64,000 bases of DNA from Phyllobates terribilis. Taxonomy: Eukaryota. The notes beneath the pieces were generated by a model. It saw only the letters and a list, made by a program, of their open reading frames with translations, was not told the origin of the DNA and searched no databases. Numbering within the stretch: position 1 is the first letter of the stretch; each line of letters opens with the position of its first letter. The DNA is taken from the NCBI RefSeq assembly GCF_046119375.1, contig NW_027362762.1, positions 391,530,001 through 391,594,000 of the forward strand. Reading direction: 5' to 3'. Position numbers and translations under genes: made by a program. Below, one piece after another: positions 1 through 64,000 of this stretch.

Positions 1-1038
1 ACCCTACATCCCCCAGTGATTTCATGACAGAAATAATGTCATGGGAGCACTGCACCCAACCACTAATTGGCTGCAGCCTTCACAATTTTGTGATATCGAA
101 TGTCCAGGAGTAAGCATGATTTTTTTTTATTTTATGCAGCATACTAGAAGCATTCATAAGGAGTTGCCCAGTAAAGAACAACCCTTTTAAATAAACAGCA
201 TGTTGATATATACTAGCCAGATCCAAGCTAGAACGCACTTCAGCCTCTGATGATGGTAAAGTATATACTTTTGGCTAAGTGCAATAAGGCCGTGAGCACT
301 TACAATAACATTTACTATCTCTGCAGAGGATGAAACCTAAATGTATATACCGTAGCTAGAATACCTCTATCACAGACAAGTGCCAGCTAATGGCAGCCAA
401 AACTCCCACACAGGCAGTTTTCGGATGTGACCAGTAAATCACCCTAGTTATGCTGTGATAGCAACAATGACTTATATTTGCAGTACTTGAAAGTAAATTG
501 TACACAATTGTTTGCTGTAAGAACAAATCATTGTGCAGAATAAAAGTAATCATTCAAAAACCATCATAAATAGTAGTTCGTCCTCCAAGACATCTAGGTA
601 TCCGTATAGGGGATTTTGTTCCTCTTCTGTCACAACCAGCAGGAAACATAACATGTATTGTACAGCATCAGCAGAACCTCAGCAGGAACCATGAGGTCAT
701 GGCTTTCAACAATGATTACAAAGAAACACCTAGCTAATGACAACCTACCAACTTCTACAGCGTTATTCAGACACACAGCCATCAATGAGTCCACAATGAC
801 TAGGTGACAATATACAACTGAAAGCTGCAGCACAATTCCATATTTAAGTAATATACAAGTAAAGATTCAGATTATAGTCAATGAAACATGGAATCTAGAG
901 AGAAAAAGGGAGAGGCTCAAAACCCAGCGGTCAGCAAAAAAGCAAGGCCTAGAGAGTGTATGAAATGGATGAGGGGCGAGAAGGTATCCCTGGGGCAATT
1001 AGAGGAGGAAGCTCAGATTTATGTGCAAACCTGACCAG

Positions 1039-1169
1039 TAGAGATGAGCAAATCGACAAGTAGGACCCTGGTCCACCCGCCATGTCAGAGGTCCATGACT
1101 GTCGAACAGAAGGTCTGCAGACCACGTCTACTGCCTGCCGAAATCCCCGACTAGATTAGCTCATCTCTA
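1039..1169. mobile_element. Short hAT-like MITE remnant
   Basis: Terminal inverted repeat TAGAGATGAGC...GCTCATCTCTA; no matching 8-bp TSD. Confidence 0.45.
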
Positions 1170-2796
1170 CACAACACAGTTACTAAATACAGGGCACTCA
1201 TGGGGGCCTATACAATATCTTAATGGCAAAGAAGAAACTGTAGAAGGCACCTCGGGGATCGCAATGCTATGCTTGGACTAGCCATCAGCTCTCCCAACCA
1301 GAGCATAGAAATACATGCTGTCAAGCTTGGGTCAAGAGAGCAGCCGGCAATTCCGAGCATTGCGTTCCCCGTCTGCCTCTGCCCTTACTTTTGGCTCTAC
1401 AGAGCCCTTTAAAGGAAATGTGTCAGCAGAAAAAAAGCTATTGTTTAAAGGGCTATTCTGGGCTCCATAAAACATAGAAGATTGCCACTGGATGGAGAGG
1501 TGATAGATGTTAGGGCAGTGAGATTCAGACAGCAGGGACCCCCACTGATCACCAGATTAGAAGACTTGTGTCCCCTCTTCCCCCAACCATAATAGAAAGG
1601 CCAGAAGTGGCATGGAGCGGCATGTGCCCTGAAGCTTCATTCCCTGTCTGCAGCACTCTCACAGATCAAATTATTGTTTCCTATGCAGTGGACAAGTGGT
1701 AATTTTAGGATAACAGAAAACGCTTGAATCAATGTAAACACATTTGTATTGTAAGCGATTTTGGTGATTTTCGTTTTGCACATTACAGATCACTGAGCCT
1801 CATATTCGGCTGAAGCCTTTATAAGCCTGAAGGCAGATATCAAGATCCACCATTGACAATACGCAAGGATCACAACTGACCTTCCCCCCCGCCCTGCACA
1901 GTGACCCCTATAGGTCACACAGCACACAATTCCATAGAAGTCAATGAGTTATGACCAGATTGTGCTATTAGCATTAACCTAATATCATCCATGGCTTCCA
2001 GAATGCAGTAAGCTAAGTCCATTCGGTTTTCCCAGGTAACTGAGAAAGTATTAAATAACTCCAAGATTAACATTAGTATCCAGTGATGGAAATAACATGC
2101 CAAGATGGTTATATAATTGTATTCACAATGAAAGCGGGTGTTTGTCAGTCCTGATAAATGAAACTGTAGTTATTTTAATTCATAAAGTAAGACTAAACCG
2201 TTTAAAAATTGAAGTGGGGCCTTTAGATTAGAACCTTCTGTCGTATCAGAAATGATTATAGTGGTCACGAGGCGAAACCTACAAGTCAGGCCACAAAAAT
2301 AGTGGCTGCTCCAGATACACATGGGAAACTACAGCTGGAAACCAAGAGATAAAAGGAGGAATTTCTAGACTCAAACCCAAAGAAGCCTGAAATAAACGTA
2401 ACGAATGCGGAGTGTAGAATTGGGCTGCACTCACACGTGGGTGATGTTACCATCCGAGAGGAACCGAGCCGGGTATCACTCTAGTCGCAACTATTTACTT
2501 CAGCACTTATTCTCACTGGGGCCAGTAGACTGCCTGAACGATTTCCATCCACTGACAATAGATAGATCCATTAAGAACTGATGAAACTTGCACAGCAGAC
2601 TGAAGTACAAAGTATGTCTACAACATTTCCACTATTCTAGGGCAACCTGGTCCGAGCACAGACTGGCAGCGGGCCTCCCGACAAAAAATACATAAAGCTG
2701 TCATGCTCAGGTCGGGAGATCCACGGCCAGTCTGTGCCGGGTGGTCCGTGTATGCAGACATCTGAATCAGCTTTTATACAGATCCCCATAAACATT

Positions 2797-4037
2797 AAGG
2801 CCTCCGTCACACGTCCGTATAAACCATACAAACATATATGAAAAACGGAACTGGTGACAGTGTGTCCGTTTTTACCATCAGTGTTTTCCATCCGTGTGTC
2901 CGTTTTTACCATCAGTGTTTTCCATCCGTGTGTCCGTTTTTCCCATCCGTGTGTCCGTTTTTACCATCAGTGTTTTCCCATCCGTGTGTCCGTTTTTACC
3001 ATCAGTGTTTTCCCATCCGTGTGTCCGTTTTTACCATCAGTGTTTTCCCATCCGTGTGTCCGTTTTTACCATCAGTGTTTTCCCATCCGTGTGTCCGTTT
3101 TTACCATCAGTGTTTTCCCATCCGTGTGTCCGTTTTTACCATCAGTGTTTTCCCATCCGTGTGTCCATTTTTACCATCAGTGTTCTCCCATCCGTGTGTC
3201 CGTTTTTACCATCAGTGTTTTCCATCCGTGTGTCCGTTTTTACCATCAGTGTTTTCCATCCGTGTGTCCGTTTTTACCATCAGTGTTTTCCATCCGTGTG
3301 TCCGTTTTTACCATCAGTGTTTTCCATCCGTGTGTCCGTTTTTACCATCAGTGTTTTCCATCCGTGTGTCCGTTTTTACCATCAGTGTTTTCCATCCGTG
3401 TGTCCGTTTTTACCATCAGTGTTTTCCATCCGTGTGTCCGTTTTTACCATCAGTGTTCTCCATCCGTGTGTCCGTTTTTACCATCAGTGTTCTCCCATCC
3501 GTGTGTCCGTTTTTACCATCAGTGTTTTAAATCCGTGTGTCCGTTTTTACCATCAGTGTTTTCCATCCGTGTGTCCGTTTTTACCATCAGTGTTTTCCAT
3601 CCGTGTGTCCGTTTTTACCATCAGTGTTTTCCATCCGTGTGTCCGTTTTTACCATCAGTGTTTTCCATCCGTGTGTCCGTTTTTACCATCAGTGTTTTCC
3701 ATCCGTGTGTCCGTTTTTACCATCAGTGTTTTTCCGATATGGATAAAGAAAGGAATAAATGACAGCTTCTCCTATAATTTGTGATGTTAAGCACGGACTG
3801 TACTGATGCCATCCGTATGCTGTACGTTTTTCACGGACCCATAGACTTGTATTGTCCTTTGTCTTTTGTGCTACGTGGCAAAAACAGACCTGTCTCCGTG
3901 TGTTTTGCATGTACACACAATCCGAGTAAAAACACAGACATGTGAACAGCACCATAGATTGTTTATTTCACGGTTCCCACACTTACCCATTACAAATACA
4001 ACACGTATGTGCAACACGGACATGTGAAGGAGGCCTG
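2797..4037. mobile_element. Non-autonomous DNA transposon (AGGCC..CACA termini) hosting a minisatellite, in EIF5B intron 1
   Basis: Left AGGCCTCCGTCACACGTCCGT matches the reverse complement of right ACGGACATGTGAAGGAGGCCT. Confidence 0.7.
2862..3732. repeat. 34/35-bp minisatellite, about 25 near-identical units
   Basis: Unit CCATCCGTGTGTCCGTTTTTACCATCAGTGTTTT(C); period 34 (e.g. 3242 to 3276) or 35 (3001 to 3036). Confidence 0.97.
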
Positions 4038-4594
4038 ATGGTAGAGTCTGATTAAAATGGATGAGAACAGGACATGTTCGGCGGGAGACACAGATCCGTT
4101 TTTAAAACTGACGTTTGTATGGATCAATTAAACTCTATGGGTCAGTGTGCTAAGAAAAATCCAGCACCAGGATGTGTCATATGGACGTGTACATGGAGCC
4201 TTACTCCGGGAACCAAGGGCAACATTTCTCCTTGTGGAAAGTGACAAGCCAAACCTGGCATGCCAATGTGAGGAGGCTTATAAGCCATCCAATGCTCCTC
4301 TGGGAAATTAAATATGCAAATAGCCTCTTCATAGAGGAAGAGGACTAAAAGTCTGGTGCCACCTATAGAGATTCTGGCTTTCATCCCAAGTCATGTGACA
4401 AGGCTCGATAAAGGGTCAATAGACTTTTAGCATTGCTACTTCCTATAGGTGGCGCTAGAGTTCTAGTCCTCTTCCTGTCTCAAGGGGCAATTTGTATATG
4501 GAGCATTACTGACATACAGTGTACACCACATTCAAATATTGATACTTGCCCTTTAAATTAGTGTCAACTTGTAAACCTAAAAGTTCTATCTAGA

Positions 4595-4750
4595 AAATGG
4601 CACCTGTAGCCCCCAGACCCTGTATAATGGCACCTGTAGACCCCCAGACCCTGTATAATGGCACCTGTAGACCCCCAGACCCTGTATAATGGCACCTGTA
4701 GATCCCCCAAACCTGTACCTGTAGCATGGCACCTATAGCCCCCAGATCTG
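4595..4750. repeat. 30-31-bp minisatellite, about 5 units
   Basis: ATGGCACCTGTAG(A)CCCCCAGACCCTGTATA repeats starting at 4597, 4627, 4658, 4689 and 4726. Confidence 0.9.
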
Positions 4751-5201
4751 GCCTCTCTGACCATCAGCGATCAGTTGTAAGACTGGCGAGCCATAGTTAC
4801 CCCAGTAGGGCAGTTACTCTCTGTCCACTAACAGTAATGGTGGGATCACAGCACTCCCCATAACTGTATATATGAGAGGCAGCGGAGATCGTGGGGCAGT
4901 AACACAGTTCACTTGGGTGGCTGATAACAGAGAACAACAGACTGTAATTGAGTGCAGAATGCAGACTTCCTGCCCAGGCCTTGCAGTATAAGCCTGCATC
5001 TCCTGCCCTGGCAGCTGGTGACTGCCCACTCGGTGCTGGCAGCAGGAAGCCTGTACACTGGGCACTACATGCTGCACTATCGGGACCTCCCATCCATCAG
5101 CCCCGGCAGGCGCCGTCTTCTAGGCCTCAGAGCAGCATCGCAGCTGTCCGGCCATTACACACGCCGCAGGCTATGAAGGGCACAGGGATGCCTGCTGTTA
5201 C

Positions 5202-5236
5202 CTCTCCTCGGCCTTGGTCTTCTGCTTCTTGCCCAT
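5202..5236 (-). CDS. EIF5B: EIF5B coding exon 1 (translation initiation factor 5B N-terminus); the rest of the gene lies left of the window
   Basis: Minus strand reads ATG GGC AAG AAG CAG AAG ACC AAG GCC GAG GAG AG|gtaaca = MGKKQKTKAEE(S): 35 nt, phase-2 donor, matching the vertebrate EIF5B start (human MGKKQKNKSEDS). Head-to-head with TXNDC9 as in human. Confidence 0.9.
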
Positions 5237-5794
5237 GGTGCCTATGTCAGTGTAGCTCTACCACCTCGCTGCATATGGTGCTCACAAGCTGCTAGTGCTT
5301 TCTCCTGCGCATGCGCACGACCTTACCCCCCCGGCGCACCGTCATTGGTTACTGCCCGCGTACAGCCAATAGGGTGAGGCGTCTGATCGCACTTGGTTAC
5401 GTCATGTGAACGTAGAGAGCGTTCTGAATTAGCAGCTCCGTGTCGGTTCTAGTCAATGATTAATCTGAGCGATGTCGTGATGAATACTGCTTAATAATAC
5501 ATCATGAAAAGCGGAGGTATTTTCTGGGAAGGAGGTTATACCACGGAGTATGGTCGTACGGATATAACTGGTTAGACATTTTGCTGATCTTTTTCACAAT
5601 CAGATTTCTCTTGTGCCAGAAACAAAAATGGCCACCGATGCCTCTTAGACGTTGTGACGTCATGCGTAGGGAGCACGTGACATCCTTTTAGCAGGGCGCC
5701 TGGGTAACACGCCCGTACGGAGGTTTGGTTGTCCTGACAGTGGTCGCTGTTAGTGGGAGTGGCCGGTGTGGAGGCGACGGAGCGGGGACAGCAG
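5237..5794. promoter_or_regulatory. Bidirectional CpG-rich promoter shared by EIF5B and TXNDC9
   Basis: Perfect NRF1 palindrome TGCGCATGCGCA 5306-5317, CCAAT boxes in both orientations at about 5343-5370, CRE TGACGTCA 5655-5662, E-box CACGTG 5674-5679. High CpG density between two divergent genes. Confidence 0.75.
5700..5794 (+). other. TXNDC9: TXNDC9 putative non-coding exon 1 (start approximate)
   Basis: Donor CAG|GTAATG at 5794/5795 at the edge of the CpG island. The first coding exon has an acceptor only 22 nt before its ATG, so an upstream UTR exon is required. Confidence 0.55.
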
Positions 5795-5941
5795 GTAATG
5801 TGCGGCCTAAGTAGGGGATCCCAGGAGCGGGGCCCACGGGGGAGTGTAGTACCGGGCGCGGCCACTGCACCTCAGGGACCTCTCCCATCTCATGGTCACT
5901 CCTGAGCTAGCGGCCATCATTGTGCCGCATCTGACCGGTCC

Positions 5942-6806
5942 TGTGTGTCAGGGTTAGGATGGGCACAAGTGCCCTATAATGCCATCCCATGCCTCCCACA
6001 GGGAAAGGCCGGAGGCAAGTAAGGGGACACTGTCTTCCCCCGACCCTCTGTGAGACTCATCGCTGGTGTTAGCTCGCCGAGAACAAAAGGGTGGGCAGTA
6101 CATCCATGCCGGATCCTTAGCCGCCCCCGACATCGTCTGTCAGGGGCCCCAAACCCATTCATACCGGCCGATCTGGCTGACTGTACTCTAATATTTATGG
6201 GGGCCGATAATATCCTACATCTGCACGCTGTGTGCAATCAGTTTGTAGCCTAATGATGTGCTGGCATTGGTAGTGCAGAGTGAGTGTGGGGTCTGTGGGG
6301 GGGGAGGGGTGGAGCACTGCGCGTAGTCTGTGATAGCTGCAGAGAACTGTGTGGACGCTGCAGCCTGTTCAGTGTGAACTGTGCCTTGAGTTGAACACTT
6401 CTATTTGTTGCTGGAAGCTGCTGGAGCTCAGACTGAAGGGGACACCGAGACTGGTGGGATCTTGCTACTTCTGTGTATGAAGAAGGCTGATGGAGAAAGG
6501 ACTGTAATCTGTGAACCCGCGCTGACATACGTGATCATGATTAAATGCACAGGCCGCGGTCAGAGAACCACAAATATCAGTGATAGCTATGGACAATGGC
6601 TGTTTTGCGTGACCAAGCTGGGACTAGCTCAGCCGTGTACGAGTAGCCAGGGTCTGTCCTGTTTAGCTAGCGACTGGACAAGGCTAGAGTTTCATGTTTG
6701 AGTTTGTTTTGGTGCTGTTCAACCAGTAGAAAGCAATAAAAAACTGCATTGCCTGTGTGAACGCTACCTAAGGCCTAATGCCTACCAGAGAGAGTGAATC
6801 TCTACA
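5942..6806 (+). mobile_element. Possible solo LTR in TXNDC9 intron 1
   Basis: TG...CA ends, about 865 bp, AATAAA at 6735-6740 about 65 nt before the terminal CA. Flanks (ggtcc/ggctc) are not an exact TSD. Confidence 0.3.
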
Positions 6807-6845
6807 GGCTCCATACATATGACTGCCAATTATTTTCTTCTTAAA

Positions 6846-7230
6846 GGGAACCTGTCTGGTCCTCCTTGCCCTCTAAACCAGCAGTACTCAGCCAAATGTG
6901 ATAAAACCCCCTCCCTAACTAGCCCTGTCTAACATAATTTGCACAAGTGTCACTGCGTCTCTGAAGCCAGGTGTACGCTTCCCGGCCTTAGAGGTGCGCA
7001 CTACTTATGACCGGAAGCTATCTTCTGCACTTCCGGTCATGCGCAGTGCTTGCCTCTGAGGCCGGGAAGCGTACACCTGGCTTCAGAGACGCAGTGACGC
7101 TGCCAGAATGAGCGACATGTCTGCGCACATTTGCATTACCTGCCGATGATGCCGCTTGTGTGTTGGGGGGTCATCATTTGGCCACCAGCTATCTATTGTG
7201 TATGGGGTAGAGGGGGGTTTTATCTTAACA
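6846..7230. mobile_element. TTAA-AGGG (T2/Kolobok-type) fold-back MITE with a 150-bp internal hairpin; right end eroded
   Basis: Starts ttaaAGGGAACCTGTC. 6949-6988 is a perfect 40-bp inverted repeat of 7059-7098. Confidence 0.7.
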
Positions 7231-7358
7231 ATTGTTAATCAATATAGGATTAGTGGGAATCGCTTCTAAGTACAGTACAATTGGAGCATTAGTGATTTGT
7301 TTGCTTTTGGTATATAGAAGATAATATTTTTTTCAGACTAAAACAACTTGCTGAAAAG

Positions 7359-7535
7359 ATGGCAGCCGACATGTTTACCAAAGTCATGGAGAACCAGTTA
7401 CTGCAAACTGCCAAACTGATGGAGGAACAATTAGATGCAGAACTGGAAAAGCTGGATCAGATGGATGAAGATGAAATGGAACGTCTAAAAGAAAAGCGTC
7501 TGGAGGCATTAAAGAAGGCACAGCAGCAGAAGCAG
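7359..7535 (+). CDS. TXNDC9: TXNDC9 (phosducin-like protein 3/APACD) coding exon 1
   Basis: Acceptor tttcag at 7336, ATG 7359, MAADMFTKVMENQLLQTAKLMEEQLDAELEKLDQMDEDEMERLKEKRLEALKKAQQQKQ, donor CAG|gtaact, phase 0 (177 nt). Confidence 0.95.
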
Positions 7536-9154
7536 GTAACTTCCACTTGTCACACTGTCAGATATTTGTCTTATAAAGGCAACGTCTGTACAAGTTCCAT
7601 ATTGGTGTATATGAAGATCAGGGAGGGAGTTTCTTACTCTGGACCGTTCTCTTTGCTCAAGAAGAAAGATAAGATTTGTAGGGCTTGAGCTGTGCTTGCA
7701 TTACAAGGTTGGCCCTTCAGATTAATGGACACCTTGTGATACTACATTTCCAATGCACTGGTAGATGCCTGCATAACTGAGACTACTCCCCACCCCCGTC
7801 AATACCAGCTGTTTGCTGCAATTGCTTTGTAGTTCAGCATCTAGGGGGCTAAATAGTCATTACTGTTTCAGCAGACTTTGCATAAATCAATAATACTGGT
7901 GAATATAATAAGCTTTGTGATGTACCTTATCAAGGAAATATCTTGCTTCCTCTGGCCCTAAAATCATCATTCACTCTGAAAAACAACTCAAATCTATCTT
8001 GGTCAGAGCAGGGCCAACTCCCAACTCACTGTGGTGTCTGTGGAGAGGGGAGGGTGAAGGAGGAATACTCAACACATTAAGAACCATGCAGATCGTGCTG
8101 CAGTGTATAGCAAGAGTTTTACCCAATTCCTGTGCTACATTCTCAGCCACACAGCTGAGTACTGCAGTATACTATCCTCCTTTCTGCTATATAATGTCAT
8201 CCATGCTTCTACTGCACTTGAACACATTCTACACAGGTAAAGAAGAGCTGGAATCCGACTGGTTCTGTGTCCTGTGTATGGGAGACATTGTAGCAGCTAG
8301 TCTCCACCCACCAGCTCAGAGACAACTGAAAATTAGAGAGAGAGACCCTGAAGGGGAAAGACTGATGAAACATGTAGGATACAAGTCATATAGTGGCCAG
8401 AAATAGTCTAATTCCTCATGCACATACAAAAGCTTATTTGGAAACTTTACCTAAAACACTTCTTTATCCAGATAAATGACTAAGTGCCATTGTAAAAGTA
8501 ATGTGCGGGAACAAAGCTCCTGTTCTTGCAATTCAGCTGGAGCAGGTTTGGTTACCAGCTGTCAGACAAAGCCGGAGACCCTAGGAAGAGGACAAAAGCA
8601 GTTTATTACATAGCACTGAGTGAGCAGTGGCGATGCTTCAGTATGACCTGGTGATCACATTATCGCTGCCTCTTTGCCCTGCACAACAAGGCTACTGGGT
8701 TCAAGATGACCTTGATCCTCTCAACCAGTGACTTGTAGTATGTCACTTTAGGGTGCTGTTTTGCCCTGTAACTGGAGCTCCTATGGATGACCTAGTTACA
8801 GTGGAGAAAAAATGAGCAACAAAAGGAAAAAAAACAAAACATTTTGCTGGCATGTGGTGAGCAGTGCATCAGGGCAGAGGACGGCAGCCTGACATTGTAC
8901 TACTGTCAGACTACCGAACTGTTCACATCGCTGGAGAAGTTACTGCCGCAGGGCTGCTCTGAGCGGTGAGAACACTGCATATGGCGGAGACTTCTTCCAG
9001 TGGTGACAATAGCTTGAGAGCATGGGATTATTAGTACAATACCAGGCTGCTGATCACCGCCCTCCGCCACTGATAGCCTGTAGTGTTCAGAGCACAGCAG
9101 AGTAATCATCACGATACTGTGCTCTGAGCACTGACTCAGCTTTATGTCAGTGTA

Positions 9155-9738
9155 AGGCTATGTGCCCACAATGCAAAAATGCTCCTGATTTTTTCCTGAG
9201 CTTTCATCTCCCTGGCAGAAAAAACGTATGCGGGTTGTACATGCGTTTTTCCTTCCAGGGACAAGCGGATGTGAAGCGTTCTTCACATGCATTTCCGCAT
9301 GCGGGTTGACAAGCGCTTTCCAAGCGATTTTAGCATCACTTGGAAAAGTACTTGACAACTTGGTCACACTATATAAATCCATGCAACGCAGCGCTTCCGC
9401 AAAATAATTGGTAGTGCTGCGTTATTTTCAGCAATGATAATCCGCAGCGGAAATTTGCGCAGCATGTGCACAGCCCATGCGGATTAAGTACACAAAAAGA
9501 AAAAGTGGGCACTGCTGGGGAATAATAATCACAAATAGAAAGGGGTGCTACAGTAACCTGATGTAAAGACACAAAATTATTCGGAAGAAAAAGACTCAGG
9601 ATATATAACCATGCACAGCACATGCGGATTATCATTGGGGAACATGGCAGGCCTTCTACCAAGCATTTTTTTAAGCGTTTCTGCAGCATTTTTGCCGCTG
9701 CGGAAACGCTTAAAAAACGCATCGTGGGCACACAGCCA
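9155..9738. mobile_element. MITE with AGGCTATGTGCCCACA termini (short version)
   Basis: TIR (A)GGCTATGTGCCCACAATGC / GCATCGTGGGCACACAGCC, TA flanks; highly similar to 54339-55205. Confidence 0.85.
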
Positions 9739-10480
9739 TAGCCTCATTTAGATGTCCCTGAATTACAGACATCTGAAGCAGACTTTCCAGTGACATAGCA
9801 CAGCATTGTATCTAATCCAATCACGTGTGATACAACCCGCTGAGCCACATATCTGATAATCATCATGTGTGATGCAACCCGCATATTTAATACCCATTAC
9901 GTGTGATACCGCACACATAACCACGTATCTAATCCCGTCATATGTGCTACAGCCTTCAGAGCCACATATCTAATGCCCATCGTGTCTGATACAACCCACA
10001 TATCTCATCATGTGTACCCTTCGCATATCCAACCTCCCAGAGCGGGGTAATGCAAGCAGCAACAATTAATGGAATCTGCGCTGCTGGCCATCTTTGGTGA
10101 CTGTCCACATCGCGCTGTCACCTTGCAGTCACCAACAAAATGTCTCTGCACTGTGATTCTATATTTCATCCTCCTCTGTTTGCAAACACCCAGTAGAGGT
10201 GGGGAGGGGCGGCATCACACACATTTACTGCAGTCCTCATGATGCCAGTATACAGTACACTAGGTTTTCAGCAGCTGCTCCTCCTAGTTTTTTTTAAAAG
10301 TGGAAAATATCAAAACTGTTAGTTTATACCAATAAAAAAAGTTATGTAAAATTTTAATTTTTTTTTTATTTATTTTTAATTAAAACATTAATACTTATTT
10401 TTCAGCAATTGAAGAAGCGATATTTTTTTCGGGATGACACATTCCCTTTAAAGCAACTGCCATATAAATACAGTTGGTCA

Positions 10481-11552
10481 GGACTTGTTCACACTGCTTA
10501 TACAGTGTGTCTAGGGTTTTTTTGGGGATTCAGACAGAACTATAGACAGTAATGACACTGACTGAGTTCAAATGGACTCTGTTTTTTGTTTGTTTTTTTT
10601 CCTTACAGTGACCATTGATTCAGATACCGTTTTGTGCCCATCTGGAAAGACTGACACTGTCCAAATAAAAGTACAATTTAACTCCATTTGTCATTCTAGT
10701 CTCTTGCTCCATCGTGGGTTCCATCTGAATTATAGGGGAGTGCTTTATTTATTTTTATTAAATTGATTCTGCTATTCTTTTGCACCGTTCGTAAATCTGC
10801 TTCTCCATTGTCATCTTTTTGTTGTCCCATTGCCATACATAGAGGCTTCTGTTTCCACCAGTTTAGCATTTTCCATTCACTGTCAGACTTTTTCTTGAGC
10901 TGTAGGAGGAAGCTGGTGACTTTACGTTCTCTTTCATATCAGAGTGTGGCTAGGTTCACACAAGCGTATAAAAAAAAAAAAAAAAATTGAGAGTTTCATC
11001 CAGAAAAGTGGGACAATTTATTTTTTTTTTTCCGACTTGTCATTGACATTTCACACATTCAGTATTTGGTCAGTATTTTACATTAGTATGTGTAAGCCAA
11101 AACCAGGTGAGGGACAATCAGAGGAAAAGTATAATAAATACAGAAGTGGTGACGTGTTTCTATCACCCACTCCTGTTTTTTTGGCTTCCAAATACTAATG
11201 TCAAATACTGAACATAACAGCAGCTATTAATCATTTAAAAGACCATTTACCGTTTCCTATGTCACAGAATTGCAACATGTGTAAAAATTGGATGCTAAAC
11301 TGTGTCTGTGTATGGCATCTGATCTTTTTTTTTTTTTTTTTTTTACACACCCATAGATTTGAATTTGAGTCCCATCCGATTTACAAATGAAGCTGGTGTA
11401 TGCGGCGATTTATTTATTTTCACACACATATTCAGTCTATGAATAAAAATTGGTCATCTGCATTGCCCCATTAAATAACATTGGTCAGAGTGTTGTCCGT
11501 TTGTTTTCACAGACAGCACCAAGACCGAAAATACGGTTGTGTGAACAAGCCC
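10481..11552. mobile_element. Non-autonomous DNA transposon with GGGCTTGTTCACAC termini (approximate)
   Basis: GGACTTGTTCACAC at 10481 and GTGTGAACAAGCCC ending at 11552. Confidence 0.55.
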
Positions 11553-11717
11553 TTAGCAGGAGAGGCTGTTTGCCAGCTCCATCTCCTTCTCACTTATCCT
11601 GATGTTATAGCCTATTACCTTGTGTTTAAGGAAAATTGCATCATTGCTTGGAAGTGGTGTCAAATAGAATGATTAGCGTCCTGACTATATTCTTTTTTTT
11701 TTTTTTAAATTGCTCAG

Positions 11718-11836
11718 GAATGGATATCCAAAGGGCACGGAGAATACAGAGAAATACCTAGTGAGAGAGAGTTCTTCACGGAAGTGAAGGAAAGTAAAAA
11801 TGTGATCTGCCATTTTTACAAAGATTCTACTTTCAG
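11718..11836 (+). CDS. TXNDC9: TXNDC9 coding exon 2
   Basis: ctcag|GAA TGG... EWISKGHGEYREIPSEREFFTEVKESKNVICHFYKDSTF(R), donor AG|gtattg, 119 nt. Confidence 0.95.
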
Positions 11837-12101
11837 GTATTGAAAAATTTTACAGATTTTAGTTTTATTTACTTTAACGACCACAAGGGACCACTAAAAT
11901 AAATTGAAAATTTATGTTGCACTTCTGAAGCAATTCTTTGAATTCACTTTATGAAACATATGTTTTGTTAATTTTTTTTTTTTTTGATTCTGTGTATATG
12001 TATGTATATAGTTCCTTTCTGCTTTTTATTTTTTATTTCACATATTGTGCCTTTTTATAAGATGGTAAGACCTTTGAGGACATTTTAAGATTGTAAATAT
12101 G

Positions 12102-12554
12102 CCGTATTTTGCGGACTGTAAGACCATAAGATGCACCCCAAATTTTGGGGCGGAAAATAGGAAAAAAAATGTTTAAAAAAAAATGGTTGTGCATCTTATA
12201 GTTCTTTTTACTAGTAGCTTACCGTGGGAGGGGTGAGGCAGGGTCGCTGCTTCAGGAGGCCTGCGGCAGCAGTGGGGCGATGCTGCGGCCTCTGGGCTGT
12301 CATAAGATGTCAACGCTGGGGAGGGGAGACCCCTTTCCCAATGATTTCCCTGCAGTGGGCTTCGGGAATATGGCCACCGGAGGCAGCGCAGATTGAGATC
12401 TTGGGAGACTAGATCTGCCTGCCTCCTATGACTCCACTCCACCACCCCCCCACCCACCAGTAAGCTCACTTCGGATTATAAAACGCACCCCTATTTTCCT
12501 CCCAATTTTTGATTGGGGGGGGGGGGTGTGCATCTTATAATACGAAAAATACGG
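12102..12554. mobile_element. Tc2/pogo-type MITE in the TXNDC9 intron between coding exons 2 and 3
   Basis: TIR CCGTATTTTGCGGACTGTAAGAC / CTTATAATACGAAAAATACGG followed by TA; subterminal GATGCACCC/GTGCATC repeats. Confidence 0.75.
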
Positions 12555-13101
12555 TATAACTTCCTCTATATCTAGGGGATTGGCATATTGGCCTCAGTAA
12601 CATGGAAAATTCGGTCTCCTGCCCACACTGCTGAGCTGATCTGGGTCTGCTATAAAACAGCAGTTTCTGCTCCCTACCAGCAATCACTAGGAAGGGAGGA
12701 GAACTTTCTTTTAGTGCTTCCTAAACTGAATACCCAACGCTCGTTAAAGCCCTCCCATCAAACTTTTTATTGGATAAACCTGTGTGAATGTATCTGTAGT
12801 GTCGGTACATTAATATGCTCACATTGCTTCCCCGGCTTCCATTGACCGTGCCGGTTATCTTCTGGGTCACATGACTGCTATTCTGACTTGCTAGATCACA
12901 CAGTGCTGTGTGTCGGATGTTGCTTTTTTCATATAAGCCTATGGGGGTGTGTGTGTGTTTGTGTTCACTCACAGCAATCAGAGCTTTAAAAAAAAAAATG
13001 TGGAATCAATATAAGGAAATATCGAGTCAATTATACACTGATTAGAAAAATTATGGCGAATGATTACTGAGTTTTTGCTCGCCTTTCCTCTTTTTCAATA
13101 G

Positions 13102-13356
13102 ATGTAAGATCCTGGACAAACACCTGGCGATTCTGGCCAAGAAGCATTTCGAAACAAAATTCCTGAAACTGAACGTGGAGAAGGCTCCCTTCTTATGTGA
13201 ACGGCTGCGCATTAAAGTCATCCCAACTCTGGCACTAGTAAAGGATGGAAAAACGAGAGATTATATTGTCGGCTTTACTGATTTGGGGAACACCGATGAG
13301 TTCACTACAGAGACCTTGGAATGGAGACTTGGCTGTGCCGATATAATTACCTACAG
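13102..13356 (+). CDS. TXNDC9: TXNDC9 coding exon 3 (thioredoxin-like fold)
   Basis: caatag|A TGT AAG... [84 protein letters not shown], donor AG|gtagga, 255 nt. Confidence 0.95.
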
Positions 13357-13917
13357 GTAGGAAATGTTTCATTCTAGGTGCAGGCTCTTTTTCTGCTTCC
13401 TTTTAGTGAATTGTTTCTATAAGGTTGACGGAGTTCAGTTGCACAGCCTAAAAGCTACATGGTATCTGCATAAGATGCAATACCAGACATACCTCATTCT
13501 TTACAGTACCTGCACATCTGACATGGTGCTTCGCTCTTAGATGCTGGGCGGTACAGTTACCATTGAGCAAATTGTGCATGAATTTGATTGATTACGGTTG
13601 GATCAGCACACAATACTCTTCTGGCGTGGTACAGTTGCCACAGAACTTTATTGCCCATTGTTTGGGAAAGACGAGCTACAATTTTCTTTCTTTACTTTGG
13701 GTTTAGAATAGTTTTTAGAGGAAGACTTTTTTTTTTTTTGAAGGTCACATACATCACCAGGATTCTTGTAGCATGTGTGAAAGGACAACCCTTTTAATTT
13801 CTTGACTTTAAGACAAGTATATATGCATTAAGGCTGGAATACTAGCTCCGTGCATAGTTTTCTTTTATTATCCTGTGGCTATTTATGATTTTGCTTTTGC
13901 TTTTTTTTTCATTCTAG

Positions 13918-14035
13918 TGGAAATCTTATGGAGCCTCCTTTTCAAAATCAGAAGAAATATGGTTCTCACTTCACAAAGCTGGAAAAGAAAAGTATACGAG
14001 GAAAGAAATATGATTCAGACTCTGATGACGACTAG
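13918..14035 (+). CDS. TXNDC9: TXNDC9 last coding exon
   Basis: ttctag|T GGA AAT... GNLMEPPFQNQKKYGSHFTKLEKKSIRGKKYDSDSDDD*, TAG 14033-14035. Spliced CDS is 177+119+255+118=669 nt = 222 aa. Candidate polyA signal ATTAAA at 14164-14169. Confidence 0.95.
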
Positions 14036-14559
14036 GCATACATCTTTATGTTCCTCTGTGACTGAGCCTTCTTTATATGCCAGATCTTAAAATGAGATGT
14101 CATTGATAATCTTTCCCTGGGGATATGCAATTTATCAGTACAGAAGTGCAAATACCTTGGTCAATTAAAAAGTGTTCATACAAGCTAGATTTATTGGTTG
14201 AGGTTGGTAGTTGACGTCTTGCTCTAAAATGCAGGACTTTTCTTAAAAATTTTTATAATCTGAGCTATTTATATACAAAAAAAAAAAAAAACATGAAATA
14301 TAAATGAATGGTCCTTTTATGGCTTACATGTTCCTGATTTGAATACATCTACTGCAAATGCTTTTTTGTTTTTTAGTAGTTTTTTCTTAAATTATATCCC
14401 TAATAACTCAAGGGTGTAAATTATTACTTGCATTAGATTACCACTTTGATTTTCTTCAAACAATTTACATGGTATTTGTCAACTCTGAAAATGCTACCGG
14501 CTTTGTCATGGGGCGTGCAGTTAGTGGATAGTCATCGCTCAATATACTGTCAGCAGCTG

Positions 14560-15058
14560 CTGTAGGCACATCATTGGTGGGGTGGTGCTACCTCAGTGAG
14601 TGACAGCAGTCTGAGCTCGCATGCTCACATCAGACTTCACTCTCCTCCTCTGCCTGGTCCTGCCGATTCTTTGGAGCGCCATCCCTTCAGCTGACAAGTG
14701 CTACGATGTGCTGCTGATCATTAGAAAGCTTTTCAGCTGAAGGGACGGCACTTCAACGCTTTGGCAGAGCCAGTCTACACCACGCATGACCAAGCTCAGA
14801 TCAGGCTTCACTCTCCTTCTCTGCCTGGATCCTGCTGAAGCTTTGAAGTGCCATTCCTTCAGCAGACAAGCCCTGTGTTATGCTTTTTAATGATCAGCAG
14901 CACATCGCAGCGCATGTCAACTGAAGGGATGGCGCTCCAAAGCATCGGCAGGATCCAGGCGGAAGAGGAGAGTGAAGTCTCATCTGAGCATGCATGCTCA
15001 GACTGCATTGCTGTCACTCACTGAGAGGTAGCCCCACCCCTACCAATGACATGCGCTA
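14560..15058. mobile_element. Fold-back element downstream of the TXNDC9 stop codon
   Basis: 14560-14725 is an imperfect inverted repeat of 14885-15058, and the loop holds a further partial copy of the arm. Confidence 0.7.
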
Positions 15059-16489
15059 CTCAGTTTGTCCTACTCTGGTCCCCAGATCGGAAGTAGCAGT
15101 GACTGCATCACAACAGAGGACAACTAGATGACCCACACAGAGATACGTTTACCGAAGCAGGGCAGGTAATAGAAGTATATTAGAAAAGTGATTATTATGA
15201 AGCGTTAGGACATGTGAAAGGGGGTAAAAGCAGTAGTTGAAAACCTTTAAAGCCGGCGGCTCCAGAGAAGAAATAAATTAATTTTCTCCCAGTGTCCCAA
15301 CCTTCAGTAAGGTGGCATTGTAATACTATTAATCTGCAGATTAACCTTATAACTGCTGGTGAATAGCGTTTTCCGAGGTGAAAGGTTTCATTTGCGTGTA
15401 CCTATAATTTAAAAATAAGTGCTAAAGCCACCACTGATCTCATAACTGAAAGGATAAAATCTGTCAGCTGAGCACTGTGTCCTTCTGGCTGTCATATGAT
15501 CTGCAAAGAGATTTGACCAGAGATGTGTACACTGAAAACTTTGCCTCTCCAAGAATCAACCAAGTAGATCCGAAGAGGTGCGGTGCTCAGATGAGTTAGT
15601 CTGCACCTTCATTTAAATGATACCCTGACTCCCTTCTGACATGCCACAGAAGATTTATTGCAGGGACTTTAAATAAACGATCTCCTAGTTGTATTCTTCA
15701 CTCTAAAACCTGTTTGCATAAAGATCATAGGTTTCCACTTGGGACTGAACTTTTATAGGCTTAAAATAAATTCAGTTTCTGTTACATGTCACCTTCTGTA
15801 CGAATCTTGGGGCCTTACAATGATTAATATGGCAATGCAAACCATTTTCATATCTAAATATTATAGCTCCTTTTCTAAACAGACTAATAATAAAGCTGAA
15901 ACGAATTAATCAGATTTTCTTTGTGTTTATTCACACCTAATATCGGTTTCTAATTCTGAAAATGTCTGGCTTTTCACCTGAATGATCAGTATGATAATAA
16001 CTGCTCGCCTGGGTTTAGAGAAGCTGAACCTACTGCAATCAGCGGATCGCCTAATAGGACTCTTCGTGAGATGACCTTTTTAATTCCAATTTTCCTGCAA
16101 TAATTTACTTTAAAATAACACACTGTTTGAAAAGACTACTAGTTGAGACATTGGCACAGCATTGCCAGTAAGAGGAGTACAGTAATGTACAACAAGTACG
16201 GGTGCCATTCTAGTTCTGATGGGGACACATTTCTTTTAGGTAATTTTTAATAGCAGTGAAAATGGTTAAAAATTTGTTATCATTCAATTTGCGTATTCTA
16301 AAAGCAGATTTATTTATAATATAAAATTTATTAACAAAGCGTATACTAAAACTCAGAAAAAATTATTTTTCATGGCACAAGCCCATCATGCAAAAGTCAG
16401 TCACCTCTAAGTAGCCATGTGCCTTGGCTCTTTTGACGTCACTTTCCGAATAATGCATGATTCAATATTCCTTGCACGAATAGCCATTT

Positions 16490-16752
16490 ATCCCTACCAG
16501 AACCTGTCAGCATGGCTCTGCACATACTGTATCAGCAGACTCCTTGTCAGTCAGGGTGCAGACTTACTGACTACTGCACTGCTTGTTAATCTGATGAGTG
16601 CTCAGCACTGGACTGGTAGAGGGATTGCCTATCAGTCTGTCGCTGAGCGCTCATCAGCAGCGCAGCAGTGAGTCAATGTCCGCCCTGGCCAGCACTGCGA
16701 CTGTGTTAATACTGGATGCGCTGAGCCATGCTGACAGGTTCTGGTAGGGACT
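16490..16752. mobile_element. Fold-back core of a MITE
   Basis: TCCCTACCAGAACCTGTCAGCATGGCTC matches the reverse complement of GAGCCATGCTGACAGGTTCTGGTAGGGA. Confidence 0.65.
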
Positions 16753-19341
16753 AACAGTTCTCCATGGAAGGTAGAAAATCAGGGAATAACTCGCCTTACT
16801 TTAATGCTATACATCATGGGAAAGTAACTTCTGCAGACCAGAGGAGCATGATGGCTTCCTGAAGTCGGCTCATTTGTATAATAGTCTCTTGCTACGAAAA
16901 GGGATTTTTCTAAGTTATGCTTTGTTAATAAATTTTATGTTTAAATGGTATGTTTTATTACATCTGTGGTTCAATTAAAGACCCAATAGTGATGGGGTCT
17001 TCTTTAACTGTCTTGATTGATGCAGGCTATTTTAACTACTGCTCTTTCAATCAGCTCATTGGCGAAAAATCTTACTCCTATAAAACTAATATTGATGATA
17101 TATTCTAGCAATTCTGGAAAAACCTCCTTTAAACAAGAGGAATCAGAATTATATCTGATCCTGGCAATTGCAGCATGAATATTTTACAGCCAGCTCAGTC
17201 GGTGTATGGAGCAATTGAAGCTCCTGAGCACACTCCTTACAACTTTCACCATGTAAGTATGATGCACAGTCGAGAAAAGTTTAAAGGGATTTTTAAACTT
17301 ACAATAATTAATCTCTAAAGCCTGAAAACATACAACTTTTTAAAAACTTTTATCTGTTTGCTGTTATGTCAGCATTAATTAAAGAGCAGATAGTCACAGT
17401 AATCTCATGGACGTTATAATATCACATTTTTGGACATAGAGCGATCTGGACAAGGAGGAGTTCAAATTTTTTTTAATTTTTAGGTATAACTACAAGATTA
17501 TCTTGTTTTTCCCACTGAGAGCAAGCTCTATTCTCTCCTCTTCAGAAGCGCCCAACTCCCCAGCTTCCTGCTTGATTGACAGTTCAATCTTGCCACATTC
17601 CCATGCCACTGGCCCAAATTGCCCTCCCAATGCTGCAAGCAAAGGCAACCTTGCCTCTGAAGTATTAGAAATTGGCCAGATCTAGCGGATCCACCAGCTT
17701 CAGAGCAGCATTTACAAGTTTTGTTAGCGCTAATTTTTACAAGCATTTTACAACTTTAACCATTTATGATTATGATAATAACCCTTTAAAGATGACCTGT
17801 TAGCAGCATTTGGAATTGTAAGACAGATTCAATTGATACTTGTTTGAAGACATCCATGTGCTTATTCTTCAGGAAACACCTGTTGAATTTACATGCTAAT
17901 GAGGTGCATAAGCCGCAAGGTTGGACACTGCTGTTTGTCTTCATCTGCAAATCTGGGTGTTCGCCAGCCGTTCCAACTGCCTCTGTTTTTGATTGACAGG
18001 TCACTGCTTTTTCAGTGACTTTCTTCCTCTCATAAAAATTCACGCAGGTGCTGACATTGCTGGGGAAAGTGCATGGACAGTAACTTCCACATCATGTAAT
18101 TGAGCTGAGCCATTGTTACGCACCTGTGACAATGACTGTGCCTGTGTGAGATTTGAGATTTTGTCCAGGGGAAAAAGAGCACGCAGTGACATGTCTGTCA
18201 TAGACCAGAGACTGAAATTAACTGCACTCTTGAAATTGCTTTAAATGCTTCATCTAGAAATTCCCTTATTTGTGTAACAATCACAAAACACATGATCCAC
18301 AGTGTGAGGACATAGACAACCAGAAACCAGACGTTTTGACCTATTCCGGTCATTATCGCATAGTCTCTAAAAAGGAGAAAGGGAAAAAATAATACATGAA
18401 AGTGCTGTACAATATATACAGTGTAAATGTGTGTGTGTGTATATAGAGTAAAACAAAATGGAGAATTTCTAGTACAAGGGGCAAGAAGGCTGAAAAGAAC
18501 ACCATAAATTGTAGAAGGGTGACCGTTTGACATTCAGTGATCCATAACATTGGATATTTTGCATAATCAAAGACAAAGAGGTAATGGTTTTTGTAATGTA
18601 GTCATATGTATAGAAAGCAATATATATAAAATTATGAGAATAATATAACCACCATGTCACGGTAACTACACTAGAGTATAGGTCTTAAAGTGCTCACAGA
18701 TAGTAATGAAAGGCCATATAAAGAGTAATGAAATATATAGAGAAAGGGTACAAGTAAAATTGCAATAAAAACATATATTGGTTTCCCCTTCCTGTCCACT
18801 GGAATCTATGACATGGAAAATGTATGACACAACATGAAAAGACATAAGAATAATAAAATTGTTCAGGGTATGAGCGCATCAGTCCAATGTATTACCTGTG
18901 CCCAACATGTGGAGAGGATAGGGAGAAGTAGGTGCTATGCGCGCTGTTGTCCACAGGGAGGACAAGCAAACTGCATGCTGATATAGTGCGCCGGCCCGGA
19001 AGCGCATCATCGATGAGGATGGCGTCACTAAGGGGCACGGTGAAGAATTCCTAGAGTTGCCATGACGCTAACAGAAAACTGGCGCATGTGTGGAGGCAGG
19101 GGCGTAATGATCGCGGTTGTAGAAGGTGAAACAGCCTGTGCAGGAGGGGGACCCACAGACCCCAGCGCCCACATCAGCTGAATGTGTGTCCTCGGACACT
19201 GCAATACACGCTGCCAGCCAATCAGAGGCTGTCAGCTAATGTCAGCGTGCCAGGCATTGGCATTTCATGGCAGTGATGTCATACGTTGCCATAGCAGGCA
19301 TGCCAATGTCAGCTCTCGGCCTCTGATTGGCCGGCGACATT

Positions 19342-20766
19342 CAGGTGCTTCTCACAAAATTAGAATATCATCAAAAAGTTAATTTATTTCAGTTCTATAT
19401 AAAAAGTGAAACTCATATATTATATATAGTCATTACAAACAGAGTGATCTATTTCAAGTGTTTATTTCTGTTAATGTTGATGATTATGGATTACAGCCAA
19501 TGAAAACACAAAAGTCATTATCTCAGTAAATTAGAATACTTTATAACAACAGCTTGAAAAATGTTTTTACAATCTGAAATGTTGGGCTACTGAAATGTAT
19601 GTTCAGTAAATGCACTCAATACTTGGTCGGGGCTCCTTTTGCATCAATTATTGCATCAATGCGGCGTGGCATGGAGGCGATCAGCCTGTGGCACTGCTGA
19701 GGTGTTATGGAAGCCCAGGTTGCTTTGATAGCAGCCTTCAGCTCATCTACATTGTTGGGTCTGGTGTCTCTCTTCTTCCTCTTGACAATACTCCATAGAT
19801 TCTCTATGAGGTTAAGGTCAGGCGAGTTTGCCGGCCAATCAAGCACAGTGATACTGTTATTTATAAACCAGGTATTGGTACCTTTGGCAGTGTGGACAGG
19901 TGCCAAGTCCTGCTGGAGAATGAAATTTCCATCTCCAAAAAGCTTATAGGCAAAGGGAAGCATGAAGTGCTCTAAAATTTCCTTGCAGACGGCTGCGCTG
20001 ACTTTGGTCTTGATAAAACACAGTGGACTTACACCAGCAGATGACATGGCTCCCCAAACCATCACTGATTGTGGAAACTTCACACTAGACCTCAAGCAGC
20101 TTGGATTGTGTGCCTCTCCACTCTTCCTCCAGATTCTGGGACCTTGATTTCAAAAGTAAATGCAAAATTTACTTTCATCTGAAAACAACACCTTGGACCA
20201 CTGAGCAGCAGTCCAGGTCTTTTTCTCCTTCGCCCAGGTAAGACGCTTGTGAATTCCCCCCAAATTTTTGAATGGCCTTTTCTTAATCCTTTCAAGGCTG
20301 TGGTTATCCCGGTTGCTTCTGCACCTTTTTCAACCACACTTTTTCCTTCCACTCAACTTTCCATTAATATGCTTGGATACAGCACTCTGTGAACAGCCAG
20401 CTTCTTTAGCAATGACCTTTTGTGACTTACCCTCCTTGTAGAGTGTGCCAGTGACTGCCTTCAGGACATCTGTCAAGTCAGCAGTCTTCCCCATGATTGT
20501 GGAGCCTACTGAAACAGACTAAGGGACCTTTTTAAACTCGTAGGAAGCCTTTGCTGGTGTTTTTGTTAATTATTCTAATTTACTGAGATAATGACTTTTG
20601 TGTTTTCATTGGCTGTAAGCCATAATCATCAACATTAACAGAAATAAACACTTGAAATAGATCACTCTGTAATGACTCTATATAATATATGAGTTTCACT
20701 TTTTGTATTGAAGAACTGAAATAAATGAACTTTTTGATGATATTCTAATTTTGTGAGAAGCACCTG
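19342..20766 (-). mobile_element. Tc1 (DD34E) element, family A copy 1; internally deleted transposase pseudogene
   Basis: Long TIRs (about 200 bp) CAGGTGCTTCTCACAAAATTAGAAT; minus-strand fragments with VMVWGAMS, LQQDLAPVH and SPDLNLIENLW. Confidence 0.92.
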
Positions 20767-20885
20767 TATATTGCAGCACAGGGAACGGGAGGACATAAGA
20801 GGACAACAAAGAGGACACCGACGTCAAAGGAGCTGAGGAAGGTGAGAAGAATGGTGTTTTTCTTTTATGCAGAGTGGGGAACATA

Positions 20886-22131
20886 GAGCAGGTGAAATAT
20901 GTATTGAACAAATCACCAATTTTCTACGTAAATATATTTTTAAAGACGTTATGGAGATAACATTTTCACCAGATGTCAGTAACAACCCATCCAATCCACA
21001 CAGGCAAAGAATCAAACCATAGATGCCCATAAATTCTGTGTTATAATGAGAAATTACACCAGAAAAAGTATTGAACACGCTTGCTTAAATTTAATTAATA
21101 CTTTGTACAAAAGCCTTTGCTGGTAATGACAGCTTCAAGATGCCTCCTGTATGGAGAAACTAGTCACATGCATTGCTCAGGTGTGATTTTGGCCCATTCT
21201 TCCACACAAACGCTTATCAAATCCTAAAGGTTCAGTGGGCTCCTTCCATGAACACTGAGTAAAGATGGGCAAACCCGAACGGTAAAGTTCGGGATCCGTA
21301 CCAGACACATAGTGCTATTCTAGCAGCTTTATTTTCTTTCTCTGAAACCAATTGAGAGTTTCCTTGGCAGTGTGTTTGGGATCATTGTCTTGCTGAAATA
21401 TCCATACTCGTTTCATCTTCATCATCCTAATAGATGACAGCAGATTGTTTTCAAGAATGTCACGGTACATTTGCCCATTAATCCTTCCTTAAATTATTTG
21501 AAGTTTGCAGGTGCTTTATGCTGAAAAACAGCCCCATACCATGATGTTCCCATCTCCAAACTTCACTGTTGGTATGGTATTTTGGGCGTGATATGCAGTG
21601 CCTTTTTCTCCTCCAAACATAATGTGCATTATGGCATCCAACGAGTTCAATTTTGGTCTCATCTGACCAGACTATATTCTTCCAGTATTTCACAGGCTTG
21701 TCTAAATGTTGTTGAGCAAACTTTAAACGCGCTTGAATAGTTGCAACGGTTTTGAGACAGCTCACTGGTTTAACCCATCGTGAGATGTTTCTTGTATGTC
21801 ACCTTACGTAAGGAAACACCTTTTTATAGGCCATCGGTTGAACCAGCTGATATTACTTTTCACAAAGTGGCAGGATTGCTTTCTAATTACTGATAGATTT
21901 CAGCTGGTGTCATGACTTTCCATGGCTTTTTGCACCACTCTTTCTTCATGTGTTCAATTTGTTTTCCTGTGTCAGTTCTCTTTATTACGCATAACTTAAT
22001 TTATGGACAGTTATGGTTTTATTGAATGGATTGTTACCGAGATCTGGTGAGAATTTCATGTCCATAGCAATACCTAAAAATATATTTACTTAGAAAATTG
22101 GTGACGTGTTCGATACTTATTTCACCCACTG
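20886..22131 (-). mobile_element. Degenerate Tc1 element (left end approximate)
   Basis: TIR CAGTGGGTGAAATAAGTATCGAACACGTCACCAATTTT at the right end plus TA; ORF remnant with [14 protein letters not shown]. Confidence 0.8.
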
Positions 22132-22168
22132 TATATACCAAAAAGGGGCCCAGGATGTGGGATATATA

Positions 22169-23782
22169 CAGTACAGACCAAAAGTTTGGACTCACCTTCT
22201 CATTTAAAGATTTTTCTGTATTTTCAAGACTATGAAAATTGTACATTCACACTAAAGGCATCAAAACTATGAATTAACACACGTGGAATTATATACTTAA
22301 CAAAAAAGTGTGAAACAACTGAAATATGTCTTATATTCTAGGTTCTTCAAAGTAGCCACCTTTTGCTTTGATGACTGCTTTGCACACTCTTGGCATTGTC
22401 TTGATGAGCTTCAAGAGGTAGTCTCTGGAAATGGTCTTCCAACAATCTTGAAGGAGTTCCCAGAGATGCTTAGCACTTGTTGGTCCTTTTGCCTTCACTC
22501 TGTGGTCCAGCTCACCCCAAACCATCTGGATTGGGTTTAGGTCTGGTGACTGTGGAGGCCAGGTCATCTGGCATAGCACCGCATCACTCTCCTTCTTGGT
22601 CAAATAGCCGTTACACAGCCTGGAGGTGTGTTTGGGGTCATTGTCCTGTTGAAAAATAAATGATGGTCCAGCTAAACGCAATCCGGATGGAATAGCATGC
22701 CGCTGCAAGATGCTGTGGTAGCCATGCTGGTTCAGTATGCCTTCAATTTTGAATAAATCCCCAGCAAAGCACCCCCACACCATCACACCTCCTCCATGCT
22801 TCACGGTGGGAACCAGGCACGTAGAGTCCATCCGTTCACCTTTTCTGCGTCGCACAAAGACACTGTGGTTGGAACCAAAGATCTCAAATTTGGACTCATC
22901 AGACCAAAGCACAGATTTCCACTGGTCTAATGTCCATTCATTGTATTCTTTAGCCCAAACAAGTCTCTTCTGCTTGTTGCCAGTCCTTAGCAGTGGTTTC
23001 CTAGCAGTTATTTTACCATGAAGGCCTGCTGCACAAAGTCTCCTCTTAACAGTTGTTGTAGAGATGTGTCTGCTGCTAGAACTCTGTGTGGCATTAACCT
23101 GGTCTCTAAACTGAACTGCTGATAACCTGCGATTTATGAGGTTGGTGACTCGGATAAACTTATCCTCAGAAGCAGAAGTGACTCTTGGTCTTCCTTTCCT
23201 GGGGCGGTCCTCATGTGAGCCAGTTTCTTTGTAGCGCTTGATTGTTTTTGCAACTGCACTTGGGGACACTTTCAAAGTTTTCCCAATTTTTCGGACTGAC
23301 TGACCTTCATTTCTTAAAGTAATGATGGCCACTTGTTTTTCTTTACTTAGCTGCTTTTTTCTCGCCATAATACAGATTCTAACAGTCTATTCAGTAGGAC
23401 TATCAGCTGTGCATCCACCAGACTTCTGCACAACACAACTGATGGTCCCAACCCCATTTATAAGGCAATAAATCGCACTTATTAAACCAGACAGGGCACA
23501 CCTGTGAAGTGAAAACCATTTCCGGTGACTACCTCTTGAAGCTCATCAAGAGAATGCCAAGAGTGTGCAAAGCAGTCATCAAAGCAAAAGGCGGCCACTT
23601 TGAAGAACCTAGAATATAAGACATATTTTCAGTTGTTTCACACTTTTTTGTTAAGTATATAATTCCACATGTGTTAATTCATAGTTTTGATGCCTTCAGT
23701 GTTAATGTGCAATTTTCAAAGTCATGAAAATACAGAAAAATCTTTAAATGAGAAGGTGTGTCCAAACTTTTGGTCTTTACTG
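22169..23782 (-). mobile_element. Full-length Tc1-like DD38E (Intruder-type) element
   Basis: TA|CAGTACAGACCAAAAGTTTGGAC...GTCCAAACTTTTGGTCTTTACTG|TA, 1614 bp, TIRs about 270 bp, 345-aa ORF. Confidence 0.93.
22331..23368 (-). CDS. Tc1-like transposase, open ORF, third catalytic residue E replaced by Q
   Basis: Paired-like N-terminus, GRPR motif, WSDESKF (D1), QQDNDPKH (D2), SPDLNPIQ 38 residues after D2 (CAG codon, plus-strand 22526-22528). Confidence 0.85.
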   Translation of the reverse strand: MARKKQLSKEKQVAIITLRNEGQSVRKIGKTLKVSPSAVAKTIKRYKETGSHEDRPRKGRPRVTSASEDKFIRVTNLINRRLSAVQFRDQVNATQSSSSRHISTTTVKRRLCAAGLHGKITARKPLLRTGNKQKRLVWAKEYNEWTLDQWKSVLWSDESKFEIFGSNHSVFVRRRKGERMDSTCLVPTVKHGGGVMVWGCFAGDLFKIEGILNQHGYHSILQRHAIPSGLRLAGPSFIFQQDNDPKHTSRLCNGYLTKKESDAVLCQMTWPPQSPDLNPIQMVWGELDHRVKAKGPTSAKHLWELLQDCWKTISRDYLLKLIKTMPRVCKAVIKAKGGYFEEPRI

Positions 23783-23788
23783 TATATA

Positions 23789-24168
23789 CAGCTCTGGCAA
23801 AAATTAAGAGACCACTGAACAGTTTTCTATTGGAAAGCATGGAAAAACTGGTGGAAAGCATGCCAAGACGCATGGAAGCTGTGATTAAAAATCATGGTTA
23901 GTCCACCAAATATTGATTTCTGAATTGTTCCTGAGTTAAAACATGAGTAATTTGAGGTCTGAAAGCTCTGTTTCTTTTTTAGTATTTTGACGCTTTATTA
24001 TTTGCTGCAAATAAATACAAATTTTTTAGCTTTTAATTTCGGAGACATGTTGTCAGTAGTTTATAGACTAAAACAACAATGTACATTTTACTCAAAAATA
24101 TACGTATAAAGATAAAAATCAGAGAAACTGAAAATTTTGCAGTGGTCTCTTAATTTTTGCCAGAGCTG
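23789..24168 (+). mobile_element. 380-bp internally deleted Tc1 derivative
   Basis: TA|CAGCTCTGGCAAAAATTAAGAGACCACTG...CAGTGGTCTCTTAATTTTTGCCAGAGCTG|TA; retains C-terminal KLVESMPRRMEAVIK. Confidence 0.9.
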
Positions 24169-24169
24169 T

Positions 24170-24302
24170 ATATACCAGCATGGGGGGCATATATACCAGG
24201 ATGGAGGACATGTAAACCAAGAAGGGGCCCTGGATGAAGGACATATATGCCAGGAAGGGGCCCAGGATGAGGGACATATATACCAGGAAAGGGCCCAGGA
24301 TT
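24170..24302. repeat. About 31-bp minisatellite (CATATATACCAGGAAAGGGCCCAGGATGAGGGA-like)
   Basis: About 4 degenerate units; a single unit also lies at 22132-22168. Confidence 0.7.
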
Positions 24303-24307
24303 GCGTA

Positions 24308-24612
24308 CAGTACAGACCAAAAGTTTGGACACACCTTCTCATTTAAAGATTTTTCTGTATTTTCATGACTATGAAAATTGTACATTCACACTGAAGGCAT
24401 CAAAACTATGAATTAACACATGTGAAATTATATACTTAACAAAAAAGTGTGAAACAACTGAAAATATGTCTTATATTCTAGGTTCTTCAATGTAGCCACC
24501 TTTTGCTTTGATGACTGCTTTGCACACTCTTGGCATTCTCTTGATGAGCTTCAAGAGGTAGTCACCGGAAATGGTTTTCACTTCACAGGTGTGCCCTGTC
24601 TGGTTTAATAAG
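24308..24612 (+). mobile_element. Truncated 5' end of a second DD38E element
   Basis: Reverse complement of 23470-23782, preceded by TA. Confidence 0.88.
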
Positions 24613-24741
24613 TTTTTTCATTGAAGACAAATTAAATGAAGATAATAATACCAAAGAATTTGTGATTGCAATCATTTTCAGGAAGAAACTGAGTATTATC
24701 TGACAAAATTGCAGGGGTGCCAATACTTTTGGCCACCACTG
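24613..24741. mobile_element. Terminal fragment of the Tc1 family seen at 33712-35347
   Basis: Matches that element's TIR (...GGGGTGCCAATACTTTTGGCCACCACTG|TA). Confidence 0.85.
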
Positions 24742-24744
24742 TAT

Positions 24745-25200
24745 GTTGTATAATTCAGTCACTATGTGGTGGTAATATGTGGTCTGGTCATGGTGTGATG
24801 GTATTTGTCACTTGTACGCGGTATTATTCGGTCACTTTGTGGTTGTAATACAGTATGTCATCAGGTCATAATGTGATGGTATTTGTTCCTTGTATGTAGT
24901 ATTATTCAGTCACTATGTGGTGGTAATATGTGATCTGGTCATGGTATGTCTGTATTTCTCCCTTCTATGTGGTATTATTAGGACACTATGTGGTGGTAAT
25001 ATATAGTCTGCTCATGGTGTGGCAGTATTTGTCCCCTGTATGTGGTAATAGTCGGTGACTATGTGGTGGTAATATGTGGTTTGGTCATGGTGTGGCAGTA
25101 TTTGTTCCTTGCATGTGGTATTATTCCGTCATTATGTGGTGGTAATATGTGGTCTGGCCATGGTGTAACGGTATTTACTCCTTGTATGTGGTATTATTTG
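24745..25200. repeat. 73-bp tandem repeat, about 6 units
   Basis: CACTATGTGGTGGTAATATGTGGTCTGGTCATGG anchors at 24760, 24833, 24911, 24984, 25057 and 25130. Confidence 0.9.
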
Positions 25201-26273
25201 TAATTTGAAAAAACGTATATGACATATTCCCTTTAAGAAAAATAATAAAAATATACCTATCTTTCATCGTAGCCCTCTGAAGATGTCTGGGTAGCATGGC
25301 ATTGATAGAAGCTGAGAGCGAGCTGAGCACAGCACTGGCACTCTGCTGTCTCCACTGCTGTAACTTCTAACTGTGAAAGAAGACATTATCAGAGGGCAGA
25401 GATAGAAGCAATAAGCATTGCCCCACAGCTTCCAGCACTGCCCTCAAACAAATCATCATCAGGGGGTGGTGCTTGTGTCACTCACACAGCTTCTATCACT
25501 GCCCCCTGATAACGATTTGTTTGCTGGTGGTGACAGAAGCTGTGGGGTGGCGCTGGTGTAACTAACTGTTCCTATCTTCTTTCCCTGTTAGAACCTGTGG
25601 CGGTGGAGCCAGAAGTAGAGTGCCGGCGCTGCGCTCACCTCTTCCGCAGCTTTTGACAGTGCCATGGAACCAGGACATCTTCAGAGGGGGGTGGTGATTA
25701 TAGAAACTGTAGAAAGTAACTGCAGCGCTGCCCCCTTATGACATCTTGTTCCAGAAGGGGTGATGGACGCTTCAGGAAAATTAATGTGGTCCCAGTCTCC
25801 TGTGACGTCCTGATTGAGACTCTTCTCAAACGAAACTTGACAGGAAGTGAAGTATAAAAACACAATTAGGGTATTTTATAATGATGCTAATTACAAACTT
25901 AATTAGGGTGTAAAAATAGATATTTTTAAGATATTTTAGGTACCGTACCAACCCTGTAAATAACGTGATGACTTCCATCTACAGGTCTGAGGCCAGAGGA
26001 TTCTTCAGAAGATGTGATATGTCCATCGCCTCGTTGCACCTCTCATCTCTTGTCATGTTATTGCATGTCCTGTGAGAAACAATAAATAAGGTTATAGTGC
26101 CTGGTGCATGCCACATCATTCTTCCCCATTTACTGTGTATTTATTTAATTTTTTAGATTTATTTTTTCCAATTTAACAAAATTCTAAATTTTTTGCAATT
26201 TCTTTCAGTTTGATTTCTTTTAAACCAGCTGGCTTTCTGAAAGGAGGAGGCTTTTTATGTTCTGTTACAGATG

Positions 26274-26310
26274 ACTTTCAGTTTCAGTTCTCCAATGCCT
26301 TATAAAAGCT
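26274..26310 (+). promoter_or_regulatory. Putative LYG core promoter: ISRE/IRF element, CCAAT and TATA box
   Basis: ACTTTCAGTTTCAGTTC 26274-26290 (TTTCNNTTTC), CCAAT 26292-26296, TATAAAA 26301-26307, followed about 100 nt later by a strong donor AAG|GTAAGC. Located in non-repetitive sequence between TXNDC9 and LYG. Confidence 0.55.
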
Positions 26311-26329
26311 GAATAGTGAAAGCGGACGC

Positions 26330-26403
26330 CGCACACATCATTTACCGAGAACGCAACTAGCTGCTCATTTTGGAAACTTTACTGGAGAAACTTTCTGTAA
26401 AAG
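26330..26403 (+). other. LYG: Putative LYG non-coding exon 1 (start approximate)
   Basis: Begins about 30 nt after the TATA box and ends at AAG|GTAAGC (26403/26404). The LYG ATG exon has an acceptor, so an upstream exon is needed. Confidence 0.5.
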
Positions 26404-27636
26404 GTAAGCAAACCAGACAAAAAGCACAATATTATCTACAAAATATATTGTAAACATAGATAACTATAGATGAATAGATCTGAAAGAAATACCTAGATAA
26501 GTGATCAGTGCATAAAGAGGCAGGAAAAAATGTGACAGACATAACCCAACCAGTCATATGTCACTGATGATAAGCCAGATCACTTTGGGGTGGATTTCAC
26601 CTCTATTGGGAGACTGTCAGCAAATCTGAGTCTGCAACAACACTGACAAAGCCATAGAAAGTAGTATATACATACTATTGTGTAAGGTTTAGTTAATCCC
26701 ATATATGGCACCAATGCAAGCAGTACCCAATGGGCTGTACACTAATGCTTCTTTTTTTCTGCTAATTTTCACATTATCAGTGTATACTAGAGCCACAGTT
26801 TCTTATTTTTCAGTTAATATAGCTGTGTCAGGGCTTGCTTTTTTTACCTGGATGAGTTTGTTTTTTTCAATGACACAATATTGGGGTACATTTAACATAT
26901 CACTGATTGAGGATCTTAAGACTCAGAAGACTCCACTAATCAAACAAAAATGTTACTGACTGCGGTGGAATCCCCAATAAAAATTAAACTTTTATTTGTA
27001 ATGATTAAAATGCCCAATATCCAACGTACCCAATTTGCAGTCTATCTGTTCTGCACCAGAACAGATAGATCCCATACACTTTCAATCAATCCCCATTAGA
27101 AGTATATTCTCTGGGACTTAATCAGATATCACTCTAAACAATTCATATAATAAACTGCTTAAGCACCTTCATTTATTAAAAATGCTCCTTATCTCTCAGC
27201 ATTTCTATATGATCACATTTGTATCTATTGTTGAGCTGTTAGTGAGACACTGTTTTCACCGACATCTCATCACTAGATCTTGCTACAGGTTTAGGAATGT
27301 CAGTTGTTTACACTCCCTCATATCCACTATTTAACCCTCATTTAACCGTCGACTCGTTTCACCCGTGTATTATCACAGGCACATCAGGAGGTTTTCTTAC
27401 TTTTGCCGTCCTCTAATCATCCCCTGGCTCCCCGGCATCTTGCCGCAGAAAAAAAATGGCGGGCGCAGAGCGCTTGCCAAGATCTGCCGGCCGGTGCCCG
27501 GTAATGACAGGGAATTTTCCCTATTGGTTAATTTTGATCACTGTGATAAACCCTATAAAAAAATAATAAATCATACCCCCTTTTGTCCCCACCTTAGGTA
27601 AATAAAAATTCTAAAATAAAAAATATATATTTTTTG

Positions 27637-28020
27637 TTAGGGTTAGGGTTAGCCCAAGGTTAGGGTTAGCCCAGGGTTAGGGTTAGCCCAGGGATAGGGT
27701 TAGCCCCGGGTTAAGGTTAGGATTAGGGCTAGTCCAGGGTTAGGGTTAGCCCAGGGTTAGGGTTAGCCCAGGGTTAGGGTTAGCCCAGGGTTAGGGTTAT
27801 GGTTAGCCCAGGGTTAGGGTTAGCCCAGGGTTAGGGTTAGCTCAGGGTTAGGGTTAGCCCAGGGTTAGGGTCAGCCCAGGGTTAGGGTAAGGGTTAGCCC
27901 AGGGTTAGGGTTAGCCTAGTGTTAGGGTTAGCCCAGGGTTAGGGTTATCCCAGGGTTAGGATTAGGCTTAGCCCAGGGTTAGGGTTGTGTTAGGGTTGCG
28001 GTTAGGATTAGGGCTAGGGT
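27637..28020. repeat. Telomere-like array of TTAGGG alternating with TTAGCCCAGGG (17-bp higher-order unit)
   Basis: About 380 bp of ...GGGTTAGGGTTAGCCCAGGGTTAGGGTTAGCCCA... Confidence 0.95.
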
Positions 28021-28090
28021 TTTGTTACGGTTGTGCTGGGTTTGGGATTTTTTCAAAAGAAAAGAAAAAAAATGATGACGATATGGCGAC

Positions 28091-28398
28091 TAGTGTTAAG
28101 CGCAAGTGCTCGCTACTTGAGTTTGCATCGGGTGCTCGGGTATGCACCGAGTATCACCGGTGCTCGAGTGACGTGCTCAACTCCTCCCCCCGCATGTTTC
28201 GTGGTTGTTACACAGCAAAAAAAACATGTGGGGATTGCCTACCATGCACGAGCAAACCTGTATGTTTTTTTGGGTGCCTAACCACCTTGAAACATGCAGG
28301 GCGGGGACTCAAGCATGTCACTCGAGCATCCGCGATACTTGGTGCATACCCGAGTACCCAATGCAAACTCAAATAGCGAGCAGTTGCGCTCAAGACTA
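28091..28398. mobile_element. hAT-type fold-back MITE nested in the piggyBac-like element
   Basis: TAGTGTTAAGCGC...GCGCTCAAGACTA termini, long inverted arms; 8-bp flanks ATGGCGAC/ATGACAAC match 6/8. Confidence 0.75.
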
Positions 28399-29809
28399 AT
28401 GACAACTTATTCAATATAATGACCTAATGTTATCAAATTCTGTGTCGTACCTCTGGGTTCAAAATGTTCACTATACCCCTTGATAAAATCCTTGAGGGGT
28501 GTAGTTTCCAAAATGGGGTCACTTGCGGGGGGTTTCCACTGTTTAGGTGCATCAGGGGCTCCCCAAACGCGACATGGCATCCACTAATTTTTCAAGCAAA
28601 TTTTACATTCAAAAAGTCAAATGGCACTCCTTCCCTTCCGAGCCCTGCCGTGCGCCCAAACAGTGGTTTTCTCCCACATATGGGGTATCGGCTTACTCAG
28701 GAGAAATTGCACAACAAATTTTATGGTGCAATTTCTCCTGTTACCTTTATGAAAAAGCAAAATTGGGGGCTGAAAAACATTTTTGTGGGAAAAATGTGAA
28801 AATTTTATTTTTACGGCTCAATGTTATAAACTTCTATGAAGCACCTGGGGGTTCAAGGTGCTCACCACACATCTAGATAAGTTCCCTGAGGGGTCTAGTT
28901 TCCAAGATGGTGTCACTTGTGGGGGGTTTCTACTGTTTAGTTACATCAGGGGCTTCCCAAACGCGACATGGCGTCCAGTAATTATTCAAGCAAATTTTAC
29001 ATTCAAAAAGTCAAATGGCGCTCCTTCCCTTCCAAACCCTGCCGTGTGCCCAAACATGTTTTTTTCCCACATATGGGGTGTCGGCATGCTCAGGAGAAAT
29101 TCCACGACAAATTTTGTGGCCCATTTTCTCTTGTTACCCTTGAGAAAATTAAAAATTTGGGGCCTGAAGTAAAATTTTTGTGAAAAAAAGTTAACTGTTC
29201 ATTTTTTCCTTCCACGTTGCTTCAGTTCCTGTAAAGCATGTGAAGAGTTAATAAACTTCTTGAATGTGGTTCTGAGCACCTTGAGGGGTGCAATTTTTAG
29301 AATGGTGTCACTTTTGGGTATATTCTGTCATGTAGAGCCCTCAAAGTCACTTCAAATGTGATGTGGTCCCAAAAAAATGGGTTTGTAAATTTTGTTGTAA
29401 AAATTAGAAATCGCTGGTCAACTTTTAACCGTTATAACTTCCTAACAAAAAAAAAATTTGGTTCCAAAATTGTGCTGATGTAAAGTAGACATGTGGGAAA
29501 TGTTATTTATTAACTATTTTGTGTCACTTATCACTCTGACTTAAGGACATAAAAATTCAAAGTTTGAAAATTGCAAAATGTAAAACATTTTCTTAAAATT
29601 TTCATTTTTTTCACAAATAAACGAAAAGTCATATCGAAGAAATTTTACCACTATCATGAAGTACAATATGTCACAAAAAAACATTCTCAGAATCAGGGGG
29701 ATCTGTTCAAGCGTTCTAGAGTTATTACCTCATAAGGTGACAGTGGTCAGAATTGTAAAATTTGGCTTGGTCATTAAGTACATAATTGGCTCTGACCTTA
29801 AGGGGTTAA

Positions 29810-32800
29810 GGGTATTTGCGCATATTCAGGATTTGAAGCAGAAATTTCTGCAGCATTTCTGCATCTCCTTGGCAGGAAAAACGTTGCGGAAAAAACGTGC
29901 AGTTTTGCCGCATTTTTGACGCTTTTTTATGTGTTTTTTTAAGCATTTTTGTACATCAATGAATGCTTTTTGGAGCTAAATAAAGTTATTTTGGTGGGAC
30001 ATTTCTTTAATCCTTGGATTACTGTCAGAATTGGGGTGAGTATATTGGTTAATTTAAATGATTAAAGAATGTTTCTGTTGTATTTCAAATAAAGTGTTTA
30101 CTCTGTGTCTGTGTGTTTATTTAACTCTTTACTTTTCTTTAATTAGGTTTGGTGATGAAAAGGTCTGATTGACACCTTGTCATCACCAAATAAAAGAGCT
30201 AGGTGTCAGCTAATCCCATTCACCCAACCTTCATTAGCATTTCCATTCATTCAATTTCTGGGGCAGCTGTGAGCTGTTATTTTTAGCCTAGGAAGGTGTT
30301 ATTAGGCAAACATGGTCCCTGGCTATTATTAACAGCTCACAGCTATTTCGTTAGCCCCTACATCCCCACGAATGGCAACAAGCAGCGCTTTGAACGCAGT
30401 GTATTTTTGCTGTGTCCAAAACGCTGTGTTCTATTGCCGCACTTTTGTAGTCGGTACATGTGAATCCACCACATATAATAACACTTCAATAGGTCAAAAT
30501 CTGCAGCGGAGACTGATGTGTCTGCTACAGAAATTGCCATGCTGCGGATGAGTTTGGGTATGAGGCCACGATAAGGAGCCACTGTAAGTTTGACACTGCG
30601 TGTTTATACAGCGTCAAATCCACAGCATCCAGATGTTACAGCATAGTGGATGGGATTTGTAGAAATCCCATCTCCACTATGCATGCATCAGAGGCTGCGA
30701 ATCACCCGTGGACACTGACGTGCAGCGCGTCTTTCAGGACCGCAGTATGTCAAATTCTCTTGCGGAGTCGCTAGTCTCCGCAACAGAAATTTGACCACTA
30801 GAAAGTATTGAATGCGATAAATCTGCATGGTTCAGTGAACACATGCGGATTTAACTCCGTTCAATAGAATGCAACGTTTTGGACTCAGCAAAAATATGCG
30901 TCCAAAGCGCTGCTACTTCCGGATCATGGGTACAGAGCCTAAAATTAAATAAAAAAATGGTGTGGGCTCCCTCTTCATTTTTATAACCAGAAGAGGGAAA
31001 GCTGATTGCTTGGGGCTGATATTAATAGCCGGGGAAGGGGCCATTAGCCAACAATGTTCCCTGACTATTAATATCAGCCCACAGCTGTTTGTTTAGCCTT
31101 TACTGGCTAGATTTCAGGGGACCCCAGAAAAAAATTTACGTAGGGTCCTTCTATAAAATCTAACCAGAAAAGGCTAAACAGACAGCTGCAGGCTGATTTT
31201 AATAGCCAGAGAAGGGGCCATGAATACTAGCCCCCTCCACGGCTAATAAGATCACTCCTCTGCAGTCCCAGAAATGGCGTATCCATAAGATGCACCAAAT
31301 CTGGCGCTTAGCCTCCGCTCTTCCCACTGCCCTGTAATGGTGGCGAGTGGGGTAATGCGGTTGGGGTTCATGTCAGCCTTGTATTGGCGCCTGACGTGAA
31401 GCCCAGGTTAGTAATGGAGGGCATCTATAAGATAGCCCCATTACTAACCGCGTAGTAAAGTTGTCGCCGTTTTTTCAATAAATACACTGCCAGAATAAAG
31501 TATTTTAATTAAATAAAATGACACATGGTTTTAAATTTTGTTTTATTGTACGGTCAGTCCCCGAAGCCAACGTCTCCTGAAAAGAAAGTAAGATAAAAAA
31601 CAACCATATCCCTCACCTGTTCGCCGTCACAACGTAGTCCACGATTACCGCCAACGATTGTCCCTCGGCGATCCGGGTCACTTCTACAGCAGTGACATTA
31701 GCAATCATTGTGCTGTAGAAGACAGCAATGTACACTGACATGGGTGTAAAATCACTCCTGTCAGTGTACATGCTGCTGCAGGAGTGAGGTCACTGGGGTT
31801 CATCAGCTGAAGATCAGCTGATCAGCCTCGGTGACCTCGGCACCATTACTGGTGGGAACATTCTTGAGAATGTTCCCATGCAGCACCGGTGACGTAAAGT
31901 GAGGTCACGTGGGCTCTCAGCTGATCTTCAGCTGAGAACTCACGTGACCGCAGGTCCTGACAGCGCAGTACACTGCTGGGAGCGAGCGCGCTCCCGGCAG
32001 TGTACCGCGGGCCACCGGGCTGAAGACATCATCGTGGGACATCGGGGAGTCCAGGGGCCGCTGGACAGGTGAGAATAATGCTTTTTTTTTTGTTTTACAC
32101 CGCGTACACGCCGGCTCGGCTGAGGAGACTACTATTCCTCTCAGCCGCGCCGCTCCCGCTGAACAGCGAGAGCGGCAGTCAGATGAGGGGAGTAGTAGTC
32201 CTCCTCTGCCGACCCGAGTACTACTCGCAGCGTTTTCCCGCCTGTTGACTTTAATTGAAATGCAGCAAATCCGTAGGCATAAATATTATACCTGCGGATT
32301 TGCTGCGGTTCAATTAAAGGGAATCTGCCACCCCTCTGAGACCTATCAGGCCGCTAATATGTGCATACAGGTCATAGAAATGTGAATCTATACTTACCTG
32401 TATGGCCCATATTAGCGGTCTGATTGCTGTGTAATACCTTTTTATTAAATTATTTCTGCCAAGCTTCGCCTCCAGGGGATGCCAAGAAATGCTCGCCTAC
32501 TAGCTTCATTTGCATACTCACCCCACCTCCCCTGCACTGCAGTTCCCGGCCGGATCCCGCGCCTGCGCAGTTTCCCCTGTACGGATGGCTCTCTTCTTTC
32601 TGCCGTCTGTGTAGTGTTGTGCAGCAGGAAACTTGTGCGCAGGCGCTGGGAAGGCAGCCACCGGCGCCTGTGCACAAGTTCCCTGCTCCACAAGGCTATA
32701 CAGACGGCAGGGAGAAGAGCGCCGTCCATACAGGGGAAGCTGCGCAAGAGCGGGATCCGGCCGGGAACTGCACGTGACAGGGCCCTGTGAAGTGCAGGGG

Positions 32801-33208
32801 AGGTGGGGTGAGTATGTAAACGAAGCAAGTAGGAGGGCATTTCTTGGCGTTCCCCGGACGCGAAGCTTAGCAGAAATAATTTAATAAAAAGCTATTACAC
32901 AGCAATCAGACCGCTAATATGGGACATACAGGTAACTATAGATTCACATTTCTATCACCTGTATGCCCATATTAGCAGTCTGATAGGTCCCAGGGGGTGA
33001 CAGATTCCCTTTAAAGTCAATGGGCGGTAAGCGCTGCGGAAACGCTGCATATCAAGGTCATGCTACGTTTTTTTCCGCAATGGCAATCCTGAGCGAAAAT
33101 CTCTGCATCATGTGCACAGCACGTCAGGATTGCCTTTGCCATAGCTGGCAGACCAATTAGCAAGCGTTTTCGAGGCGAAAAAGCATTAAAAACGTTACGT
33201 GTGCACTT
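29810..33208. mobile_element. Large palindrome-rich non-autonomous DNA element (ends approximate)
   Basis: Degenerate GG..GCACA-type termini; 30100-30360 mirrored by about 31000-31560; many internal hairpins in 31650-32300. Confidence 0.5.
32318..33010. mobile_element. T2/Kolobok-type fold-back MITE with TTAA TSD
   Basis: TTAA|AGGGAATCTGCCACCCC...GGGGGTGACAGATTCCCT|TTAA; arms of about 200 bp or more are nearly complementary. Confidence 0.9.
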
Positions 33209-33711
33209 AACCTAACCTAACCTTAACTGTCAATATAACCTATTGGTACTCATAATATGATTGCAATTATATTTCTGTATGTGATATAAACATCAGACAA
33301 ACACTAATAAAAACCAGAGGCCAGCAGATCATGTGAAAATATAATTTTGCTGTCATTCTCAAAACTTTTGGCCATGACTGTATATACACATCTGATTCCA
33401 GTGCAAGGAATATATACTGCGGCACAGTCACTGCCAAACTCCACAATAACTAGCTGCTACCATCAATCATTTATACAGGCCGATTGGACATAAAAAAAAT
33501 ACAAAAGATGTTACAAAAATTTACAAAACAATACAGTGTATACAATTACATCATTAAATAAAAAGGAACAACAAAAGTAAAGTACTAAACCTGTGTCATG
33601 GATAGCACTACTTTCAGGAAAATGGTACAGAACTGCAAGGAACTGTGTCTTCCACTGACAATGATTATAATTCAAAATCAGTATTTATCAGATAAAAGTC
33701 ATGCCCACATA

Positions 33712-35347
<1,636 letters not shown>

Positions 35348-36025
35348 TACCTCTCCTGTGTGACCTCAGATTGGGGATGGTCACAGGATTCGGCTAGGGT
35401 TCCAAAAAGTTATGGAATCCCTGATTTTCAGTATATCTTCCCACCTGGAGGTGCCAGGCGCGAGATATTTTTGCCATATTTCCTAACATGATTTTAGCTT
35501 TCCATAGATTGGAAATATGGCATTTATATCGTTATCCTTCTGTCCAATGTTAATTTGGAGCTGATGTGCAGTGATGTAAGTAAATGTGTTACGCTCGCCA
35601 CTTCGTCACAACGCCGAAAATATGTCTCCCATAACAAGAGGACCTACGCTGTTCATAATTCAGCACACTTGGAATTTTTTCCACATTTTCCAATACATTG
35701 GTATGGTAAGATGAATGTTGTCATTCAAAACTACAACGTTTCTCACAATAAGACAAGCCCTCATATGACTGTCGGTGGAAAAATAAAAAGTTATGGCTCT
35801 TGAAAGAGGGGGAGAAAAACATGAACATGCAAAAAAACAGAATTGGCCATTCAAGTAGGGGTTAACGTTTTTTAAAATATGACTAAAGATATTAGCCAAG
35901 CTCTAGATCTACTTTTGTCTGAATAGTCCAGACTGTAAATGTTTTAGAAAATTTGCCTGTTTATTATGGTCACATCATACTAAAATAATGTTTGTTCTTC
36001 TTTTAGGTCCACAGCTAAAATAACA

Positions 36026-36032
36026 ATGGCGT
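36026..36032 (+). CDS. LYG: g-type lysozyme start micro-exon (exon 36007-36032; coding ATG GCG T)
   Basis: ttttag|gtccacagctaaaataacaATGGCGT|gtaagt. Strong Kozak context (A-3, G+4) and consensus donor. Phase 1 joins the next exon's CT to give Ser (MASKYGN...). Confidence 0.75.
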
Positions 36033-36756
36033 GTAAGTATCTATAGCAAAATATGTCATTTGTGATGTGAAGGGAGAGCTCCTATAAGAGTTGCAGCCAT
36101 AGTATTAATTACCATGCCAATAATAATGCTAGTTTCAGGTGTTTTATACAAGATGTTATCAACAGATCCTCCATATCAATGCCAGTTACTGCCCTACCGG
36201 CAGATATGTGAAGCAGCCAGGAGTCACTTCCATGAAGCCTCTTTCATGAGCTCAGTTATCAGCACAGGAAATAGGACAGTATGCAATCATTTCCATGCAG
36301 CTTCTATCATCCCTCCTAATATAAGTCATCATCAGGGAGTTGCTTGCAACAGCTTCTGTCACCGCTGTCCCCTGATAATGTCCGAAATCAATTGCTTTGA
36401 TGGAGGCAGTGAGAAGTGACCACAGCTTCTGTTACTGCCACCACACAAATTCTGTAACACAGCTTTTTTCACTGAAACGAGTCGTCATCAGGGTGAGGTG
36501 ACAGAAGGAGGGCGAGTGACACATGTCTACAGCCCATTGTTCTATATGAAGGCATCAGCTGCTTTCACTGTAAACTGTATTTTTACTGTAATTATCATCA
36601 TTTTAATCTGTATAAGTTTCTTCAGTTCCAAAAAAATCAGACAACTTTAATTTTTTTGTGGAGAGGGCAACAAATGCTCTATTTTTACAGACTACAGTAG
36701 ATATTAGGCTTAAGATAGCTCGATTTTATTAGATAACAGCAATCCAGAAATTTGAA

Positions 36757-36789
36757 GATGTTGCAGTCTATACAGATGACCTTCATCAG
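36757..36789 (-). ncRNA. Degenerate hammerhead-ribozyme-like motif (minus copy)
   Basis: CUGAUGA-A-GGUC[AUCUGUAUA]GACU-GCAA-C-AUC; GAAA box mutated; distal stem I GCAAUCCA/UGGAUUGC is present. Confidence 0.4.
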
Positions 36790-36880
36790 TTTATGGATTG
36801 CCAAGGAGAATGTTTGATTCAGGATAATTGTGCTAAGTTTAGCATGTGGTATCCACCACAGTGTGAAGTGAAAAGGCACC

Positions 36881-36913
36881 CTGATGAAGGTCTACTGTAT
36901 AGACTGAAATGTC
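36881..36913 (+). ncRNA. Degenerate hammerhead-ribozyme-like motif (plus copy)
   Basis: CUGAUGA-A-GGUCUA[CUGUA]UAGACU-GAAA-U-GUC: both conserved core boxes, 6-bp stem II and a GUC triplet; stem I is poor. Confidence 0.5.
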
Positions 36914-37535
36914 TTCAAATTTCTGGATTGCTGTTATTTAATAAAATCTAACTTATTCATGATATCTCAGTGCCAAGTCTAATATCTACTGTGTTATGGG
37001 ACAGGATCCTACTTGAGCACCTACTGACCAAATGTGCCATGCTCTTCCTTATCATTGACTATTTTTACGAACTGTCCTGGAATTTCTAGACGGTTGGCAA
37101 CCCTGGTGACAAGTGTGGTGGCGGTTCTAGAAGCTGCATTAACTTCTCTCTGCCTCCATCCCCGCAATTGATTCAGACGTCATCAGGCGGCGGCGGTGAA
37201 AGAAGCTGTTGTAAGTAACAGCAGCCGTGGCCCCAGGATGTTCTGTTCTGAGTGGGGTGATAGAAGCTGTGGAGAATTGACTGCAGGGCCATCCTCTGAT
37301 GAAGTCCCATTGGAGACTTTCCTCAAACCAAACGTAACTTGAAGTAAAGTAAAAGGCTGTATATGGAGAATGGTACGAAATGTTGTAACAAAGCTAATTA
37401 CAAAAGTGGTTCAATATTTATATAGTGCATTTTATGTATCAGACTACCCCTTTAATCATAAAAAGAGGGATGTAGCTATCACAATTCGATAAATGACTCC
37501 AAGAATTTTAATGTTTGTTTCTGATTTCTTCACAG

Positions 37536-37616
37536 CTAAATATGGTAATCTTGACAAAATTTCTACCACTGGTGCCTCGGTTACAACTGGCAGACAAGAT
37601 GGAGAAAACATTGCTG
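37536..37616 (+). CDS. LYG: g-type lysozyme coding exon 2
   Basis: cttcacag|CT AAA TAT GGT... KYGNLDKISTTGASVTTGRQDGENIA(G), donor G|gtaag, 81 nt. Contains the YGN..TTGAS motif of lysozyme g. Confidence 0.9.
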
Positions 37617-40472
37617 GTAAGTGTTTCATGGACTACACTAAGAAGGTCTCAGAGAATATTGTATTAAAAAATTAGGTAAGTGTTCTCTATTATCTCACAA
37701 AATATTGAATAATAAATATGTGAAAACCATGTTCTCTTTCTGGTTCTGGTAGATGTTATTAAGGGTGGGATGACACATATTTGGTGGGAAAACAAAATGC
37801 ATATATTTTAGACAAAGGTTCTTAAGATAGTATATGAGCAACAATTTATGGCTGGAATCAGCCCACCTGCCTCTTAACAATACATAACTGTAATAAGCAG
37901 CATAATTACTATTTGTTAAAGAGCCAAAACGTGTATAGTAGTGCAACACTGATAATCTTCTGCATCAAAGGGAACTCACATAGTGGCGTTAGACAATAAG
38001 TTCTTGGAAAGTGGGTCCTCTAAGAATATGGGAGCCATAATCACTGCTATGGGGCATCCAGAAGAGAAATCTCTGAAGGGTAAAAAAGCGTCTGCTTTCT
38101 TCGTCATGCCGTTCACGACTTCTATAAATGTGAACCTACACTTGCCAATGCGAGTTTGCTAGGGAAGTCCTGCGAACTAAGCCACAAAATGGGGTGGTGA
38201 TTAGCAAAACCACATCGAAAAGTGGGTGTCTGGGGTTTGAGACACTGCCTAACTATCCTTAGAGAAAGCTTAAATGTTCAGAATTACTTTAAAGAGAACT
38301 TGTCATGTCATTTGTATAAGTTAAACTGTCCCCAGGTTGTTCTTAATGATGCAATGTGCATCACTGACGCGCTTTTTCCATGAAAATCAGTGCTATAATC
38401 ATTTTCCAAAATCACTTTATATACTTACAACTTACTTGCTCGTTCAGTGATAGGGGTGTCCTTTACTGTATTTAGTCATGCTGGTCGCCACTCAATTTGA
38501 ATTCTATTCCGCGCACTTTTCATGTATTAGCCAGCTTGCTCAGGGTGTTTGTGACATTGCGCAAGCGCAGATAATGTGTCAGGTTAACCCATGCTTGCGC
38601 ATTGTTCCTGGGGTCCCTGCCCGTGATTAGGCCATATATTACTAGTGGGTATAACAGAGGGATGTCGCATTATTGGGTTCTATGTGAAGATGATCAAATA
38701 TTTCCCATGACTGAAATGTCAGAAAAAATGACAAGTCATCTTTAAGAGTATTTTCTTAAAATATGGCAACCAAATAGTACCAAAACTATGCCCAAATGTT
38801 GTCTTCAAATAGAGTAGTAATTGTCCACATATTGTTGGCATTAGTAATGCAGTTTTACCCACAAAACCATGCGTTTTAATAGCCCTGTTTAGATTTCGTA
38901 AAAAGAATTCTAGATTCTGGACCAAAGCCCAAATTAAATTAATACCTCCAAACATACCTCTGACCAGATGCCAAAATCTGGGTATGAACAGAAGCGAGAC
39001 CAGACCCATAAATAATTTCAATCCCCAAACTAAATTCATACCCCAAACTTAAGGTGCAATTAAACTGAGATTATCGTGAACGAGGAACACCCGCTTCACA
39101 ATAATATTGCAGTGTTAACAGGCTGTCAATCACCCGATGAATAATCAAAACACTTGTTCCATGGGTGAAATGTTCTTCTGTTCTGCACAAAAGATCATCA
39201 TTTTCGGAAGCACATTATCCTGTGTAAACAGAATCTGTGCTGCCAAGAACAATGGCAGCCTATTATCGTTAAGCGCTGTCTGCCTGTGTAAACGGGCTAT
39301 TAAACAACTGGTCAATATTTACCAACGTGTAACACCACCGGTTGGTTTGTATAAATGAACCGTTAACCTCTTTGCTCTCATGCACATCCCTAACTCACAT
39401 TGGATGGCAACAGAAACCAATGTAACAGGTTCCAGAGCTTGGCAGCATGTTGGGTTCCCTTGTTCATGGATGCCAAGTTCGATCAGCTTTTATCTATTGT
39501 GTGTAAACTCAGTAGATAATGGTCAATTGAATGAAGGGCTGTGATATAGGAGGAGAGATTGCCACATGTTCTCCACCCTATACCACCCCTGCTTGCAACA
39601 GTAGTTGTAGTTGCACCCAAGTATATTTAGGTATCTTAAATAAGTCAAAAATGCATTGCTTTCAATAATCTCATCATATAGCTCTACCTCTGTTAGGACA
39701 TACTTTTATAATCAAGTGCTGTAAATTTATGACATGACTCGGTTATGGATGTGAGAGTAAGTGGAACAGTGAACCCTGGTGTCAATACACTTGTCACACA
39801 TACTATGTTACTCAAACTAAGCCCAAATTTTAAATACTATAAGTAAGACCCACTAGCTGAATTGGATAACAGCCCCCTTTCCACAAAATGATCAGCTGGA
39901 ATCAGCGTGTCACCCTTCCACTTTCTGCAGGTGATATTTTTTCAATACATTGGTCCCAATTCATGAAGGTTTTACTCCAGAAAACTGTCTTAAAAACCTT
40001 TAAAGACTCTCAAAATTTTTGCACAACGCGAGACTGAACAAAAAGATGTTGCGACTTTTGTCATTTTCACGCCATTTTGGCCCAGCTCTGACAAAGTAGG
40101 TGGAGCTGGGGCGGTGCATGGCAAATCCCTCCACACCCCCTTTATCGTCAAATTCATGACTGGATTAGGATGTGTGGAGAGGTGCACATAGAGACACACG
40201 CCAATTGGTGCATCGCCTGGTACATTAAGAGGCAGGGACATCTTATTGAATAAGGCGCTTTGCACTCCACTCTGTCTTGTGAAAAATGCCGGTCTTGATG
40301 ATTCGGGGCGATATTGATTCTTGCACATAGAGGTTTTTGGCAATGTTCCCACAATTGGCTGCAAATTTACAACAGATTTTTTTGCAAACTATATTGCCGT
40401 GCAAGTAAATAGGTTTTAAAAACCTCATTTACAAACTGTGGATTAATTAAAATTTGGTTTTAGCACTTGCTG

Positions 40473-42338
40473 CATAGTAACATAGTAACATAGTTTGTAA
40501 AGCCGAATAAAGACTTGCGTCCATCAAGTTCGACCTGTTAGTTCTGTAATTGCTAAAGTTGATCCAGAGGAGGGCAAAAACCCCCAAATGATTTGGCCAA
40601 TCTTCACCTGAGGAAAAATTCCCTCCCGACTCTGAAACCAGCAGTCAGAATAAATCCCTGTATCAACCTACTATTTTATTTTATTTTTAAGTATATGCTG
40701 AAATCTGCCTGGTATCTAGAAATGCATCCAGTCCCCGCTTGAACTGGTGTAGTGAATCCGACATTACCGTCTCCTCACTCAGTGAATTCCATATTCTCAC
40801 TGCTCTTACCGTAAAGAACCCCTTCCTATGCTGGTGCTGAAACCTTTTCTCTTCCAGTCTTAGTGAGTGCCCTCTTGTTACCGTAATATCCCTCCTTTTG
40901 AACAAATCTCGGGCAAGATATCTATACTGTCCCCTAACATATTTGTACACATTTATTATGTCCCCCCTCAACCTTCTCTTTTCCAGGCTGAATAGTCCTA
41001 GTTTTGCCAACCTCTCTGGGTATTGCAGTCCCTCCATTCCCTTTATTAATTTTGTTGCCCTCCTTTGTACCTTTTCAAGCTCATTTATATCCTTTCTATA
41101 TATTGGGGCCCATAACTGAGCACAGTATTCCAAGTGTGGTCTGACCAGTGCTTTGTACAGTGGAAGAACAATGTTCTCATCCTTTGCAGCTATACCTCTT
41201 CTGATACATCCCATTACCCTGTTTGCCCTTACAGCGGCGGCCTGACTTTGGGCACTCCAATTTAGTTTGCTATCAATCAAGATGCCCAAGTCCTTCTCCA
41301 TCTCTGAATTCCCCAATGATTTCCCATTCAGTGAGTACTGGTGACTTCCATTTTTCCTTCCCATATGTATGACCTTACATTTCTCCTCGTTAAACCTCAT
41401 TTGCCATTTAATGCTCCACCTACCCAGCTTATCCAAATCCCTCTGTAGGTCTGCACTGTCCTCTTTTGTATTAATTGTTTTACATAACTTTGTGTCATCT
41501 GCAAATATTGATATTTTACTATTTATCCCGTTGACTATGTCGTTAATAAAGATATTAAATAACATTGGGCCTAGTACAGACCCCTGTGGTACCCCACTAG
41601 TGACGCTTACCCAATCTGAGTATATTCCATTTATAACCACCCTCTGCCATCTATCCTTTAGCCAGTTAGCTACCCATTTGCAGACATTTTCCCCCAGCCC
41701 CATCATTCTCATTTTGTATACCAACCTATTATGTGGCACGCTATCGAACGCTTTTGAGAAGTCGAGATACACGACATCCACTGGTTCCCCCTGATCTACT
41801 CGAGAGCTAACCTCCTCGTAGAAGTCAATCAGGTTTGTTTGGCAGGAGCGATTCCTCATGAATCCATGTTGGTTCGGGATTAAAAGATTATTAGCATCAA
41901 GATGCTCCGTAATTGCCTCTTTAATGAAGCTTTCAAAAATTTTGCCCACAACGGACGTCAGACTCACCGGCCGATAGTTTCCGGCGTCACTTTTCGCTCC
42001 CTTTTTGAATATTGGCACTACATTTGCCTGTCGCCAATCAAGTGGCACAGACCCAGTCTCAACAGAGTCCTTAAATATAAGATATAACGGTCTGTCTATC
42101 ACATTACTTAGTTCCCTTAGTACCCGTGGGTGTATGCCATCAGGTCCTGGTGATTTGTTTATTTTAATGTTACTGAGGCGTTTCTGTACCCCAGCTTGGG
42201 TTAGATTTGTCATACTTAGTGGAGGATTAAGTTTGTCACTTCTCATTTCTCCTGTTAGTTCGATTTCCTTTGTGAAAGTTGTCGAAAAAAAATTATTTAA
42301 TAGATTAGCTTTATCCTCATCTTTCTCTATGATTTTGA
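40473..42338 (-). mobile_element. 5'-truncated CR1 LINE, antisense in LYG intron 3
   Basis: Open reverse-transcriptase frame, about 200-bp 3' UTR, and an 8-bp terminal repeat (TTACTATG)n at 40473-40494. Confidence 0.93.
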
Positions 42339-42357
42339 TGCTGCAGAAACATGGCAA
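40687..42357 (-). CDS. CR1 ORF2 C-terminal part (reverse transcriptase), uninterrupted but 5'-truncated
   Basis: KSPGPDG, NYRPVSLTS, YLDFSKAFD, GVPQGSVLGP and catalytic FADD motifs. The listed start Met is in flanking DNA. Confidence 0.85.
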   Translation of the reverse strand: MPCFCSIKIIEKDEDKANLLNNFFSTTFTKEIELTGEMRSDKLNPPLSMTNLTQAGVQKRLSNIKINKSPGPDGIHPRVLRELSNVIDRPLYLIFKDSVETGSVPLDWRQANVVPIFKKGAKSDAGNYRPVSLTSVVGKIFESFIKEAITEHLDANNLLIPNQHGFMRNRSCQTNLIDFYEEVSSRVDQGEPVDVVYLDFSKAFDSVPHNRLVYKMRMMGLGENVCKWVANWLKDRWQRVVINGIYSDWVSVTSGVPQGSVLGPMLFNIFINDIVNGINSKISIFADDTKLCKTINTKEDSADLQRDLDKLGRWSIKWQMRFNEEKCKVIHMGRKNGSHQYSLNGKSLGNSEMEKDLGILIDSKLNWSAQSQAAAVRANRVMGCIRRGIAAKDENIVLPLYKALVRPHLEYCAQLWAPIYRKDINELEKVQRRATKLIKGMEGLQYPERLAKLGLFSLEKRRLRGDIINVYKYVRGQYRYLARDLFKRRDITVTRGHSLRLEEKRFQHQHRKGFFTVRAVRIWNSLSEETVMSDSLHQFKRGLDAFLDTRQISAYT

Positions 42358-42663
42358 ACTTCAGCATTGACTTAACTCTTTCATATTACAGAGGGTGAAA
42401 TCTGAGATCAAGTCCACATGAAAATCTGTTTCCAAACGTAGATGCGAATGCCGCAGATTTTTATTAGTGATTTTGTTACAGATACACAATATATCCATCC
42501 TGTGTGGACATAGTCTTTCTGAATGGTAACTATTGAGCCAGTTGCTCTCTACTTCTGGCTATTTCTTTCCTCTTTCCCTTTGAGGCAACATTTGGAAGCT
42601 TTATACTAATGTATATGAAAATACAGAACTGAACGTTCTCTTCTGATATTCATAATTTTAAAG

Positions 42664-42863
42664 GTATTGCTGCTTCAGAGAAACTAGCGAGAACAGATCT
42701 GGGCAGAATGAACAAATATAAAGGGACGATACAGTCAGTGTCTGTGGAAACTGGAATGGATGGTGCTATCATTGCTGGAATTATATCTCGTGAGTCACGT
42801 GCTGGAAACGTTCTAGATTCAAGGAAATATGGTGACCATGGAAATGCATTTGGCCTCATGCAG
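42664..42863 (+). CDS. LYG: g-type lysozyme coding exon 3 (catalytic Glu)
   Basis: tttaaag|GT ATT... IAASEKLARTDLGRMNKYKGTIQSVSVETGMDGAIIAGIISRESRAGNVLDSRKYGDHGNAFGLMQ|gtaatt, 200 nt. ISRES catalytic Glu codon at 42792-42794. Confidence 0.95.
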
Positions 42864-44849
42864 GTAATTATTCAGCAAAGCAGAGGAAACATCTAAATGG
42901 AATTAACCATCTATTAATTCTGATAAGCTCATAATTATTGAACTCATTCAAGAGAGAACCAGGGGTTGGGGGAGTAAGCTGGTGGTCCATTTTCATTGGG
43001 TACTGGCTGCCAAGGATTTGCCAACAATCCTTGGCCAAAGTATTTAGATACATAGCTTGGGTTGCAAATGTAACATTTACCCCACGTGAAGAAAAAGCCA
43101 AACTAGTATTCTGAAGTCATTGTCTCTCTGTGAGTCTATGTGTGCAACCTTTGCCCATGATGGCATGGACTAAGACGGCAGGTGTCAACTGTATTTTACA
43201 GTCAGGATCCATAGATAATTCCACTCACAGTAACATAACCCCTTATTGCTGCAGTCAATAGTTACTGTGGCATCTAAGTGATTAACAAAGGCATGGGTTC
43301 CATCTGTACCCCGGTGACTCCGCTGCTTTGCGATCACTGGCTACCAGTGGGTTAATATGGCAGCTGAAATCCTACCAATGACCTCCAGATATGCCAAAGG
43401 CAAGATCCTAAATGATGAAGTCCTAATTATTGAAAAAGAAAATGGAAGAAATAACATAAACATATAATTAGTATTGCCTTTTCCAGAGCAACTCAAGCTA
43501 TAAAATTATCACATTGTGGTTAACAGAATAAACAATACAATGCAGAATTAGCTTTTTTTTTGTTACCTCTCCTCTCAAAATAGGAATAAAAAAACTACCA
43601 AAAAGTTGTAAGTAACCAAGATTGTCAACTTAGCCCAGAAAAATTAAACCATCAAACAACTCTGTCATCAAAAAAAGAAGAAAAAAGAATGTCCCTCACA
43701 AAATGGTGACCTGAAGACATAATTTTTGTTTTAGATTGTTTTATTTCTGTGAATGTAATCAAAACATGTCATTTATAACATATCATGAATGCTGGAAAAA
43801 TAATTGACAAAAAAGGACATTAAATCCAAACAGTATCAGAGAAAAAAGTCATTATTTACCGATACCTTGTCACTCGGATTGGTGTGAATCATTTCACAGG
43901 ACCCAATCCAGTGGCTATGTCTTAGCCTGTGGCTGTGGGACAAGAGCCTTGATAGTCACCTCATACCCCCTGGCACCTGTGGACTTTTCATTAGACTGCG
44001 CGGTGCAACGTCACAGGTACGTCATACCTCAATGATGACGTAACAACAGGCCAATGAATCAAAAGAAGAGCCGGGGATGCCAGGAGGTAGGAGGCAGTTC
44101 TTGGGACTCTTGTCCAGCAGCTTACTGACTCGGCTGCGGGACTTGATCCTGTGACTCGATTTCTACCAGCTTTACTGATCACAATACCAATATATTGCAG
44201 AATACCGATAGGCCCCCATGATAAAAGGCAGAGGCAGCAAAGGTGCAAAATACTAATAAACAACCACTCACTGATATGCAAATTATAGTAAAATGGAAAC
44301 AAAATTTGCAAAACATCTCAATTTATTGAGTATGAGAGCCATACACAGAAATACACACTTATTACACACCTTGCCATGCAATCAATGTGGTTAGTAATGG
44401 TTGTCTGTGAGTGGCATGCATGGCCTAAATTACCATGATCTGCACAGTCTATGGACTTGTCCCAAATGTGCACGATGGGAGACGTCATTGGTCGGAAATT
44501 GCAAAGTTTGCTGCTAGCAGTTGATCTTGATGATTTGGGTGCCCAAGTGCATTCAGCGTGGCAGAACATTCCTCAGGCAATCATTAGTAACCCTCAAAAA
44601 ATAATTTTTTTTTATTTATAATCGCATTAAAAGCGGGAAAGAAAACACAAATACCCCTAATAAAGACTAATTAGTACACTCATAGTCACGGCATTACCGA
44701 AAGAACAAAAAGGTCCGCTGTTACAGGGAGCCAGAGGTTCAATGAAGTCCCATAAAATAATAGCCCAATATCAGACCCAGGAATGTGCTAAATGACAAAA
44801 GTGATAAACAATACATAAAGTGATTATGTGCATATAAAAACATCAGATA

Positions 44850-47800
44850 TACAAATTCCACAGGGGGCTGTGCACGGGCAATCGCCACCAGGTGTCAGCT
44901 GATTCTGACAGCTGATACCTGGGACACAGTGCCAGGCACCTCTCTCTGCACTTTAACCCGCTAAATGTTGCGATCACAGTATTTAGGGAGCAGGCAGAGG
45001 AAAGAAAGCCCCTCTGCCCCTGGATCGGAGACGACGTCATTGTGGGGTCCCGATCGTTGCTATGGTGACCCATATCATCATAACGACATCTGGTTCACCA
45101 GAGCTAGCAACTTTGTGTGTCAGTGCAGCACTGACAGTTTATAAGGCATAGGAATGCTCCTGCATCCCTATGCTTTATAAGCGATCAGGCTGAAAAAAAT
45201 GAAAGTACCATAGTGGGACAAAGTAAAAAAGTTTAAAAAAATTGTAAAAATGTTAAAAAAATTAATTACAAAATAATTTAAAAAAAATCTATCTATCTAT
45301 CTCTATATATACTGTACCCATAAATAAATATTTTTCTGAAAAAAAAAAAAAATACACATATTTGGTATCGCCGTGTCCGGAACGACCTGACCTATAAAAT
45401 TGTAGGACTAATTAACCCCTTCAGTGAACACCGTAAAAAAAAAAACGAGGCAAAAAACGATGCTTTATCATGATACCGCCGAACAAAAAGTAGAATAAAA
45501 TGTGATCAAAAGGACGAATGTAAATAAAAATTATATCTCTGAAAACGTCATCTTGTCCCGCAAAAAACAAGCCACCATACAGTTCTGTCAGCGGAAAAAT
45601 AAAAAAGCAATAGTTCTCAGAATAAAGCGATGCAAAAATAATTATTTTCTATAAAATAGTTTTTATTGTGGATAAGACCAAAACCTAAAAAGACTATAGA
45701 AATGTGGTATCTCTGTAAATATACTGACCCGAAGAATAAAGCTGCATTATCAATTTTACCATATGCGGAATGACATTAAAAAAAAAATATGAATTGTTGG
45801 TTTTTGTGTCATGCTGCCTCCTAAAAATCAGAATAGAAAGTGATCAAAAAATGTCATGTGCCCGAAAATGGTACTAACAAAAACGTCCCTTCTGAGCCCC
45901 AGTGTGCCTAAACCACATTTAGCACTCACATGTTTGACATTTCTGTAGCGATGAGAGCCCGTCCTAATTTACAAGTGCATGTCTCCAGAAGTATGAGCTG
46001 GGCACTTCAACATACTGGTCACTACAACATACTGGTCACTACAATGGCAGATTGCAATTTTCACTCAGCAACATCCTCTGCTGCGTGTTTCTGAAAAAGA
46101 CCCATGGAGTCAAAGTTGTCACTACACCTGTAGATAAATTCCCAAAGGGGTAAAATCTCCAAAATGTTGTCATTTGAGGGGGGATTCTGCTATTCTAGCA
46201 CTTAGGGGTTCTGTATATGGAGTCTGCATACTATTCTAGAAAAACCTGTGCTCTAGGAGGCAAATAGCACTCCATCCCTCCCGAGTCTCGCCATGTGGCA
46301 AAGCAGTACTGTACATATGGGGTATTTCTACATTCAGCGGAAATTGTGGGACAAATTTTGGTGCAATTTTTACCCATTTCCCAGTGTGAAAATGTAAAAT
46401 CTGGGGCTAATACAAAATTTTGGTAGTAAAAATGTAATTATTTTTTCCTTCACTGCACAATGGTATAAAATTCTGTGACCCACCTGTGGTGTCAATATGA
46501 TCACTGCATCCCTAGATGGATTCATTGAGAGGTGTAGTTTGTAAAATGGGGTCTCATATGGGGGATCTGCTGTTCTGGAACCTCAGGGGCTCTGCCAATG
46601 TGACATGGCACCCTCAAACCAGTCCAGCAAAATCTGAAATCTAAAATGGTGCTTCTTCCCTTCTGAGCTTTGAACTGTGCCTCAAAAGTAGTTTTGGACC
46701 ACAGATGGGGTATCGGCGTACAAAGGAAAAGTTGCACAGCAAAGTTTCTCCTGCTCTCCTTGTGAAAATGAAAAAATTTGGGCCTAAAACATAATTTTTG
46801 TGGGAAAATATATTTTTTAATTTTTACAGATCCACGTAAAATTCTGTGAAGCACCTGTGGGTTCAAGGTGCTCACTACACATCTAAATAAATTCCTTGAG
46901 TGGTCACTTGTGGGGGTTTTCCACTGTTTAGGCACATCAGGGGCTCTCCAAACGCAATATGACACCCGCAGACCATTCCATCAAAGTCTGCTTTCCAAAA
47001 CATCACGCCTTCCTTTCTTCGCCCAGCTCTGCGTTTAAACAATAGTTTCCCCCTATATATGGGGTATCTGCATGCTCAGGAAAAATTTTCACGGCTCTAC
47101 ATTATGAACTTCTGTGAAGCACTTGATCTAGATAAGTTCCCTGAGGGGTCTAGTGTCCAAAATGATGTCACTTTTGGGGCTTTCCATTGTTTAGGCACAT
47201 TAGGGGCTCTCTAAATGCAACATGGCATCCGCTAATTATTCCAGCAAATTTTGCATTAAAAAAGTCAAATGGGACTCCTTCCTTTTCAAGCCCTTCCGTG
47301 CACCCAAACAGTGTTTTTTCCTCACATATGGGGCATCGGCATGCTCAGGAGCAATTGCACAACAAATTTTGGGGTCTATTTTCTCCAGTTACCCTTGTGA
47401 AAATTGAAAAATTTGGGTCTAAAGTAAAATTTTTATGAAAAAAATGTTCATTTTTTTTTCCACATTTCATTAATTCCTGCGAAGCACCTGAAGGGTTAAT
47501 AAACTTCTTGAATGTGATTTTGAGCACCTTGAGAGGTGCAGTTTTTAGAATGGTGTCACTTTTGGATATTTTCTGTCATATAGACCCCTCAAAGTCACTT
47601 CAAATGTGATGTGGTTCCTAATAAAATGGTTTTGTAAATGTTGTCGTAAAAATGAGAAATCGCTGGTCAACTCTTAACCCTTCTAACTTTCTAACTAAAA
47701 AAATTCTGTTTCAAACATTGTGCTAATGTAAATTAGACATTTGGGAAATGTTATTTGTGAACCATTTTGTGTGAAATAACTCTTTGATTTAAGTGCAGAA

Positions 47801-48042
47801 AAATTGAAAGTTTGGAAATTGCTAAATTTTCCAAATTTTCACCAAATTTCCATTTTTTTCACAAATAAACGCAAGTCATATCGAAGACATTTTACCACTA
47901 CCATAAAGTACAATATGACATAAAAAAACATTCTCAGAATCAGTGGGATCTGTTGAAACATTCCAGAGTTATTAACTCTTAAAGTGACAGTGATCAGAAT
48001 TGTAAGATTTGGCCCGGTCATGAAGGCTCAGGGATGAAGGGG
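44850..48042. mobile_element. piggyBac-like non-autonomous element (left end approximate), related to 27335-29805
   Basis: Right end GAAGGGG|TTAA; about 390-bp internal units; terminal roughly 800 bp similar to 29000-29805. Confidence 0.7.
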
Positions 48043-48549
48043 TTAAACACACACTTTGTGAGTTAGACAGTCATAGTTAAATGTCTGAATTTTGAAGAAT
48101 TTTCTTTGATAACAAATCAACAATTACCCCCACCTCACCTTCACAAAAACGATTGCAGAAGAAATGCAAGAACTCAGTGCAGTTGCTGGTGACAAACAAG
48201 CACACTGTCTGACATTGATTTAATTTATTTTTTTTCAGTGAAAACTATTGTGCTGTCTTGCTTCTGTTTCTTAGTGCATTACAAATGAAAAAAAAAGAAA
48301 AACATTTAATTGTAATCCTAATGCAGTAGGCCAAGTGCCAGCTACCCCCTATCACTGATCAATCACATTGAGTCTGGCATGGGTGCTTGCTCCTCTCCTA
48401 TTGTTTTCCTCCTATTAATTTAATTTCTCTATTATCCAAAGACGACTTCTTCAGTACTGCAATTATAAAAGATAATACTGTCTGAACGGCTTTCTCTTCC
48501 TATCTTTATTGCTGAGCTGTGAGCTATGACATTCTCTCACTATGCTATA

Positions 48550-50932
48550 CAGGTGCATCTCACTAAATTAGAGTATAATCAAAAAGTTAATTTATTTCAG
48601 TTCTTCAATACAAAAAGTGAAACTCATATTATGTAGAGTCATTACAAACAGAGTGATCTATTTCAAGTGTTTATTTCTGTTAATGTTGATGATTATGGCT
48701 TACGGTTAATGAAAACACAAAAGTCATTATCTCAGTAAATTAGAATACTTTATATCAACAGCTTGAAAAATGTTTTTCAAATCCAAAATGTTGGCCTACT
48801 GAAATGTATGTTCAGTAAATGCACTCAATACTTGATCGGGGCTCCTTTTACATCAATTACTGCATCAATGCACGTGGCATGGAGGCGATCAGCCTGTGGC
48901 ACTGCTGAGGTGTTATGGAAGCCCAGGTTGCTTTGATAGCAGCCTTCAGCTCATCTGCATTGTTGTGTCTGGTGTCTCTCATCTCCCTCTTGACAATACG
49001 GGGTTAAGGTCAGGCGAGTTTGCTGGCCAATAAAGCACAGTGATACTGTTGTTTATAAACCAGGTATTGGTACTTTTGGGAGTGTGGACAGGTGCCAAGT
49101 CCATCTCCAAAAAGCTTGTCGTCAGAGGGAAGCATGAAGTGCTCTAAAATTTCCTGGTAGATGGCTGTGCTGACTTTGGTCTTGATAAAACACAGTGGAC
49201 CTACACCAGCAGATGACATGGCTCCCCAAACCATCACTGATTGTGGAAACTTCACACTAGACCTCAAGCAGCTTGGATTGTGTGCCTATCCACTCTTCCT
49301 CCAGACTCTGGGACCTTGATTTCCAAATGAAAATTGGAACTCTGGGACCTTGTGGAGTGTGTCAATGACTGCCTTCTGGACATCTGTCAAGTCAGCAGTC
49401 TTCCCCATGATTATGGAGCCTACTGAAACAGACTAAGGGACCTTTTTAAAAACTTAGGAAGCCTTTGAGGGTGTTTTTTTGTTAATTATTTAACCCCTTA
49501 AGGACCAGAGCATTTTCCGTTTTTGCTTTTTCTTTTTTTGCTCCCTTTGTTCCCAGAGCCATAGCGTTTTTATTTTTTGGTCAATATGGCCATGTGAGGG
49601 CTTATTTTTTGCGGGACGAATTGTACTTTTCAACGCCATTACTAGTTTTACCATATCGTGTACGGGAAAACAGGGAAAAAATTCCAAGTGCGGTAAAATT
49701 GCAAAAAAAGTGCAATACCACAGTTGTTTTTTATTTATTTTTTTTACCACGTTCACTGAATGCTAAAACTGACCTGACATTCTTATTCTCCAGGTCATTA
49801 CGAGTTCGTAGACACCAAAATGTATAGGTTCTTTTATATTTAAGCGGTGAAAAACAAGTCCAAAATTTGGTAAAATTTTTTTTTAAAAAATAGCGCCACT
49901 TTCTAAGACCTGTAGCGTCTCCATTTTTTGGGATCTTGGACTGGGTGAGGGCTTATTTTTTGGGGTAGATCCGATGTTTTGATCGCCCGTTATTGCATTT
50001 TATTGCAACTTTGCGGCGACCAAAAAACGTAATTCTGGCATTTAGAATTTTTTTCTCGTTACGCCGTTTACCATTCGGATTCTTTTTTTATATTGATAGA
50101 TCGGGCGATTCTGAACGCGGCGATACCAAATATGTCTATGTAGGTTTTTTTTTTTTAGATTTTATTTTGAATGGGGCGAAAGGGGGGTGATTTAAACTTT
50201 TATATTTTTTTAATTTTTTTTATATTTTTAAAAACTTTTTTTTTTCACTTTTTGCTTGCTTCAATAGTCTCCATAGGAGACTAGAAGCAGCAACTATCCG
50301 ATCGCCTCTGCTACATACAGGGGATCAGCAGATCCCCTGCATATAGCAGAATTGGTCCTGTGCTATGAGCACCGACCACTAGGTGGCGCTCATAGCGACC
50401 AGCTCATGACAACCACAGGCGTCTGCTGCAGACCCTGGGTTGTCATGCCCACCCATCGGTGACCCGCGATCGCGTGACGGGGTCGCCGACGGGCGGGGCT
50501 TAGGACGCGCTTCCCAGAAGCGCGCGTTAAATGCCGCTGTCGGAGATTGACAGCGGCATTTAACATGTTAACAGCCGCGGGTGGATCGTGATTCTACCCG
50601 CAGCTGTTGCGGACACATGTCAGCTGTAAGAATCAGCTGACATGTGCTCGGTTCAGTGGGGGCTCAGTGCAGCAGCCCTCACTGAACCGGGGGATGCAAT
50701 TTGTGCGTACTAAGACATCATGGGTTGCAAAGGGGTTAAATTTACTGAGATAATGACTTTTGTGTTTTCATTGGCTGTAAGCCATAATCATCAACATTAA
50801 CAGAAATAAACACTTGAAATACATCATTCTGTTTGTAATGACTCTATATAATATATGAGTTTCACTTTTTATATTGAAGAACTGAAATAAATTAACTTTT
50901 CGATGATATTCTAATTTAGTGAGATGCACCTG
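48550..50932 (-). mobile_element. Tc1 family A copy 2, deleted, interrupted by a piggyBac-like insertion
   Basis: TA|CAGGTGCATCTCACTAAATTAG...CTAATTTAGTGAGATGCACCTG|TA. Confidence 0.92.
49494..50735. mobile_element. 1.24-kb piggyBac-like element inserted in the Tc1 TIR
   Basis: TTAA|CCCCTT...AAGGGG|TTAA; Tc1 TIR sequence resumes exactly on each side. Confidence 0.88.
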
Positions 50933-51505
50933 TACATCCCCAAAATGGCTACTGCATTCCTTGCTTAGGCTATTCTAAAGGCTATGGTAGTCTGCCCTGA
51001 TTGGCTGCACTATACCATGTGATGACAGCTGCAAGGAATTATGGGGAAGGTCGCACCTGAGGTCACGTCACCTTTCTGTGACTGATGAAATCATCTGCAA
51101 TGTGTAAAATGGTAAAGGACCGGCTGTTCAAATTTGCCAGGAACTACAAATTTATACAATTCTACTCGAAATTCAATTTGCATTGAGTATATTTTCTCAT
51201 CAGTACATACTGCATGTTGTATTAGAAGAAGTGTTGCATAACAGAAATAGTAAGAGTGTAACTAACAAATCTGGAGGTTTTTCCTATTTTCATCACATTA
51301 ATGCTTTACATTTACATTCTTGCTGCAAAAAAATGTAAAATCTCATATACTGTAAGCCCTTAAATAACAATCCCTGGCTAATATGTGTAAATTGTTGATT
51401 AACTATAGCATATATAGTAGATAACTCATGGTTCACGCTTGATGATCTTGTGTATGTTTAAATTAGTTGTCTACTTATGTCTAATCTTTGAATTATTCCT
51501 TACAG

Positions 51506-51668
51506 ATTGATATACGTTATCATACACCTCGTGGAGATTGGAAATCTGAAAACCCTAGGGATTGGAATAATAAAGTACACATTTTACAGTGTACCCAGAT
51601 TCTGGCCTCCATGTTTACAGCAATTCATCAAAAATTTCCAGGGTTTACAAAAGAAGATCAAATGAAAG
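51506..51668 (+). CDS. LYG: g-type lysozyme coding exon 4
   Basis: cttacag|ATT GAT... IDIRYHTPRGDWKSENPRDWNNKVHILQCTQILASMFTAIHQKFPGFTKEDQMK(G)|gtaacc, 163 nt. Confidence 0.92.
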
Positions 51669-53646
51669 GTAACCATTGATTACAGAAAGATATATCTAAT
51701 TTCCTTGACTTGTGAAAGTTTTGATGAATTGGGCCCTTAGATTAAACATCAGAATTCTGGTGTATAAGCTCTGAAAAGTCGTAAAATTTAGGCGCAGTTG
51801 CATCCACATTTTGCGACTTTTGTCTTTTTTACTCCAGTTTCTTCCAGCTCTGATAAAATGGGTGGGACGGAGGTGCGGCTGTGTTGGGACGCCACAGCTT
51901 GTATAATTCATGATGAGCTGTGGTGTTCCCTAACGTCAGAAATCTCACGCCAGTGCTTGACTAGAGTAAGATTTCTGGCATGGCACACGGAGGCACACAC
52001 CACTTATCAGATGCATCTGATTGATGAAGAGGTGTGCACATCTTCATGAATCAGGGGTGTCTGACTCCAGCACATCCCTTCATCAACACCGGCGTGATCA
52101 ACACCGATCTTGATGAGTCAGGCCTTAAGTGTTTATTTTCCAAGTAAATACATACTTACCTTTAGGGGTATGGAAATACCAATAATTACACAATGCATGC
52201 AGATGGCTGAAATGTGGCTGCGGCCTAACGTCTGCATAAGTCTGAAATCACATATGCAGCTTTTTATGGCATTATTTTTTTAGCTTCACAAATATTTGTT
52301 TTGGGAAATATTTGCCAGCAGAAAATACAATTTCTCTGATCATGGGGGCTATGATAAATATTCCCATATCATATGAAAAATTATAATAGAGATCTGGGAG
52401 CCAACAGTAGACACAAAAGAGGAGTCAAGTAACACTCTTTCATTAATTCCAAACATTTCTGCGGCAGACTATGAACACAAGATTGCGGTTCACACGACTC
52501 GAACGCTACAGCCTCACAGGCTTACCGTATATAAAACTGTTGAGATTGGGTCAAAAGACCCAGAGCCGGTCCTGAAGTTGCAGTAAGTACTTGGACTGTG
52601 AAATTTAGAAGTCTGAAGTTTTGACTTCTATTTTCCTACAATTTGAATCCATATTTGGCTCTAAAATGGGCACAAAACAAACTAAAGCTGAATATGAAAT
52701 TTCAGTCTGACAATTGCAACCCCCAGGTCTCATTTAGTTCAGCTAGACGTTCTCCTTAATAACGCTATCATAATCCATGAATTCTTGACATCTTTTCACC
52801 TTGAACCAGACTGGCCATACTGCATTAATCACTTTTATGAACAAGGTGTCTTTGACCATAGAACTAGCACTTTTCTCTGTACACTGTTCAGTATGTAGTG
52901 CACCAAGCCTGTAACAGCAGTTGAAGAAAGCCACATCACTCCCAATAAACAGCATACAATAAAGCATTTCACAAGGTTTGTTCTGTTGAATTCTTCAAAG
53001 AAAATTAAGTTAGCGTTAACTCGCCCTAAGAGCTTTTCATATGCAGTATTTTGTTTTTAAAAATCCCACCTTTTGTTAAGCCAAAGGCAGAATAAGGACT
53101 CAGAAGGAATGAGAAATATATTAGGAAAAAAATGTATATTTCTCCTTGATGGATTCTCTTCTCTTCTGGCTTTAGCTGATAAAACGGCATGAAAAATTGA
53201 AGTGGCCTTAAAAAAAAAAAAAAAAAAAAATACTGTATGGGAAACCACTCTAGGAGTTGGTGCACAAGACATCTATTAGACACCATTATACCCACATATT
53301 GGTTTTAAAGCAGAAGATACTTCAGGAAAACTCCAGATGTATTTTTCCGGAAGCATCTTCTTTGGCTTCTTTTAGGTAGTTTTTATGATGGTTTGCATGC
53401 AACGTTTTTTTCAGGAAGATGCCACTTGAAATCCACCTTAAAGAGGTTGTCTAATCTTCTTTCCACTGTTTAAATAGATGGGGGCATTATGTAGTGTAGT
53501 GGACAACCTCTTTAAGAAATGCTAAAAAATGCTATACATACACATATATACAGTACAAAAAATGTACAGGTAAACAGTATGTGTATCTTGACAGCAGATT
53601 AAATATATTTTGTACATACCTACTAATCTCATGCATTATTTCACAG

Positions 53647-53780
53647 GTGCTCTTGCAGCCTACAATGCTGGTCCAGGCAATGTCACCAATTTGCATGATC
53701 CGGACAGCCGCACAACAGGAAAGGACTACTCTAATGATGTTGTTGCTAGAGCAAAGTTTTTTAAAAGACGAGGATTTTAA
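53647..53780 (+). CDS. LYG: g-type lysozyme last coding exon
   Basis: ttcacag|GT GCT... ALAAYNAGPGNVTNLHDPDSRTTGKDYSNDVVARAKFFKRRGF*. Spliced CDS is 7+81+200+163+134=585 nt = 194 aa. AATAAA at 53798-53803 and 53861-53866. Confidence 0.95.
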
Positions 53781-54094
53781 CTTTACCTCATAATATTAAT
53801 AAAGTAACTATAGTGTGTGTTGAACAGCCTATCACTATGCAGTATTATCATTCCATTAAAAATAAAGCTTTATAAATCAGTCCATGACTATGTCTGTCTA
53901 ATATTCTAATCCTCTCTCACCTAATGAGGACGCCAAAGTAGGTTTATGCACTACAGTAGAAATAAACAAGGGCAAATAACCATAGAAATTTGTTCAGAAA
54001 ATCTTTAAAAATACTCATTCCATATAGGACCAAGTTTTGCAAAGTGAAGGTGCTTTGTCATCTTTGCAGTCTTTTTTGTTAGTCTAAACTTTAG

Positions 54095-56700
54095 CAACTT
54101 ACCGCAGAAGCCTGTTTTCACCTTCCTGACCAAGCCAAATTTTTCTTTTTGTTATAAATGTAGAATGGTTAAAAGTTTAGCTGTAATTTTTCATTTTTTC
54201 CAACAAAATGTGCAAAACCTATTTTATTAGGGACCACTTCACATTTGAAGTGACTTTTGGGGGCCTATATGTCAAAAAATGCCAAAAACTTACCTAATTT
54301 TAAAAACTGCACCTTTCAAGGTATTGAAAACCACATTAAGGCTATGTGCCCACAATGCAGAAATGCTCCGGATTTTTCTTGAGCGTTTCTCCATCTCCCT
54401 GGCAGAAAAAACGCATGCGGATTGTACATGCGTTTTTCCTGCCAGGGACATGCGGATGTGAAGCGTTCTTCACATGCATTTCCACATGCGGGTTGTCAAG
54501 CGCTTTCCAAGTGATTTTAGCATCACTTGGAAAGTGCTTGACAACTTGGTCACACTATATAAATCCATGCAAACGGCATGGATTTATATAGTGTGACTGA
54601 AAGAATGGTAAAAAATAAAAAACAAATATTATACTTACCTTCTGATGACCCCCGGTGTCCTTGTCTTGGCTTGCCGGCAGCTCGCAGTAGATTTAAGGAC
54701 CTGCCGACGTCAGTGATCTCGTGACCAGTCACATGACTAAATGATGTCAGCGCAGGTCCTTTAGTCTATCGCGAGCTGCCGGCAAGCTGAGACAAGCACA
54801 CCGGGGGCCATCAGAAGGTAAGTATAATATTTATTTTTTATTTTATTCTTTTTTTTACAGGTACTATGGTACCCGGGTCCGGAGGAAAGTCTCCTCTTCT
54901 CCAAACCCGGGTACCATCCGCACATTGAAACGCATGGATTCCGCATGTACAGATCCAGTGATGCGGATTCCATGCGTTCCAATGCAATTCAATGGCGGCA
55001 AAAACGCAGCGCTTACGCAAAATAATTGGTAGTGCTGCACATTTTTATGATAATCCGCAGAGGAAATTTCCACAGCATGTGCACAGCACATGCGGATTAT
55101 CATTGGGAAACATGGCAGACCTTCTACCAAGGGTTATTTAAGTGTTTCTGCAGCGGAATTGCCGCTGCGGAAACGCTTAAAAAACGTATAGTGGGCACAC
55201 AGCCTTAGGAAGTTTTGTTAACCCTTCAGTTGCTTCACAGGAACTAAAACAAACTGGAAACAAAAAGTGAAAAATTTGTTATTTTCCATCTAAACCCCAC
55301 ATTTTTAATTTTCACAAGGGTAACAGGAGAAATTGCACAATACATTGTGTGGTCCATTTTCTCTTGAGTACACAGATATCCCATATGTGGTGGAAAACTA
55401 CTGTTTGGATACCTCGCACACCTCAGAAGGAAAAGAGAACCATTTGAATTTTGGAGCACCATTTTGGCTAGAATAGATCGAGGACACCATGATGCATTTG
55501 AGGAGCCCCTGACATGCCAAAACAGAAAAAAAACTCAAGTGACCCCATTTTGGAAACTACACCGCTCAAAGACTTCATCTAGGAGTGCAGTGAGCATCAA
55601 GAAACCACACGTGATTAGCGGAATTGTATAACATTGGGCTGAGAAATGAAAAAATTACATTTATTTTTCCACAAAAATATTGCTTTAGCCCCAAATTTTT
55701 CATTTTCTAAAGAGAAGCAGGAGTAATAGGAGAAATTGCACAGCAAATTGTGTGGTCCAGAGTATGACAATACTCCATAGGTGGTCGCAAAATACTGTTT
55801 GGGCACACTGGAGGGCTCAGAAAGGAAGAAGCGCTATTTGAATGTTAAAGTGCCATTTTGGCTAGAATAGATGGAGGACGCCATGTTACATTTGAAGAGA
55901 CCCTGACATGCCCAAATAGCAGAAGCCCCCAAAAGTTACCTCATTTTGGAAACTACACCTCTCGAGGTATTCATCTAAGGGTGTAGTGAGCATTTTTAAC
56001 GCTCAGGTGATTCACAGAATTGTATAACATTGGGCTCTGTAAATGAAAAATTAGATTTTTTCCACTAAAATGTTGCTTTGGCCCCAAGTTTTTAATTTTC
56101 AAAAGAGGTAATAGGAAAAAACGAATGTTACAATTTGTTATGCACTTACTCCTGTGTTCCCCAATGCCCCATATGTGGTCATAAACTACTTTTGAGTCAC
56201 AGTGCAAAGCACAGAAAAAAGGAGCGCCATATTACAGTCAAGATTTTGCTGGAACGGTTTGAGGGTGCCATGTGACATCGGCAGAGCCCCAGGCATAGCA
56301 TAAAAGCAGACCCCCAATAAGTGACCCCATTTTACAAACTACATCTCTCAATGGCTTCATCTCAGGGTGCAATGAGTATGTTGACACCACAGGTGTGTCA
56401 CAGAAGTTTATACCATTGGGTGGTGAAGAAGAAAAAATTACATTTTTACTACTAAAATGTTGTTTTAGCCCCAAGTTTTTAGTTTTTATAAGGGCTAATA
56501 GGAAAAAAATGGACAGCATAGTTTTTTGTACAATTTCTCTTGAGTATGCCAATACCCTACATGTAATCAGGAACTACTTTTCAGGCACAGTGGAAAGGTC
56601 AGAAGGGAAGGAGCGCTATATTATAGTCCATATTTTGCTGTTATGGTTTGCATGTGCCATGTTACATTGGCAGATCCCCAAGGTAACAGAACAGCAGAAC
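54095..56700. mobile_element. piggyBac-like family copy in opposite orientation; continues at 62669-62790 after a hAT insertion
   Basis: Reverse complement of the 47-48 kb terminal region; about 390-bp units; the repeat unit is rejoined across 56700/62669. Confidence 0.7.
54339..55205. mobile_element. MITE with AGGCTATGTGCCCACA termini (long version with central hairpin)
   Basis: TA|AGGCT...AGCCT|TA; removing it restores the host motif ccacatTAggaagtttt..aacccttcag; internal hairpin 54623-54830. Confidence 0.9.
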
Positions 56701-57079
56701 CAGGGGCATATCAAGGGGGCAGCTGGCACGGCATTTGCCCCAAGTGCAGCCAGCAGGGGGGCGCTGTCGGACTGGCTGATGCGGTAGTCCGAGGCGTCTC
56801 CCCGGTGGCTGCATTTTTCCGCCCCCCGTAGTGGAAGTCACCCATTTTCTGAGCCAGCTGTCAAGCTGACAGATAGCTCAAAGAAGGTGCAGCGCTCCAG
56901 CTCCCAGTGATCAATTGCATTCGCGTCTTTCAGGTGTGAGTACAATTGAAGTCCTGACCTCCGGCACTTCCTGGACAGGGCGACGTCAGCAGCATGATCA
57001 GTCATGTGAAGCTTGTTGTGGTAAGTGCTCCAATGGAGCTGAAGACACCAAAGATTTATTGTAATTAGGGAAAGGGGGG

Positions 57080-57950
57080 AAGAGTACACAGTATGAGGAG
57101 AGAGGGTGAGGGGAATGTATGCAGACATAGTATGGGGAGCGATGGGGATGGGTGAAGACACAGTATGAGGAGCGAGGGGGGTGTGTATGTTGACACAGTA
57201 TGGGGAGCAAACGGGGGGAAAAAAATTGAGGACACAGTATGGGGATCGAGGGGGGGATGGGTGCGGACACAGTATGGAAAAAGAGAGATGGAGGGATGGG
57301 TGTGGACACAATATAGGGAGCGAGGGGGGATTTGAGGACATTATGGGGAGTGATGGGCTAAATTTGAAGGCAGCATGGGGAGCGAGGAGGCGGGAAGGGA
57401 GAAGACACAGTAGAAGGAGCAAGAGGGGAAATTTGAGGACACAGTATGGGGAGCGAGTGGGGATGGGTGAGGACACAATATGGGGAATAAAGGGGAATGG
57501 GTGTGAACACAGTATGGGGAGCGAGGGAGGAATTTGAGGACAGTATGGGAAGCGAGGGGGTAAATTTTAGGACACAGTATAGGGAGCGAGGAGGGGATGG
57601 GTGCAGACACAGTATGGGATCAAAGGGGGATGAGAGAGGAAACAGTATGGGAAGCAGGAGGGATGTGTCAGTGGACTAATGTGGGAAATAGTGTGAGGAG
57701 ACAGTATGGGATGAGAAAGATGTGAAGGGGCACAGAAAAGAGACTGGGTAGTGTGGGGGCAGTATGGAATAGGGACAGTATGGGTGGACAGTGTGAGGCC
57801 ACAGCAACGAGGAGACATTATGCCGAGGAGTGGAAGAGTGATGAGGGAGCACAGTATAGAGACTGGACAGTATAGGGGGACACAGTGTGAGAGGACAGTG
57901 TGAAGATGGGGCTCAGTAGGCAAAGTAGAAGGCAGTATGGAGGGCATATA
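57080..57950. repeat. G-rich degenerate minisatellite (ACACAGTATGGGGAGCGAGGGG-based)
   Basis: Recurrent CACAGTATGGG anchor every 30-45 bp inside the hAT element. Confidence 0.85.
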
Positions 57951-58429
57951 TCATAAGAGAGACATTGTGTGGGTTGGTCATATTTTTTGAAGGGAACACA
58001 ATGAGGAGCAATTATTTATTCAGGGGCACGGCGTAGGGCAGATATTTTTAGTCAGGAGTATTATAATGACACTGCTATTTTTAAGGGTATCATGTGGAGA
58101 TGTGCTGCACAAGACCAGAGAAGATAGAAGTGTGCAGAGATGAGCTGTGGCTGTGATAAGTCATCAAGGCGTCTGGACAAGATGAAGAAAAGAAAAAGAA
58201 TGACTCCAATCAGAGACAACGTCATCTGTAAGGTACCTGGATGTAAATGTTTATTTGTGATACTGTCTAATTCTCACCAGTACTGTGGTTCCTGTATGGA
58301 CTGCAGTCTGATGATGACTAATAGCAACTACTCCCAGTATCTCCTTACCACTGTTAAGGATGTACTGGAAGTTGTAGGTTCATGAGATACAAATGTATAT
58401 GAGTTTGACCTGACATTACAATTGATGTA

Positions 58430-58703
58430 ACATGTACTGATGGTGGTTCTAGTGCTGAATTCATGTACTGATGGTGATCCTAGTAATGTATTCATCTACT
58501 GATGGTTGTCCTGGTGATATATTCATGCGCTGATGGTAGTTTTGTTGATGTATTCCTCTACTGATGGTTGTTATTGTGATGTATACCAGTACTGATGAGG
58601 GTTTTGATGCTGTGTCTGTACTGATGAGGGTTATACTGATGTATTTCTGTACTGCTGGTGGATCTGATGATACATTTCTGTACTGCTGGTTGTTCTGGTG
58701 ATG
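58430..58703. repeat. About 30-bp minisatellite (TACTGATGGTGGTTCTGGTGATGTATTC-like), continuing at 61844-61930
   Basis: The array is split by the Tc1 at 58706-61841. Confidence 0.8.
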
Positions 58704-58705
58704 TA

Positions 58706-61700
58706 CAGTGGTGTGAAAAAGTGTTTGCCCCCTTCCTGATTTCTTATTCTTTTGCATTTTTGTCACATTTAAATGTTTCAGATCACAAAACAAATTTAAA
58801 TATTAGACAAATATAACACAAGTAAACACAAAGTGCAGTTTTTAAATGAAGGTCTTTATTGTTAAGGGAAAAAGAAATCCAAACCTACAGGGCCCTGTGT
58901 GAAAAAGTGATTGCCCCTAACCTAAAAACTGGTTGGGCCATCCTTAGCAGCAACAACTGCAACCAAGCGTTTGCGATAACTGGCAATCAGTCTTTTACAA
59001 CGCTCTGGAGGAATTTTTGTCCCACTCATCTTTGCAAAATTGTTGTAGTTAAGCCACATTGGAGGGTTACTAAGCATGAACAGCCTTTTTAAGGTTTTGC
59101 TACAGCATCTCAATCGGATTAAGGTCAGGACTTAGACTAGGTCACTCCAAAGTCTTAATTTTGTTTTTCTTAAGCCATTGAGAGGTGAACTTGCTGGTGT
59201 GTTTTGGATCATTGTCCTGCTGCATAACCCAAGTGTGCTTCAGCTTGAGGTCATGAACAGATGGCCGGACATTTTCCTTCAGGATTTTTTGGTAGACAGC
59301 AGAATTCATGGTTCCATTTACCACAGTAAGTCTTCCTGGTCCTGATGCAACAAAACAGACCCAGACCATCACACTACCACCACCATATTTTGGTATATGG
59401 TATGATGTTCCTTTTCTGAAATGCTGTTTTACTTCTATGCCAGATGTAATGGGACATACAAGTGCTTCTCACTAAATTAGAATATCATCAAAAAGTTAAT
59501 TTATTTCAGTTCCTCAATGCAAAAAGTGAAACTCATATATTATATAGAGCCATTACAAACAGAGTGATCTATTTCAAATATTTATTTCTGTTAATGTTGA
59601 TGATTATGGCTTACAGCCAATGAAAACACAAAAGTCATTATTTCAGTAAATTAGAATACTTTATAACAACAGCTTGAAAAATGTTTTTAAAATCCGAAAT
59701 GTTGGCCTACTGAGATGTATGTTCAGTGAATGCACTCAATACTTGGTCGGGGCTCCTTTTGCATCAATTATTGCATCAATGCGGCGTGGCATGGAGGCGA
59801 TCAGCCTGTGGCACTGCTGAGGTGTTATGGAAGCCCAGGTTGTTTTGATAGCAGCCTTCAGCTCGTCTGCATTGTTGTGTCTGGTGTCTCTCATCTTCCT
59901 CTTGACAATACGGGGTTAAGGTCAGGCTAGTTTGCTGGCCAATCAAGCACAGTGATACTGTTGTTTTTAAACCAGGTATTGGTACTTTTGGGAGTGTGGA
60001 CAGGTGCCACGTCCTGCTGGAGAATTAAATTTCCATCTCCAAAAAGCTTGTCAGCAGAGGGAAGCATGAAGTGCTCTAAAATTTCCTGATAGACGGCTGC
60101 GCTGACTTTGGTCTTGATAAAACACAGTGAACCTACACCAGCAGATGACATGGCTCCCCAAACCATCTCTGATTGTGGAAACTTCACACTAGACCTCAAG
60201 CAGCTTGGATTGTGTGCCTCTCCACTCTTCCTCCAGACTCTGGGACCTTGATTTCCAAATGAAATGCAAAATGTACTTTCATCTGAAAATAACACCTTGG
60301 ACCACTGAGCAACAGTCCAGGTCTTTTTCTCCTTGGCCCAGGTAAGATGCTTCTGACGTTGTCTATTGGTCAAGAGTGGCTTGACACAAAAAATGCGACA
60401 CTTGTAGCTCATGTCCTGGATACGTCTCTGTGTGGTGGCTCTTGAAGCAATGACTCCAGCAGCAGTCCACTCCTTGTGAATCTCCACAAATTTTTGAATA
60501 GCCTTTTCTTAACAATCCTTTCAAGGCTGCGGTTATCCCGGTTGCTTGTGCACCTTTTTCTACCACACTTTTTCCTTCCACTAAACTTTCCATTAATATG
60601 CTTGGATACAGCACTCTGTGAACAGCCAGCTTCTTTAGCAATGACCTTTTGTGGCTTACCCACCTTGTGGAGTGTGTCAATGACTGCCTTTTGGACATCT
60701 GTCAAGTCAGCAGTCTTCCTCGTGATTGTGGAGCCTACTGAAACAGAATAAGGGACCTTTTTAAATGCTAAGGAAGCCTTTCCAGGTGTTTTTTGGTAAT
60801 TATTCTAATTTCCTGAGATAATGACTTTTGTGTTTTCATTGGCTGTAAGCCATACTCATCAGCATTAACAGAAATAAACACCTGAAATAGATCACTCTGT
60901 TTGTAATGACTCTGTATAATATATGAGTTTCACTTTTTGTAGCGAAGAACTGAAATAAATTAACTTTTTGATTATATTCTAATTTAGTGAGAAGAACTTG
61001 TACACGTTCAACTTTTGTCTCGTCAGTCCACAGAACATTCTCCCAAAAGTCTTGGCAATCATCAAGGTGTTTTCTGGTATAACTGAGATGAGCTTTTATG
61101 TTCTTTTTGCTCACAGTGGTTTTCGTCTGGGAACTCTGCCATGCATGGCATTTTTGCCCAGTTTCTTTCTTATGGTGGAGTCATGAACACTGAACTTAAC
61201 TGAGGTAAGTGAGGCGTGCAGTTCTTTGTATATTTTTGTGGGGTCTTTTGTGACCTCTTGAATGAGTGGTCGCTGTGCTTTTGGGGTCATTTTGGTCAGC
61301 CGGCTACTCCTGGGAAGGTTCACCACTGTTCTATGTTTTCGCCATTTGTGGATAATGGCTCTCACTGTTGTTTGCTGGGGTCTCAAAGCTCAATAACCTT
61401 TTTGAGACTTATAGATCTCAATTACTTTGTTTGTCATTTGTTCCTGAATTTCTTTGGATCGCAGCATGATGTGTAGCTTTTAAAGATCTTTAGGTCTACT
61501 TCACTTTGTCAGGCCGGTCTTATTTAAGCGAGTTCTTGATTGAAAACAGGTGTGGCAGTAATCAGGCCTGTGTGTGGCTAGGGAAATTGAACGCAGCTTC
61601 CCAAAGATGTGATACAACACAGTTAATTTATGTTTTATGGGGGGGGCAATCACTTTTTCAGATTTGGATTTCTTTTCCCCTTAATAATAAAGACCTTCCC

Positions 61701-61841
61701 TTAAAAACTGCATTTTGTGTTTTTTTTTGTGTTATCTTTGTTTAATATTTCAATTTACTTTCTGATCTGAAGCATTTACGTGTGACAAACATGCAAAAGA
61801 ATAAGAAATCGGGAAGGGGCAAACACTTTTTCACACCACTG
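58706..61841 (-). mobile_element. Tc1 element family B, disrupted
   Basis: TA|CAGTGGTGTGAAAAAGTGTTTGCCCC...GGGGCAAACACTTTTTCACACCACTG|TA; remnants [22 protein letters not shown]. Confidence 0.92.
59459..61000 (-). mobile_element. Tc1 family A copy 3 nested in family B
   Basis: TA|CAAGTGCTTCTCACTAAATTAG...CTAATTTAGTGAGAAGAACTTG|TA; frameshifted transposase. Confidence 0.93.
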
Positions 61842-62796
61842 TATATCTGTACTGATGAGGGTTGTGATGCTGTGTTTCCGTAATGCTGGTGGTTCTGGTG
61901 ATGGATTCTTGTGCGGTTATTGGTTCTGATCCTGTACACATGTAACAATCCATAACTTGTAAGATTACATGATACATGGCTATGTTAATAAAATGTTGTG
62001 CTGTCTGGCAAGTTAAGGTTACTATGTTTTTATTTATGTCAAGAGCATTAAAGAGGTTGTTCAAGTTTGTGATGAGTCTGCAGTCATTCTAAATGACTGC
62101 ACACTTCTGAATTCTCGCAGCGCGCACTGCATGCTCTTAGGATTCTCTGGTGCCTTCGATGAGGGTTAGAGGTCACAAAACCGCAAGTATGCGATTTGCA
62201 TACACGCGTTCACATGGCAAATAGAAATGTGTGGCCTCATTCAATGAAAATGAATTGAGCGAGGTCAGACACGTCTAATCGGAATGTGGCCAGAAGTATA
62301 TAAATCGCATACCCTATCACAAGCCCTTTAATTATAAAGTTAATCCCTGTAGCATGCCAATCCTAACAGTTTGTAATATACTCACAGTCAGGATTCAGCT
62401 CTGCTTACTAGTTCCAGCAGTCATCACATGGCCATTTCACTCATTTTCATACTTACGGTCATGTGACAACTAGTTTTTCTTCCTGCGTCTCTCAGTTTTT
62501 CACTAACCATTGAGAGAATTAGGAAGAGCAGCTAGTCGGCACATGACTGTATGTGTGCAAATCGCATATGAATGATTAGTTACATGACGACTTCTCAAAC
62601 CGCATAGGGGAGGGGGCACCAATCTGAATTCTTGCCCCGGGTGCCAGAAAGTCACCTCTGAGCAGAACCCCGCCATAAGTGACCCCATATTGCAAACTAC
62701 ACCTCTGCAGTGAGCATATTGACAGGTGTGTCACAGAATTTTATACCATTGGGCAGTGAAGAAAAAATAATTACATTTGTACAAAAAAAAAAACGG

Positions 62797-63320
62797 TCTG
62801 GGTCTCCATGCGAGATCTCGCCTCGTGGGCTAAGGATGATTCTGAGAAAAGTCAGGAATCAGCCCAGAACTACATGGGAATACCTGGTCAATGACCTGAA
62901 GAGAGCTGGGAACGCAGTCTCAAACATTACTGTTAGTAACACACTACGCCGTTATGGATTAAAATCCTGCAGGGCACGCAAGGTCCCCCTGCTCACACCA
63001 GCATATGTCCAGGCACGTTTGAAGTTTAGCAATGACCATCTGGATGATCCAGAGGAGGCATGGGTGAAGGTAATGTGGTCAGATGAGACCAAAATAGAAC
63101 TTTTTGGTATCAACTCCACTCACCGTGTTTGGAGTAAGAAGGATGAATACAACCCCAAGAACACCATCCCAAACATGAAGCATGGAGGGGGAAACATCAT
63201 ACTTTGGTGGTGCTTTTCTGCAAAGGGGACAGGACGACTGCCCTGTATTGAAGAAAGGATGGATGGGGTCATGTGTCACAAGATTTTGGCCAACAAGCTC
63301 CTTCCCTCAGTAAGAGCATC
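62797..63320 (+). mobile_element. Internal Tc1 transposase fragment without TIRs
   Basis: [20 protein letters not shown] and [10 protein letters not shown] motifs; truncated before D2. Confidence 0.85.
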
Positions 63321-63489
63321 AGTGGGCTTGAACTGGCCCACAGGAGAATCCTCCGGTTGGCCTCTGTGGGCCACCACTCTCTTATATGAGTAGTGCTTGG
63401 CACAATATACTTGAATCACTATGTGCAGACAAAGTCAGCATCTTATTCATTTAAAAATCTACCCAGTTCATTGTTATATAAATGACATG

Positions 63490-64000
63490 CAATACCTTAG
63501 GACTGTGGGCGCTAACCAGGTCCCTAGAACTAGGGGTGCTGTGGTCTATCCCTGTCCTCCAAATTACTCCAGAAGGTGGAGACGCAGGGTTCACGTGCCT
63601 CACTAAACTCCTAATTAACCCTTATCTTTCCCCTCCCCACACCTCCAGGGAGGTGGGAAGCTGAAGTGTATAGGAATACAATAAACAGACAAAGGAAGAT
63701 GGCCTGGAATAAGTGAAAATAATAATCAGACAAAATACACTCAAACAACAGAGTGGAACACAGGGGAGTTAAAGGAAGGAGAAACCAAATAGGAGAGTGA
63801 GGGGATGCACCCACAAACAAAACTCCAAGCAACAATCTCCTGAACAAATCTCCAAACGCCAACTCCAACAACAAACTATACCTCCAACTGCACACCAGGC
63901 AGTAAGAACTAACACTGTCAATTCCTAAGTGCCAGACGTGAGCATATATAGCAGAGGAGAGTGGCCAACACTGAACAGCTGAGACAGTTCAGATAGGAAA
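63490..64000. mobile_element. Possible LTR-retrotransposon terminal region, continuing past the window end
   Basis: Abrupt compositional change to A/C-rich sequence with GAGCATATATAGC...CAGCTG, which resembles frog Gypsy LTRs from memory only; no coding support. Confidence 0.3.

Follow-up and report, generated by a model that had tools for sequence, protein, structure and literature searches.

Head-to-head Penelope-like element ends in a lysozyme intron of Phyllobates terribilis, one of them likely copied from a spliced RNA

A stable fold-back with two inverted hammerhead ribozyme motifs lies inside a lysozyme gene of Phyllobates terribilis, which raises the question of what kind of element left it there, how it was copied and whether it still acts on its host. 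We analysed it within a window of 64,000 nt, the whole stretch of contig NW_027362762.1 from 391,530,001 to 391,594,000; coordinates are positions in this window unless a contig or another locus is named.

The insertion and its relatives

As the initial annotation had supposed, the host gene encodes a g-type lysozyme; it lies on the + strand. Pfam left two of its short exons unrecognised, and a PDB search found lysozyme g (E 1e-15), the match lying in a later exon. The exon at 36007-36032 (+), with a likely start codon at 36026, was placed by sequence and splice consensus and is in phase with the next one, a coding exon at 37536-37616 (+). The element sits in the intron at 36033-37535, whose limits again follow splice consensus.

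Both 33-nt motifs are present and decayed where they had been placed, at 36881-36913 (+) and 36789-36757 (−), and they differ at 5/33 positions rather than at the single TG/CA site originally described. The minus core (36757-36789, antisense to the lysozyme gene) is broken: A13 has become C, G16.2 has become A and two stem II pairs are lost. Its distal stem I, also anticipated, is there, with 36795-36801 pairing with 36739-36746. The plus core keeps both boxes and GUC as claimed, but the accompanying hint that it might cut is not supported: this copy begins at C3 with its 5' stem I strand missing and 0/4 proximal stem I pairs, U at 11.1 and 15.2 marks two CpG changes that weaken helices, and the core is fully paired inside the predicted fold-back. 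Neither copy combines an intact core with a stem I on the same strand. Neither is predicted to cut, the minus copy because its core is broken, the plus copy because the 5' strand of its stem I is missing and the hairpin encloses the core. Positions follow the customary hammerhead numbering, and the usual splice and TATA consensus are used throughout. The Rfam check suggested at the outset turned up nothing, hammerhead models accounting for 0/7 matches here at E<=10, a result that is uninformative for minimal motifs. Over the 64-kb window only two matches to a hammerhead model were strong; a weak partial one at 58601-58665 (17.7 bits, E 0.095) is probably a chance match or else a remnant of great age.

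The two arms are paired along 73 nt at 89% (36717-36789 with 36881-36953), beyond which lies an outer inverted pair of 18 nt at 94% (36694-36711 and 36975-36992) with TA on its left side. The fold of 36660-37020 has z = −13.4, and 0/100 shuffles were equally good. The unit had first been drawn from 36694 to 36992; its true extent is 36694-37058, given that family homology runs 66 nt further and is followed by a flanking direct repeat. The long arm (36694-36881, −) reads as the 5' end of a spliced Penelope pLTR transcript and runs from an inferred transcription start at 36881 to a point at 36694 that we call end 1; it has no tail, and about 16 nt are deleted near 36712-36716. The short-headed arm (36881-37058, +) is a pLTR copy cut off at C3 that continues through end 1 to end 2. 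Between these two preferred 3' ends, on this arm only, lies the one-sided tail of a Penelope-like element (PLE) at 36993-37058 (+), ~66 nt long and homologous to the pLTR-ORF junction of autonomous copies. The flanks carry a direct repeat, 36679-36693 on the left and 37059-37073 on the right (both +), which matches at 13/15 positions (2 mismatches) with the first 10 identical; in a test limited to the boundaries, this repeat has an empirical p of 0.019.

The same arrangement recurs in the family. The tail stands on exactly one arm in 8/9 inverted pairs and on both in 0. Direct repeats 28-38 nt beyond the tail anchor were seen in 8/8 pairs tested, 6 of them at p<0.05, with 2/8 old pairs showing no clear duplication; this boundary-limited test left out the tailless pair L026. 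It replaced a wide search for target duplications that proved powerless, only L006 and L098 of the 9 pairs exceeding the null maximum. An inverted 5'-truncated copy at the 5' end, a tail on one end only and a target-site duplication (13/15, p 0.019), all features of EN+ Penelope-like insertions, are found together at this locus. The unit 36694-37058 is a real, decayed insertion of two head-to-head Penelope-like ends.

The Penelope connection comes from relatives, as the proposed genome-wide check had foreseen. At L062 an inverted pLTR is followed by a truncated reverse transcriptase (RT), a CxxCxxC zinc-finger linker, GIY-YIG and a pLTR with nearly the window's core, 94% identical over 35 nt. 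Upstream of the family copies L008 and L014 are same-strand remnants of GIY-YIG or RT. A search with the L062 protein gave 150 scored matches, many of them frames of 824-836 aa in divergent arrays, and the pLTRs of these relatives share both end points with the window's arms. The reading of the motifs as inverted minimal type-I hammerheads of Penelope pLTR origin is thus supported, whereas 'retrozyme-derived' is not, since no tandem monomers occur in the loci read. For the window's own subfamily the searches found ORF remnants and no intact frame. The CxxCxxC linker between RT and endonuclease in the sister elements L062 and L178, compared with the account in the sections of PMC8557442 drawn on here, suggests that this subfamily may be of Neptune type. 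A GIY-YIG profile search found a hammerhead-like motif within 1.5 kb at 1/20 loci and no match to the window element. Penelope ORFs that are full-length and nearly identical (824-836 aa) form divergent arrays with as many as five members, for example at C7:358093501-358110981; such arrays suggest recent or current activity.

DNA searches of the 10.6-Gb genome returned at least 61, at least 22 and at least 43 matches at about 67-93% identity. Core positions are conserved in 33-36 of 36 aligned family copies, and the family ancestor had both core boxes, an NUH site and a palindromic stem III, that is, a minimal type-I hammerhead. Both CpG sites are split among these 36 copies: the stem III dinucleotide is CG in 17, CA in 8, TG in 4 and otherwise in 7, the one at stem II/G12 is CG in 19, TG in 13 and otherwise in 4. 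The TG/CA difference had been put down to CpG decay, which these counts bear out. The ancestral core deduced on that basis exists as an exact genomic copy at C8:328499291, one of the 86 intact cores, from several families, returned by a two-motif pattern search (control 0). The expected covariation in stem II was seen across families, where the first free pair is Watson-Crick in 15/23 (p 0.0007), the second reaches p 0.04 and the third shows none, but inside the window's family it did not rise above shuffles (37/500 as high). One proximal stem I pair, within the family, is Watson-Crick in 21/36 copies (permutation p 0.0004, kinship uncorrected).

An intron missing from the long arm

The stretch 36794-36881 (−), 88 nt, corresponds to pLTR exon 1, which ends in the 5' strand of the distal stem I, and the junction between 36794 and 36793 falls at the exact place of a GT-AG intron in genomic relatives. 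Upstream of the core, family copies come in two classes, with either a leader of ~90 nt that has a fixed 5' end, or a pyrimidine tract and AG 4 nt before C3. Among 61 copies sorted by script, 36 were leader-joined, 7 of acceptor type and 18 unclear; with L008 added by hand to the acceptor type, spliced copies make up 36/44 of those classed. Unspliced family copies have the same exon 1 followed by GT..395 nt..AG in L008, by GT..411..AG in L181 and, with an insert, by GT..950 nt..AG in L180/L182; in L025 the interval is 437 nt and the donor is mutated. A donor pattern search gave 2 matches, both true, and 0 in the control. A TATA-like box precedes the fixed 5' end by 30 nt in L181, 29 nt in L025 and 20 nt in L008.

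Because four acceptor-type copies carry the same leader further upstream, we read 36881-36794 as exon 1 with the intron missing exactly, and the long arm was therefore likely reverse-transcribed from spliced sense RNA. The splice evidence at the locus comes from the long arm, the plus arm beginning past the junction. Intron retention, a further feature of EN+ Penelope-like insertions, is absent here; the long arm reads as a processed PLE product. That 36694-37058 is one decayed insertion of two head-to-head Penelope ends, whose long arm likely stems from spliced sense RNA, is a conclusion that we hold with good confidence.

Spliced and unspliced copies are mixed on a tree of 113 columns and 61 rows, with 8 changes of state, at least 4 of which are forced by starred (strong) branches. 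A single clade for the splice state was rejected (p-AU 1.2e-7), on a tree that is weakly resolved and with 18 copies unclassed. The sample is biased towards spliced copies, since the queries held exon 1. Splicing may not be a strict requirement for stem I, as unspliced copies could form a shorter alternative stem, judged by eye.

Sister families have a comparable intron layout. A hammerhead was in range at 24/30 ORF-linked sister loci; AG stands 4 nt before C3 in 24/24, an upstream exon, GT donor and promoter-like boxes are found in 23/24, and the intron is retained in 24/24 pLTRs, several of which share arrays and are not independent. The pLTR of the active sister family L178 contains two GT-AG introns, 94 and 186 nt long, around a 56-nt middle exon (L178:4654-4989). 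Among the 30 top exon-1 matches in that family, 26 are unspliced with promoter and 4, from three insertions, are doubly spliced without promoter. At L199, L203, L210 and L211 the middle exon starts with GT, and these are not unspliced copies. When a spliced copy was the query, 7/7 independent short insertions lacked both introns and 0/7 entered the ORF beyond the tail; the 7 insertions come from the 8 loci examined, and the other 22, for the most part copies of a single duplicated block, were left out. All but one of them (6/7) begin 21-35 nt after the TATA box, most at 29-30; the other, L217, is truncated and was spliced through an alternative donor 19 nt downstream. Perfect duplications of 14-17 nt flank 5/7 of these young insertions, and 2/7 show no clear one. 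In a second young family, 4 copies have donor and acceptor, 5 arms have the exact junction and 1 arm has it minus 2 nt. RNA-like contigs of a related organism contain no joint at L178's own splice sites; one such contig joins the middle exon to the hammerhead exon as L211 does, but it may be DNA and is not counted as evidence.

From these families it appears highly probable that the pLTR would contain, besides a Pol II promoter and exon 1, an intron that stops 4 nt short of the hammerhead core and two internal sites for priming, and that priming at the sites close to the RNA 5' end would give cDNAs of 190-280 nt which terminate at the transcription start and arrive without a promoter.

Two further observations concern young copies. 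L222-L243 (C48 and C11:362-367 Mb) are one spliced head-to-head insertion that recurs at least 28 times at a spacing of roughly 170-280 kb or multiples, and the regularity places it inside a very large tandemly repeated block. The young fold-backs L034 and L039 are independent, and in each the arms differ, as seen by eye, by the same A/G change in exon 1, which could reflect two template variants or RNA editing.

How the pair may have formed

In seven pairs (this window, L098, L023, L006, L011, L222 and L219) each arm holds sequence that the other lacks: the arm reaching further 5' is tailless and the other is tailed, the second arm of L219 being tail alone. An arm that reaches the start without a tail, beside a tailed arm without exon 1, means that neither was copied from the other, and this mutual exclusion favours two separately primed cDNAs. 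An autonomous Neptune-type protein would make a staggered cut of about 15 nt, and each DNA end would prime its own cDNA, one at end 1 and one at end 2, before both are joined head to head. Such twin priming, with a staggered cut and two separately primed cDNAs, is the simplest account, and we consider it reasonably likely.

A single cDNA that folded back and copied itself, with one arm later trimmed by endonuclease and a deletion in the centre, would start from the same origin and has published roots: self-priming is the reading of head-to-head PLE junctions in the parts of PMC3846280 consulted, and trimming is the guess for the tail in those of PMC8557442. In L019, L020, L101 and L218 the tail is on the longer arm, which agrees with fold-back and two-primer models alike. 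In the seven pairs with mutually exclusive arms, however, fold-back needs two extra, well-placed deletions each time, and an antisense template is unable to splice at the sense GT-AG sites; we regard this course of events as unlikely. It would be improbable, too, that a non-autonomous master without introns, SINE- or retrozyme-like and with its own transcript, gave rise to the short copies. The majority share of spliced copies (36/44) and the amphibian pLTR-derived retrozymes described in the sections used of the preprint bioRxiv 10.64898/2026.07.22.740005 speak for such a master. Spliced copies, however, lack the TATA region, come from three or more families that differ in exon structure and are interspersed with unspliced ones on the tree, where starred branches force at least 4 changes, and the loci read contained no head-to-tail monomer array. 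The joining of tail and leader into a circular or tandem monomer was rejected on similar grounds: no locus read has such a junction, and the leader is exon 1.

The outer inverted pair, with its 18 nt at 94% and a TA on the left, might suggest the terminal inverted repeats (36694-36711 and 36975-36992) of a DNA-transposon MITE, the outcome named beforehand as fatal to the Penelope reading. It is not a terminal repeat, because homology continues to ~37058, the tail is one-sided and direct repeats flank the unit; the duplication measures about 15 nt, and the relatives, which are associated with RT and GIY-YIG, mostly consist of a single arm or are inverted at other points. The one-sided tail in 8/9 pairs refutes a MITE, which we consider scarcely tenable. 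Recruitment of the plus hammerhead or of the hairpin to process or regulate lysozyme pre-mRNA is very improbable. The plus copy does lie in gene sense with both boxes kept, in a very stable hairpin, but it has no 5' stem I strand and two helix-weakening CpG changes, its core is sequestered, and the arms now diverge by 11% and have undergone a deletion. Moreover, both boxes are kept in 20/36 family copies, and their survival here is therefore no sign of selection.

Returning to two separately primed cDNAs, a wider proposal follows, towards which we lean only slightly: vertebrate Penelope elements would routinely copy spliced sense 5' RNA from two internal sites, used simultaneously, yielding promoterless processed mini-copies and head-to-head fold-backs; intron retention would reflect a second, unspliced long template in place of antisense copying; and splicing would switch the strand that forms the outer stem I.

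Relation to known elements and to the host

Several parts of this picture are established for PLEs. The inverted copy, the tail and the target duplication are already known (PMC8557442 and PMC3846280, in the sections drawn on). In vitro, the protein of PAc, a Poseidon element of Anolis, elongates both strands of the cut target and initiates reverse transcription at two internal positions bounding the tail, and it ran on RNA that the hammerhead had not cut (PMC11167929, in part). The two preferred 3' ends flanking the tail and inserted copies with uncut hammerhead are the same here; PAc differs in belonging to the Poseidon clade, and the intron and the joining of inverted arms fall outside the sections of that paper used. 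With Pen2a_Av (PMC3846280) and the scheme of PMC8557442, as far as the sections used go, the window insertion shares head-to-head pLTR arms, a one-sided tail, a duplicated target and, in its sisters, RT, zinc-finger linker and GIY-YIG. In those sections EN+ insertions have tails of 30-40 nt, against about 60 here, and duplications of 8-10, against 14-17 in young relatives. The window insertion has no ORF between its arms and has lost the pLTR intron, whereas the same sections stress its retention.

The intron is where our data depart most from these accounts. Part of PMC2377424 describes a promoter and a 5' intron in the pLTR and proposes selection for retention; antisense self-priming was proposed in PMC3846280, in the portion considered, for head-to-head junctions and intron retention, with an unspliced sense template left open. 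Exactly spliced head-to-head copies fit neither the antisense nor the unspliced sense template as stated there. As head-to-head insertions with exact intron loss show, this structure can also arise from spliced RNA of the sense strand, and two primers are indicated where the arms have mutually exclusive sequences. Intron retention is a well-known trait of PLEs; this class of copies makes their copying mechanism testable, each short copy recording the element's transcription start and splice isoform. We found no description of spliced pLTR copies in the literature covered; most subscription papers, Repbase, and the supplements of PMC4209133 (frog pLTRs) and the bioRxiv preprint were outside its scope.

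As for the ribozymes, minimal hammerheads are described in pLTRs, with opposite-strand pairs 100-700 bp apart, in the sections of PMC4209133 used, where an intron ending at helix I is noted only for Drosophila virilis Penelope. The metazoan type-I motifs reported there share with ours the core boxes, an extra nucleotide after A9, a long stem II and a palindromic ACGU in place of helix III. Compared with them, both copies here are decayed, and the D. virilis intron layout occurs in vertebrate families of putative Neptune type, where the genome carries fixed spliced copies. Short spliced copies explain many of the scattered single minimal hammerheads in such genomes. Tandem retrozymes derived from pLTRs are known as well (bioRxiv 10.64898/2026.07.22.740005 and PMC7761336, in part). 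These non-LTR retrozymes are likewise non-coding, pLTR-related and of type I, but in the sections used they are tandem head-to-tail units, and the locus studied here consists of one head-to-head pair that has a fixed 5' end, a tail and a duplication.

Taken alone, the insertion is an ordinary and presumably dead repeat, and its current effect on lysozyme pre-mRNA is likely that of an intronic hairpin alone, as judged from the predicted fold. In the same intron an older inverted pair, 36282-36446 and 37113-37285, brackets the element at 74% identity over 178 columns; it is built of short internal repeats and could fold into a larger hairpin. A LINE-type reverse transcriptase frame of 557 aa, which we take to be CR1-like, lies in a later lysozyme intron at 40687-42360 (−). 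Elsewhere in the window there are frames at 19616-20149, 22331-23386, 34419-34883, 59927-60804 and 62683-63393 that presumably encode Tc1/mariner-like transposases. The intervals 7296-7688 and 2823-3784 hold an exon that we assume to resemble a thioredoxin-domain/phosducin-like gene and a tandem minisatellite yielding long open frames.
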